The notes: a model not told the origin generated them from the letters alone. DNA of 64,000 nucleotides from Vermamoeba vermiformis (GCA_045837725.1 JBEWZL010000300.1:62001-126000), one strand, 5' to 3'. Numbered from the stretch's first letter, positions 1 through 64,000 are shown. Translations and numbers: made by a program.

Positions 1-1310
1 CATGCCTAACAGACCATTGCGCGTGTCTTTGTAAGTTCGGATCAACTTAGATTTCCAAATATAGTAATGCGATCTGTCGAGGGCAACAGTTTCGCCACCA
101 TTGAAAAATATCGGTGTTATTGCACTATTCTCACTTCTTGCCTTCACATTGGTGTTGCTCTGCGCGTCATTACTTTGTTGAACAGGCAATTCTTTGCCGG
201 TCTCCAAGTCGTAGTTGTACTTCTTTGCGTGATACAGCCAGTGCGTTACGTTCTCATCGCCGCCTAGCTGGAGTAGTTCAAGCACTGATGGCATATAGCC
301 TTTGTAGAGCTTAGTTTCAACGGGTACAATGTCCTAGTCAACGTTAGTTTGACACGTGTCAAACGCAGCTATGGCAACAACTTACGCCTTTTTTCGGTGC
401 AGGCACTGGTTCCCTCACGTCGTAGTCGCTGCCCTCTACGCGCTTTCGGAACTGCGTGAATACGTTCAACGCTTCTGAGCCCTGGTTAAGCACATTAGTG
501 ACGGACTCTCGAGAGATATGTTCTCAGTCATTAGTACCTTTCCTTTGGGATCAAACGGCAATTCTGAAATGTGATGCATTGTTTGGCCTCCCCAAACGGT
601 CTTCAGCGGTCTACAAAGTTTTTGTTAGACTTAAATGTTCACGCATTAGGCATAGTTAATGTACAATACGTACACATTCTTGACTTTCAAACGCTTCACC
701 AGTCGTTTTTCAACGCGCAGTTCTTCATCGCAAACTTCTCGGTGACTGTACACGCCTTCAACGGAGATATTTTCTGAAACGTAGATCGGAGTAAATAAAT
801 TGAAATATGAGTGAGAGTTAGAGTCGTACCTTGTGCCAAATCGTTTACCATATTATCTATAATATCTTCAGGGTTGCCTATTCTTACGGTAAGATCACTT
901 CCGAGTTTCTTGAAGGATTCACGGAGATCTCTGTCGAAAAAATGAGCTTGAGTTTGCTTTACTTCAAATGTAATTTCGTAAATTGGTACTTACTTTACGC
1001 TTTCGAGTAAAAATCTAGTTTTATGCGGACTTGAACGAGGCAGACCGAAAAAATGTGTTTTTTGAAATTGTCTTGGATCGAAGCAGTAGAGAGGAATTAT
1101 TCTGCGTCAAGAAAAGCTATTAAATACGAAACTAATAAAAATACGAAATATTTTTTGGTACCTTCCGTTTGTAGCTTTAATAGCATTAGTTAATGGCTCG
1201 TGATCGTGAACTCTCAGATCAGTCCTAGTAAAATAAACAAAATTAGCAAAATTAATTATATATTTAGTGGAATTTACTTACTTGAACCAAACAATAGCTG
1301 CAGTCTTCAT
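1..1310 (-). CDS. Cryptochrome-DASH / photolyase family protein, 5' part (multi-exon, runs off window start)
   Basis: Spliced translation from ATG 1310: MKTAAIVWF..TDLRVHDHEPL..IIPLYCFDPRQFQKT..DLRESFKKLGSDL..WGGQTMHHISELPF..NVFTQFRKRVE..FNGGETVALDR..YIW..RTYKDTRNGLLGM. These are characteristic CRY-DASH motifs. Confidence 0.88.
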
Positions 1311-1517
1311 TGCTTGCCGGATTTGCATAAACTTGTTACCTAGGCTGGTTTTATTTTAGAATATGATGCTTGGTGTTGTTATGCGTTTAGTGGAGTTAAA
1401 ATATTCAGGCAATTGACAAAAGTGATGTGCGATCGCATGATGTCTGATTTGATCCGGAAATTTTTTTACCATAAAAGGAAAAATTGATTTTATTACCTTA
1501 ATCTGCCTGGTATACCA

Positions 1518-3118
1518 CTACGTGACGATATTTGACTTCTTTGGTGATATATCCATGCCTAGGTCTGTGTTTGCAAGCATAAAAATGTTGATCCAGATCG
1601 CTGAAGGTACGGATGTTATCTTGCATAAATTATGAGCCAAAATGACCAAATCTCTTCGTTTTTCATCTGCTGCTACTTTCTTTCTCATATCCAATAGTAC
1701 CTTATAGTACTTCTTGATGTCATTATGGAGGTACTTGTCGAATTCGCGCGGGAACTGGATCCAGATCCGTTCCATCTTTGCTGTTTTCGGCGAACCTTCT
1801 TTTGGTAATCTGAATATAATTGGCTCAAAATACTTCTTGAACATTGTATGGTGTAATAGCTCTTTGATTTTGATTCGTTTCTGTGGGTGATAATTCAACA
1901 TGCTCTCTAATAACGGCAGCCAATTGACCGTATTTTTGTCTTTGGGCATAATTTTGGCCAATTTTTCAGTTAATTGACCTTCAGAGCCCTGAACAGGATA
2001 TCGAACGCCAAGCCCAAGTGCTTCACTATACGCAGGATATCCCAGAGCTACAAAGACGCCATAATAAGCATTCGCACAGTTTTCCCAGCACTCATCATTA
2101 CGCCCAAAAATGGAAATTCCGTCTTTGAGCATATACGCAAAGACACAGCCAAGTGACCACACATCCATCGATGAATTTGGTAGAGGCATGTCGGAGTCTC
2201 TGTCGTAAATATTAGTCAAATATTTTTCCTTAAGAATATATACTCGTTCGTATTCAATAAATGCTTTAAAAATTTTTAGATCTGGTCATCCTTGATAAAT
2301 CAGTTTTTCATTAACTATTACTCGAATCTAGTTGAAAATATTATTACTTACGGAAGGGCATATAGCATTAATTCAATCGGTCTAAAAGTTATATCGTCGC
2401 CTCTTATGTATCTGGAAAATAATCGATCGCGGTACCAAGACATTGAATCTTGTGCATTATTAACAAAGCCGGTTATTTTGACCTTTTGTAAATCTTCGCT
2501 AAGCAGTATATGATTTGGCTATATAAATAAATTATTAACTTGGCGCTATGAGTTGATTCAAAGTTAACTTACGTTTAAATTCGTATGAACTATTCCCGCG
2601 TCTTCCATTTCGCTTAGAGCCTTAATTAATTTATATAATATTCTTATTTTATCATCGAAACTAAATGTCTTAGTTTTCATAGCCTCAGCTAACGTGAGAT
2701 CTGAAAATCAAATAAATAATTAAATAAATCAAATAAAATTTTCTTGCTTACCCATATATTCTGACACTACAACAAAACTTCTTCCCAATTCAGAGCTCGA
2801 TCGATAGAAAATATCGTTGATTTTGAGAAAATTATCGGACTGTCGTTGCAGCTCAGATGCCACCATCAATCCTTTGCATTGCTGAATACTTTGTGCGTGA
2901 TCATATGCCAGTAAACAGGTAAGAGATTTTAGCGTGACAATCTGGCCGCTCCAGGTGTCCAGGCATTTCCAAATCCGAGTTATTCTGTATTCGTGGCTGC
3001 CCTACGCACAGTCAATATGAGCATTGAGGCCGATTCTCCTTACTTTACATTCGATATCGTTAATAGCTTTATAGCGATTGAATAATATTTGGTCTTTTCG
3101 GACTTGTGTGTTGCCCAT
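1518..3118 (-). CDS. Divergent protein-kinase-fold protein (likely pseudokinase), copy 1
   Basis: Exons give RYKAI..IWKCLDTWSGQIVTLK..VVSEYM..GIVHTNLNPNHILL..VKITGF..MDVWSLGCVFAYML..LLESMLNYHPQKRI. Kinase subdomain order is intact but HRD reads HTN and there is no DFG. Confidence 0.8.
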
Positions 3119-3313
3119 CTCGACGCGCAATTGTAAATTGAAAATGTTTTCAGACAAGACTCGAATCAATTTTAATAATAAAATGGCGCTTGTTGGTATA
3201 GTATAATCTAGAATCTATCAATGTGCCTGTTCTTGACTGAGCGAATAGTTGCGGTTACCATAAAAAATAGCATGCGCGATCGAGTTCTTTATATCCCGGG
3301 ATATGGAGACTAT

Positions 3314-4835
3314 TTACAATATAAATTTTGTCTTAGCAGGTAGTGAATACATAACTGGTGTCGTATTTGCGTACATAAAGATTGTTACCCAGATCTCGGC
3401 GGGTACTGATGTTGCATTGCCTAAATTACACGCCAATACAATCAAATCTTTTCGTTTTTCATTTATAAGCGACCTTCTTGTGCCTAATAGCGATTTAAAT
3501 AGTGCCCGAATTTCTTTCGGTTTCCATCTCCATAAATCCGAAGGAAACTGGGTCGAGATCGGATCCATTTTTTTGGTACTTGTACCAAACGTTACTTGGT
3601 GATTTACTCCTCGACTTTCTAATTCTTCAAAATGATATTTAAAAAGGGCGTGGTTGACCAGCTGTTTGATCGTGATTCGTTTTTCCGGCTGGTACTGAAA
3701 TATTTGTTGCAACAACGGAGATCCACTTCTGCGGCAAATCCGCAGAAGTGAAGGCTTTTGGCATTTTGCCAGTAAAATAGTGCCTGTGTTGGACTTTGAG
3801 ACTGTCCATGTCTTCTGGCCTCGGCTGACCAAGGGTAGCAAACACAGAGACATAATTGTGGCCACCCTGTTGAGCTCCAAATAAGGGAATTCCGTCTTTT
3901 AGCATATATGCAAAGATTGCACCGAGTGACCAAACGTCCATCGCTGAACTGACGCTTGGTGGTTGATAGCCGCTGCAAAATTTTTTTTAGATCTCGTTAG
4001 AAACACTTACTAAATGATCATATTAATTACTTACTAGATCGATTCGACTAAAAATTCAATTGACCGAAACATAATTTCATTGTGTTTAACGTGTGGATAT
4101 GTATGTCGTAGTACTAGGTTAGGTTCATAGTAATCGGTAATATGCATTGCGTTGTGGATCAAACCGCATATTTTGACGGTTTGAAGGTCTTTGCTTAGTA
4201 ATATATGATTTGGCTATAATAGTAATGCTGCGTATTAGCGAAGGCCAATAATAATAAAAAATAAACTTACGTTCAAATTCGTATGAACAATTCCCGCCTC
4301 TGCCATTTCATTCACTGCTTGCACTATCTTATAAAATATTCGTATTTTATCTTCGTAACTAATTTTCCGTGCCTCAATCGCTTCAGCTAACGTCCAATCT
4401 GAAATTGAATATTAAATACTTTGTAAAAATAAAAAAAATTATTTAAAAATCATGGACGCACCCATATACTCTGTATTCACTACGAATCCTGTTCCGTTCA
4501 AATCGATGACCGAACAATAAGAGATATCGTTGATTTTGAGAAATTTATCAGATTGTTGTTGTAGTTCAGAGGCGATCAACAATCCTTTGCATATTTGGAC
4601 GGCGTGGTACGAATCAGTTTTCAATGTGGATGGCATTAATTTCAATAGCACTATTTTTCCACTCCATTTGTCAAGGCATTTAAAGAGTCGAGGCTTGTAC
4701 AACTGAAACTGAAAAAAAATTATGTCAGATCAAACTCGAGCTATTTGTTTTACTTACAATATGATTTAATTCCTCGATGACCTTGTATCGGTCGTTTAAA
4801 AATTTATCTTCCAGTTTGCCGTTTGTGGTCCGCAT
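3314..4835 (-). pseudogene. Pseudokinase paralog, copy 2, with an apparent +1 frameshift near 3719 (pseudogene or sequencing error)
   Basis: Similar exon layout and motifs to copy 1 (GIVHTNLN, VKICGL, MDVWSLGAIFAYML). Homology to copy 1 switches frame at TGG ATC T CCG TTG (W-I-[T]-P-L-L vs W-L-P-L-L). Confidence 0.7.
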
Positions 4836-5124
4836 CAAGGAAAAGTTAAAAAAATAATGATTTTACAAATAAACAACGGATAGGCTAAAACAAGACTCTT
4901 ATTTTGCTAAGTTATGTACTAACAATTGTATTGATTAGCCTTAAGACCGAAGAAGAGTCGATTAAATGTTGTTGGATCTCACCAGCGGTAAGAACCCCGT
5001 TAACTCTGCCTTAGAAAATGCTAAACAAGCTAATTGGTCGCTAAAACGTTTTTATTGTATAAACACGTGCCCTATTAATAACAGCAACAATTGTCAAACT
5101 AACTTGATCCAATACGCGTTCAAT

Positions 5125-6282
5125 TTAAGGGTTTTTAGGGACAGTGCAATCGAGGTTGTAGTTCTGAGCGTATTTCAAGTAATAGCAGTACCTATAATTT
5201 ATTATTAGTCTTTAATAATAAACAAAGCGTACGGATCCTACTCACCATTGCATAGCGTTACGATTGAAGTTCAAAATGTTTCTAGTGCCATGAACAAAGT
5301 GGTTGTCGTAGTAAAGAGCCTTAGGGAAGTCCCAGCCCAAATAGCGCATGTAATAAGACCCTGAGACTTCTCCGGTACGATCCTTGCCAGCCTGGAACAA
5401 AAACAGTTAAATAGGCTCCATATGTTTCTTTATGCACGTAGTATATATATGATAATATTACCTCGCAGTGGACATAAATCACGAGAGGCTTGTCGTAAGC
5501 ACGTTGCAACCATGAGTGCAGCAAATCCATTGTCTTTGGCAAGTTATCGATTTGCCAGCTCTAAATATTATGATTTTAATATAATTAATCCATTAGCACG
5601 ATAGGTTCCTCGATTTTGACTGAAAGCATCAAAGAGTACGGATGTTTCAGAACGGAAAAGTTTGTGCGGTGAGACGACTTACTTGGATCTTCTTAGCCAT
5701 AGTCTTGCGAAGAGACTCAGGTACATCATAAGGAGGCAAAAGATCTCCGAAAATAGGCCACGAGAACCATTCGCCAAGGCTCGGGTTTTGTTGGAAGAAA
5801 GCAGATTCGACGTTCTTCGAGATGAATTCGATGGACAATAAGCTGAAGTCTACATATAAAATGTAAATAAGAGTTGGTACTACGACTAAGCTAATGTCAG
5901 AATTTTGCTTGACACTTTCTTGATCTGACCGTTTAAAAAATTAATTTCAAATTAAGTTTACAATTGCTTTTAATAATTTTAATTCATATCAGTGGTCTTA
6001 AATGCGTCATGTATTGTTTTAATCGAAAATATCGAACGTACCAACAAGATAAAAGTCTCCAAGAGTGATATTAGCCTCCTTTAAAGCCACAGTACGCATA
6101 CGAGCAGTCAGTTGATTATAAATAAATGTAGAATTAACAGTGGGCTCGTTGCCTCTGAATAAAATGTTGTTCTTGTAAACGTCGATCACATGCAACCTCG
6201 CAGGATCGAAGTCTTCAGCCGCAACGCTAGCAAGACCGATAGCAGCAATAACAAGCAGGCTCAATAACAATTTTGGAGACAT
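5125..6282 (-). CDS. Signal-peptide-bearing PTP/dual-specificity phosphatase-like protein
   Basis: Hydrophobic N-terminus MSPKLLLSLLVIAAIGLASVAA. The spliced P-loop reads VIYVHCE|AGKDRTG (HCx5R). Five exons; ends ..DCTVPKNP*. Confidence 0.8.
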
Positions 6283-6723
6283 TTCTGTGGCTGCTTGATC
6301 CTTTCAGACAAAAAAAATGTTTCTCTTCCTTGCAATTGACCAAAAAGCCATGCGCGGAACAACAAACCATTATTGAATCATAATGTAGTTCATTACAACA
6401 ACAACAAAATACAACGGGCAGTTTTTTTGTACATTGATTGAGGAGAGCAGGAAGCAAAACCGGTTGGGGTATTTTCTCTCGCGTGATTGACGAAACTAAC
6501 AACATGGACGCCAAAATTAATAATTATTTTAAGATCTGATAGATTTCTTCGCTTCGGCCAACCAAAAGTAAAGTAAGAGATACTAAGTCCGATTTTTCAA
6601 TCTAATTTTAATAAAGCAAATTAAAATGCCATCACTATATTATTGAATATAAATTAAGACTTGCAGCATTACAAAATTTTAAAGAGCAATTATGTGGACG
6701 GAGGACAAGCGATCCAACTTCTA

Positions 6724-7418
6724 CTACTCGTTTTGTGCAGTTGCCTTCTTCCACGAGGCTCTATTCGACACTAATTGCCACCAGCGCATAAAATTCTTGA
6801 ATTTGCCGTACAATTCCAAGTACTGCGGGAGTTCGGTAAGGATGAGGTGCGTGTACGGCAAGTAAACGATATCTTCAAATAAAATATCGTTAATAACGCT
6901 CTATTTTTGTATTATCAGATCTTACCAGCTACGGTGAAGTTTTCTCCAGCGAGAAAAGTAGATTTAGCCAAGCGATCGTCGAGTACTGCAAGAACTTTCT
7001 CTAAACGCAGCTCGGCGTCCTTTATCTTCGCTTCATCTCTAGGTAGACCTCGTCTTTTAACAAAAATTACGAGCTGCCAAGCCAGATCTTCAGTGGAGTT
7101 GTAGTAGCATTGCTCGACGGAGATCCATTGCTCGATTATTCCGCGGATCTTGGCGTCAGAGGGGTAAAGCGTATTAGTCCTATCATACGCCAATGCTATG
7201 TATCGAACTATAGCTCTAGATTCGAATATGGTGTAGTCTCCGTCTTGAAGCGCTGGAACTTTTCCAAACGGATGCTTGTTGGCAATGTAATCGGCGCTCT
7301 TCATCTGCTCCATGCTAGTAGTGACTAGTTCATAAGGTACATTGACTTCTTCAAGCACTGCCAGCGCTCGTTGAGTACAAGTAGTCTCACGTAAACCGAA
7401 AAGTTTAATCTGCGACAT
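6724..7418 (-). CDS. Glutathione S-transferase (phi-like)
   Basis: HPFGKVPALQDGDYTIFESRAIVRY, FLAGENFTVA|DIVYLPY, ..WW..RASWKK. One intron. Confidence 0.92.
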
Positions 7419-8059
7419 CCAGATAAAAATTGTTGGAAACGCGCTTGAGATAGATAAAGCCTAGTTAAAAAAGTGAGCGTATGGGTTATTATGAGAGATA
7501 TTAATGATCGTTATTTATAGGTTACTACGAATTTCTCGACGATTCTTTTTCAGTTGAAGCACGTGGCTCTTTGTGAACTGAAAGCGCTTCGAGAACTTTT
7601 TACATACAAGCAACAAATTCAAACATAATATATTATGATATCAATATAGTGCTACTTTCTATTGGAGTGCAAGTTGGATGCGACACTTTACCTTAGCGAG
7701 CAATATTTGAAAAAAAGAAGCTTCAGTTGCGAGAAGCTTCTCTGAACTGCAAAAGAAACGAGGACATTCGACGAATGCATTAGTAATGAATAGTACGCTG
7801 TTTCGGTCCTTACAAATTCATTCGGGATCTCATTTTGATCTGACTCTCATCGAGTTTGCTTTCCGAGCCTCCGCAAAACTTAATCTTACTTAGAGATTTG
7901 GTTTTATAATAATATCCTGAATTATATTGTTTAAAATGTCCCTTTGATTCTGCGAGAATTTTGACAGAAAGGAAAAATCCGCGGGTTAATGGGAGAAAAA
8001 ACTCAATTTGAAGGCAATTGGCATTTAGTTATTTAGTAAGTTGTTTAATAACACGAGCG

Positions 8060-10016
8060 ATGGAAAAAAATATTGGTAAGAAATCGAGATCTTGATCTGC
8101 TAGAAATGATTAACGTGCTGGCACTTTTAGAACCAAGTATATCTCCTGCGGCAGAGGAGGAGATTGAAGCATTAAAGTCTATTTATACGGAAGAGGAGTT
8201 TAAATCTGTTTCAGAAACAAATAACCGGTTTGAAGTGAGTAGACGAACTACATCTCGTCTCTAAAATATTCTAAAATTACTAAAATAATTTGATAATAAT
8301 TAAATTATAATACCATAATGATTAATAATATTACTTCAATATTTGTATTCGTTCTAAAATTTTAATATTTTCGTCGTGATCTGCTATTGACTTAACTCCA
8401 ATTTTAGGCCATAATTAACCTCCAAAACAATAGAGTGCTTAAATTACGCATTAATTTACCCAAAGACTATCCTTCTAAGACTATGCCGACCATTGAATGC
8501 ACTGGCAAATGGTTACACCAAGATCAAGCCGCAAAATTGATCAAAGAACTCAAAAGTTTATATGATACTAGAGAAAGTGAAGACGAGGTTATTATATTTA
8601 AATGGATTGAATGGTAAGCTTTATACCTCAGCTTGAGAAATTTCAGATGCGATCGCAGAAAATTAACAATTTTTTTCAGGCTTCGTGAGAATACGGAATC
8701 ATTCTTAAAGCTACCAACTAACACCAATGACGCAAATAACAATAATAACAACGATAATGAGGGCTCGGATAGCGATAACGATCAGATCTTGCTCCGTACA
8801 AACGACGAGTCATTTTTCAAGTACTGGAAGAGCGAAGCTGTGACCGATAGAAAGAGTAATATACTTAATACAACATATTAATGATATATATTAATATATT
8901 TAATTAATACAGGCAAATTTGTGGCTCATTTGGCTGAAGTTCATTCGCTCGAAGAAGTAAAATTGGCAGTTGAAGAATTGAAATTGAGCAATAAGAAGAT
9001 CGCGTAAGAATAAAATTTATAAAATTTAATGGAGGAACACAAGTACTAATGAAATTTATTTTTGCAGCGAAGCGACGCATAATACTTTTGCCTACCGAAT
9101 TGAACGAAGTGACGGATCTGTCGTAAGTTCATGAACGATTATAAATTTACTATATAATCAATACGTATATTAATTATATTATAGGACGAAGGTCGAGATG
9201 ATGACGGCGAAGGCGGTGCTGGTGATAAAGTAAGAAAACTAATTTTATCAAATTTCTACCGTTCTATTACCATATTTGGTAATGCTACTTTACTGATATT
9301 AATGGGCTTAATATAGATGCTGTTCGTGCTGCAAAACTTGAAAGCGATTAATTGTGTGGTGATTGTGACGCGATGGTTTGGCGGCATTGAATTGGGTCCT
9401 GATCGCTTCAAACACATTTCAAATCAGACTAAAGAGGTGCTGCAAATATATTTGAACGGTAAGAATTAATTACACCCAACAGAAAAAAAATCAAAAGTAC
9501 CAGTCGGATCGATTTTAGTGGATGTTTCTGCAATTCAATTATATTACAATAATTATTATTATTATGCTTTATATTTATGTCATAGCCTATGATCGAGTAA
9601 TTGCATCAATTCAAGCATGGGCAAAATTTTTCATTTTACGTACAACCTCCGTTGTAATAATTGTTCGTTATAGTAATGATATATTATAATATACGATTAT
9701 AATATTTTTGTTATTGTTATTTTTGCTGATAAAGTTGGATAATGTAGAGTTGGAGTTGAGAGCGAAAGAAAGTGGACCAAAAGAAAAGAAAAAACTACGC
9801 CCAGCTGAAGATGTTATGAGCAGAATTTTGCACGACGACAGTTTAAATGCAGATGAATTTATTATTGGCTATGAAGATCGATTTGAAGGCCTGCAAGAAT
9901 TGAATATTAAAGAGTTTATTGAGGTCGAGATCCCGATGCATCGAATTCGATATTTCAAGCGAGGAAATGAAGTCGTTTGGGACAGGAAGAAGAGGCTTGA
10001 TAAAATATTCCAATAA
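8060..10016 (+). CDS. IMPACT: IMPACT/Yih1-like protein (RWD + UPF0029) with C-terminal MJ1316-like (DUF504) domain
   Basis: RWD: EEIEALKSIY..LPKDYPS. IMPACT: DRKSKFVAH..ATHNTFAYR..DDDGEGGAG..VTRWFGGIELGPDRFKHI. Last exon LRPAEDVMSRILHD..IGYEDRFEG..IPMHRIRYFKRGNEVVWDR is joined in frame via intron 9459-9747. Confidence 0.85.
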
Positions 10017-10341
10017 ATTGCAAAATTAATTGGTTTAAATTAAAAAAAATGATATAAAATTTGAAACGAGGCTTAATTGCTGTTTTTGTGGGCAAAAAAG
10101 CTTACAATAATGAAGAAAAGCATCGCTATTTAATTTGAAATGATACAGTCAAGTGATGTTCTGAGATCCAAAGGAATTGTCAGATCTCTTTACAAAATTT
10201 TCATAAATTTCGGTGGCAAGCGACAAAAAACTGAAAACAATATCTTCGATCATTAATAGCACTAGAGGGCTAAAAATACTCATTTTCGACACAATTACAC
10301 AATTAGAAGCAGAGATAAATTATTGAAACAATTCTAGCGTA

Positions 10342-11120
10342 ATGACTACTCCTTTTCGTGGCTCTGTTCCTGCCTCTTTTGGTAAGTATATGATAGAAAT
10401 AGACTTCAATAAATGTTCTTACTTACTGAAAGATTCAACGATATTCAGGCGGCGCGAGTGCTCGGGTCAGAAAGTTGATCCAGGACGAAACTATCCGCAA
10501 AATCCATGATTTCAGCCACCTTGACGACCATGATATTAACAATCGTATCGGCAAGTTGGCACGAGAATGGGATATCGATCGCGTCCTCAGTAAGTCAGAT
10601 TTACTTTTCAGGATCTTATTTCTCAAGGAAATTACGATTCTAACACCTTGTAGTATTCTTCAATGCCGGTTTGTCGCTCTTTTTCTTCGGCTTGACCTTA
10701 TTCATGTCAAAATGGTGGGTTTTACTGCCTTTCTTATCGACTTTGTCATTGCTCCAGTACTCAATCTCCGGATGGACTCCTTTGGCTTTGCTACTTCGTA
10801 ACACATTCGTAAGTACACCATCAAAAATACATATTAAACATGATGAGTGGATGTTTGGCCCTTTGACTTATTAACAAATTGAGAATTCAGTGCGGATCTA
10901 AATTATTAATTTTTTGTAGTATTTGCGTACATTAAGCGAGATTATGGAAGAAAAAGAAGCAATGAAGGTACTCCGTGGCGATTTCAATTTCGCTAGTTCA
11001 ACGGATCGCGTCAGCCTCGCCAAAATACTTGAAAGCAACAAGATCGAATACGGCGTCTTTGTACCGTACAGATCTCACATCAGCAGCTTTACTGAGAGCC
11101 AAAAACAGACTGCTGCTTAA
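10342..11120 (+). CDS. Small membrane protein resembling bacterial DUF2892/YgaP-type proteins
   Basis: Four exons, phase-consistent: ..RIGKLAREWDIDRVLIFFNAG..KWWVLLP..LLQYSISGWTPLALLLR..LRTLSEIMEEKEAMKVLRGDF. Confidence 0.7.
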
Positions 11121-11222
11121 TGCAATTAAAGAACGCGAGACGTTTTTATTGCTAATAAACATTTAACTTTTTAAATACAGATTTGTTTGAAATTTTCTGT
11201 TGTTTATTGTCTTAACATTATA

Positions 11223-14200
11223 TTAGCTCAACGGTGTTCTAATAAGTGATTTTAAGCATTCTTCGATCGATTTGAAGTAATCTGACGTCTTAGTTTGCTG
11301 TTCTTTCGTCAGATTCGATTTTCCTAAAAATTTTGCCAGATCTCGACTAACTCGGCCTATTTGCGTTTCAATCTCGGTGCCTAATTCATCTCGGACTTTT
11401 CTTCGGACCAATTCGCTGTACTTGGGCGTGATATAAACTCCGATATGCGCCATGACGATGTGGATCGTGTGTTCGATAATATACAACAGCATTGATATCT
11501 GGGCCTTATTATCATTGCTATCATTTGCCACCATTGATTTTCTCAGATTAACATTGCAAATATGCAAACAGCTGAGCAAGGTGCCCAAGGACGGTGTTTC
11601 ATGAAAATTTGTGTCGATCTGCGGCGTGAACAGCGGCTGAAAAGTCATCGAGGCATCGTCTTCGTCGATCATATCGAGATCGGATTGACCATATTTGGCA
11701 GGTGTCAAGCGACTAGCCAATGACAGCGAGTTGCGCAAGATGTGCCAGACCAGGGCCTCGATCTTGCCCACGAATGGCATGTCGCTGATTTTGATCTCAT
11801 TTGCAGCTGTTGAATCTGTCGTGGGCTTGCTAGGGCTCGGCGGAACAATAGGCGCTGGTTTGCCTTCAACATCTATCAAAACAAGTCCATATCAGTAAAC
11901 ATCCCAATCGAATTGAACTTGTTTAATTCCATAAAAGGAAATTTTCAGTGAAAATTGTGTAATATCAGTGTTATCAACAAGGTCCGTAGATAAGATTTGT
12001 TATAATTTTCAGTGAAAATTTCCTTTTTTGGAAGTCCAGTACTTACTACGTGTAGGTTTCTTATGAGCCTTGCGTTCAGCCCCCGAGACAGGAGTGGACC
12101 ATTTGATCAGTTGCGGGCTGTGCACTAACAACAGCGTGGCACTTTGAATGTTTTTCAAGGTCAAGTTCTGCAAACGAGTGGCGAGTCTGTCCATCGAGAA
12201 CTGCCAGCGCGTTTGATATCGACCGAGTGCCCACATCAATGCCGTGACTCTTTCAGTCTCGTCCAAGCTAGCGATGCTCAAGCACGGGTGATCGGTGCTG
12301 GATCCGGTCTGACTCGGTGCGGAGGTCGAGCTGAGCGATGATTTCTTGGCCATAGCTTTCTCCTTCAGTTCTTGCGAGATGTCTGTTTTGCGCGTTTGCG
12401 AGAAGTCGAGCACTTTGACAATTCGATCTTGGTACATCCACACGAATTGGAACACCTAAAAATAGCAGCATTTACCGTTAGCAACGTAACTTCAATTGCG
12501 ACCACTATTATTATTGTCCAATATCTAAAGAACGGATAACCCGATGTTTTTCTGTGTTAAAATTCGTTGTGTAGATTTTTTGAATGACGGGTGTCACTTT
12601 GCATTTTTTCACGTGTCATGGGCAAAGATATTTTTTGTTATTTGTACGTACTTGATCGACAAATTTTTCAGCAACACCAAGTGACTGCAACAGCGTCGTG
12701 ACGAGACTCAACGTGTAGCACCATACTTTGTGCCAGCCGTTGCGCTCGCCTTGTTCGGAGTACGGGAACATTTTTTGGCTAGAAAATGTTAGCAAAGAAA
12801 CAAACACGTTCCAAAAAAGGATATCTGTTTCATGATCGGCACTTACGTGGCAAAAATAGCAAAAGATTCGTTGCAGACAGCCATCATGATTTGTTGCACG
12901 GCCAGTACTTCACTCATTGTTTGCGTTTGTGCGAGAGTTAAAAATAGAACTAAAATCGCTTGGGCAAGATCCGAGTCCTAAACAATTCGTTAGAAAACAA
13001 GTTTGCCAAAAAAGGAAGGAAATTTTTGCATTTTTCACGGTACCTTTTGCGCGTTGAGAACGAACGAGAGGTCATTGACTAATCGGGAAATTGTTCCGTG
13101 GACAGTCAGTTGTGACAGCAAGACTTGCGAATCCAAATAATTTCTGCAAATAACCTCGAGAATGGCCAAACTGGTTATTTTCAAGGTCGAAAATTCCAAG
13201 CAGGCGAGAACATTCGGCAAAATCAGCATTGTCTTTTGCGCCAAATCTTCGGACCATTTGCCTTCAGTCTTCAGCAGCGTCAAAATGGTGCTTAATAATG
13301 TTTGGACCTGCATAACATTAAACCTCATTAGCACATTTCCTTTTTAAGAAAACTACTCAGAAATACCGTTCATGAAAATTAATTAAATTTCATACGACCT
13401 AGATTCCTTTTAAGGAAATTTTAAGACGTTGTATGACGTGAAATTTCACGCGAACTGATCACGTGATTACTCACCAATCGTGGATCGTTGTGCAAATTGT
13501 CCATGGCACTCTGCAAGCAGACAGCGAGTGAACTCAGTGCAGCAACAATGCGCGGTCCACCAGCCATTTCTCGACCACCATTTCTAGCCACAACAGCGAG
13601 GGCTAAAGCCACGGAGAATGAAGTCGGTGAAGTAGCGGCGAGTCTGCGGGCCAGTGCTTCGGTCTCGGTGGGCGTGGCTTTGGCTAACTCTGATTGACGA
13701 ACTACCAGGACCTGTTGGACAATAAGGTCAAAACTAAGAATACATCTAAAGACAAGCAAGAAAAATTATGTGTTAATTTCAGGTAAATTTGATGTGAATT
13801 TGCAAATTTTGTTCTAAGAACAGATCCGCTAAAATTGAGGAATGTTAAAATATGATTGAATGAAATAAAAATGAACTATAGGTCAGTTAATGTGGGGTAT
13901 TATGAGACGTACCTGTACGAAAGAGCTCCAATTGGTCAAGACCTGAGCCTGTGCGTCAATCAGTGACAAGTGCTCGTTGACTTGTTGTGCCATGCGAATG
14001 ACACTTTGACACTTTTCTTCGAGCTGCAAACCTGTTTGATTTGCAAACATGGATACCGGCTCGGCGATAAGTTCATTTGCAGATAAAATTGTTCCGCTCA
14101 AGCCAAACTTCTTCTTCAACAGCGCTGCATCGTAATAATAATTCTTGCCGTAGAATTTTTCCGTCTCTAACACCACGCAGGCCTCGGCGTCAATATTCAT

Positions 14201-17200
14201 CTTGTGACACTCCGCAACGAATTTTTTCTTCAGTTCGGGGTCGTAGTTTGTGCGGGTATATGTTCTAATAATAGAAAAATTAGAAAAATCCACTGAAAAT
14301 GATTCATGAAGCATTGTATCGATAAGTCGACATGTCTTGCTGACGGTCTGGGAAGTCTCCCAGGCAATCAAAGATAAAATTTCTGCAAAGACTTACTCGA
14401 TCCAATTGAGCACAGTGCGTTCTTCGCGGTACTTTTTGATAGCTGATTGAAGTGTCGCATCGAGCGGACCGTTCTTAGGCACGTAAAATATTTCCAACGA
14501 CAAAATCTTCAAGATCCAGCAGTGACTCAACAATCTGTAACATTCAGCTGAATGTTCGGTCTCTTCTTGGTCCACACTAGCGTTCGTGTTGTTCAACGGA
14601 TCTGCGTACGGATCTTTTTCGAGAGGTTTCAGAAGCATTGCCCAGAAGTTGTCTTTCTTTCTTAAAAAGGAAATAATGTTTTGATGCTCCGGTGCGATCT
14701 TCCATAACGAGCACATGAAGTAAAGTGCCTCAGAGTAGAGTCTCGGGTGCCTGTTTGACACGTGTCACAAAAAATGTCAAAGGATTAACAACACTTACAG
14801 CTTGACAATGAGATCTTGCTCTTTCATGAACGATAAAATAATGTCAATGCAGCTCTTAGCAGTTGATTCGTCAGATCCATCGTGTTGTGCATCTTTTTGA
14901 TCAGAAGTTGTCGGAATATTAATGAATAATTCCGCAAGGCCGGGCTGCGTGTCCAATGAAGTCGTAATTAATCTCAAAATAGCCACTTTTAAGTCCAAAA
15001 TTTCTCTTCTGTCGCTCAGTTTCCATAAGAAAGTTGTTCGGAGTTGTTCCGATTGATCCCCAAAAAAGGCAATCAATGAAGGAGCACGACCAGAGCCACT
15101 GCCAACATTGCACAAAATCGTCAAAACTCTCGTTGCCAATAAAGGCAATTGCTAAACAAATCATTAGCTTTTTCTCGAGGAAAAAGAATTGGTTACTTAC
15201 AGAATTGTACGAGAAATTAATGTACGATGCAATAACATAGACCAAGTCGCTGTTATTTTTGCCAACTTTTCTTGAAAAGATTGAGTATTCCAACGATGAA
15301 ATTGCCTGAAATTAAATTAATAAAAATCGTTAAAAAAGTATTGCGGACACTTACGTCATTATCTTTAAGCAACAAAACGCTTTCAAGCACTGAAAAACTC
15401 AACAATACTAATTGTTCGAGAGTTTGGCCTTCTTTGATTCTTCGTCTATTGAGCATGTACTAAAAATAGAAAAAAATTGATTTAGCGTGAAAAATATTTG
15501 CAAAGACATGATCTGAATACGTACCTCGATTAAAAATGGCCCAGTAGCGATAATATTTAGCAAACTGTGATGGAAACTAGCGTCGTTCAATAGAGACTGT
15601 AACAACGAGTGTTTCAAGGTGTGACTCTTATTAACGTTGCCACGCGGGTACTCGTCCTTGAGAATAGCGTGGAATATCTTGAGCACTTTAGTGCCGAGTT
15701 CCCAACGGTCCAAAATTGATTTGTAATGCCATGACTCGTAATACGCGAACAAATTTCTCACGTAAGTCAAGTACGGGAAAAAGTCATTCGGCGACAACTA
15801 CAAAGATATTAATACCTCTATAATATTATATAATATTATAATGCACTCACGACTGCATCTTTGTTCCATCGCTGGAAGTAAGTCAAGAGGCTGGCCAACA
15901 GATCCAAAAATGATAATGTCACGGGGTAATCGCCCTTCACACTCTCAACTGAGTCCAATAACTGTCGAATAGCACCAGTATACGAGTCACTGCGCTTAGA
16001 AAAGTCGAGAATGCCCGTGCTCTTAATGTATTGCCAAACCGATGCGGGATCCTGGATCGCGTAACCTTTCAAGCAGCTCACACAAGCGCTATGTACTTGT
16101 TAATACCATGCTATAATAGTAGCAGCCTAGACCTACCCTAAGAGCTCTAAGGATGGATTGGCAGCTTGAGAGTAATGTCTCAAAATGATGAACAATCTCG
16201 CGATGATGTTCGATTTGTCGATGCCAGCGTCTTGCAAGTACGTAATTCCTTTAGGCAACACATAATAATCTGTTAAGTGCTCGTGTAGTGATGTCGAAAT
16301 AGCCTATAGTAGGGATTAGTATGAAATTCTTAAAGTCAAAAATGAAGTGCAGATCCAATGGTACGAAAAACTTACGGAATCTTTTGAGATTAAACTCGCC
16401 AATAATTCGAGCGTTAATTGCAAGTGACTTGTGTTTGAATCAGTCAATCTTCCGCCCGACAGAATGCGTTGAATAAATCCATCGATGGCCGAGAAAAACA
16501 CGGTCCACGCTGAATAACGCACGCGCCACTCGATAATAGTCGATGACTTTTGATCTTGTTCCACTGCAAATAATCTGCCAACGGCACCTGCAGGAAGTTC
16601 TATATTGTCTATTAAGAGCGGGTGTCGAACTCTGACCGCTGGCACGTCGGTCATAGTCAACTCTTCGATCGCATCTGATCCACTTTGGTCTGCCCAAGCT
16701 TGTCGATAATATGACAAATCCGACAAGAAATTAAATCTACATATAAAAGTTAATTAATTGAGTAAAGTCGACCGCCTAAACCGTTGTAAAAGTTTCAGAT
16801 GTACTTACACAATGGCGGCACAATGAGCGTCACCAGCAAGAGGAGTCAATATTCTCATCAATGGTGAAAATTCATACGGGAAACAACGATGCGCTGAGTC
16901 TAACAACGATCGCAAAGCTTCACGCGGATAATCTTGTTCCCAGAATTGACGTGCCAACATGGCTTGACCCTAGCAACAAATATCATTAGGATTGTAATAA
17001 TAAGCATTACTATTATCGATATTACTTGGAAAACAATGCGATGGAAGTCAATGAATCTCGGTTGATGTTGATGATCGATCGGGAAGGCAGTCAAAATAAT
17101 GTTCAAAAGCCCTTTCAGCACGCTCTTGTAGCCCGTCAAATTGACCTAAAAATTAATACAATTATAAGTACATAATACATATTAACTATAAATATTTGGC

Positions 17201-18914
17201 TTGTTACGTACATCGTCTACGGTGAAGCCTTGATCCAACACGACAATTAAGTAGTTAATTGAATCAAGCTCAAGTGCCTTTTGAATGAATGGCTTGTACG
17301 CAAAGTCCTATAATACCGTTAATATTACCATATAAATAACCAAATAACTGCGTCTTACTTCAGATCCGGTGATCTGGTTGATTCTGCACAACAACGAGCC
17401 CCAAGCAAAGAGAATAGGACCGTGTTCGACTATAGTACCCCATTCTGCCGTTGAAAAGCCTTCGTTAAGCGCTAATATTCCGTTATCTTTTCGTCTCAGC
17501 AGTTCCGTGGCGCTAAATTTTTAACTCGGTTAACTTGCCTAAAAAGGAAACTGTTTTTTCACTGAAACTTACGCCTCATCGAGCTCGTTGTCCAAGAAGC
17601 TTTCAAGGTTCAATATCTCGATCACAATTAATATACAAATGTAGCCCATCTTCTTTACAATGGCTCTACCAAACTCATTCAACATGCTATAGTGAGGGTG
17701 TTTCGTGCAAAATCCCTGCGTCTGTAATACAAATAATAAGATACCGTTAGGCAAGACAATAGTACTCGGCAAGCATAATTAATTGATAGTAGATATTGCC
17801 AATAGATTGCTTTAGTAAGGTACCTTGAACATCTGAATAAGTGACACGCGCTTGGCTGGCGAACAAATGACGCGCACGTAGTAAATCAAAAATATGACTT
17901 CTAACAGCGCTGACTGCTCGTTGACTAATTGAATGGCCCATTTTTCAGCTTGTTGACGTTGCTAATAATAAAATATTATGAAAAATGAATGCAAAAAAAG
18001 AAAAATCGATTAAAATTCTTACGAGAGACTTAGGCTGTTGCACTTCCCAACTCTTCTTATACGAGTTTATAATCTGTTCTTCGATCTTATTTACATTTGC
18101 ATCGACGAATTCAGATACGGCCGTAAAATAAGCATAGCCCTCGTCCAAACCTGAAACAAAAAAAATCAATAATTTTTCCAGGGAGGAAATTATTTTTGCT
18201 TACCATTGCGCAATAATGATGAAATAATTGTTAATAAGCATATTCTTTCGTCGTAATAATGTTCTGTAATCTAGATAACGAGATCCGGGTTAGAATGACA
18301 GATCCAAGTAACGTCAAGTTCTAGCTGCTAGTATTAATTATTTTAATGGTATTTACCTCTTCTAATGTCGTGTCATTATATTGAAATTTTTGGCCCTTAA
18401 CTTCTACACGAAGAAAATTTTGTAACACGCCAAAGCTCTGGTACTCGTCGAGGTTCTATTAAAATAATTAGTAAAAATGGCTGTTATATTATTTTATGAT
18501 TTTCTTACCAATCTAGCACTGATTTGGTTGACAAATGTTTTTTGTTGCGCATCCACTTCATAAGTTCGACCTCGCCATTCTACTTTGCCGCCCTGAATTT
18601 TGTCTTTTGATTCTTTAGATGGTGTTTTATAATAATCCAATCCTTTTAATATTTTATCTTCATTTCGCTTCAATAGCTGGGCCTAAACACGAGTGAAAAA
18701 TAAATATTAGTTACAAGTCAACAAATAAATCTAAAAATGCTACGAAGATGTTATATATAATATATAATATTAACTATGATGATATAAATATTTTCATATT
18801 TATTTGGTGATGACTTACGATATTTTCATTTGTGATCGCTGGATCAGCTGACTCCAAAGTCTCTAGTAGCCTTCTGTTAGTAACATCCAGTCGCCTCAGC
18901 ACTTGGTCGGCCAT
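11223..18914 (-). CDS. NUP188: Nucleoporin Nup188 (large alpha-solenoid, many exons)
   Basis: Size ~7.7 kb. Motifs ..LDYYKTPS..LDEYQS..YYDERICLL.., ESVKGDYPVTLSFLDLL, YESWHY..RWELGTKVLKIFH, TQPGLAELF match Nup188 family features. Confidence 0.8.
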
Positions 18915-18974
18915 TATATAGGATTATGCAACAATATAAGTTGAGCAACTGTTGCTTTTCGCTTGAACTTTTTG

Positions 18975-18983
18975 GGCGCCAAA
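18975..18983. promoter_or_regulatory. E2F-like site (TTTGGCGCC on minus strand) upstream of NUP188
   Basis: GGCGCCAAA ~60 bp upstream of the NUP188 ATG. The same 9-mer lies at 44693-44701, upstream of another ATG. Confidence 0.3.
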
Positions 18984-19824
18984 TAAATTTTTGGTTTTAT
19001 CCCATTTTATCAAGCTGAAAGACCACAAGAACGAGGATGTAGAGTCTTTATATTGGCGGCACACATAATAGAAGGTAAGAAACAAAATACCAACAATCTA
19101 ATCTGATCCCTCTTAATTTGTTTCTTTTACCGTGCTTGAATTGCACGTGCACAATCAAAAAAATTCAACCGATATTTTATTATATAAGTCATCATTTTTG
19201 TGAGGATAATTAAGATATTTTCTCGTGCATCAACCTTTTTCATGCCGATCAAAGACGGAATAACTGCTGCCGAACCCACAACCAATAAATTAATTTATAT
19301 CACTTCAATTAACATGACAAGTGAATTTTTCGGCTGCTAATGTGCGCGTAAATTACGAAATACAACTTTGACGGTTCGGACAATTTTTTTATCGAGCCGC
19401 GGCAATTATTCTTCCTGTTCTAATTAAACATGACTCTATATGAATATTTGCCTATATAATCAAAGAATACGAAAAGTAATTTGCAGCCGCAAATAGTGTG
19501 AATAGGGACCAATATTTGTCGCACAACACAAAATCAAATCTTTTGCGTACAAAAAGAATTAGCCGAGCATTTGCAGCTCGAATTAACGAAGTGATATAGC
19601 TATAATATGAAGTATATTTATGGCAATAAACGGCTTAATTGCGGAATCACATTAACGACCGCAGATCTCGAAAATATTTGATAGTTCCTAGTTTCTCCGC
19701 CGACGCCATTCGTCATCAAAATTAAATTTGATTCAATTTTGTTTATTACCATTGATTTATACTATTGGCCACCACAAGGCCGCGTTAGAAGGGTCATTTC
19801 TTTACCAGATCTTGCTACCCCAAC

Positions 19825-22055
19825 ATGTCGCGCCAGAATCAACCGTTTGTTTATTGCCTTATTCTTATGGCAATTTTAGGAATGGTATTAATGCTTTTAA
19901 CGTTATCATATTAAATTACTATTAGCGTCATCACTTGTATTTTATTGTACTCAAACAGATCAAGTTACTAATTTGACTATTAAATCAGACCAATGCCACT
20001 CTAGTGACGGTCATTAGAAACGAAACGACTATATATCAAACGGCTAGAACTGGATTCTGCAAACAAGATTTCGTTAACGTTACTGGACCAGTTCTGGTTG
20101 CGTATCCAACAACGGCGTGCTCCGATCTGACTAATGGCGATGCATTATATGGAGCTATTGTTATTGTAGATACCGGCAATTGCAGTCCTCAAGATAAGAT
20201 TAGAGTGGTCCAGAAATATGGCGCTGTTGTAAGTCTTGAGCGATCAACTTTTTAGTAGAAAGATCTACTGCTTGCCAAGCACGAAAAAATCGCAAATTAT
20301 CGTAATAATATGATATAATAGCACGTATATTAACGTTATATGCATAGGCCGTCATCTACCGTGATACCAATCCCGAGATCGGACGAGATTTTGCAACTTC
20401 TGATGGCAAACCGTTTGATGACTTGCTTATTCCCTGCGCATTCATTTCTATTTATGTACGTACCATATAATATTGGTTTGTTATTATTGGTCGCAAGAAT
20501 CCAATGTCAAAGCTTCGAAAAGTTCGGTGGATCGCGGGATGCAGATCTAATGTAGCCCAAACAAAGCGAATGGTTATTAGAAGTTATTATAATATGCTCC
20601 TGTTGCGATTTAAAATGCCGTCCAAAACGAAACACCAAATCACAAATATAAATATCAGAAATAACTCAAAAGTCTGACGATCTGATCTAATAATTGTTTT
20701 TTTAAATAGGACGGCTATACTATCGAAGGAATCGTAGCGAAGAATGTCAGCATAGACGGTTCATTATCATCTCGTACGTTTTTGCAGCGGAATTACTCTT
20801 TCCTTTTATAGACCGATTAATTTTTGCGATCTAAATTAATTTTCTTAAACTTTTAGAGATTAGTATTTGGGAAGAAGTAATGTTATCTCCGGCCACACTA
20901 GGCATATGGATCGTTATTCATATTCTTCATCTCGGGGTTATAATCTTGGGCGTTGTTCTGCTAATTCAGAATATCCGAGCTAAGCGTCACAAGAAGAAGA
21001 AAATATTGCCTACTGTTATTATTCCGCTCATTATTGCGAGTTGTATTGGTAAGCGTCAACTTCAAGCTTCTCACGTACCGGATTTAGATCGGATTTAATT
21101 CTTCCTTTCTTTTAGCCCGCATCTTCAGTCATTTAATGGGATCCTATGCGCAAGCTTACACTATTACGACACCCGAGCGCGTATTAAACCCGCACTGGAC
21201 CATTCCTTCGCTATTGTACGCGATCGCAGAAAGTTTATTGCAAGTCGGCTATTGTGTTCTTGCATTCAGTTGGTATAGCGCAATTTCGTCTAAGAAGAGA
21301 ATCGTCCCCGATGCTATTAAGAAAATGAGACGACCAGTAATGATCGTGTCTATCGTAAGTCACATCTCTCGAGATTCGATTCTAGATCTTTGTTCTAACG
21401 AATAACTGCTTTCCGTAGGTTATTGGTACCGTTCAAATTATTGGATTTTTAGTTGCTACACTCTTATGGGTCTCAGTCATCACGCTAATTTTTGGAGTTG
21501 TAATTATGGCATTTTGGCTGGTACGTGCAGTCTTAGATCAGCTTAGAAATCCATACGCTAAATCTAAATATACTATAGGCGCTGACTATTACGTATATTA
21601 TTGCTGCCGTTAAGTTGTATAAAGCTCTTGATCTTAAAAACGCGTACCAATCACCCGAACAAAAACGCAAGATCCACATGGTAAGTCCGTTAGATCCAAT
21701 TCAAATTTACAATATCACTAATAATATTATACTACAGTTTATTAAGAAGGTAGTGGCACTTACTATCGCCTTCTTTTTGAATTTTGTGGCTGGTTTACTT
21801 CAAGTTACTGTTGGTGGCAATGCGCTGGCCTATCTCGACATTGTTTATCCGTTCTTCTTATCTGGAGCTATATTAGCCTCTATGGTCATCACTATGCTTG
21901 CATTCTTCCGCGTAGATTATTCCGTCAATACTTCCTCGCATAGCAGCAACTCGAGCAAACCGTCGGCTAAATCGAGATCGAACACTACAACGACTGCTTT
22001 AGTGCCTGTTAATGTTGACGGCGATCCTTCGACGAAGATAGAAAACCAATTATAG
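19825..22055 (+). CDS. Signal peptide + PA (protease-associated) domain + ~7-TM receptor-like protein
   Basis: PA motif ACSDLTNGDALYGAIVIVDTGNCSPQDKIRVVQKYGAVAVI..IPCAFI, followed by about seven hydrophobic segments and a Ser/Thr-rich tail. Confidence 0.75.
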
Positions 22056-22273
22056 AATTGTAACGACTTATTTTGTATTATTACTGAAATTTATTTTATT
22101 CAATTTGAGATCTAATGGCGACCGTTATTTACAAAGATGCTATGCCTTAATAATCGCGCGTTTAAATCGTTAGTCAATCCACTTTTCCCACGAGGTAGCT
22201 TAGTTATTCCGCGACATTTTATTTGAAAGTATCATTTTCGTCAGCCGCTTGAAAGTTGAACAACAGTTGTAAT

Positions 22274-24354
22274 ATGGAGCACGAAGGCATTATTTTAGTT
22301 ACCGAGCTACAAGATGAAATATTAGGGTTAGCTGGCTATTGCGACGCTGTCAGGTAAATTGCTGAATCCGTTCCTTCAACGATGACAATAAATTCTCGAA
22401 TTCTTAACGTTATTAATAACTGTACATTGTATCTATACGATACTATAATATCTAAACTATTTGCAAAGCAAAATTCTATTTTAATTTTCAAATAAATACT
22501 AATAATGTCGTACAGGTGGAAAACGGTTTCCAAGCACTGGAATAAAGTGATAATTCACCATTTAAATACTGCAAAAATAAAGGTAAATAGTCATCGTTAG
22601 ATTTACGAAATTTAATTGAGTATTTTTCAGATGCTGCCGAAAGATCGACTGCAGGTAGCTTTAGCGAAGTTAAAACTTAGAGATATTACGCCAACTACAG
22701 ATCAAATTAAAATATTGCAAGAAAGTAAGCTTAATTCAATCCTTATCTGAAAAGTTTACTTTTTTTGACAACCTTTCAGTTTACGATCTGGATGGGGTTA
22801 GAACGTTCCTTTCGCACGCCACTGAAAACTTTGCGGATATGTTTGCTATTGGTCGCTCGGTTATGTTTATTTGGTTTTATGCTCACGATGAATACGTGCT
22901 GTTTAAACAAATAGTCTCGGATTTGAAGCAGATGCGTAAGTTCTTCCAATCAATATTAACCTTAATTACTACACAAAAATATTATTCAATAATTAATAAT
23001 ATTTTTACTAAACTAATGGCTTGTTGGTCCAAAAAAAGTCTAATCTTAGAATATTAAATTGATTTGGATCTGTTTTTAATGCACGACTATTTCCTTACTT
23101 GTATATTATCTGATTTATTACCATATTAGGACATAATCGATTCGATTGGTTTATCATGTACTGTGCTGAGCTGCATTTTATTCTACCGTATCTTACACTG
23201 TGTGCTGCGCCTGAGTTAGATCTGCTCGGCGTTGAAATTGCAAAAGTCGTGGACCAATTTTTAACCGATATTAATGCTAATAATATCGATGGCACACCTA
23301 CCTATCAACAAGCAATGCAACACGAAGAAAAGTATATCGAACTGTTGGAAAGAATGTTTGCAATGATTAAAGCCACCGCTGATAACAAAATTTCACCGTA
23401 AGTTTTCCGAAATAATGATAAATCATCGCGAAGATGAAATTTCCTAATTTGGTAATATTTGCAGAGACATGCTCACAGCGTTACAAGTGCTGAAAAGTGA
23501 TCTACAGCCGATTGCAAACAACAGTGATCGCAGACCGGAGAATTTTTTCGTACCGATCTGTTATTTCTTGAACAAAGCGTTTGTTAATGTCCGTAAGTAT
23601 CCCTTCTCTTACCATATTAGGAAAACACACATGAACATTAGTTGATATATCGCAAGAAAATTTTTTTTCCTTCAATTGAAATAGATAGTCAAACACGTAA
23701 ATATGACGATCCCACGATTTTTATTCCAAATATAGTAAACCACGTGATTATTATTATTCCGCTAGCATGCGGCTCTTAGAATGTTTTTTTTCATTCAATT
23801 TCAGAGTTCTCAGAACAACTTCGATTTATAGTTCCAATGCTAATTTAATGTATTTTTCTCAGCGAACGGAGCCGCTAAACAATTTTTGCGCGGAAATTTG
23901 TCGTTGCTTGCGAGTCAGATAGTGCGCAAGCAGATCTTAGATGACATTGACCACAGAATCATAGAAAGGTTTCATTCACGTGTTATCGATATATTTGATG
24001 GTTGTTTGGTAAGTACGCTGCGTGGCTAAAGTAATCCCAGCAATAGCTATTCGAATCCAATCATTTCCAAAAATAGAAATTTTTCGTACTGGATCAGATC
24101 TCATTTCTTTTGTAGTAAATATTAGTATAACTATGCAAGAATATTCTATTGAGGTTTAATATTAATGTATTTAATAGAAAGGAACGCCTCCAGTCACGTA
24201 CAGGATTAAAGATCCGATCATGCCAGTAACCCCGGCTATATTCATAAACTGCATCGAAGAGTTGATTAAAGCTCGTAACCTCGCAATTCGTAATATACAG
24301 GCAGATGTTGAAGCATTGCTGAATAATGATTTGTATAATCTACCTCCCCAATAA
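22274..24354 (+). CDS. F-box-like protein with uncharacterised helical C-terminus
   Basis: Spliced N-terminus MEHEGIILVTELQDEILGLAGYCDAVRWKTVSKHWNKVI fits an F-box pattern. Downstream GT-AG-bounded exons end ..NNDLYNLPPQ*. Confidence 0.6.
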
Positions 24355-24482
24355 AATTACGTGGATTTGGATCAACTCCGAACATGATTTTGACCTGATC
24401 TATGCCAGTGCATTATACTTTTAAGCGCATTTTATATACATTTGGGTATTTACAAGGTCAATTAAACTCATTAGTGGCCAGT

Positions 24483-25693
24483 TCAATTATTTTCCTCTGG
24501 ATCCGGCCTCAACAACGCTTCATGGACTTTTTCCATCTTATTCCACTCTTTCTTAGTCATATGATAACAACAAGCATGATCGTGCTTGATAGTCTCTTCT
24601 TTAGCAGCTCCTGATGAAAAATAAGGAGATCCCGAGACAAAGTAGCCGCCTACATCCGTAGCTTTTTAAAATTGAATTAGAGATTTGAATTTTTCCTAAT
24701 TTGGTAAATGACATACCAACTCGTGAAGTCATATAGTCTTCAAACGGCGATAATTTGTTGCAATATTTGTGGTAATTAGAGACGAAATTATAAGCGACCA
24801 TTCTTCGCGCCAATTCGTTTGAATAAGCATAACAAGGGCCTATATCCGTATTAATATTATCATATAACATTAAATTTAATGAAATTATTTACCTCCAGCT
24901 GGATACGCGAAATTGTCTTTGGCCGTATAATTAAATTCGCCGCCAATATGATGTCGCGGACTTCCGGCCGTACAATTGTGTCTCGTACGCGGCACAGTGC
25001 ACATATTATGCAAGACGACGTAATAGGGCACTATTAAATTTAAAATCATTGGTCGTCGTTGCAAGATCCAATTCGCCATTACGTAAAATAACGCATTTAT
25101 TAATTTGAAAATATTTCAAAATTACGCGCAAAAAATAAATATGCGTAATCATGATTTGCAATAAATAAATCGGAAAATGTCAAAAAAATAACGGAAAATT
25201 ACTTACATCCGGTCAGAATAGGTTCGGAGTGGTTTAAAGTTGATAAAAATTCTACGACTCTATCAGGCACTACATATGAATCATCATCGCATTTCATAAA
25301 CCACCTCTTCGTTGGGAAAATTTCATACATCTTGTGAACTAGATCAGCAGTTTTGCAACAAACTGAATTATAGTCCGTCGGGCACGTAGAATATACGGCA
25401 TTAATATTGGTGCTATTATTTTGATCGGTAATGAATCGAAAATTCGGTTTTTTTGGGCACATCTCCTTCAGCCAAGTCTTTTCTTGCATATCCGTGCGGT
25501 CTTTATATCGTCCAGTAGTAGTAATGCCAATAGCTACATGGCATATATTAAGAGGACCAATATTATCCGCCTCTATAGCAGGATCCCAAAGCTGATCGAA
25601 TGGCGGCAACGGGGCAAATCCCCACATAAGGTTCATCACCAGCGTGACGACAATTAGCAAAAATATATAATGCTTGTATGAGTGTCGTCGCAT
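24483..25693 (-). CDS. GT31 family (Fringe/core-1 beta-1,3-galactosyltransferase-like) glycosyltransferase; probable 1-nt indel near 24617-24621
   Basis: Type II TM N-terminus, KTW, WFMKCDDDSYV (DxD), YPAGGPCYAYS, EDYM. The C-terminal FHQ..CCYH segment lies in a shifted frame. Confidence 0.8.
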
Positions 25694-25849
25694 GATTCAG
25701 AAATAAAAAAGAACCAGCCGTGACGGAAAAAATTAAACTGTTTTGTGTAACGGTTGAGATCCCGCTTAATAAAATTGATATTCTGGCACAAAAGGAAATC
25801 GGTACACTGTCGTACGATATATTTAAATCGAAGAAATTTACTAAAGGTA

Positions 25850-28800
25850 TTAATTCTTGGGAGCAACGATAGCTAACAGAGATCCCACATCTACACGATC
25901 CTTAACTTGAACTGTAATTTCAGTAACGCGTCCATCGTGAGGAGCAACGACTTGGACCTAATAAATACAATATTAATATCATATACAAACCTATATTAAT
26001 TCTTTTCTGTAACTTACAGCCATTTTCATAGCAGTCACAATCATCAATGGTTCGCCCTTCTTGACCTCGCTGCCAACACCGACGTACATCACCTCAATAG
26101 CACCAGGAAGAGGGCTCGGCACGTGCTCCGAGTTAGTCAAGTCGGCCTTGCGCGTGTGAACTTTTCCAGCTTGAGCGGCCTTGTCGACCACACGCACCTT
26201 GCGAGTCTGGTCATTGACCAAAAACTCCAAGTTACGAGTGCCGTCGGAGTTCAACGGACCAACACGCTTAAGTTCAACCTTGTGATGCAACTAACATCAA
26301 TTAATTTTAGCATACGTCTGAAAAAACGCGATTTTTCAGATCTGATCCAGATGTGGTACTTACGAAACTGTCAGGACTGCCGAGCTCAGGCAAATCAACG
26401 TGAACGACTTGACCGATGATCATGCCCGAGAAGAACACTTCAGTCGAGAGCCAGCTGACCTTCCAGCCGTACTCCTTCAAGAAGTCCATGTACTCCTCAA
26501 AGACCTTGGGGTAAATGATCGATGTGATCACGTCTTCAGGGGTCATTTTTTGTCCGTACTTCGCTTCAAGTTCCGCAGTCTTGGCATCAAAATCGACCGG
26601 TCTCAACATCGCACCCTAAATTTAAGCCCACGTAAGCTTTTGTGAAAATTTCGAAAGTTTTTTTGGATGGACTTACAGGTCTGGTTGTCAATGGCTGACG
26701 ACCCTTGAGAACAATTGCTTGGACGTCCTTAGGCAAGCCGTGATGAGGGTAGCCCAACATGCCCATGAACAAATCAACGACTGACTCGGGGAACTCAATG
26801 TCTTTGCCCTTTGTCAACACATCCGCAGCAGTCATGTTGCTTTGAATGAGGAACAAGGCCACTTTAACGAACATTAGCACGAGTCTGTTAAGCCATACTT
26901 AGCATTAGACTTACTGTCACCGACGCACTTGCTGCTCGGAGTGACCTTGACGATGTCACCGAACAATCTGTTCACGTCGCGGTACATGTCAACAACGTCG
27001 TCCCAGCGGTCCAACAGACCCAAGTCCTTGCATTGCGCGTACAAGTTGCTGTATTGGCCACCCGGGATTTGATGCTCAAAGACACGAGCAGAACTACATG
27101 TAATTAGTTAACGAGTTCTATTGCCTAATTAGGCTATTACTTACCCGCACTTAAGACCGCTTTCGAAGGGTTGGTATTGAGTGCGCACTTGGGACCAGTA
27201 GACGTCCAATCGTTCCAACGACAAATATGGAATTTTCGGGTCACGTGGACTGCCTTCCAATGCCGCCAAGAACGCGTTCATGGAAGGTTGAGAAGTGGTG
27301 TCGGCCATAGAAGCCATTGCCAAATCTGGAAAGTGTCAGAACGACAGCCTAAAAATATCTAAATTTTTTCACGAGAGACTTACCGACAACATCGCAGCCA
27401 TTGTTAGCCATATTAATTACGGTGGACAAAGCAGCGGATGAAGTATTGTGCGTGTGGAAGTGCAAAGGCAGATCAGTGACGGATCTGATCGCGTTGACGA
27501 AAGGAACGACCATTTGAGGCTTCATAAGACCAGCCATATCCTTAATACCAATAATATGAGCTCCGGCAGCGGTGATTTGTTTGGCCAAATCCTTGAAATA
27601 CTCGAGCGTGTAGATCTTCTCGTTCGGCGACAAGAAATCTCCCGTGAACGAGATACAAACTTCCGCAATTTTGTTGTATTTTCTCACAGTGTCAATGCAC
27701 AGCTGCATTTGCTCGACGGAGTTGAAGCAGTCGAAGATTCTGAACACGTCAATGCCGTTCTTGGCCGCGAGCTCGACGAATCTCTCGTTGACATTGTCAG
27801 GATAGCTCTTGTAACCAACGGCATTGCTGCCACGGATCAACATTTGCAACATAATATTGGGAATGCTATAAAAGGAAATCGCAAATTAGTCCTGTGAAAT
27901 TTCATAATTTTTTCATACGTACTTCTTTCTCAACAAGCGGAGACGTTCCCAAGGGTCCTCGCCCAAAAATCTGTAGCACACGTCGTAGGTAGCGCCACCC
28001 CAAACTTCCAGCGAGAATGCGTCGTGCAACAAGCGAGAGGCTTCGGAGGCAATTCCGAGCAGATCCACTGTTCTAACACGAGTAGCCAACAAGCTCTGAT
28101 GCGCATCACTACAATATTGAACATTAATACTGCACTCATATAGTTATTTTCAACCGTTCTTACCGCATAGTAGTGTCAGTGATCTTAACGGACTGTTGCT
28201 GTCGCAACCACTTTGAGACAGCTTCGGGACCGTGGTTGTCCAAGATGTATTTAGCGTTAGGTCGCTCTTCAGTGGCAACAGGACGAGGCACATTGCTGGT
28301 AAGAGCTTTAGGAGTCAACACACCAGATGGTTGCTGCGAAAATTCGTTTTAGCGGATTCGTCCATGAACTGAAAAATAGGGGATATCTACTTACCTTGCC
28401 GAGGAAAGATGAGTAAGGACTGTTAAGAGTTCTATCAGCAATGAACTTGAGGGTCTTAGATGGAGGTCCCATGCTCTACAAAAGCTAGGGTTAGATCCGA
28501 TCCCAAAAATTCAAATCCAACGAGCTTACTTGATTGCGAGCACGCTTTTGACTTGCTGACAAACCCTTAGGAGTGCTATCAGCACGTGCAATTTCATCAG
28601 TAGACATGAGCTTGTAGAATCCCATGCTGTTGTACTTCTTGTAACGTTGTTGCACGAGGTTTTCAGGGGTCAATTTCAAGAGGTCGTTGGTGGTCGAGGT
28701 GAGGTACTTCTTGATGTCACTCATAATCAATGGACAGTTCTTGGTGACTTCACCATCCTATTGAAATACCACCTTATTAGCTCTTTTTCCAAGCCGGACT

Positions 28801-31289
28801 CAATATCACAAACTTACGTATTCCCAAAGAATGCGGTCGATGATGCCACGTTCCTTCAAGTCAGGCGCGTAGATCTTTTGCATGTTAGCAATCTCTCTGC
28901 AGTCAACCGGGAACTGTTGAGCCTTGTGATCTTCGTCCTTGTATCTACGTCGAGAAATGTTAGCGGATCTGCACCATTGTTCACGCATGCTGTTGTCACG
29001 TACCTTCCCAAGATAGAAGCAGCTCCTTCCGGTGAAATAACAGTGTAGTAAGCATTGCTCAACATAGCAATACGATCACCCATGCCAATAGCAAGGGCAC
29101 CTCCAGATCCGGCCTCACCGAGAACAACGCAAACGATAGGGACACGCAAACCAGCCTAGATTAATCGTCATTAGCCTCGATTACTATATATAAAAATGCC
29201 TTATTAACGTACCATAGTCAACAAGTTCGTGGCCAAAGCTTCAGATTGACCAGTTTGTTCGCTATCGAATGAAGGATAGGCACCAACAGTGTCGATCAAA
29301 GTGATAACGGGAATTTCAAAATGTTCGGCCAAGTTCATCAATTTGAGAGCCTAGAGCAAGATATAAGTCACTCAGATCCAAGAAGCAATGAGAAGTACTT
29401 ACGATACGGTAACCGGCAGGGTTGGCCATACCAAAGTTAGCATCGTGGCCCTTGTGAGTGGCCAAAACAACGCAAGGACGATCGTTCAAGAGTGCAATAC
29501 CACCGCGGATGCACGGATCTGATGAGACTTTGCCGTCACCAGAAAGTTCGATATAGTTCTTGAACACTGTTTGCAAGACGTCATCGGCGGATACTCTGTC
29601 GATCTTACGAGCAAGAGTATAATCTTGCGCGTGATCCTTTCTTGGTGAGCGTTCTTTGTCCTCATCTGCGTCCGAAGAACGACGTGGTGGTGAATCGCTG
29701 AGGACATGTGTGTTCGGATTAATATTTCTTCCTGATGGTCAATGTGAATCACTTACGTTTCTTTGTATTCGGCAGGGCTCATCTTCTCGTTGCGGCACTT
29801 CCACAAAATGTTCAAAATATTGGCCACAGTTTCGTCGATTTTGCCTGTAAAAGTACGGATCAGCAACAAATCAGGAACATCAAATTGTTACGGTTACTTA
29901 CTTTCGTCTTCAATAACCATATCGAGCTGACCATACTTCTTCAAGTATTCAGCAGTTTGGAAGCCTTGAGGGCATTCTTTGTCATAAGTAGCTTGATCCA
30001 TCTTGTAAACGGTGTTCAAAATAACGGCTAATTAAAGTATCTCCTATTAATATCAAAAGCCAAGCATATTAATAATTGCTAATACTTACAAGGACCAGCA
30101 AAACCGATACGAGCTCCGGCAATACCGATGCGGACGTCTCCCTATTAATTGTTTCATAAGCTTAGATCTCGCAGTGAATTCACATTTTGCCCAAGATTTG
30201 AGGATATTTTCAGTCTGAAAGTCTACTAATAGCTTAGTATTTCGATAGCGTACCTGCATCGCGTAAGAAGCAGAAACACCTCCGTAGGTCGGATCTTTGT
30301 TGATGGCAATGTAGGGCAGTTGTCTGTTCTTGAAGGCCTTCAAAGCAACGGAAACTTTCGCCATTTGCATCAAAGAAAGAGTACCCTCTATAATTTAAGT
30401 AATTAAGCGATCAGTATCTTTTTGATAATTTGTCCGATCAGATCTACGTTTACAACAATTGCTAATTGAGCGGTTTGCGTGTTTCCACGCTTATTGAATC
30501 AATCTTGATTAACAGTAGGGATGAAAAGAATTTCTGATAATAAGCAAATTGTTCGTTTGTTGTCGGTTACAAGCTCATCCAACAAGTTCTTGCAACAGAC
30601 GCGCAAAATAAAAATCACATTATAATAAAGGTATCAAAGAATGAGCTAGCATTCAGCAAAATATTGCGTGAAGATATTTTTTCAAATGATCGGGATCTGG
30701 ACGAAACCGAAAAGTTTTTGCAACACCCAGGAAATAAAATACATCGTTATTAACCTACCTTGCATGCGGGCACCTCCAGAGCGGCATTCGATAACAACAG
30801 GGAAGCCATATTGAGTCGCAAACTCAAATCCGGCTGTGATCTTTTGACCTTCAGCGCAGCCAAGAGATCCGCCCAAAAACTCGAAGTCGTGCTCCATCCA
30901 TATTACTTTCATGCCCTACATAAGTATTGAATCAGTAACGAGCTCCACGGAGTATTACTGGTGATCGGTACAATGGGACAATGAGCCCGAATTATTTTAG
31001 GGTTCATTGTCTCGTCCAATAGTACTGTACGCATAAAATACGTTTTGTATTATCAGGACAATTTTTTGAATTATTTTATTGAAATATTGTAAAAGATCCG
31101 TTAGTAGTTTACCTTCAAAACGCGTAGATGCACTGTAATGGCACAAAATTTGCCTGTTTTAGCTACAGCCTCTTCAATTTGCTTCGCGTAGCTCCTTCCA
31201 AAGTTGAATTGGAGGAAGTCCTGCGACCCGATCTCTCTAAAGAGCTCGATGCGGTCACCATCCGCTAACTTGTCGAAGTTTGCGCTCAT
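25850..31289 (-). CDS. Multidomain biotin enzyme: AccD-like + AccA-like carboxyltransferase + pyruvate-carboxylase CT/OADA + biotinyl domain, no biotin carboxylase (putative acyl-CoA:pyruvate transcarboxylase)
   Basis: AccD-like: [51 protein letters not shown]. AccA-like: [96 protein letters not shown]. Biotinyl domain: AMKM. Confidence 0.93.
30951..31026 (+). repeat. Imperfect inverted repeat/hairpin in the first intron of the transcarboxylase gene
   Basis: GGGACAATGAGCCC (30975-30988) pairs with GGGTTCATTGTCTC (31000-31013). Outer stem is AGTATTACTGG / CCAATAGTACT. Confidence 0.6.
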
Positions 31290-31653
31290 GTTGGAACCAG
31301 GACTAGACTAAATTTTAATAATAAGTCTATTATGGCACCTCAGACAAGTATTTCTAAATAAAGTTTCAGCACGCGACATTTCAATTTTATGTTTGGGAGG
31401 CTTTTTAGCCCACGAAAAATTTTGAAGCGGACGTAAACACCACGTCTAGCAAACGTAAGCCTCCTCATATGTGATACGATTCTTACAATTCGAAGGAAAG
31501 TTCGGCCTTTCGGATGTGATCCGAAAAAGGTCTGAAAGAAGTATCAGGAAGTGGCAGATTATCATTTGTCTCCGCAAAAAATTAATCAAAATTTTACGCA
31601 TAATATCTACAAGGTTGTTTTTCGCACATTGTTTTTAGATTTGGTTTTTTGAA

Positions 31654-32787
31654 TTAAGTTTTACGCTCCTTCTTCCATCTGTAAACAACAGAGCCATCAC
31701 TCTTCTTCTTTTTAATAACGGAGCCTTTGCCCTAAATACCGAAAGCGGTTAGAACGCACAGAATGTGAATCAAAACATCATGATCTAAATTTACCATCAA
31801 TGCGCGTTTCAGTTGCATTTGGAACAAAGTCTTCTTAAGTTCATTATCGCGGCTCATTCTACTGCGAAGTTCCTAGGATCATGTTAATAATCACATCATG
31901 TAAAATGATTGATCGCAAAAAAAAAAATCGATCTTGGCAAGAGATAATTTAAGCGTGATATTATTATGTATGATAGTACGTACTTTATAGCTTGAAGCTT
32001 TAGCCTTTTCAATTTCGTTCAAATCTTTCTTTGATACTTTATCCTTGTTGATAATAATGACGTCGTTTTCAATCATCTCCTTTGTAGGTCTGTTGTAAGC
32101 ACGAGTTAAAAGCTCTTTAGGAGTGTTAAAGAACTCTTCGGCGTCGAATTCTTCCGCTTCTTCTTCGTCGGAAACAAAAATAGTGTGTTTTTCTGCCAAC
32201 TTCTTAGGACCAACTTCGTCCAAAAATCCAAGGCTACTTTGCAACTTCTCGATTTTCTATAACATAACAGTTAATAAAAGGTGTCAACTTTATACTATTT
32301 TACCAAGTTGGAGTGAATTTTGAATTAATGTAAGGTAGATCCATTGACGCCAAAGTGCGTGTACACGTTACCTTTGCTTCCATAGAGTGGCGCATAGCGA
32401 CATATGCCATATCTTGTTGCTTCATTTCTGCCATCTCATCATGTGTATATTGAGGTCCGCCGTTGATCTTGCGATGAACGCCATTCTACAATCGAAAAAT
32501 TGTTCGTTAGATCTACCCGATCGAAGACACCAAAATATTTGCTCAAGGCAATAATAGTGTGTACTTACGACTTTGCGCGTATTAACCATCTTGAAATAAT
32601 ATTCATCGGGGTTTCTGAATGCTGCTTTCTGTTCCAATTTCTTAATGGTCGCTTGTTTCTTATTGTAATCCTTGGCACGTTGAACGTAATCCTTGTGCTT
32701 CTCTAAAAGACCCAATTTTTGTCTCTTGCCAGGCTGATGACGCTCTTTATGTGTTTTTTGTGGGACTGCATTTCGTAGTGACGACAT
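31654..32787 (-). CDS. UTP11: U3 snoRNP/SSU processome protein Utp11
   Basis: [50 protein letters not shown]-terminus [10 protein letters not shown]. Confidence 0.95.
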
Positions 32788-33161
32788 CTTGTAATATTTT
32801 TATAAATTTCAGATTTCGACCTGGGAGAACAGTAATTAGCGTATTTACGGCAAAAATGTTACATTTATAATATTTGTATGATGCCAAAGAAATAATTATT
32901 CTATTCCCAATCGTTTTGATTGAAAATCTGATTTAGATCGCGATGTCAACGACGATCTACAACAATTAGTTATTTCCTAAATTTGTACCATACCTTTATA
33001 TAAATATGCGTCGCTTATCAAAAATAACTTTGATTGTTGCACTGAGCGTGGGCTGAAAAAAGTTATGAAAGCTTTCGTTCGAAACAATTTTGTGCTGTTC
33101 CAAACACGTTAACAACAAGACCTAATATCAATTTATAATAGTATTATATAAATACTGCAGA

Positions 33162-34156
33162 ATGGTAAGTATAATCGATTTCTTGTTTGCGATTCGCAAC
33201 GGCTAACTCTGATCGATCAGGGTCGAACTAACGCAGTCCGTAAATTCGCCAAAGTAAAGAAAATTATTAGCCCTAAAGACTCTAGATTGTAAGAATAATA
33301 CGCAAATAATAATATTTACTCATAATAATTATCCTTGTTTTAGAAAAAAGAATCAAGAGAAGATCGACGACAAACAAGAAAAAAAGCGAAGAGAACAAGT
33401 TAATGAAGTGTATGAATAATATTATAATATTAAGCACTCGATTTTGAGCTAACATTTTTGCGCATCAGGGTCAAAACGTCATCGGCACTTTTCTTCTCAC
33501 ACAACACACAGCTTGGTCCTCCGTATCATATTCTTATTGATACGAACTTTATCAACTTCTCTATTCAAAACAAACTCGATATGTTCAATGCAGTGATGGA
33601 CTGCCTTTACGCCAAGTGTATGTGTCGCGATCTACGATCAACCAAAAAAATGCTTTTATTATTTTAACAATATATTAATCGTTATACAGTATGAGGCAAA
33701 AATATTACTATTTATTTAAACTATTTTAGCTACTTGGCGATCACGATCTGATCTAGTTTTTTAGGCACCCTTTACATTACAGATTGCGTTATGGCTGAGT
33801 TGGAAAAATTAGGCTCCAAGTTCCGCGTTGCATTGAAGTAAGTTACTATAGCATTAACAACCTATTTAATCGACGGGCAATGCAATTTTGGATCGCGTGT
33901 TACTAACCAGATCTCGAACAGAATTGCAAAGGACCCTCGCATTGAACGACTTACGTGCCTACATAAGGGTACTTACGCCGACGACTGCCTCGTAAAGCGA
34001 GTGACACAACATCGTTGCTATATTGTGGCTACGTGTGATAAGGATTTGAAGCGAAGGATCCGCAAAATTCCTGGTGTTCCAATTATGTACGTAGCTCAAC
34101 ACAAATATGCTATTGAACGTATGCCTGAAGCACCTGTGAATATTATAACCAAGTAA
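33162..34156 (+). CDS. FCF1: rRNA-processing PIN nuclease Fcf1/Utp24
   Basis: [85 protein letters not shown]. Confidence 0.95.
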
Positions 34157-34514
34157 TATAATTATTTCCATTTGTAAATTTGCGTCGAATTAAAATTTTG
34201 TTTCCAAAACTCATATCTCGATTAGAAAATCATCGCTTACGTTGACATCCAATATTATATTTATTACAAGTCATTACCTAGGACAAAAAATTAGCAGTTT
34301 TATTGCTTTCATAACAAAATTACGGTTAGTTTGTTCGTTAGCTTTACTTGATCTAATAACGACAGCGAGGACCGCCAGTTAAGGGTTGGCCTCTTGTTTA
34401 TTTATTAACAACGTTGTTGCTTAATATTATTTACAATTCACGGACGGTGTTCGGCCGCTGTGTTTCAGAAAATTAGTACGTGATCTGTGCATTCGGAATG
34501 TTGAAATTTGACCA

Positions 34515-36718
34515 TCAATTGCTACTAAAACTTATAGGAGGAAAAGAACTATCTTGAGCGCGCCAAGGTCGCTTTCCACCGTTGAAAGCAGACTTGGACT
34601 TGTTACCATTACCATTGTCTGGATCTTGATTGAGCGGAACATCAGCCCAAGGATCATCGGGGAATTCCAAGACTTTTCTATGACACGCGGCAGCAACTAA
34701 TTTTAACGCGATTAGCACCGTACACGACTTACAGAAAAATTTCCTTTTTTGGAAGATCCGGTACGCGATTCGATTAGAACTTGTGTAAAATACTTACTAA
34801 ATCCAGCGCAACCGACGCAAGGCAAGATGATCGTTAACACGATTATTAGCACCAAATAGGTAGGCATTCCAGACGAGTTCCAGCCACAGTAACTCACTGC
34901 ATACAAAAACTGAGTTAATAACCACACAAAGATTACTCTGTAGTAATAGTCGCTAAAACCAAGCAAATAGGAGTTAATTCTAAGAATTTTCAGCCGCATT
35001 AGTTCGTTTTTAAGATCCACTGGCAATTTGAATTTGACGGCATTTGGATCCGGAATTAAATCGCCAATATCATTATTAGTTACCTGAAGTGCTATCACAA
35101 GGAATGGCAAATATTCCATAGCACGCTTCAGTGAGTGTGAACATGGCTGTAGCCGCGTAAGCACGCTGCGAGATCAACGAATCGAAGTCTTCGTAGCCAA
35201 GATGGTACACCCTAATAATATTTCAGTATTAAATAATATGACCATAGTTGTATTACTTACACTGAAGTGCTTCCACCAGCCATGAAGTAAAAATCTTTGT
35301 TCCTGAAAAGAACCGGATGTCAGTACATTACAGTTCCGAGTTATTTCGAAGAAAATGAATAGCACGATATCACGTGGCTGTTAGTATTAATGGGTCTGTA
35401 TATAGTACTATTTAAGTTAGGGCGAGATACTTACTCGGCGTCATGCCAGGCGTATCCACCTGCGAAAGTGCCCAAAATACTAATAAAACCACTTTGTTGC
35501 GTATCGTATCTCAAGTAAAATAGGCCAGCATCGCTATAATCCATAAAATAAAGTCAATAAAATCAACCTAGATCCGTTAACAAAAAGACACGTCTACTTA
35601 CACAACATATATTACATCGTCTTTGCGATCGTATAATACTGAAGCTTCTGAAGATGTCATAGTTGCTGAAATTCAATGTTAGTTAGGGTGAGGTAAGCGA
35701 ATTTGAACCAGATCTACTTACACGGTAGCGGGATCACATCCACGATTGTTTTATCGACAGTCATGACCGTGATATCATCGTAATCGACTAAAAACATCAA
35801 GTTGTACTTGTCATTGAACACTAATGCCTGAGCCCAGGTTTTAGAACTGAACAACTCTTCGGTTCTACGCCACATCCGTTAATATCAATATCATTAATAA
35901 AACCAACTTACTCTCCGGATATTAAATTAGCTTTAACCACTACATATCCCATTGCGCTCGAATCAGTATCCGAGTAAATGCTAAAATAGTCCGTTGTAAG
36001 CATGGCAGTTCGGTTAACGTAAGCCAACTGAATATTTAAAGTCAGATCCGTTAAAATAAAAATAATAATGCTTGATATTACCGTATATGCGCAGAAATAG
36101 GCATTCATATTCTCAAAATCGATATTTAAGTGCTTGACGAAGACGTATTCCGATGCAAACACTGGTTCCAATCCTGATCCGTCAATATTGACCCTATATA
36201 GCGTGTATTTGCCCTAGTCATGATAAATAAAATTAATTAACAATAATTTTAGCAATATTATAGGTACTACTTACGAAGGACCCAAAATAAGCGACTTTGT
36301 TGTCCATATCATAATCGAACGTTAGACTTGCCGTACTGACGGCGCTATAAATGAAGTTGGCTGGTGCTAATTGCTGCAATATTCTACTGGAACTAAATGG
36401 AATATTTAATTAAAACCATTATTGATCGGTAAAATAATTGATTTTTCGAATTCAAGATTTAATACCCAATACGTGGTCTTAGTACTAAAAAAATAACGCT
36501 AATTAAGTTGTATTAATTTATACTTACGGTGCCTCATCCTTAGCTTGTGAGGTGTCGTATACCACGGGAGATGACTTTAGATCGTGCGTAATTCCAACGA
36601 GTGTATCATCCCAACCATCCATAATAATAAATCTTGTTATTTGATGAGGGTCGCTTTGTGCTAATGCAGCAGCAATGCACAGAGCCAGCACAAAGCAGAT
36701 TTTGAATGCGTTCTTCAT
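34515..36718 (-). CDS. Uncharacterised type I membrane protein (signal peptide, beta-rich ectodomain, single TM, short tail)
   Basis: Signal MKNAFKICFVLALCIAAALA, many GT-AG exons, TM YLVLIIVLTIILPCVGCAGFIAAAC, then HRKV.. Confidence 0.65.
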
Positions 36719-37282
36719 GTTCGCTTGGTGGGCTGATCGAGCGTTAATTTGATTGATATATACAAAATTAATAGTTCGGCATGTGCACTATTATTGAAAT
36801 AAATACAAATAAATGAATTTTTCAACGAACGAAATTGCAGAAAGCTATTTTTGGGTAGGTCGTCGGTTTTTTTCCCTACAATCCTACAGGTTGTCGGCCT
36901 AAAAAAAAACGCCGCCTTTTTGCCCGAAACCTACAAAGCCCAACCCCTCCCCTATTTTTGGGGTAAATCAGAATCAATCTGGCCAAAAGTTAGTTGGTTT
37001 GGCTTTTTAAGCTTTATGAACACATCTAGTTGGAAAAACTTAACAGTTCACTCGCAGAACCTTGCCTAACATCAAAGAGGGCTCCACGTGCCCCGACTAA
37101 TTTTTTACTCAAAATGAGCTTTTTGTGATCATGACAGAAGCTTACTATGATCACGCTTACTAGTAGTAGTATTGCCTGTTTGCGACTGTATTCGATCACA
37201 GTTTAAGCTGCGTAAAATTGTCGTGAGGAGACATTAATAACAAATTTAACGAGTCTGACAGCACAAACACATACCCAACATA

Positions 37283-38391
37283 ATGCTGTCTCGTGTATGC
37301 TTGCTCCTTCTAGGAGTATATATTCTTGCCTCTTGCGCACGTGCGGAGACAGTTGCAGAAGAACTTGTCAGATTGACCAACGAGTACCGAGGACAAAACG
37401 GCCTTCCCGCGATCCCCATATCATATTCATTGACTAGGGTGAGTATATATTACCTTTGAAACTTCAAATTCTTATTTGAATAGAATTGCGGTCAAAATAT
37501 CTCGCGATAAAATTTATTTGCTTGATCTAAATCAATTTACATTCTTTATGCGTAACGGTACCATGTAAACTATATTTGCTAAATTTGCATATTATGGTAG
37601 GTCGCTATAATTCATACTCTTGATTTGAACACGAACGGTGCCTCATCCGTGGTCGGTGATTGCAACATGCACTCGTGGAGCAACAAAGGCTTTGGATTAT
37701 GGAACGGCTGTTGCTATACTCCGGATCACGCACAAGCCTCGTGCATGTGGAACAAGCCACGCGAGATTACCAACGGTACTTTTACTGGTAACGGTTATGA
37801 AAACGCTGCTGGTGGAGGTGGATCATTGACCGCTTCAGGTACGTAAAAGTACATATTTAGAACATATTATTTAGAGTATTACGCCAATTTTTTGATCTTT
37901 TTTTGCAAGATCTTTATAATGCGAGATTTCTTACCGTAATATTATTTATTGCAGAGGCGCTTCAACTTTGGAAAGACTCTACGCCCCATAATAACGTAAT
38001 TTTGAACTTGGATATCTGGAAAGACATGACTTGGCGATCGCTTGGTGCATCTGTTTGTCAAAACTACGCCGTTTTATGGTTTTCAGATTGTAAGTACTTC
38101 TCTCGTTGTAATTAATTATCACATAATTTTTTGACGTTAATTTGATGCTAATTTTTTCGAAATTATGGCTAATTTCAATGATTCAATTCAGCTGCCGATC
38201 CCGTGCAATCATCCACTTCAACTTTGACTTGCGATAGTGTTACTTTGCCTGCACCACCGAGCAGCACTCCAAGCACATCCAATCCAAGCACTAACGGCAA
38301 TACTCCGAGCGGAAAGAGTCTCTCTAGCAACGCACAAATGATTGGATCTGCTTTCGGTTTGATTTCATTCTTGCTTGCTCTATTATTTTAA
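37283..38391 (+). CDS. CAP/SCP-domain protein, predicted GPI-anchored, copy 1
   Basis: Signal peptide; LTNEYRGQNGLPAI..SLTRVAIIH..MHSWS..GYEN..LWKDSTPHNNVILN; Ser/Pro/Thr stalk and hydrophobic C-terminus. Confidence 0.85.
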
Positions 38392-38562
38392 CTTGTGTTA
38401 TTAGTATCTCATTAATGGATAAATAGATTCATTCTATCCGGCTAATTGTGGGATTGAATTGCTAATTCTATTAATAAGGCCACGTCAAATCATTTCAAAA
38501 ATATATTCTGTTTTTTATCCATTATTTTTAGCTTAACAAGCGTACCTGCACAAAAGAACACG

Positions 38563-39803
38563 ATGAGATCGAGTGCACTATGCTTGATACTTTTAGGAGC
38601 ATGTTTGCTCGTTAGTTGGACTCACGCAGAGACTCCCGCTGAAGAACTGGTCAGATTGGTCAACGACTATCGGCAGCAAAACAATCTTACGCGCATTCCA
38701 ATGTCGTATTCATTGACTAAGGTACGCATAATATTTAAGAGTATTGATCATAAACTGTTCTAGGCCCAAATTAATTACGAAATAACGTGTCTATGTCCAC
38801 AATAATTTCATTTCGTCCGGTCCCAAGAATCTTTTTATTTTGAAATTTATCAATGGAGCTATTAGCGTATAATGGTACTAATAATATTATCTACTACAGA
38901 CTGCTATTTTGCATACGTTGGATCAGAACGCGCACGGTGCTACGACGTTTACCGGCTCGTGCATTCAACACTCGTGGAGTGACTACGGCTATGGTGAATG
39001 GGTTGGCTGTTGCTATGACACACAAGCGTCCAATCCTGGATGCATGTGGTGGAAGCCAAAGGAAATTACGGGAGGAGTTTTTACCGGCTACGGCTTTGAG
39101 AACGCAGCTTGGGCCTCTCCTAGTATCACAGCTTCACGTAAGTGAACATTAAGAGATCAATAGTTGTAGTACTGTTACTCGAGACTCGCTTTTTTGGATC
39201 TCGAGATCAGTTACTCCGAAATTACGAATGTTAATATGTTATTGCAGAGGCACTGCAGCTTTGGCAAGGTGATGCTCCCCATAACAACGTAATATTGAAC
39301 CTTGATATATGGAAAAGTTACCCTTGGCTAGCAATCGGAGCGTCTGTTTGTGGTGAATACGCTGTTGTTTGGTTTTCTAATTGTAAGTTCTGAATATGAT
39401 TATTTATTAATATTATTGCGCATCGGATAGAATAATAATATTCGTCAAATGTATCAATAATTTAATTAACGATTCAATTTTTTCAGCTGCCGATCCGGAT
39501 ACTACCTCTCCTAGCACTTTGACTTGCGATACCGTAAGCTTGCCCTCGCCACCGACTACTAACTCGCCTCCCTCTACTAATCCTCCGACACCATCCAACC
39601 CACCTCCATCAACGAATCCACCTTCTGCAACTCCTGCTGTTGGAAATCCATCGAATTCACCCGTTGACGGGTCTGTTCCTGGTGTTAACCCTAGTAATAG
39701 TGCTCCTAAGAGCGGTACTACACCCGGAAGCAAACTAACTAGCAACGCGAACGCGATCGGCTTCGCTTTCGGTTTGATTTCATTCTTGCTTGTATTATTC
39801 TAA
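38563..39803 (+). CDS. CAP/SCP-domain protein, predicted GPI-anchored, copy 2
   Basis: Paralog of copy 1 with the same four-exon layout and a longer Pro/Ser/Asn stalk; C-terminus ..AFGLISFLLVLF. Confidence 0.85.
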
Positions 39804-40018
39804 TTTTGGCTGTGGATTAAATATCCGTATAAATTTTATTGCCATGGAGGCATTGTTGGTCTTGTGTCATATTTTGTTGATTTTAAAATGACCGTTTTTT
39901 TTTGCCGTGTAATTCGCTTGCAAAAATATTTTCGGTTATAGAATTATTTTGCCCAGATAACGACAAGGGCTCGTTGACTAGTATATTATATCATCCGACA
40001 GATAAAGCTTTGAGGCAA

Positions 40019-43000
40019 ATGGTCAAGGCTACCTTGTTGCTTTTGACACTTGTCCTGTTCGGATTCAGCTTGACACCCGGTAAACAATCAAAATATTACG
40101 ATTTGTATTATTAAATATATTCATTATGACAATTTAATGTTGTATTCTTGCGAGCGATTCGGTAATAATTTGGATCGACCCGCGTGTCAATTAATTTTTC
40201 ATTTGGCCAATCGCTTTTTAACAAATTAAGATATCCTATATCAAATCAATGCTTTTTATAATATTTCATATTAATTTCATGATTAGTGTTGGGCGGTCAG
40301 CAATTTTTCGCTGCAACTACTTGGACCCAAGTTGGCCAAATTGAAGCAGGAGGATTATTACGATTTGCTTGGAAGCCTGTGTGCCTAGGTAATTAATAAC
40401 GCCAATTAATAAGGAAAATTTTGAGCGGCAAGGTCTCGATCTGCAACAACTGACGTTTGACGCGATCGAAATCCGAAACGCTTCGAGATTGCCGGTCCAA
40501 AACTAATTATCCTATATTTAGGCTCGTATAAATTAGGCGATGCATTCACAAATGCTATTAATTTGAAGCCCACGGGCTTGGCTTGCGTCGGTCCGGAAAG
40601 CACAAATTTTGTTCCTATTCCCGAGTCCGCGTTTCAGCAGAATTTCAACGTAGGAGATATTACCTTCTACCAGAGCAACAACGGTAAGCATTTGAACGAA
40701 TATTAACTTGATCTGAATTTATTCTGATTTAAATTTTCATTTTTTAATGTTATTGTGATCTGCTCGCAACTAATCGCTAAATATTCATTCAAGATACATA
40801 CCAAGTGCTTGGACACGTTATTGTATCCTCAAAGAGTGGCCCTGATGCATTGAAAGGTTACGCTGCTTTTACTGGATCCTGCCTCGTTGACGTAAGTTCT
40901 AAAATAGCATAAAATTAGTAAAATGCAATTTCAAAATATTACGCGTTATATTACAATTCGCTTGATTAAAATTAATCGCATTTTATTTTTAGTGCTCTGG
41001 TCAAGGTTCCACTTACACCTTCAATAATACAATTAATGTCGTTCGTTTTGATATATTTAACGGGGCTAATGGATTTACTCCCACGAGCTTATTTCAATTA
41101 AATAACGAAACTGCGACTCCCGTTCCTTTTCCGTATTGCTTGGATCAAACATGTAAGTCGAGGAATAATACGAATTATGGCAATACTATTAGCATTTAGC
41201 ACAAATTACCGAATTAATTTTTGTCCAGAACGGCACCAATTATGATTTTTCATTTTTTTTTGGATGTGTTTTGCACGAGGATTTTACTAATCGTAGTATA
41301 TTTTAAGGCATTTGCGATACTTGCGTGAACGGTACTTGCACTCCTTACGGCAATTGTGCTTGTCCTGATGGCTGGACTGGTCAACGTTGCGATAGTAAGC
41401 CCCGCGAACATCGCACCTCGGATCTGGTTTCCGAACTTTACTAACACTTTATTCATAGTTGATGTGGATGAATGTGCTGAAAATATCGATCTTTGCCACC
41501 CGTTAGCCATTTGCACTAACTACCCCGGTGGTTACAACTGTTCTAACTGTCCGTCTGGTTACACCACGAGTTTTGTTGGTGGTGTTCAAAAATGCACTGG
41601 TAAAAATTCGCAAATAATACTATTCCGCTATTCTATCAATTTATTAATGATATATAATTAGATATCAATGAATGCACGAACGCCACGTTATGCGCAGCTC
41701 CAACGCCTAATTGTGTTAATTTGCCGGGTAGTTATGTTTGTAACAACTGCACGGGAGAGCAAATTAATGGTGCAGGCCCTGGTGGATGCATTGGTAAGAC
41801 TATCTATCAATACAAATACTCTGATATTATATTAACTGGATTTAGATCAATTCTGCGGTGATAAAGTGCTTGAAGTTGGTGAAGGGTGCGAGTTTGGAGG
41901 TAATTATACACGTACTAGTATTTGAATACTGCAAATCTGATAATGTTTTTCCTTTTATAGACATCGGTTGTGTTAACTGCACGTGCATCGCCCCGCAATA
42001 TGTTTCGACTGTTAACGTCACCGACAACTGCGAGGTGAAGTGCGGCAATGGTCGCAAAGATGCAGGTGAACAGTGTGACGGTGGTGTTGGCTGTGACCCA
42101 TTGTCGTGCATGTGCAAGACGTCGATTGGCTACGCTCCTTCTGCCACTTCAACTAGCTGTGTCAAACGTAAGATCACACGAGCTCAAGCAATGTTATCAA
42201 TGAAACTAACACTTTTTTAGTTGCGTTGACTGACGGTTGCAGTGCGCTGACAGACTGCGGCGAGTGCATTTTGTTGAACTGCGTGTGGTGTACTGGCAAC
42301 GCAACGTGTGCTCCGACTCGTACTACAAACGATTGCAAAAGTGAGTGTATTATTATCACGTTATATTTTTAAGCTTTTGATTAACGAGTACTTACTTAGC
42401 CTCGTGTCCTATTGTTGTCCCGCCAAGTTCGACGCCGTTGACTCCTGGTGCCTTGAGCCCTGACACCGCCACACCCAGCGACGGACTTGGTGGCGCACCG
42501 GGCCCTAGCAAAGACGAAACCAATTTGATTGTCGGACTTGTCGTTGGTATCGGAGGTGCTGCAATCATTGCGGCTGCTTTGCTCGCTGTACTCCTCTCAC
42601 GAAGGTAAGTTTAAAAAAACATCACGTGTGGCTCGGGCTAACGCTTGCTTTTTTTAGAAACAAAAGGAAGAAAGAAGCCTTGCTCACGACTTCTCAACGA
42701 GGTTTGGCTGGCATGAGCCAATCTCCTGCGTCCATGTCCAAATATGGTATTGAACGTACAGAACTTTACACGCGATCTGCGGCTGAGGAATGGGTGCCAC
42801 CAGAGGACTCAATGTACGATATCCGAAAGTTATAATAATATGCGTTACTAACACGTTTAACTTTTTAGTGATGTTCCATTGAAGAGTTTGCCTTTAGAGG
42901 TATGTTTCAGTGAATTAACGAAGGCCGGTTGGAAATTAACGGTTTTTTTGACAGGTGTCAAAAGAAACTCTTGACTTTGGCACGGGTTTCAATCAATTCA

Positions 43001-44570
43001 AAGTCGGTCAAGTGTACGTCGATCACTTCACGCTCTCATACGGCAAGAAGATGAAAGAAGACGGCATTGACTTCGCTTTCCACGTGCCTCATTCTCCGAA
43101 ATTCACGATCTCGTTTAACCCTGAAAAGGGAACTGTCAAGAAAGACAAGCCAGTAGAAATCGAGGTCAGTTTGACGATGAACATGACCACTGAAATTGAA
43201 GTCGCTACTGGTCTCGAATTGCCTGGTAAGTCTCACTTGCAAATTTAGATCTGGGCTTACCTCTGCCGACATTAATTTCTAACTATTGGTCCTTTATAGA
43301 ACAAAAGACACATTGCTTCTTCGTTCTCAATGTTATTAGCGAGCCCTCACCGTTAATTGACTTTGACGAGTTGGTGTTTGATAACAACAAAGTACTCGGT
43401 GACGGTGCTTACGGAACTGTGTACCGTGGTAGAGTAAGTGTTGTATAACGCAAGAACACGTTCACGTTCATTTAGAAGGCGGGTATATTAATAATATATT
43501 GTAGTATCGTGGTCAAGATGTCGCCATCAAGGTGTTGAAGATGCAAGATCTGCCCACTGAAATGCTTGACGAGTTCGATCGTGAAATCGATCTTATGACC
43601 AAACTGCGTCACAAAAATATTGGTAAGTCGAATATAACATCGTATATATAACAGGTTAACCTAACTCTATTTAGTGCAATTCATTGGTGCATCCAAGTTG
43701 CTCGGCAAGTTGGCAATTGTAACTGAATTTATTGAGCTTGGAAGCGTTATGGTGAGTGCCATTGATACTATAATAATATTTTATACTCACATGCTCTATA
43801 GGGACACTTGAAGAAAGGTACTTTGGATCACGGCCTCACGGTTAAGATCGCGCTGGATGCCGCTCGAGCTGTCAACTTTTTGCATCAAAATCGTATCTTG
43901 CATCGTGACTTGAAGCCTGACAACTTATTGGTAAGCATGGTTTGCCATATTGATATTACTGAACTCTTTCTTACGACATCTTTAGCTCGTGTCCAAATCG
44001 CGAGATCCATCAGCTGTCACGGTCAAGTTGGCTGACTTTGGTACTTCAAGGTAATGATTATATAATATTAAACTGTTTTAATAGCATGAAATAACCTTTT
44101 TGCAATAATAGAGCCGTGTCAGAAAAGATGGCGAGCAAGTATACCACGGGCATTGGTACTCCTTTGTATATGGCCCCTGAAATCTTGGCTAAGAAACAAT
44201 ACGACTTAAAGGCAGATATTTTCAGGTAAGATATAAATTGCCCATAAATTCATTACTCTAACCTAGTTTACAACGTCAACCTGACCGCTTGATCCGGATC
44301 CAAAAAATCATTCTAACAATTTTTTTTCGTAGTTTTGGCGTCATTCTATGGGTATTATATGCCGGCAAAGAGCCCTACGGCCATTTAGAACACTCGTGGG
44401 ACGTGGCTAAATTCGTCTCGGAGGGTAACAGAGAAGAGATCGGCCTTGACTGTCCTGCAGGATACAAGCGCATTATTGAAATATGCTGGGCTCAAAATCC
44501 AGAAGATAGACCGACTTCTGAAGAGTTGCTCGAAGAATTGGAGCAGTTGTATAGTAAAGAAAAGAAGTAG
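40019..44570 (+). CDS. Transmembrane receptor kinase (EGF/cbEGF Cys-rich ectodomain, TM, TKL kinase)
   Basis: Signal peptide; DVDECA..CTNYPGGYNC, DINECT; CGNG..GEQCD repeats; TM LIVGLVVGIGGAAIIAAALLAVLL; kinase LGDGAYGTVY, VAIK, HRDLKPDNLL, DFG, GTPLYMAPE. Confidence 0.92.
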
Positions 44571-44738
44571 TAGAGTAATTTATTTTTGTTAACAAGTAAA
44601 ACTATTTATATACCTTTGCAGCGAGTAATTTCATTGATTAGAATTTAATTTTCAAATTATTATGATTGAGCGATGCGAATTCAAGTTGACTTTTTGGCGC
44701 CGTTGGTTTTTGAGTCACTCATTTGAACTTGATTAACA

Positions 44739-47700
44739 ATGCTGCACCCACAACTGATCAGACGTCGCCGATATTTCCCTTATGAGGGCTTAGAAGCAAC
44801 AGACTACTCACGGGATGAATACGTTAAACACTTGCACAACAGCAATATCGAAGGAGAACCGGGATCGAGTGAATCTAAGTACTATCGCAGCTTCATTCCA
44901 AATGATGACTATGATTATTTTTACGACATTGTATCAAATGAATGGGATGCAGTGGAGCGCTGTGGAACACCGTACGTGCGTTGGAACGAAAGTAAGATCT
45001 TTTAGCTACCCGGTTTCAAATTAAAGAATTTAATACTCATAAATATACCCTAATTTTCTAAATAATTATCATATTTTAATTAGCTATTTTTACGTTCGAT
45101 CCATCGCCAACTACCGAAATATCTTTTCCTGGAAATTTACAGTCACGTGCTTTTTAGGGCACAAAGCGCTAGAGCCTATGGTCCCGACTATTTGCACTGG
45201 TCAACACACGATACCTTCACTCCTCAACAAGACGTTGTTCAAGATCGCTGCCATGATTAACAGCTCTATGGAGACAGATCCGCGATTCCGTGCGTATAAA
45301 ATCATAACGAATTCACTATGGCTTATTACTTCATATCATAGTTGAAGCGATACCTAGCTCATTGATGGAGAGAATTATTCCGCAGCTGTCATTTCAAGCG
45401 TTGAAGAGACTGTTCGGCAATGATTGGACTAATTTCCTTGGGCCTTCTAAATATCGCACTTTATTGGCGTGGTACGAACTGATTATCATTAAAATACGTG
45501 TTGTATATTAACGGCAATTATAGTATCAAAAACGAAGAAGATGTCCATCGGTACTTATACTATTACAACTCGTCACATCCACTTCTGAAAACAGAAATTT
45601 TGTTGAAAGTATTCGATATGAAGGATCAATTAACGTTTGAGCCTCTTCCCAGCACTGTAAGCGTATTTGTTGTACAACAAAAAATTTATCTAATTGCTTG
45701 CTAGGAACCATTAATTTGTCGGGCTCACAAGAAAGGTTTCTACCGCAATTATCAGTTCACTAACTGGCCCAATAATGATCGGAAACAACCTGATTTCGAA
45801 GTTGCACCTGGCGATCCAGTGATTGTCGATAGAGAGACTTTTGACAAACGATTTGAGGTACGATTGGTCCTTTGACACGTGTCAAATTATTGTTCCTTAG
45901 ATTATCTTTGGTTACTTCAAAAAGCAGAATTAATCGCTCCTATTACTATATGTAGCCTACTAAAATCATTTTACTGACCCTGGTTTATTCTAGAATTATA
46001 CTTTGGGCGTGTTCAAAAACTTTGACTGGAGCAACATTTTCGTGGCTGGTGGATCGGTCTTGCACTGCTTGCGACAGATGAAAGGTGCTGACACTGACGA
46101 GGAGCTGGAAGAAGTGTTCGAGAGTTTCTACGATTGGTCCGATATCGACATGTACATTTACGGCCTGGACGAGAAAGAAACCAAGGATAAAGTATAAATG
46201 CTTATATGTTTCGTTCGAATTAACGGTTATATCTAGGTCGTGGAAATCTACGACAACGTCAAAAAAATGTTTCCGAAATTATTTGTTGTCGAGTCTAAGA
46301 ACACATTCACGTTGTTCGCGACAGGCATGCGACCCATTCAAGTCATCACTGCGTATGTATCGTTGTAGTAGCCGACACGCACTAACATATGCAGCATGTA
46401 CAAATCGATTGAAGAGATCTTGTTGAGCTTTGACTTGGGCTGTATCATGGGTACGACACAACTTTTTTGTGTGAAAAAACGTTCGCGAAAACTATTGATG
46501 GCATTTCGGTGCTACGAAACCAACCTTTACGTTCACTGAATGAGTTACAGATGTCAAGTTCTTTTTTTCTAACGCTATTCTTTTAGTCGGATATAACGGC
46601 AAAGATGTTCTCTGCTTGCCAAGGTAATCACGAAATTCAGCGAAAACCGTCAATCTAACCTCTTTCATGAACAGATTTCTCGTGTCAATGAAGTACTTGA
46701 CGAATCACCTCGACAGCGATATGAACTTGTCCAATAAGTTGCAGTGGTTCAGATTGCAGAAGTATGCCGTTCGATACTTCAACAGCACTCTGCCAGTTGC
46801 ATTTAGATTTCACGGGCTCAACGGATTTGGTAAAAAAAAAATCATCGCAAATTCGTGAAATTTCACAAATTTAATAACACTTTTATTAGACCAAGGAATG
46901 CCGCACGTTGAACAGATTCGTGAAAAAGACGTCGAACTAGCGTTCAAAAAGATCGTCGAAATAATGTCGTTGAGCAAGATGTCGCTTCTTGAACAAACCT
47001 TGCCCAAGTTCTGGATGAATTTTCCGTTCAAGTGGTCCGTCAGATGGCACCAAGGGTACGCTAGCCACCGCTATCATATGATGATGATACTTATCAATCT
47101 ATGTAACAGCCTATCGTTTAATTATCTTCGTTCTTCTTTCGATGAAACACGTGCACTTGAGCGATGGAGCGTGGAAAAAGAATTGTCCGAAGAATTCAGC
47201 AACATGGATCTGAACTTTTTGACTAGCGTTCAAGACTACGGCTTCTGGGTACGACGATATACTATATGTCTTTATAATTCAAATGCTAATTGTTATTATT
47301 TTAAGGACGAGCCTCCTGCCTATCCAACCGCGCCGACTTGGTCCATGGAAGACGCCAAACAAAATGCTGCGGATCGGTTTAAAAAGTTAGTTTGTGAATA
47401 CCAGATTAATACTACTTATAGCTAATTGATCGGTATTTTCAGTTTGAAAGAAGAGAATAAGGCCTCGAATGTAACGGGATTGAAGAATATTTTGAAAAAA
47501 GTCAAATTGAATCCGTTCACTGAAAGTACGTTTCATGAATGGCCATTATCCGATTTAACAGTTTGAATATTAGGTTTGCTACAATGTTATTATCTCGATG
47601 CTATAGTCGAATGCAAAACGTGCAACCGAACAACGCAGATCCAAAACGATGAGAAGCCTTACATGCGTATGGCATAGCAATCATACTTTCAATCGAATTT

Positions 47701-48613
47701 TCGTTTAATATAATACATTTGCAGGACTTAATAGCGCCATGTCAACGATCAGTTATTCCATCGAGAGCTGTGAATTTGAATGGAACAATCTCTCACACTC
47801 GACGGTCGGCCAGATCCAAAGTGAAATTTTGCAGCTCGGAGGATCTTATTGGTAATACATAATAGTACTATTTATTATGCAATACTAACTTGGTGTTTGG
47901 GATAGGCGATTGTGTCTCGAAATTCCCAAAAAAGGAAATTTACTTTGGCTGAGACTCAACAAGCTCGATGACGTCGTTGAAACTGAACGAAAGAGACTGA
48001 TGGGCCAGTACTTTGTCAACTTTGTGATCACTCTCAGAAACACCGATCTGGCGCACAACGAGTTCGACCTGCACTTTGGTATGTGAATCATCTCTCCTCA
48101 ACCAATCAATATTTCGGCGCATCCATACAACTCGATTTTTTTGCGATGACAACCATAATGTTGCGCACTCTCCCAACCTTCCTGGGCAAGGTATCAATAT
48201 AAATCCCATATGGCAACCATGCCGTTAGGGATGTCACTGGATACGCCTAATTAGGAAAGTCCAACGTGACTATGGGGTCGCGTGACGAGCGGTTGTTTTC
48301 GAGAAAAAATCGGGCTCAGTATGAATTTGAATGTGTCGAACAGTAATATATTAGCTGTGCTAACGAATTGGAACTTTTGACAGATGGCTCATTCATTTTC
48401 AAGAATGAAGAAAGCACCGACCAATGGAAGACGTTCATTTACAGACCATACATCTTCAAACCTAAAGAATTCGATGTTGAGCCGTTGGACATGCCGTACA
48501 TCATCGGTAACATGGTGCAATCTGAAGTGGCGTTTGTGCATGATGATGGCAGTGTCAAAGGCAAAATTACAATGCAATTTCACACGCCTAATCTGGAAGT
48601 CGTTAATATTTAA
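44739..48613 (+). CDS. Large protein with a pol-beta-like nucleotidyltransferase-type motif block and a C-terminal MATH/TRAF-like domain
   Basis: FDWSNIFVAGGSVL..SDIDMYIYGL..PIQVI..SIEEILLSFDL..RLQKY. C-terminal FEW..QSEILQLGGSYWRL..FVNFVITLRN..F..WKTFI. The last exon joins in frame via intron 48079-48383. Confidence 0.65.
48113..48340 (+). ncRNA. Candidate structured intronic RNA (long imperfect hairpin, pre-miRNA-like)
   Basis: Nested complementary segments: TTCGGCGCAT/ATGTGTCGAA, CATAC/GTATG, CTCGATTTTTT/AAAAAATCGGG, ACAACC/GGTTGT, GTTGCGC/GCGTGAC, TTCCT/AGGAA, ATCCC/GGGAT, ATGGCA-acca-TGCCGT. Several G.U pairs occur on the sense strand. Confidence 0.5.
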
Positions 48614-48873
48614 TTTAACGATGTTTGTGGCGATCAAAATCGATCACGTTTTAATGCCACGTGTAGCCAGCATTAAATTTTTTACGTTTGCATACTATTT
48701 GCTGTCGTGTCGTTTAATATTATTGCTGTCCGATAATTACTAAATTAGATAGATTGATATAAACTAACCGGAAATTTTTTTTATGGTTTCGAAGGCGTGG
48801 TGACTTCAATTTTTGTGTAAATTTTACTTGAGACGCTTGCTAAATATTACAATAACATTATTTAATAATTAAA

Positions 48874-49285
48874 TTAGTGTTGCGGAGGATTTTTCCAAGC
48901 TTGTTGACAGGCCATAGTAAATTCTTGAAGATCGATTCTTCCGGACTCGTCTTTTTCAAGCTAAAAATATTTTATCAGCGAAATGTATTTTAGGAATATA
49001 AATATAGCGAGATATATCGTAAATTTACCGCTGGAATATTATTGAATTTTTTTAAAAAATATCTTGTTCACAAAATCTTACGTCGTCCCACTTGGGAGGC
49101 TCCGGATCGAATCCACCATTTACAGATTTGTCTTCCGTAATATTCTTAATAGCTTCGTTGAATTGGGCTTGAGTCAGCAGATCTTCACCGGCGGTATCCA
49201 CTTTTTGAAAATGTTGGAAGAAGAACTTGGCAGTAGCGACGGCTTTGGTCTTATAGTTCGGTCCAGTAGGCCACAAGTTCGACAT
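48874..49285 (-). CDS. Small protein with two degenerate EF-hand-like motifs
   Basis: FQKVDTAGEDLLTQAQF and, after the intron, LEKDESGRIDLQEF; ends KNPPQH*. Confidence 0.6.
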
Positions 49286-49444
49286 TGTGTTAGTTGAATA
49301 TTTGTTGATGTATTAAAAAAAGCAGAAATTAATTTTCGTCAGATCAATTCCTGATCTCCTCGCGAGTCGTATTAATCTCCATATAATATTTATTCGCTAA
49401 TTATATACATAATTATGCAACTAAGGATGTTGATAATTGTCACT

Positions 49445-49687
49445 TTACATGAAGGCATTGACCGTAGAATGTTCTCTTTTCTTGATCGCTTGAAGAAGTT
49501 GGTGTCGCAGCATCATTTTCTGCTCGTCCGTTAATGACAATATAGAAGCATCAATTGCAATAGGATCATTCAGCATTTCAGTCGTCATATGCACCGGATC
49601 GTGTTTTAAAACATTGATCAGATCTTGATGGCCTCCCGGCAGCGCACCAAGTTGATCCATAAGTTCTGTTATGTTCGACATGGACAT
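49445..49687 (-). CDS. Small hypothetical protein (80 aa, weakly SAM-like)
   Basis: Intronless ORF with helical composition; the C-terminal LRHQLLQAIKK resembles the last SAM helix. Confidence 0.4.
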   Translation of the reverse strand: MSMSNITELMDQLGALPGGHQDLINVLKHDPVHMTTEMLNDPIAIDASILSLTDEQKMMLRHQLLQAIKKREHSTVNAFM

Positions 49688-49798
49688 GTTTCGTTATATT
49701 ATGGCTCTGAATAACAATTTGTAAGATCAGAAATGGTTTTGAGCCTTTTTCTATTTTTGGATCGTCTTTTCGAACACTACTAATCACTGAGTACAGAC

Positions 49799-50059
49799 AT
49801 GAAAAAAGCGATGGAGCCAAAACCAAACACGTCATGGACAGCTGAACAAGTGGCAGATTGGGCACAGCACTACTTGACCTTTGACAATGAAGAAGCAGCG
49901 ATTTTAAAGAGAGAAAGAGTTGATGGCCGAGCCCTATATTGTATCCCTAGTTTGAGCGCTCTGTATTATCTCCACGGCATACGTGCTAGCCGTGCAAACA
50001 TTTTGTGGACTGAGATTGAAAAACTGAAGAAGGCTAAGAACAAAGGTAGCAAAACATAA
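49799..50059 (+). CDS. Stand-alone SAM-domain protein
   Basis: SWTAEQVADW..ILKRERVDGRALY..L..HGI..RANILWTEIEKLK matches the SAM consensus. Confidence 0.7.
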   Translation: MKKAMEPKPNTSWTAEQVADWAQHYLTFDNEEAAILKRERVDGRALYCIPSLSALYYLHGIRASRANILWTEIEKLKKAKNKGSKT

Positions 50060-50182
50060 CTAGCAAAATCGTTTGGTTTAGCAAAGAAATGCTATTATTT
50101 GTTAAACTGTCTTTTGCTGTTCAATAAATCAGCAATATTTTATGTTTCAGTATTGTTATTTTGCTTGCTAGTAAGAATTGGT

Positions 50183-53100
50183 TTAAGGCGTTTTTGATTT
50201 TTGCATCATCTTTATTAAGGTTAATCGGGCATTGTTTATACGTGCTATAGTAATATTTAGATAGTAAGATTAATCTCTAAAGAACCAGCGCCATTTAGAT
50301 TGCCAAGGCACCAATCAAGAACAAACTTGAATCCGATCTCCTCGGTCAATCGCGAATCCGCTTGCAGTTCATTTAGTAGCATATTCAACTGTTCGTCTTT
50401 GATATTTTGCTTTGTAGCTAATATTCCTAGAGCTTGCAGCAAAGGAATAACGGCTTTAGTGCTTTTGAATGTTTGCAGCTGATCCTTGATGAATCTGGTG
50501 AATCCGGCTTGGATGAGATTGGTCATATCTTTGTTATGCACGATCATGTCATATGAAAGTCGTTCTAAAACCTTGCAGTATTGCAACGAAGTTTCCAAGT
50601 TATCGCAAGTCAACTCTTTTTCGATCAGCGCTTCAGCGAAGGATGCTTTAAAAATTGACAATTAGACCAATAGTGTACTATATTTATATAAAAATTATTT
50701 ATATTTACCATTAGCCAATGTGCATTGAGCCAGACATGCAGTGACGCTCAACATTAACGACGAATAATTTTCTGACATTAATGGCTGCAATATTATGAAG
50801 GTTTAGTTAACAAATTACATAAAGTATTTGTATATATTCTTACCTTGAACATCGCGGCGTACAACTGCGTGATATCGACAAATTCTTGAAATTGCGCTGC
50901 AAGATCCGCATTAAAAATTTAAGAATTCATTAAGTGAGGATTAAAATACGTACCTAAAGATATCAAATTGCCTATTGTGATGTAAATTTGTTGCACAGTG
51001 AATTCAGGCAAGCGGATCTGATGTGCTTCGGTCAACAACTGCACCACAGTCGTGTAAGTACTTTTTGAGATCAGCTTGTATTTGAGCGGCTCTGCAATTA
51101 ATTATGTATTAGTGAGTACACTGCGATTCATATTATAAATAATCTATATAATACCTTTTGAGGAAAAGATGGCTACTACACGTGAAGCGATAGGAATGTA
51201 CAAGGTTGGCTCACTCGTCGCTAGCTTGATAATTTCCGCGAAAAGAACTTCGGTTTTATCCGCGGGTATATGATCTAGTAACTATTAATAAAAAGAACGA
51301 AAAATATCTAAGGATCTACCGAAAAGTTCGTTCACCGCAAGACATCCGCAATTGAACGCTATGCCAACAAGTCCTTGGAGCTATAAGTAGCATATTATTC
51401 GATACCTTATCATATTTAAGTTCGTTACGTACCGGAGATTTCATCAGATCCACAATGCTGTCAATAATGTCCGACGTCAAAACTGCAACTTGCTCTAATA
51501 ACCATAGATTGTTAATATCGTGTTATTAAATATGAATAGGGGTGACGTACTTCTCTTAATTAAGTTATAAACAATTTGGCCGACGTTGAATTGCAGTTCA
51601 GCAAAGTCAATTCGAAGAAGTTTAGGCAGGAGTTTGACGAGCCCTAGCGCTATTAAATGCTCTTGAACGACTTCTGCAAATTAATTTTTAAGTATTAGCC
51701 GACGCCTATATTCAAATATTAAGTACCTTCGGTCGATAGTCCGACAACGGGTCCCGACACACTGACGAGAAGTGCCGGATCCAGATCCATCGCGAGAAGG
51801 TCCATCAATCTGACTGGTATCTCTTTGCACGCAACAATCTGATTTTTGTATTCATCTGCAAATATTAAGCTTAGAATAAAATTCCAAGAGCTGTTAGAGT
51901 CGTTAATGGCCATACCGTTCGCCAAGAAATTTCCAATGCTGGATGCAGCCATACGAGCCGTTTGAGGATTTTTCGAATTTAAAAGCATCACAAACATATT
52001 TAATGCGTCATCAGCACTAAATATTTTGGCATGCGAACCGTCTGTCAAAAATCAAGATCAGATCTAGGGTGTATGTGATGAACGTACGTGATGAAGTAAT
52101 GCTCGAGTAACTACACGCAACCCAATACTTGATATCTTCGTCTTCAGAATATTCGACTAAATATCGATGCAGATCCACTAATTTTGTGAACGCGACAGTG
52201 TCTTTGGCGACCGGTTTAGAAACCTGCTCGGCCAACGATTGACCCTTAGTTTGCAGCTTACTATAGTACATGTTATTATGTATATGTTTACATTATAATA
52301 TACTATAAGCGATACTTACGTGGGGTAAAAAGCTGAGAAATAAATTGTAGCGAAGCCAAACAGGCGTACTTTTGACCAAAAAAGCGTTGGATTTCTACGA
52401 CAAAGCGATTCAAACCAGTGCAAAAACGCTAATAATAATATAAGAATTAATGTACGAATTAAAAGATGTTAAGGATGATTTACCAGGCACAGAGAAATTT
52501 CCTGCCGGCGAGAGCAGATCCGGTTTTTCGTACAAAATTTGCCATTGAATATCTTCTGAATCGCTCTCACCAAACGGCGTATTAAACAAATCATTCTATT
52601 TCATAGTATTAATTCACTTTAACGTTTTTGGAAGGTATTGGCTGAACTTACGTGACATAAAATAAACTCTTTCGCGTTCAAAATTCCGTCGCAATCTTTG
52701 TCATAAAATTCAAAAATTCTGCGCAAAAACTCGATTGTGAACCACGACAACCGCTTTTCATGAATTGTTAGCTTTACCGTTATTGGTCAAGAATTATTTT
52801 GGATCTTACCACATTATGCACGTCGAAAATGGATTCGGTAGGAGATACTACTATAGCTTCTATAATATTGACTAAATGCAACACTCCGAATTTTGTTATG
52901 ATAGACACCTCCCGCGCACAATCGATCTGAAATCCGAAAAAATTCTGATCAGATCCCGTACGCTTAGAAAAGACTATTCTATATTATAGGTACCTGATAC
53001 TGTAATTTCATCGGGTTCAATATTGAGAATCGATCCTCGGCCGGTTCCAGATCCAATTTTGTACCGACAAGTAAGATCGGGATCTCATGAGGACAAAATC

Positions 53101-54135
53101 TGAAACACCCAAATATCGTTAGATACTTTCATATATGACTATGATATATATAGTATATCCTCTGCATTTGAATATGATTATTACCTGCGAATAAAAGGCA
53201 ACCAAAAGTCTCTGAGTCGTTCAAGTGTTTCCATCTTGGTGACATCGTACGTCAAAATGATGGAGTCACAATCGAGTAGCTGCTCTCTGATCGTGTCGAG
53301 ATACTTTTCTTCCTCGTCGCCGCGTTGGTATTGAGTGTCGTACAGTTTCATGTAGAAATTCGATTTGGTGTTGAATCCGTCAGACAAGCAGCGCAAAAAC
53401 TGCAATATAAATTAGTAGGCTAAGTTTATAAATGTATGCATATATTAGCATTATAATAGTATAAGCACTCATGAGGCTAATTAATTAAAAAAAAGAGGAC
53501 GTACATTTTTTCCTTCGGGATCTAAGCTCTTGATTTTCATTTTCTCCACTTCATCTTGCTCGTTATTTATTGCCTTTGCATATTCTTCTTTAATAGCGTC
53601 AATAAGAGATGTTTTACCGGTTCCCTCTGTTTCGAAACAAAAATTAGATCCGATCCCGTTAGAATAACTTGTACATGTCTAAAAAAAAACTGCTTACCAT
53701 CGCCAATGAATAGAGTATTAATTACGCGGCATTTTAAGCGTACTACGCGATGCATCGTCTTTTTTAACCTCTTCAAGAACATCCTCTTGTAAGACGGTGC
53801 CGCGGGGAGCTTTTCAAGGCCAACAGATTCCCAAATGCTACGAGCCAATGGTATATTAAAATATGGCTATCATGAATATAATAACGAAAACTTAAAATGA
53901 ATTATTGTACTGAAAAAATGTACCAGATGCAGCTTTCATAAATAAATCAAGTTTAAGATCCAGAAGATCGGATATATAAATCGGCTTACTCTACGTAATG
54001 GCGCTTCCAAATATCTTCGTTTGAAGCCAGCTCGTTGAACTCTTTGCTAACCAAAGCTGCACTTGCAAGATCGACCGGCTGTAAGAAGCTCAAACAAAGC
54101 TTCTTGGTCTCCGCTACCAGTCCTTGCCAAGCCAT
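50183..54135 (-). CDS. F-box + Miro-like small GTPase + EF-hand + ARM-repeat protein (paralog A; no SPRY or TM). The 3' end is 50183 or 50257.
   Basis: F-box WQGLVAETKKLCLSFLQPVDLASAALVSKEFNELASNEDIWK; P-loop GDEGTGKTS; VGTKLD; RRIFEFYDKDCDGILNAKE; FLHWF..W..VRLFGF; ARM-like repeats. Confidence 0.8.
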
Positions 54136-54421
54136 TATTGCGGCGTTCGTTATGTTAGTTGAAAGAAACTGAGCTAACTTTTTAAAAACTCAAAATTTTC
54201 TGATTTAATCTGGCGGGACTTGGAAAGCGGGTACGAACGTTCCATCAAGCAAGAAAATTTGAGGAATAGATTTACGGGTACGAATTGTAATATAGATCAT
54301 AACAAATAGGTATTAACGGATTAAAATTAGCGCTTACCTCGGATGCGATCTCAAAGTTACCTTAATCAGCCAGATCGGAGTACTTTTTGTACGAAAAATT
54401 TATCTATGCATATTTGTAATG

Positions 54422-57400
54422 TTATTTCGTCGATTTTTTGCGCAATAAGTAGGCGGCCACAAAAGCAGCAGTAGCACCAATCAAGACAGCACCACCAACC
54501 GCAACCTTTGTAGTAGTCGTCAGACCACTCGATCCGAGCACGCGAGCATAAGGTTTGAAGCCTCCAGTCAATGCATGTGCGAAGGGCTCTGCACCAAAGT
54601 TGAATTTGACCTGCTGATTGTTGGCCATAGTCAAAGCAGGGAACAAGCCATCGCTCGCCACTACGTTCTCAAATGCCACGCCTTGTTGCACCCCGTTCAG
54701 TGAAAACAAGATCTGACCCTTGTCGAGATCCAAATAGCACCCTACATATTCATAAATTAGCTCACGATCGACCGGTTAAAAATGAACGGCAGATCAAAGC
54801 TCGAAAGTTCGTCATTATGTCACGCTAGAGCTGAACGTCAATTTACCTAAAACATCACCGGCCTTCCATTTACCACTGCCGTAGACCTTGCCTCCTCCGT
54901 GCCATGCTTTGTTTCTGTTCAGATCCGCTGCATATGAAAAGTCATCATCGCCAACTCCGGTACCTTCATCAGGGCTGCAAGCACGTGTTAGTACTACAAA
55001 TACAAAGGTTGCACAAGAGGCTTACTTGACACTTGTTTTGAGTGTTTGGTGCGTCGCCCAACCGATTTGCATGATGCCGTCAGTGAACAGCTTAACTTCA
55101 TAGTACCACTTTCCTAATTTGGAATTAAGAGACGGTTAGCCACAAGACCCAACGTTTGATATAAAAAGATAGTATTTGGTACCTTTAGTGACTGGTACAT
55201 TTGCAGCGACAGTTTCAAAGGTCTCAATGTCGAGTCGTGCGGACAATCTGTCGTGCGAGATTTTGATCGCTTTTGTCTTGAACTCGTCGGTCAAGTACAC
55301 ACCCTTTGGCGTGACTTTTGGTTTACCTAATCAGGAAAGGTTCATAAGCATTAATATTCTCCGAATTTAAATAATTATTGGTGTTCGTACCAGTGCCGTC
55401 GACGTTGCCCATGCACCATTCAAGCACGAATTTGAAGTCGATTTCTTTCATCAAACGCTTGTTGTTGAGTAACTCATTGAAGATCGCGTTCAACTCTTCG
55501 TCTTTGACATTTTGTTTGGTGGCAAGTATGCCGAGTGCGTCCAACAGCGGAATAACTGCTTTGGTGCTCTTGAACGCTTTCAACTGATTCTTGATGAACT
55601 TGATGAACCCTGCATCGATCAAATTTGTCATGTCTTTGTTGTACATCACCAAGTCATAGGCGAGTCCTTCAACGACTTTAAGGTACTGCAAAGACACTGT
55701 TTGCGTCTTGCGCGAAGTCAATTCTTTTTCGAACACTTTGATCAGGGCTTCGGCAAACGAGGCTATGCAAACCAACAATGTAAGATTAAATGCAAAAAAA
55801 ATCATCAGGCATGACTCTTACGTTTAACAGTGGATACTTCAGTGAGGCAAGCAGCAATGTCAGGAATCAAGGGCAAGTATGTTTGAGGCGAGCTCATCGG
55901 CTACGAAGGAAATTTATTAGTCATATGTTAAGTAGAATATTTAAGTCTCGCTGAGGACTAAAAACTTACCGTCAATATGGCAGTGAACAAGGCTTGAATG
56001 TCAACAACTTCGAGGAATTTTTCTGATGAGACAAAGAGTCAGAAAACATTCCTATTGATGCCTATGATATGAACGTACCTGACTTGACTAAATTAACAAT
56101 AGCAATGTAAGTCTGTTGCAAGCTGGAAGCTGGGCATTTTGACGCAGGACAGTCTTTCAACATGCGAAGGAACGCGCTGTAACTCTTTTTCTCGATAATT
56201 TTTTCTCGCAGCGATTCTAATTCGAGCAATGTAAGTACCTCTATAATCTGATTGAAGAATATGCCACTTACCATATTTGGTAAACACGGACAGCGAGATC
56301 GTTGCGGGATGATGGAACTTGTACGGTTCGCTCGTTGATAGGTTAATGATTTCATCAATCAGCGGCATGTTTCTTTCCGTATTTAGAATGTCTGCAAGAA
56401 ATGTGAGGAAAAAGTTCGAGGAATTTATTTCATGAAGATGCAGCGTACCAAATAAGTCAGGATAAGTTACTGCAAGACCACCGCAATGAAGTCCTGTTTC
56501 GACAATTCCTTGCAACTATGAAGAAATTAATATATAACATCTATTATATAGTTCGTATTCACGTGGACTTACTTTGGACTTCATTAAGTAGATTATACTG
56601 TCGATCATTTCTTCGGTTAAAATTTCCACTCTTCGTTCTGGAAATAAAAGTTAATTTATATGCCTAATATTACTACTATTATCGATTTTACCATTGTTTA
56701 TCAAGTTATAAACGATTTGTCCAGTGTTGTACTGAAGTTCGGCGAATTCAATGTGCAGCAGTTTAGGGATGAGTTTGTCGAAGCCGCTATTAACAAGCTG
56801 CTCCTGAACAGCCTCTGCGAATATATGCATTAGTACGTCTTGCCATCTATATTAATAGAAGTAATACCTTCGTTCGATAATCCTACGAGAGGTCGAGACA
56901 CACTGACGAGAAGTGCCGGATCCAGATCCATCGCGAGAAGTTCCATCAACCTTTCTGCGATCTCCTTGCATGCGACAATTTGTGGTCTATATACGGCTGC
57001 AATAACAAAGTGAATTAATACATAAGTCCGTATTATGACCGCAAACGTACTGTCATCGATGAAATCTCCAATGCTCATGGACGCCATGCGAGCTGTGTGC
57101 GGGTTCTTTGCATGCAGCAATGTGACGAACACATCCAACGCATTTTCACTGTTCATAATAAGATCACGCGAGTCCGCTGCAAAAAAAAAAAAGCGTCAGC
57201 ATGAAGCTCACAAAAAAAAAAGATATCCCGTGGAACAAAAAAATTCGAAAGTCAAAAGTAACGTACGTGAAGTAGTAACACCAGCATAACTACAAGCGAC
57301 CCAATACTTGACGTCTTCATCATCACTCTTCTCCGTCAAAAATCGACGCATGTCCGACAGCAAAGTCACCGCGCGAGGTCCCTTGGCGACTGGTTGCGCC

Positions 57401-59457
57401 AACTTTTGCTCCATTGTTTGACCACTCAGTTGCAAGTTACTATAGGCCGTGCATTAGACCAACAAGCTTTGTAAAAATTTCATGCAATGAACTTACGTGG
57501 GGTATAAAGAAGTATAATAGATTGAATGGAAACCGAAGGTTCGCAATGTATTCCAAACAAAGTTCAAGTTGTAACTACCAACTGGAATTTCAAACCAATA
57601 GATGAAAGCTAAATACGCCGTTAGTAATTACTATTATATTTATATTTCAATATTTACCAGGCCATGAGATTCTGCCGTCAGCTTGGAGCAGATCCGGTCT
57701 TCCCGCTGAAATTTCGTTTTGTAGAACTGCGTGGTAACTCACGTCGTGCTCAGTATTGCACAATTCATTCTATATATAGTATTATTATCATATTCCGAAC
57801 CACAAAAATTTTGACTGCTTACGTAACACACGACAAATTCTTCAGCGTTCAAAAATCCATCGCCGTCTTTATCGTAAAACTCGAATATTCTGTGAACGAA
57901 CTCCTCTACGAATGGCATGTAGTGCTAAAAAATGATAAATTATTTTCATGAACGGTGATCATATCGACGGGTGGAATTTCTTACGCGAATGTTGATGTCA
58001 AAGATGGTGATCATAGGACAGACTACTATAGCATCCACGAGATCAAACACGTTCAAACAGCCTGTTTCGAACTTAGGCGAGCACTCTGTCGTGCCTTCCA
58101 ACTACAAACAAGAATTAATTCGAGTTGAGTTCACAGGTGCACCTTTCGCTAGATCTAGCAGCATTAAAATAATATGTAGCTCGCGGCACTTACGTTGTAT
58201 TGCGTTTTAATGGCATTGAGAATGTCATTGACTTCTTGTGGCGGGTTTTGACGGCCACGCAGATCTGATTTTGTGCCGACTGCCAATAACGGGATCTCAC
58301 GAGGACAAAATCTGAAACACCCAAATATCGTTAGATACTATAATATATAATACTAGCAAATATAATATGCTCTTTGCAAATGCAACTGATTATTACCTGC
58401 GAATAAAAGGCAACCAAAAGTCTCTGAGTCGTTCAAGTGTTTCCATCTTGGTGACATCGTACGTCAAGATGATGGAGTCACAATCGAGTAGCTGCTCTCT
58501 GATCGTGTCGAGATACTTTTCTTCCTCGTCGCCGCGTTGGTATTGAGTGTCGTACAGTTTCATGTAGAAATTCGATTTGGTGTTAATGCCGGCAGAAATA
58601 GACTTCTTAAACTATCATAAAAAATAGTCAGTTAACTCACAAATATTATTGATATTATTAAATGCTTATTAGCGAATTATACTAGAATTTTTAGTTTTTT
58701 TCTTACGGTAATTCGTTCAGGATCCAAGCTTTGAATTCGAATTTTTTCCTGCTTGCTTTGTGATTGAACGACTGATTTAGTAAATCCTTCGCGAATTCCA
58801 TCAATAAGCGTCGTTTTGCCAGTTTGTTCTAGAACGTAAAAATTAATTAGAGCATTATCAGAGGAAAATTATTATTAATAATAATATTCTTACCATCACC
58901 GACAATAAGGGTGTTAATTACGCGGCATTTAAATCGAACAACACGATAAGCTGTCTTTTTTAACCTCTTCAAGAACATTTTCTTGTAAGACGGCTCAGCT
59001 GGAAACTTCTCGAGGCCAGCTGTCTCCCAAACACTAGAAATATTATGCATAAATATATATTATTTTTAATATCTGAAAATATCCACAAAATTCCAGAAAA
59101 AGTGTCGACCATGACGTCACAACCGAATCCGCGCGTTCAAAATTTACAAAATCACTTGTAAAATTTATGAATACGACCAATTCATCCAATTAATTGCTTT
59201 TTATTATAAAGAAGATATTTGAATTAAGAAAAAAATCGGATGTAATTGATATTTAATTGAGAAAGAGCTGTGAATGCATATACTTACTGCTTATAATGTT
59301 GTTTCCATAATTCCTCGTCTGAAGCAAGCTCATTGAACTCTTTGCTCACGGATGCTGCTTTGACAAGGTAGATCGGCTCCAGAAAATTGAAGCAGAACTT
59401 CTTCAAGTCAATAGGCAACGACTGCCACGTTATTTCGGTCTCTTGTGTTTGTTCCAT
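54422..59457 (-). CDS. F-box + Miro-like GTPase + EF-hand + ARM + SPRY + C-terminal tail-anchor protein (paralog B)
   Basis: F-box WQSLPIDLKKFCFNFL..VSKEFNELASDEELWK; GDEQTGKTT; VGTKSD; ECSPK; RIFEFYDKDGDGFLNAEE; SPRY GKWYYEV..MQIGWAT..GVGDDDFSY..WKAGDVLGCYLDLD..FPAL..FNFG..PF; TM VAVGGAVLIGATAAFVAAYLL followed by RKKSTK*. Confidence 0.85.
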
Positions 59458-59819
59458 TAGATAATATTAAGAACAAATCTTTCTGCTGTGAACTCACAAC
59501 AAAAACGTGCCCTGCGCATCCGCGGTGAGTTTTCTTGGTCAGAAACAAACTTAATAGCTCCTATATTACTCATATGAAGGAAATCATAAGGGTAAGCACT
59601 ATCTTTAATTGCATTAATGAGACTACAAGGACACAAGGAAACGAATCTGGTTCACAGCGTATTCCACGGATGTACTTTCATATAAGAACGTTAGCATATT
59701 AAAGTTTAACTTAAGGTTAAGTAATTTTACCGGATTTACGGGCTGTATGCTGACATACGGCAGTTAAAACCGCATGCGAACCAAAAATAGGATCGGAGAT
59801 GCAGCTCGAGATTGAGCAA

Positions 59820-60237
59820 TTATTCGGTATCATCGCTAAATTTAGATAATTTTGCCGCTAATTTTTGATTGAATGCTTCTTCAAACAACGGGCTAACTTC
59901 CATCAGTAATGAAGTTAAACTTTCCCACGTATTTGGTACATCTGCTTCTTTACTGGCAAAGTCCACCTTAATAATTATTAATACATGCTATACGTGATAA
60001 TAAGTCGTAATTGAGTGCTCCAGCGCGTTATTGGTGCAAGATCTAAATTTAAAAGTATTGGTTTGAAATAATTACCTCGAAGCCTCGTTCAGATACAGTG
60101 ATTGGGTACTGCGTGCCTTCTAATGTGAGCACACTCAATATTTTTTTCGTTGCGTCTTGCTGAATTGTAATCGATTTTACGCCGAAACTAACATCCGCGA
60201 TCACTTCCGCGATCTCGCTATCAACATCGGTAAACAT
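59820..60237 (-). CDS. GSKIP: GSKIP (DUF727) domain protein
   Basis: EIAEVIADVSFGVKSI..VLTLEGTQYPITVSERGF..WESLTSLLMEVSPLFEEAFNQKLAAKL. Confidence 0.75.
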
Positions 60238-60436
60238 TGCGTACGAGTATATCAAAAATTACTATTATTGGTTATGACCTATATACGTCACATGCTCATA
60301 CGTATAAGCTGTTGCTGGATATGAAAAAATCTGACTTTTTTCACGTGATTCAAGATTGACGCGTGACGGGCAGAACTTTAAATAGCAAATATTTTTATCA
60401 TCTTTTTAATTTCAACCGTAATCGAGCACCATAGAC

Positions 60437-62669
60437 ATGCCTCCATCGATTGTAAAGTAAGTTGAGCTGTTCTTCGGCCACATCCGGATCTTGATCTAAC
60501 GTCATGTTTAAACAGAAACGACTCGCCCGCGAATAACTCATGGGGTGGCCTAAAAATCAACTCTAGAGCCATGGATTTCGTCTACCATCAATTAGGCAAG
60601 TATCTAATTATGAATCTATCAACGTTTTTTGACAGATCCGAATTTACAGTTGTAAAATGCTGAATTTGAATCAATCACCTTTCTAAATATGCTCGATAAT
60701 TAAAGATCGGACTAAACATACTATTTAATTTACAAAATCTTGACACACAAAAAATGCAGTTAAATCCAACGTCAGATTCTGATTTAATTTTCCTTCCATA
60801 GGCCCTTTGAGCTTGATCGTCATATGCCCTATTATCGTCTTGATCTTGCCATGGTATCTTCAAGAAATCGACGGGACTGGCAAGAGCCTGCAAGACATCA
60901 CGAGTCTTGCTGAATTATTGCCGCTAATTCCTCGGCCAACAGTGAAAGCATTTGGTATTATAGCATTTTTTATCTTATTCGAGCTCGTATTGCTGGTAAG
61001 TTATTTTATTTTCGTATTTCTCTGCTGTTCAATTCAACACGGCTAGATCTTCCTCGAATCACAAAGTTTTATTCTAATATAATCCCGCAATATCAGGTTG
61101 CCTTGCCCGGCAAACAATTCTTCGGTCCCGTTACCGCGACCGGATCTCGCCCGAAGTACACTTTGAACGCTGTTCCCGCGTTTATCGTTACACATCTGGC
61201 ATTTCTTGCGGGAGGCTACTTCAATCTTTATTCTTATGGCTTGCTCTATGATAACTTGACGTCCATTTTATCGAGCTGCGCCGTTTTCGGTTTGTTCTTC
61301 TGCTGGGTGCTCTATTTCAAAGGTAAAGCAAATCTAGATCAAATTTCTTTAATTTTGAACCATTGCGCTTATTTTGACCTTATTCAAACGCGCAATATTA
61401 TAATTATATGATATTTATTGTATAATAGCGCGTTTAAGTGGCAAATAATAATCGAGATTTAAACTTCTAAATAAGGAAATTATAAGGTCATACAAAACTT
61501 GCTTCTATTACGTCTTAATAACGTCTATTATTACACATTGCTTACTGTCTAATAATAGGACACTTCTACCCTTGCGACAACGATCACGGTTATAGCGGAT
61601 CTGTTATTATGGATTATTTCTGGGGTACTGAATTGTATCCTAAAATTTTCGGTATTAGCCTCAAGCACCTTATTAACTGCCGCGTATCAATGTACTCATG
61701 GAGTCTTATTGCTATTTCTTGCGCATTCAAGCAACAAGAGCTTTTTGGAACCATGTCGAATTCCATTGCTATTTCAGGTAAGCAGATCTCCACCTCTTTT
61801 ACGAAATAATGTTCTTTATTACTTATATGCCATACTGAATACATTTATATCATATTTACTTTAAATAGCACCTTTTTTGAATGCTGCCGTTATTTATTTC
61901 TCGTCTAATTTTTGCTTTTAGCGCTCGTCTTGGTCGTCTATCTTTTCAAATTTGCAGTGTGGGAGTCAGGTTACTTAGAGTCGATGGACATTGCTCACGA
62001 CCGATTCGGTTTCTACATCTACTGGGGAGTCACGAGTTGGGTGCCTGGATTCTACACTATCGCCGCGCAGTACTTCGTAAAGCACCCTATTCATATGAAC
62101 TACATTGAGGCTATTACCATTCTTGCCTTGGGCGTGCTCTCCGTGTGGATCAACTACGAAGCTGACGTCCAAAAACAAGTCTTCCGCGCGACGAAAGGAC
62201 ATTGCCTTATTTGGGGCAAGAAACCCGTTGGCATCCACGCCGAGTATAAGACTACTGATGGTCAGACAAGGTACGCTAATATACAATGCTACTTTTTTTG
62301 ACACGTGTCAAAGTGTCACTTTTCCAGATCCAGATCCGTGACAAAAACGTTAATTTCGATAGTATTATTAATACGTAGTCGTACTTATGTATCTAATTCT
62401 TGCTTTACAGATCTTCCCTCTTGCTCGCATCAGGCTGGTGGGGCATTGCGACTCATTTCCATTACGTCCCTGAAGTCCTCGTTGGTTTCTTTGCCGCTTA
62501 TCCTGCAGGCAAAATGAGCATTATTCCGTACACTTACACCATCTTCTTGGCCTTGTTGCTGTTGCACCGAGTCTTGCGCGACGAATTGCGCTGCGAACAC
62601 AAGTACGGCGTTTACTGGCACAAATACCGCGAAATTGTGCCGTACAAACTTATTCCTTACATTTTCTAA
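60437..62669 (+). CDS. DHCR7: Sterol delta-7 reductase (7-dehydrocholesterol reductase, DWF5-type)
   Basis: DYFWGTELYP, WESGYLESMDIAHDRFGFY, LLASGWWGIATHFHYVPE, RDELRCEHKYG..W..Y..VPYKLIPYIF. Confidence 0.9.
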
Positions 62670-62714
62670 ATAAGGAAATAATATTATCTTGCCTTTTATT
62701 TATGTACCGTGGCT

Positions 62715-64000
62715 TTATTTTTTTGTATAATCGAAATCGTCATGTTCTTTCTGAATGTAAACGCCACTGTATTTGTAACAAATAAATATATTATTCAATA
62801 ATTAAGGACGTATTGTCCGCGCGAAAGATCCGGATCTTTATACTTAAAAGTTGTAATTGAATGTTATTTCATTTTATTTTTCGGGGTACTTATCAGTTAG
62901 TGACATAATCTCTTCAGCACTTTTCTTTTCCTAAAATAGAAATGATCAGTACGTACTGGATCATGACAAAGATAATATGACGCGTTCAGTGAAACAATCG
63001 TTCATGAACTGCTATCCTAAATGTCAGGCACTTACCTTTGCAGCGGTTCGAACGTCATTTCGCAGATCGCAAAACTGTTGTACAATTGGTCGAGCGATAT
63101 TTTTGGTTTGTTCCGCTTGATCTTCTTCAGTGATCAGGCCGAATATTTTCAACATTTTTTCAACGTAAGATGATACTGATGTTAATAGCAATACTTTTCT
63201 ATCAGCATTGGTCAAGTAGACGTTGCTTTTGTTGATCAGATCCAGCAATGCCGTGATAACTCCGGGGGTGTCAAAATTGTCCAGTAATAGTTCATGAACC
63301 AGCCGTTGCGTCCTTCTTAATAAATCACTCAATTCTACATCCGTGGCGGTCCATTTTTGCGATTTTGATTGTTCGGATTTGTCCTACAAAAAATGTCAAA
63401 TTTTTGTGCTGACGATAAAATTGATGCAAAGATTGATTTTACCGTGGCAAGCGTATTGACTTTCGATAAAAATTCTAAGAAATATCTCTCGTTATTTCTA
63501 GCCTTATCCAAGCTGTCTTTTCGGAAATTGAACGATTTGTTCCATTGCTGCGTCAAGAACAACATTCTAATTTGAAACGGTGTAAATTCACCCAAAATCT
63601 CTTTGATCGTGATAAAATTCTTCAACGACTTTGACATCTACGAAAAGAATTACTAAATTAGGAAAGTGGTCACAAAAATTTCGATATCGTACGGACCTTT
63701 AATCCCTCAATGTTCAAGTGGCCAGTGTGCAAGAAGTAATTGACCCATTGGTGCGTGCCAAAATACGCTTCAGATTGCGCGAGCTCATTATCGTGGTGAG
63801 GGAATCTCAAGTCCTGCGCACGACGAAGGATTAGTACAATGAAACATTATAGTCAATGCAAGATAATAATATTATTGTACGGCTTACCTCGCCTCCTGAA
63901 TGAATGTCAACGGTCTTTCCTAATATGGTAGAAGCCATCGCACTGCATTCAATGTGCCAACCTAAAAGTACGTTAGGCACGTGACTAAATCACTGCAATT
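62715..64000 (-). CDS. CARS: Cysteinyl-tRNA synthetase, 3' part (5' end outside the window; exact stop uncertain, 62715 or 62874)
   Basis: [62 protein letters not shown]. Confidence 0.93.

Follow-up and report, generated by a model that had tools for sequence, protein, structure and literature searches.

A Predicted Tail-Anchored F-Box Protein With a Miro-Like GTPase/EF-Hand Module, an Armadillo-Like Middle and a SPRY Domain in Vermamoeba vermiformis

Introduction

Several described systems share parts of their architecture with the protein considered here. Miro/Gem1 starts at the N-terminus with an atypical GTPase, continues with a canonical EF-hand and a helical region, and ends in a C-terminal tail anchor. 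Among the F-box proteins, yeast Mdm30 and Mfb1 are associated with mitochondria, FBXL4 has an N-terminal targeting region, and FBXO45 is a small, soluble protein that is not known to have a GTPase, an EF-hand, an armadillo (ARM) region or a membrane anchor. FBXO45 has been described as pairing an F-box with a SPRY domain (PMC4359269), SCF-FBXL4 as acting on the mitochondrial outer membrane (PMC10308361), and RhoBTB3 as an organelle-associated protein in which a GTPase-like domain is fused to a cullin adaptor (PMC3812982).

In the present study, we analyzed a gene in a window of 64,000 nucleotides from Vermamoeba vermiformis (GCA_045837725.1, JBEWZL010000300.1:62001-126000); all coordinates are counted from its first letter. 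The predicted protein follows Miro/Gem1 in its GTPase, EF-hand, helical region and terminal anchor; unlike Miro/Gem1, it corresponds to the first half only and adds an F-box, an ARM-like region and a SPRY domain. With FBXO45/FSN-1 it shares the joint presence of an F-box and a SPRY substrate-binding domain, and with RhoBTB the combination of an atypical Ras-superfamily domain and a cullin-RING adaptor module in one chain, although the adaptor is an F-box (the Cul1 route) instead of a BTB domain and the GTPase is probably Miro-like rather than Rho-like. FBXL4 is comparable in the proposed site, as an F-box receptor at the mitochondrial outer membrane, but it contains leucine-rich repeats and has no GTPase, EF-hand, SPRY domain or C-terminal anchor. 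Each of these modules is known; outside the close relatives described below, no match to their combination was found among the proteins and literature that we searched.

Results

Gene Structure and Transcript Evidence

The exon model gives a CDS of 3333 nt including the stop codon, corresponding to a protein of 1110 aa, with introns of 49-254 nt each that sum to about 1.7 kb (Table 1). The start ATG is predicted at 59457, the transcript evidence extending in the 5' direction no further than 59438. All of the features listed in an earlier, sequence-only reading of the window were found where that reading had placed them.

Two proteins known from transcripts of close relatives align collinearly with the model: P0001 (857 of 950 residues identical, 90.2%), which covers the GTPase through the C-terminus, and the N-terminally incomplete P0002 (939 of 1093 residues, 85.9%). 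The latter comprises 1094 aa and is encoded on a contig of 3346 nt; as a contig of this length would not have room for the introns (about 1.7 kb) as well, it represents spliced RNA. In spliced contigs of a related organism (run X5), joints were present at 16 of the 23 introns; one contig connects exon 1 (F-box) with exon 4 (GTPase), and another connects the ARM exon 20 with exon 21, leading into the SPRY domain. The intron between ARM and SPRY, predicted in the sequence-only reading at ~55327-55391, corresponds to intron 20 (55390-55327). Exon 17 spans 56216-56079, and the 55-nt length of intron 16 was confirmed by an X5 joint; an alternative version of 1118 aa with a 31-nt intron 16 used a wrong acceptor and was ruled out by comparison with P0001 and P0002. 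RNA reads labelled as coming from the species of the window fitted only partially, with 95-99% identity, and the raw RNA runs X21, X22 and X23 yielded 17, 13 and 35 matching reads, respectively, all of them partial. The gene is transcribed and spliced in the relatives.

That two or more adjacent genes were merged in the annotation is, in our estimate, improbable to the point of being negligible. The whole gene is not covered by any single X5 contig, as such an artefact would allow, but in P0002 a single ORF on a single contig runs from the F-box through the Ras, EF-hand and SPRY domains to the terminal helix, P0001 is continuous from the GTPase to the C-terminus, and the borders between F-box and GTPase and between ARM and SPRY are both spanned by X5 contigs. 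The region from the F-box to the tail anchor is one gene with one transcript, and the exons for SPRY and the terminal helix belong to it, as had been proposed.

Table 1. Features of the gene and its surroundings in the analyzed window
Feature	Coordinates	Strand	Basis or remark
Whole gene	54422..59457	(-)	24 exons, 23 GT-AG introns; coordinate-built model
Exon 1: start codon and F-box (aa 11-55)	59288..59457	(-)	PF00646, PF12937
Ras-like GTPase, exons 2-6, ~aa 95-294	57985..58921	(-)	Motifs, PF00071, Miro1 match
Exon 7: canonical EF-hand	57823..57924	(-)	PF00036; Ca2+ loop
Exons 8-9: helical region after the EF-hand	57497..57769	(-)	HMMER stretch to Miro1
Exons 10-20: predicted all-helical armadillo-like solenoid, ~470 aa	55391..57439	(-)	Structure model, Foldseek
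SPRY domain, exons 22-24, ~aa 934-1055	54590..55110	(-)	Pfam
Predicted transmembrane helix, aa 1086-1104	54443..54499	(-)	Kyte-Doolittle
Basic tail RKKSTK, six residues, net +4	54425..54442	(-)	Translation; followed by stop codon 54424-54422
Tandem paralogue, directly downstream	50257..54135	(-)	tblastn, 28-73% identity by segment
300-nt tract, 90% identical to paralogue 53048-53347	58260..58559		Other shared tracts 70-79%

The F-Box and the Miro-Like Module

The F-box of exon 1 exceeded the Pfam cut-offs for both PF00646 (E 3e-9, 36.9 bits versus 20.5) and the F-box-like family PF12937 (E 5.6e-8, 32.9 bits versus 24.3). It is also above the cut-offs in P0002 and is kept in the tandem paralogue. 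BACK_BPM_SPOP matched exon 1 at E 0.21 only, and no BTB family was listed by Pfam for P0002.

The GTPase that follows has a G1 motif (P-loop), GDEQTGKT, at aa 102, a G4 motif, TKSD, at aa 229 and a G5-like ECSPK at aa 261. Its G3 is degenerate, with YDTQ in place of DxxG, which is absent there, and a long insert is located after helix 1, in the switch I region; due to these two features the domain may be able to bind nucleotide but not to cycle, or it may be a pseudo-GTPase. The Ras family PF00071 was matched by P0002 with E 1.1e-6 (Pfam). The closest solved GTPase is human Miro1 (E 9.7e-13 over 223 residues, compared with 7e-7 over 93 residues for RhoA), in a single HMMER stretch that aligns residues 158-380 of P0002 with residues 77-296 of the Miro1 chain and continues through the EF-hand region. 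When residues 75-395 were used in an atlas search, Miro clusters accounted for nine of the ten matches listed (scores 0.90-0.93). These pairwise and cluster matches suggest an affinity to Miro. Searches of solved structures with single exons, which are too short as queries to give useful results, did not recover Miro: exon 4 led to EhRabX3 (E 0.054), exon 9 to chance matches, and exon 6 to no match.

The EF-hand_1 family (PF00036) matched exon 7 with E 1.4e-7 and 31 bits versus a cut-off of 25.4 (Pfam). The 12-residue Ca2+ loop, DKDGDGFLNAEE, is located at aa 312 (encoded by 57873-57838); its positions 1, 3, 5, 9 and 12 are occupied by acidic or amide residues. This canonical EF-hand stands directly after the first GTPase, as EF-hand 1 does in Miro; exons 8-9 occupy the place of the hidden EF-hand/ligand-mimic part of Miro ELM1, and the W/F-rich stretch ending in LRTFGF is present in the model.

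Pfam detected no more than a single Ras stretch and a single EF-hand stretch; Miro's second EF-hand pair and C-terminal GTPase are absent, and the Miro-specific families EF_assoc_1 and EF_assoc_2 gave no match for P0002 at E up to 1. Where the second half of Miro would be, residues ~410-1055 form the ARM-like and SPRY regions. The protein is not Miro proper. The resemblance of the GTPase and EF-hand to Miro, which the sequence-only reading had proposed, is supported by the comparisons above, and this module is probably closest to Miro and derived from its N-terminal half. The earlier statement that the second half of Miro had been replaced holds as far as the missing second EF-hand pair and GTPase are concerned, while replacement itself is just one possible history.

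The Armadillo-Like Middle and the SPRY Domain

The AlphaFold2 model, built from a three-sequence alignment, was poor overall (mean pLDDT 45.4), and only its helical middle was usable. Helix pairs run throughout this part, and most of the 10-residue blocks at positions 500-760 have pLDDT values of 60-86. With this model of moderate confidence, Foldseek retrieved the designed ARM protein 4rv1 (E 2e-8, TM-score 0.68 on the target) and, further, Vac8, importin-alpha and beta-catenin. Arm and HEAT sequence models gave nothing above the cut-offs in Pfam, where ARM_PUB alone appeared at E 0.03-0.07, and the atlas search with the ARM region returned weak leads only (scores 0.81-0.83). An armadillo-like fold is a probable explanation of the modelled middle, in agreement with the ARM-like repeats suggested earlier.

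The SPRY domain had likewise been recognized before, and Pfam found it both in the last exon of the window and as an almost complete profile match in P0002 (PF00622, E 4.3e-24, profile positions 1-120 of 121). In the window, exon 24 matched with E 9.1e-10, above the cut-off, and exon 22 with E 4.5e-5; together, the three exons of the window account for profile positions 1-25, 32-68 and 71-120. The closest solved domains are ryanodine-receptor SPRY2, DDX1, ASH2L and RanBP9/10, and in its nearness to the first three types the domain may differ from that of FBXO45/FSN-1.

The C-Terminal Helix and Its Proposed Target Membrane

According to the Kyte-Doolittle analysis, the strongest 19-residue hydrophobic window of the protein (mean 2.05) lies six residues from its end, which agrees with the terminal helix and basic tail that had been predicted. 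The second-highest window (residues 273-291, 1.98) is at the end of the GTPase domain and is read as a buried part of the GTPase core, not as a transmembrane segment. The terminal helix is kept in P0002, which ends in HKKSSK, and in the fragment P0005; the C-terminus of P0001 differs and is non-basic. Two proteins of 276-279 aa from other organisms, P0009 and P0011, likewise have a SPRY domain and a hydrophobic helix at the C-terminus. Their identity to the last 220-250 residues of our protein (the linker before SPRY, SPRY, and the terminal helix with its basic end) is 40-42%; they differ from it in having no F-box, GTPase or ARM region, and they may be fragments. The existence of such proteins suggests that the anchor may have come with a SPRY cassette and not from Miro.

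For mammalian tail-anchored proteins, PMC5450235 gives mean tail charges of 0.21 for the endoplasmic reticulum (ER), 1.12 for mitochondria and 6.03 for peroxisomes, with 2.5 for proteins common to the latter two organelles, and states that a raised tail charge diverts proteins from the ER; these rules on charge and hydrophobicity are mammalian and yeast ones and may not fit this lineage. Mitochondria and/or peroxisomes would thereby be likelier target membranes than the ER. An SCF receptor in the ER, the nuclear envelope or another endomembrane, with the likeness to Miro reflecting a reused GTPase/EF-hand cassette, is in our view improbable. The hydrophobicity of the helix (2.05) exceeds the GRAVY value of 1.75 that sets yeast ER tail-anchored proteins apart (PMC5450235), and an origin of the anchor in the cassette seen in P0009 and P0011 would suit such a location; the tail charge of +4, however, is far from the mammalian ER mean.

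Discussion

Proposed Function

From the domain content, we infer the functional reading as a whole, that is, the SCF adaptor, the gating, the membrane and the substrates. We lean slightly toward a tail-anchored SCF substrate receptor of mitochondria or peroxisomes, in which the ARM and SPRY regions would bind substrates and the Miro-like part would act as a switch or docking module. The tail anchor would insert post-translationally and leave the protein facing the cytosol on the organelle membrane, and the F-box would recruit Skp1-Cul1-Rbx1. The ARM and SPRY surfaces could then capture substrates on or near the membrane for ubiquitylation, while the Miro-like GTPase/EF-hand part might switch in response to nucleotide and Ca2+ or provide an extra docking site.

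F-box proteins that act outside SCF complexes are known, and the Miro-like GTPase, the EF-hand region and the tail anchor are all kept in the predicted protein. It might accordingly work mostly as an adaptor on organelles in the manner of Miro, for instance in motility, in tethering or in the docking of clients via the ELM1-type region, with the F-box belonging to a non-SCF Skp1 complex or serving the turnover of the protein itself. The binding of Miro clients to a pocket in ELM1, as described in the bioRxiv preprint 10.1101/2023.07.25.550462, also counts for this reading, and so does the appearance among the fold matches of Vac8, an ARM membrane adaptor. We nevertheless consider it unlikely, due to the F-box that is above the Pfam cut-offs and maintained in both P0002 and the paralogue, and due to the SPRY and ARM regions, which are typical substrate-binding modules of ubiquitin-ligase receptors.

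If the mechanism proposed for the SCF receptor is true, the protein would represent a natural nucleotide- and calcium-gated ubiquitylation system at an organelle surface and, after RhoBTB, the second case in which a Ras-superfamily domain was independently fused with a cullin adaptor. There is a further version, to which we assign a rather small chance, in which the ligase mimics Miro: the GTPase and the ELM1-type region would, on the organelle surface where Miro itself acts, catch proteins with Miro-binding motifs and hand them over to the SCF complex in a Ca2+/GTP-dependent manner. Were this version true, it would mean a new switchable control of organelle motility, contacts or turnover and a Cul1 counterpart of RhoBTB-Cul3.

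Distribution and Variation of the Family

Searches of 5.8 and 1.84 billion proteins recovered the full architecture solely in a narrow lineage of close relatives. A word-based search that took the GTPase/EF region as query yielded family members only (2 of 3878 candidates), and no related locus was found in the metagenome contigs searched. No description of this architecture was found in the literature, as judged by titles and the openings of abstracts. The sequence-only reading had pointed to no described protein of this kind, and the architecture is indeed neither widespread nor annotated in the protein searches. Here, one chain with a predicted membrane anchor unites a GTPase/Ca2+ sensor of the Miro type with an adaptor for a cullin ligase, and the restriction to one little-studied lineage narrows the reach of the finding.

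The tandem paralogue contains an F-box, a P-loop GTPase, an EF-hand and an ARM-like region. Neither a SPRY domain nor a transmembrane helix was found in it, its frame stopping just past the ARM region (the ORF at 50257-50661 terminates in a stop codon). Another family member, P0003, has a SPRY domain and no anchor; from these two cases it follows that the family can do without membrane attachment. The 300-nt tract shared with the paralogue extends from the last part of exon 4 across intron 4 into the first part of exon 5, and at 90% identity it is a probable instance of gene conversion between the tandem copies.

Such conversion, together with the variable domain content among the family members and the very narrow distribution, would be expected of a young, effectively neutral product of exon shuffling that has no specific function. 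We hold this to be very improbable: 36 of the 38 listed differences between the X5 contigs and the model are synonymous in the model frame, the identity to the relatives is 86-90% over the whole length with all motifs retained, and the gene is transcribed and spliced in them. The gene is under purifying selection. For the reading as a tail-anchored SCF receptor, the family offers a built-in comparison: the protein analyzed here has both the anchor and SPRY, P0003 is a soluble form that has SPRY, and the tandem paralogue is soluble and has no SPRY.

Gene Structure and Transcript Support

The exon model was set by coordinates from the minus-strand sequence and stop-to-stop frames, in a eukaryotic window with a G+C content of about 38% and numerous short introns. 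The final model has 24 exons and 23 introns, all GT..AG and 49–254 nt each (about 1.7 kb in total), and its product has 1110 aa; the start and stop agree exactly with the limits given by the sequence-only reading. A version of 1118 aa with a 31-nt intron was discarded, because comparison with transcript-derived relatives showed its acceptor to be wrong.

Coordinates of the gene studied and of other features in the window
Feature	Position	Strand	Details
Gene studied	59457-54422	minus	start 59457, stop 54424-54422
F-box exon		minus	E 3e-9, above Pfam cut-off
Ras, exon 4 alone		minus	E 0.014 only
EF-hand_1 exon		minus	E 1.4e-7, above Pfam cut-off
Exon 17	56216-56079	minus	final model
Intron 20 (ARM-SPRY)	55390-55327	minus	
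SPRY, exons 22, 23, 24		minus	E 4.5e-5, 0.023, 9.1e-10; profile positions 1-25, 32-68, 71-120
Tandem paralogue	~54135-50257	minus	~290 nt downstream of the gene; 28-73% identity by segment
300-nt tract shared by the tandem copies	58260-58559 / 53048-53347		90% identical; end of exon 4, intron 4, start of exon 5
Adjoining long frames	1518-2285 and 3314-3898	minus	alike C-terminal halves
Long frame	27349-27885	minus	inside a stretch of raised G+C (0.45-0.47)
Frame convergent with paralogue end	49784-50059	plus	SAM-type domain by eye

With the largest exon (123 aa) as query against 5.8 billion protein clusters, three matches were found among 262 candidates. These were P0001 (952 aa), a Trinity transcript ORF; P0002 (1094 aa), encoded by a single contig of 3346 nt; and P0003 (880 aa), a second isoform or paralogue. 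Names of the form "TRINITY_DN..." denote de novo transcriptome assemblies. The model aligned end-to-end, with tiny indels, to P0002 (939 of 1093 residues identical, 85.9%), P0001 (857 of 950, 90.2%) and P0003 (517 of 873, 59.2%). Since the P0002 contig is hardly longer than its coding sequence and the window gene carries long intron sequence, the only alternative to a spliced-RNA origin of P0002 is that the relative has an intronless gene.

The sequence-only reading had placed everything from the F-box to the SPRY domain and membrane helix in one gene. This is supported by the single ORF of P0002, which holds the F-box, Ras, EF-hand, SPRY and terminal hydrophobic helix, and by contigs of a related organism (organism B, run X5, presumed RNA, 95–99% identical), which were aligned over 53900-59700 and bridge both the F-box/GTPase and the ARM/SPRY borders. 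Their joints, as listed (four more exist), coincide with at least 16 of the 23 model introns, exactly at introns 1, 2, 6–10, 14–16, 19, 20 and 23 and to within one or two letters at introns 3, 4 and 18; at intron 21, a 15-letter loose end resumes in the next exon, as judged by eye. Exon 1 is joined to exon 4 in one contig of 681 nt, and a 578-nt contig connects ARM exon 20 with exon 21 on the way into the SPRY domain. The ARM-SPRY intron predicted from the sequence is intron 20. None of the contigs aligned over this interval spans the full gene. Among the differences listed (five more exist), 36 of 38 are synonymous in the model frame, a sign of purifying selection over the length of the gene.

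Raw RNA runs bearing the species label of the window (X21–X23) gave 17, 13 and 35 reads on the gene, all partial and at 95–99% identity. Their loose ends resemble a P0001-type orthologue with exons 17 and 18 spliced together, with partial fits that include window positions 55970-56026. This label, the same as that of the best-matching DNA, appears to take in strains or species that have diverged. The transcript support for the gene comes from relatives and a related organism (95–99% identical), not from the exact allele of the window.

Domain Composition

In P0002, Pfam matches were obtained for SPRY (4.3e-24), EF-hand_1 (1.6e-7), Ras (1.1e-6), F-box (1.6e-6) and Roc (4.9e-4), and none for BTB, a second Ras stretch, a second EF-hand stretch or the Miro-specific EF_assoc models. 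Among all solved structures, human Miro1 was its best non-SPRY match (E 9.7e-13), in one stretch (P0002 158–380 to chain residues 77–296) that spans the GTPase core, the EF-hand and the helices after it; the next GTPase was RhoA (E 7e-7 over 93 residues). In a language-model feature search with residues 75–395, Miro clusters made up nine of the ten rows shown, with scores of 0.90–0.93 (a score uncalibrated for protein parts). Single exons, too short to be telling as queries, did not retrieve Miro from the solved structures. The proposed Miro origin of this region is favoured by the closest solved GTPase and the atlas clusters, but not by EF_assoc, and the second EF-hand pair and C-terminal GTPase are missing. 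The module most probably derives from the first half of Miro, and, given these missing parts, the protein as predicted is a chimera rather than a Miro family member. The P-loop is intact, G4 reads TKSD, the G5-like motif is ECSPK and the 12-residue EF loop is canonical; at G3, DxxG is absent and YDTQ stands in its place. The degenerate G3, together with a switch I insert, makes normal GTPase cycling doubtful.

Residues ~410–885 gave no significant family match (ARM_PUB at E 0.03–0.07 only). An AlphaFold2 model from a three-sequence alignment was poor overall (mean pLDDT 45.4), with residues 500–760 forming stacked helix pairs, most blocks at pLDDT 60–86. Foldseek linked this model to Vac8, importin-alpha and beta-catenin, and to a designed armadillo protein at E 2e-8 with a TM-score on the target of 0.68; the atlas leads (0.81–0.83) were likewise ARM/HEAT-type families. 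The ARM-like repeats recognized earlier agree with these helix pairs and matches, and "ARM-like solenoid", without assignment to one family, appears a reasonable description.

Distribution and Origin

The ARM region of P0002 as query returned the same three proteins only, among 8000 scored candidates, and the GTPase/EF region two matches only, among 3878. When 1.84 billion representatives were scanned in full with HMMER, 4447 matches reached E ≤0.001. Among the best 150 of these, P0003 alone matched along its length (203–1057), P0005 and P0023 were short pieces of near-identical genomic copies translated through introns, and the other 147 had their best stretch inside residues 815–1094, i.e., SPRY. 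Two metagenome scans found no related locus. As far as these searches reach, the domain combination occurs only in this organism and its near relatives. The sequence-only reading knew of no described protein with this architecture, and in the literature, too, no description was found (judged by titles and abstract openings).

Two small proteins from other organisms, P0009 (276 aa) and P0011 (279 aa), are 40–42% identical to the last 220–250 residues, a similarity that extends from the linker through the SPRY domain to the terminal hydrophobic helix and its basic end. They may be fragments or belong to a separate SPRY-plus-tail-anchor family; unless they are fragments, such a cassette would stand alone elsewhere. 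The anchor may have been acquired with the SPRY cassette rather than from Miro, and the gene looks as if shuffled together from four parts: an F-box, the first half of Miro, an ARM region, and a SPRY domain plus anchor.

Tail Anchor

The predicted membrane helix and basic tail are present in the model: residues 1086–1104 are the most hydrophobic window of the protein (mean 2.05), six residues with a net charge of +4 follow, and the helix is kept in P0002 and the genomic fragment P0005. According to Costello et al. (PMC5450235), the mean tail charge of mammalian tail-anchored proteins is 0.21 for the ER, 1.12 for mitochondria, 2.5 for those common to peroxisomes and mitochondria, and 6.03 for peroxisomes, and the charge of the tail can prevail over a hydrophobic helix. 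By this mammalian rule, whose use in this lineage is assumed, the tail suggests mitochondria and/or peroxisomes rather than the ER.

The last ~12 residues of P0001 are unlike those of the window protein and P0002, and its basic tail is absent. P0003 is without the anchor, and its first ~20 residues match an out-of-frame reading of the GTPase exon, suggestive of a retained intron or misassembly.

Putative Function

The best-supported reading is a putative tail-anchored SCF substrate receptor, in which the F-box would bind Skp1, the ARM and SPRY parts would bind substrate, and the module derived from Miro would serve for docking or as a GTP/Ca2+-dependent switch. The single elements have precedents in FBXL4, an F-box protein at the mitochondrial outer membrane (PMC10308361), FBXO45, which combines an F-box and SPRY (PMC4359269), and RhoBTB3, a Golgi protein in which a Rho-like domain and a Cul3 adaptor are fused (PMC3812982). 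According to a preprint (bioRxiv 10.1101/2023.07.25.550462), Miro clients dock in the hydrophobic pocket of ELM1 (the first EF-hand and ligand-mimic part), which suggests the bolder idea that the protein might capture Miro-type clients for ubiquitylation. All sequence features behind the earlier proposal of an organelle-surface SCF adaptor were confirmed, and its interpretation is supported in part, for gene structure, domains and the terminal helix with its basic tail. This previously undescribed, lineage-restricted architecture is built from known kinds of modules and yields a clear testable hypothesis on its putative function.

Tandem Paralogue and Other Loci

The tandem paralogue contains an F-box, a P-loop GTPase, an EF-hand and an ARM-like region, directly after which its frame ends; no SPRY domain or membrane anchor was detected in it. 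The identity of the 300-nt tract, compared with 70–79% in other shared tracts, suggests gene conversion between the copies.

Elsewhere in the window, the adjoining frames 1518-2285 and 3314-3898 suggest another tandem gene pair, possibly kinase-like, and the frame at 27349-27885 resembles the carboxyltransferase part of pyruvate carboxylase.
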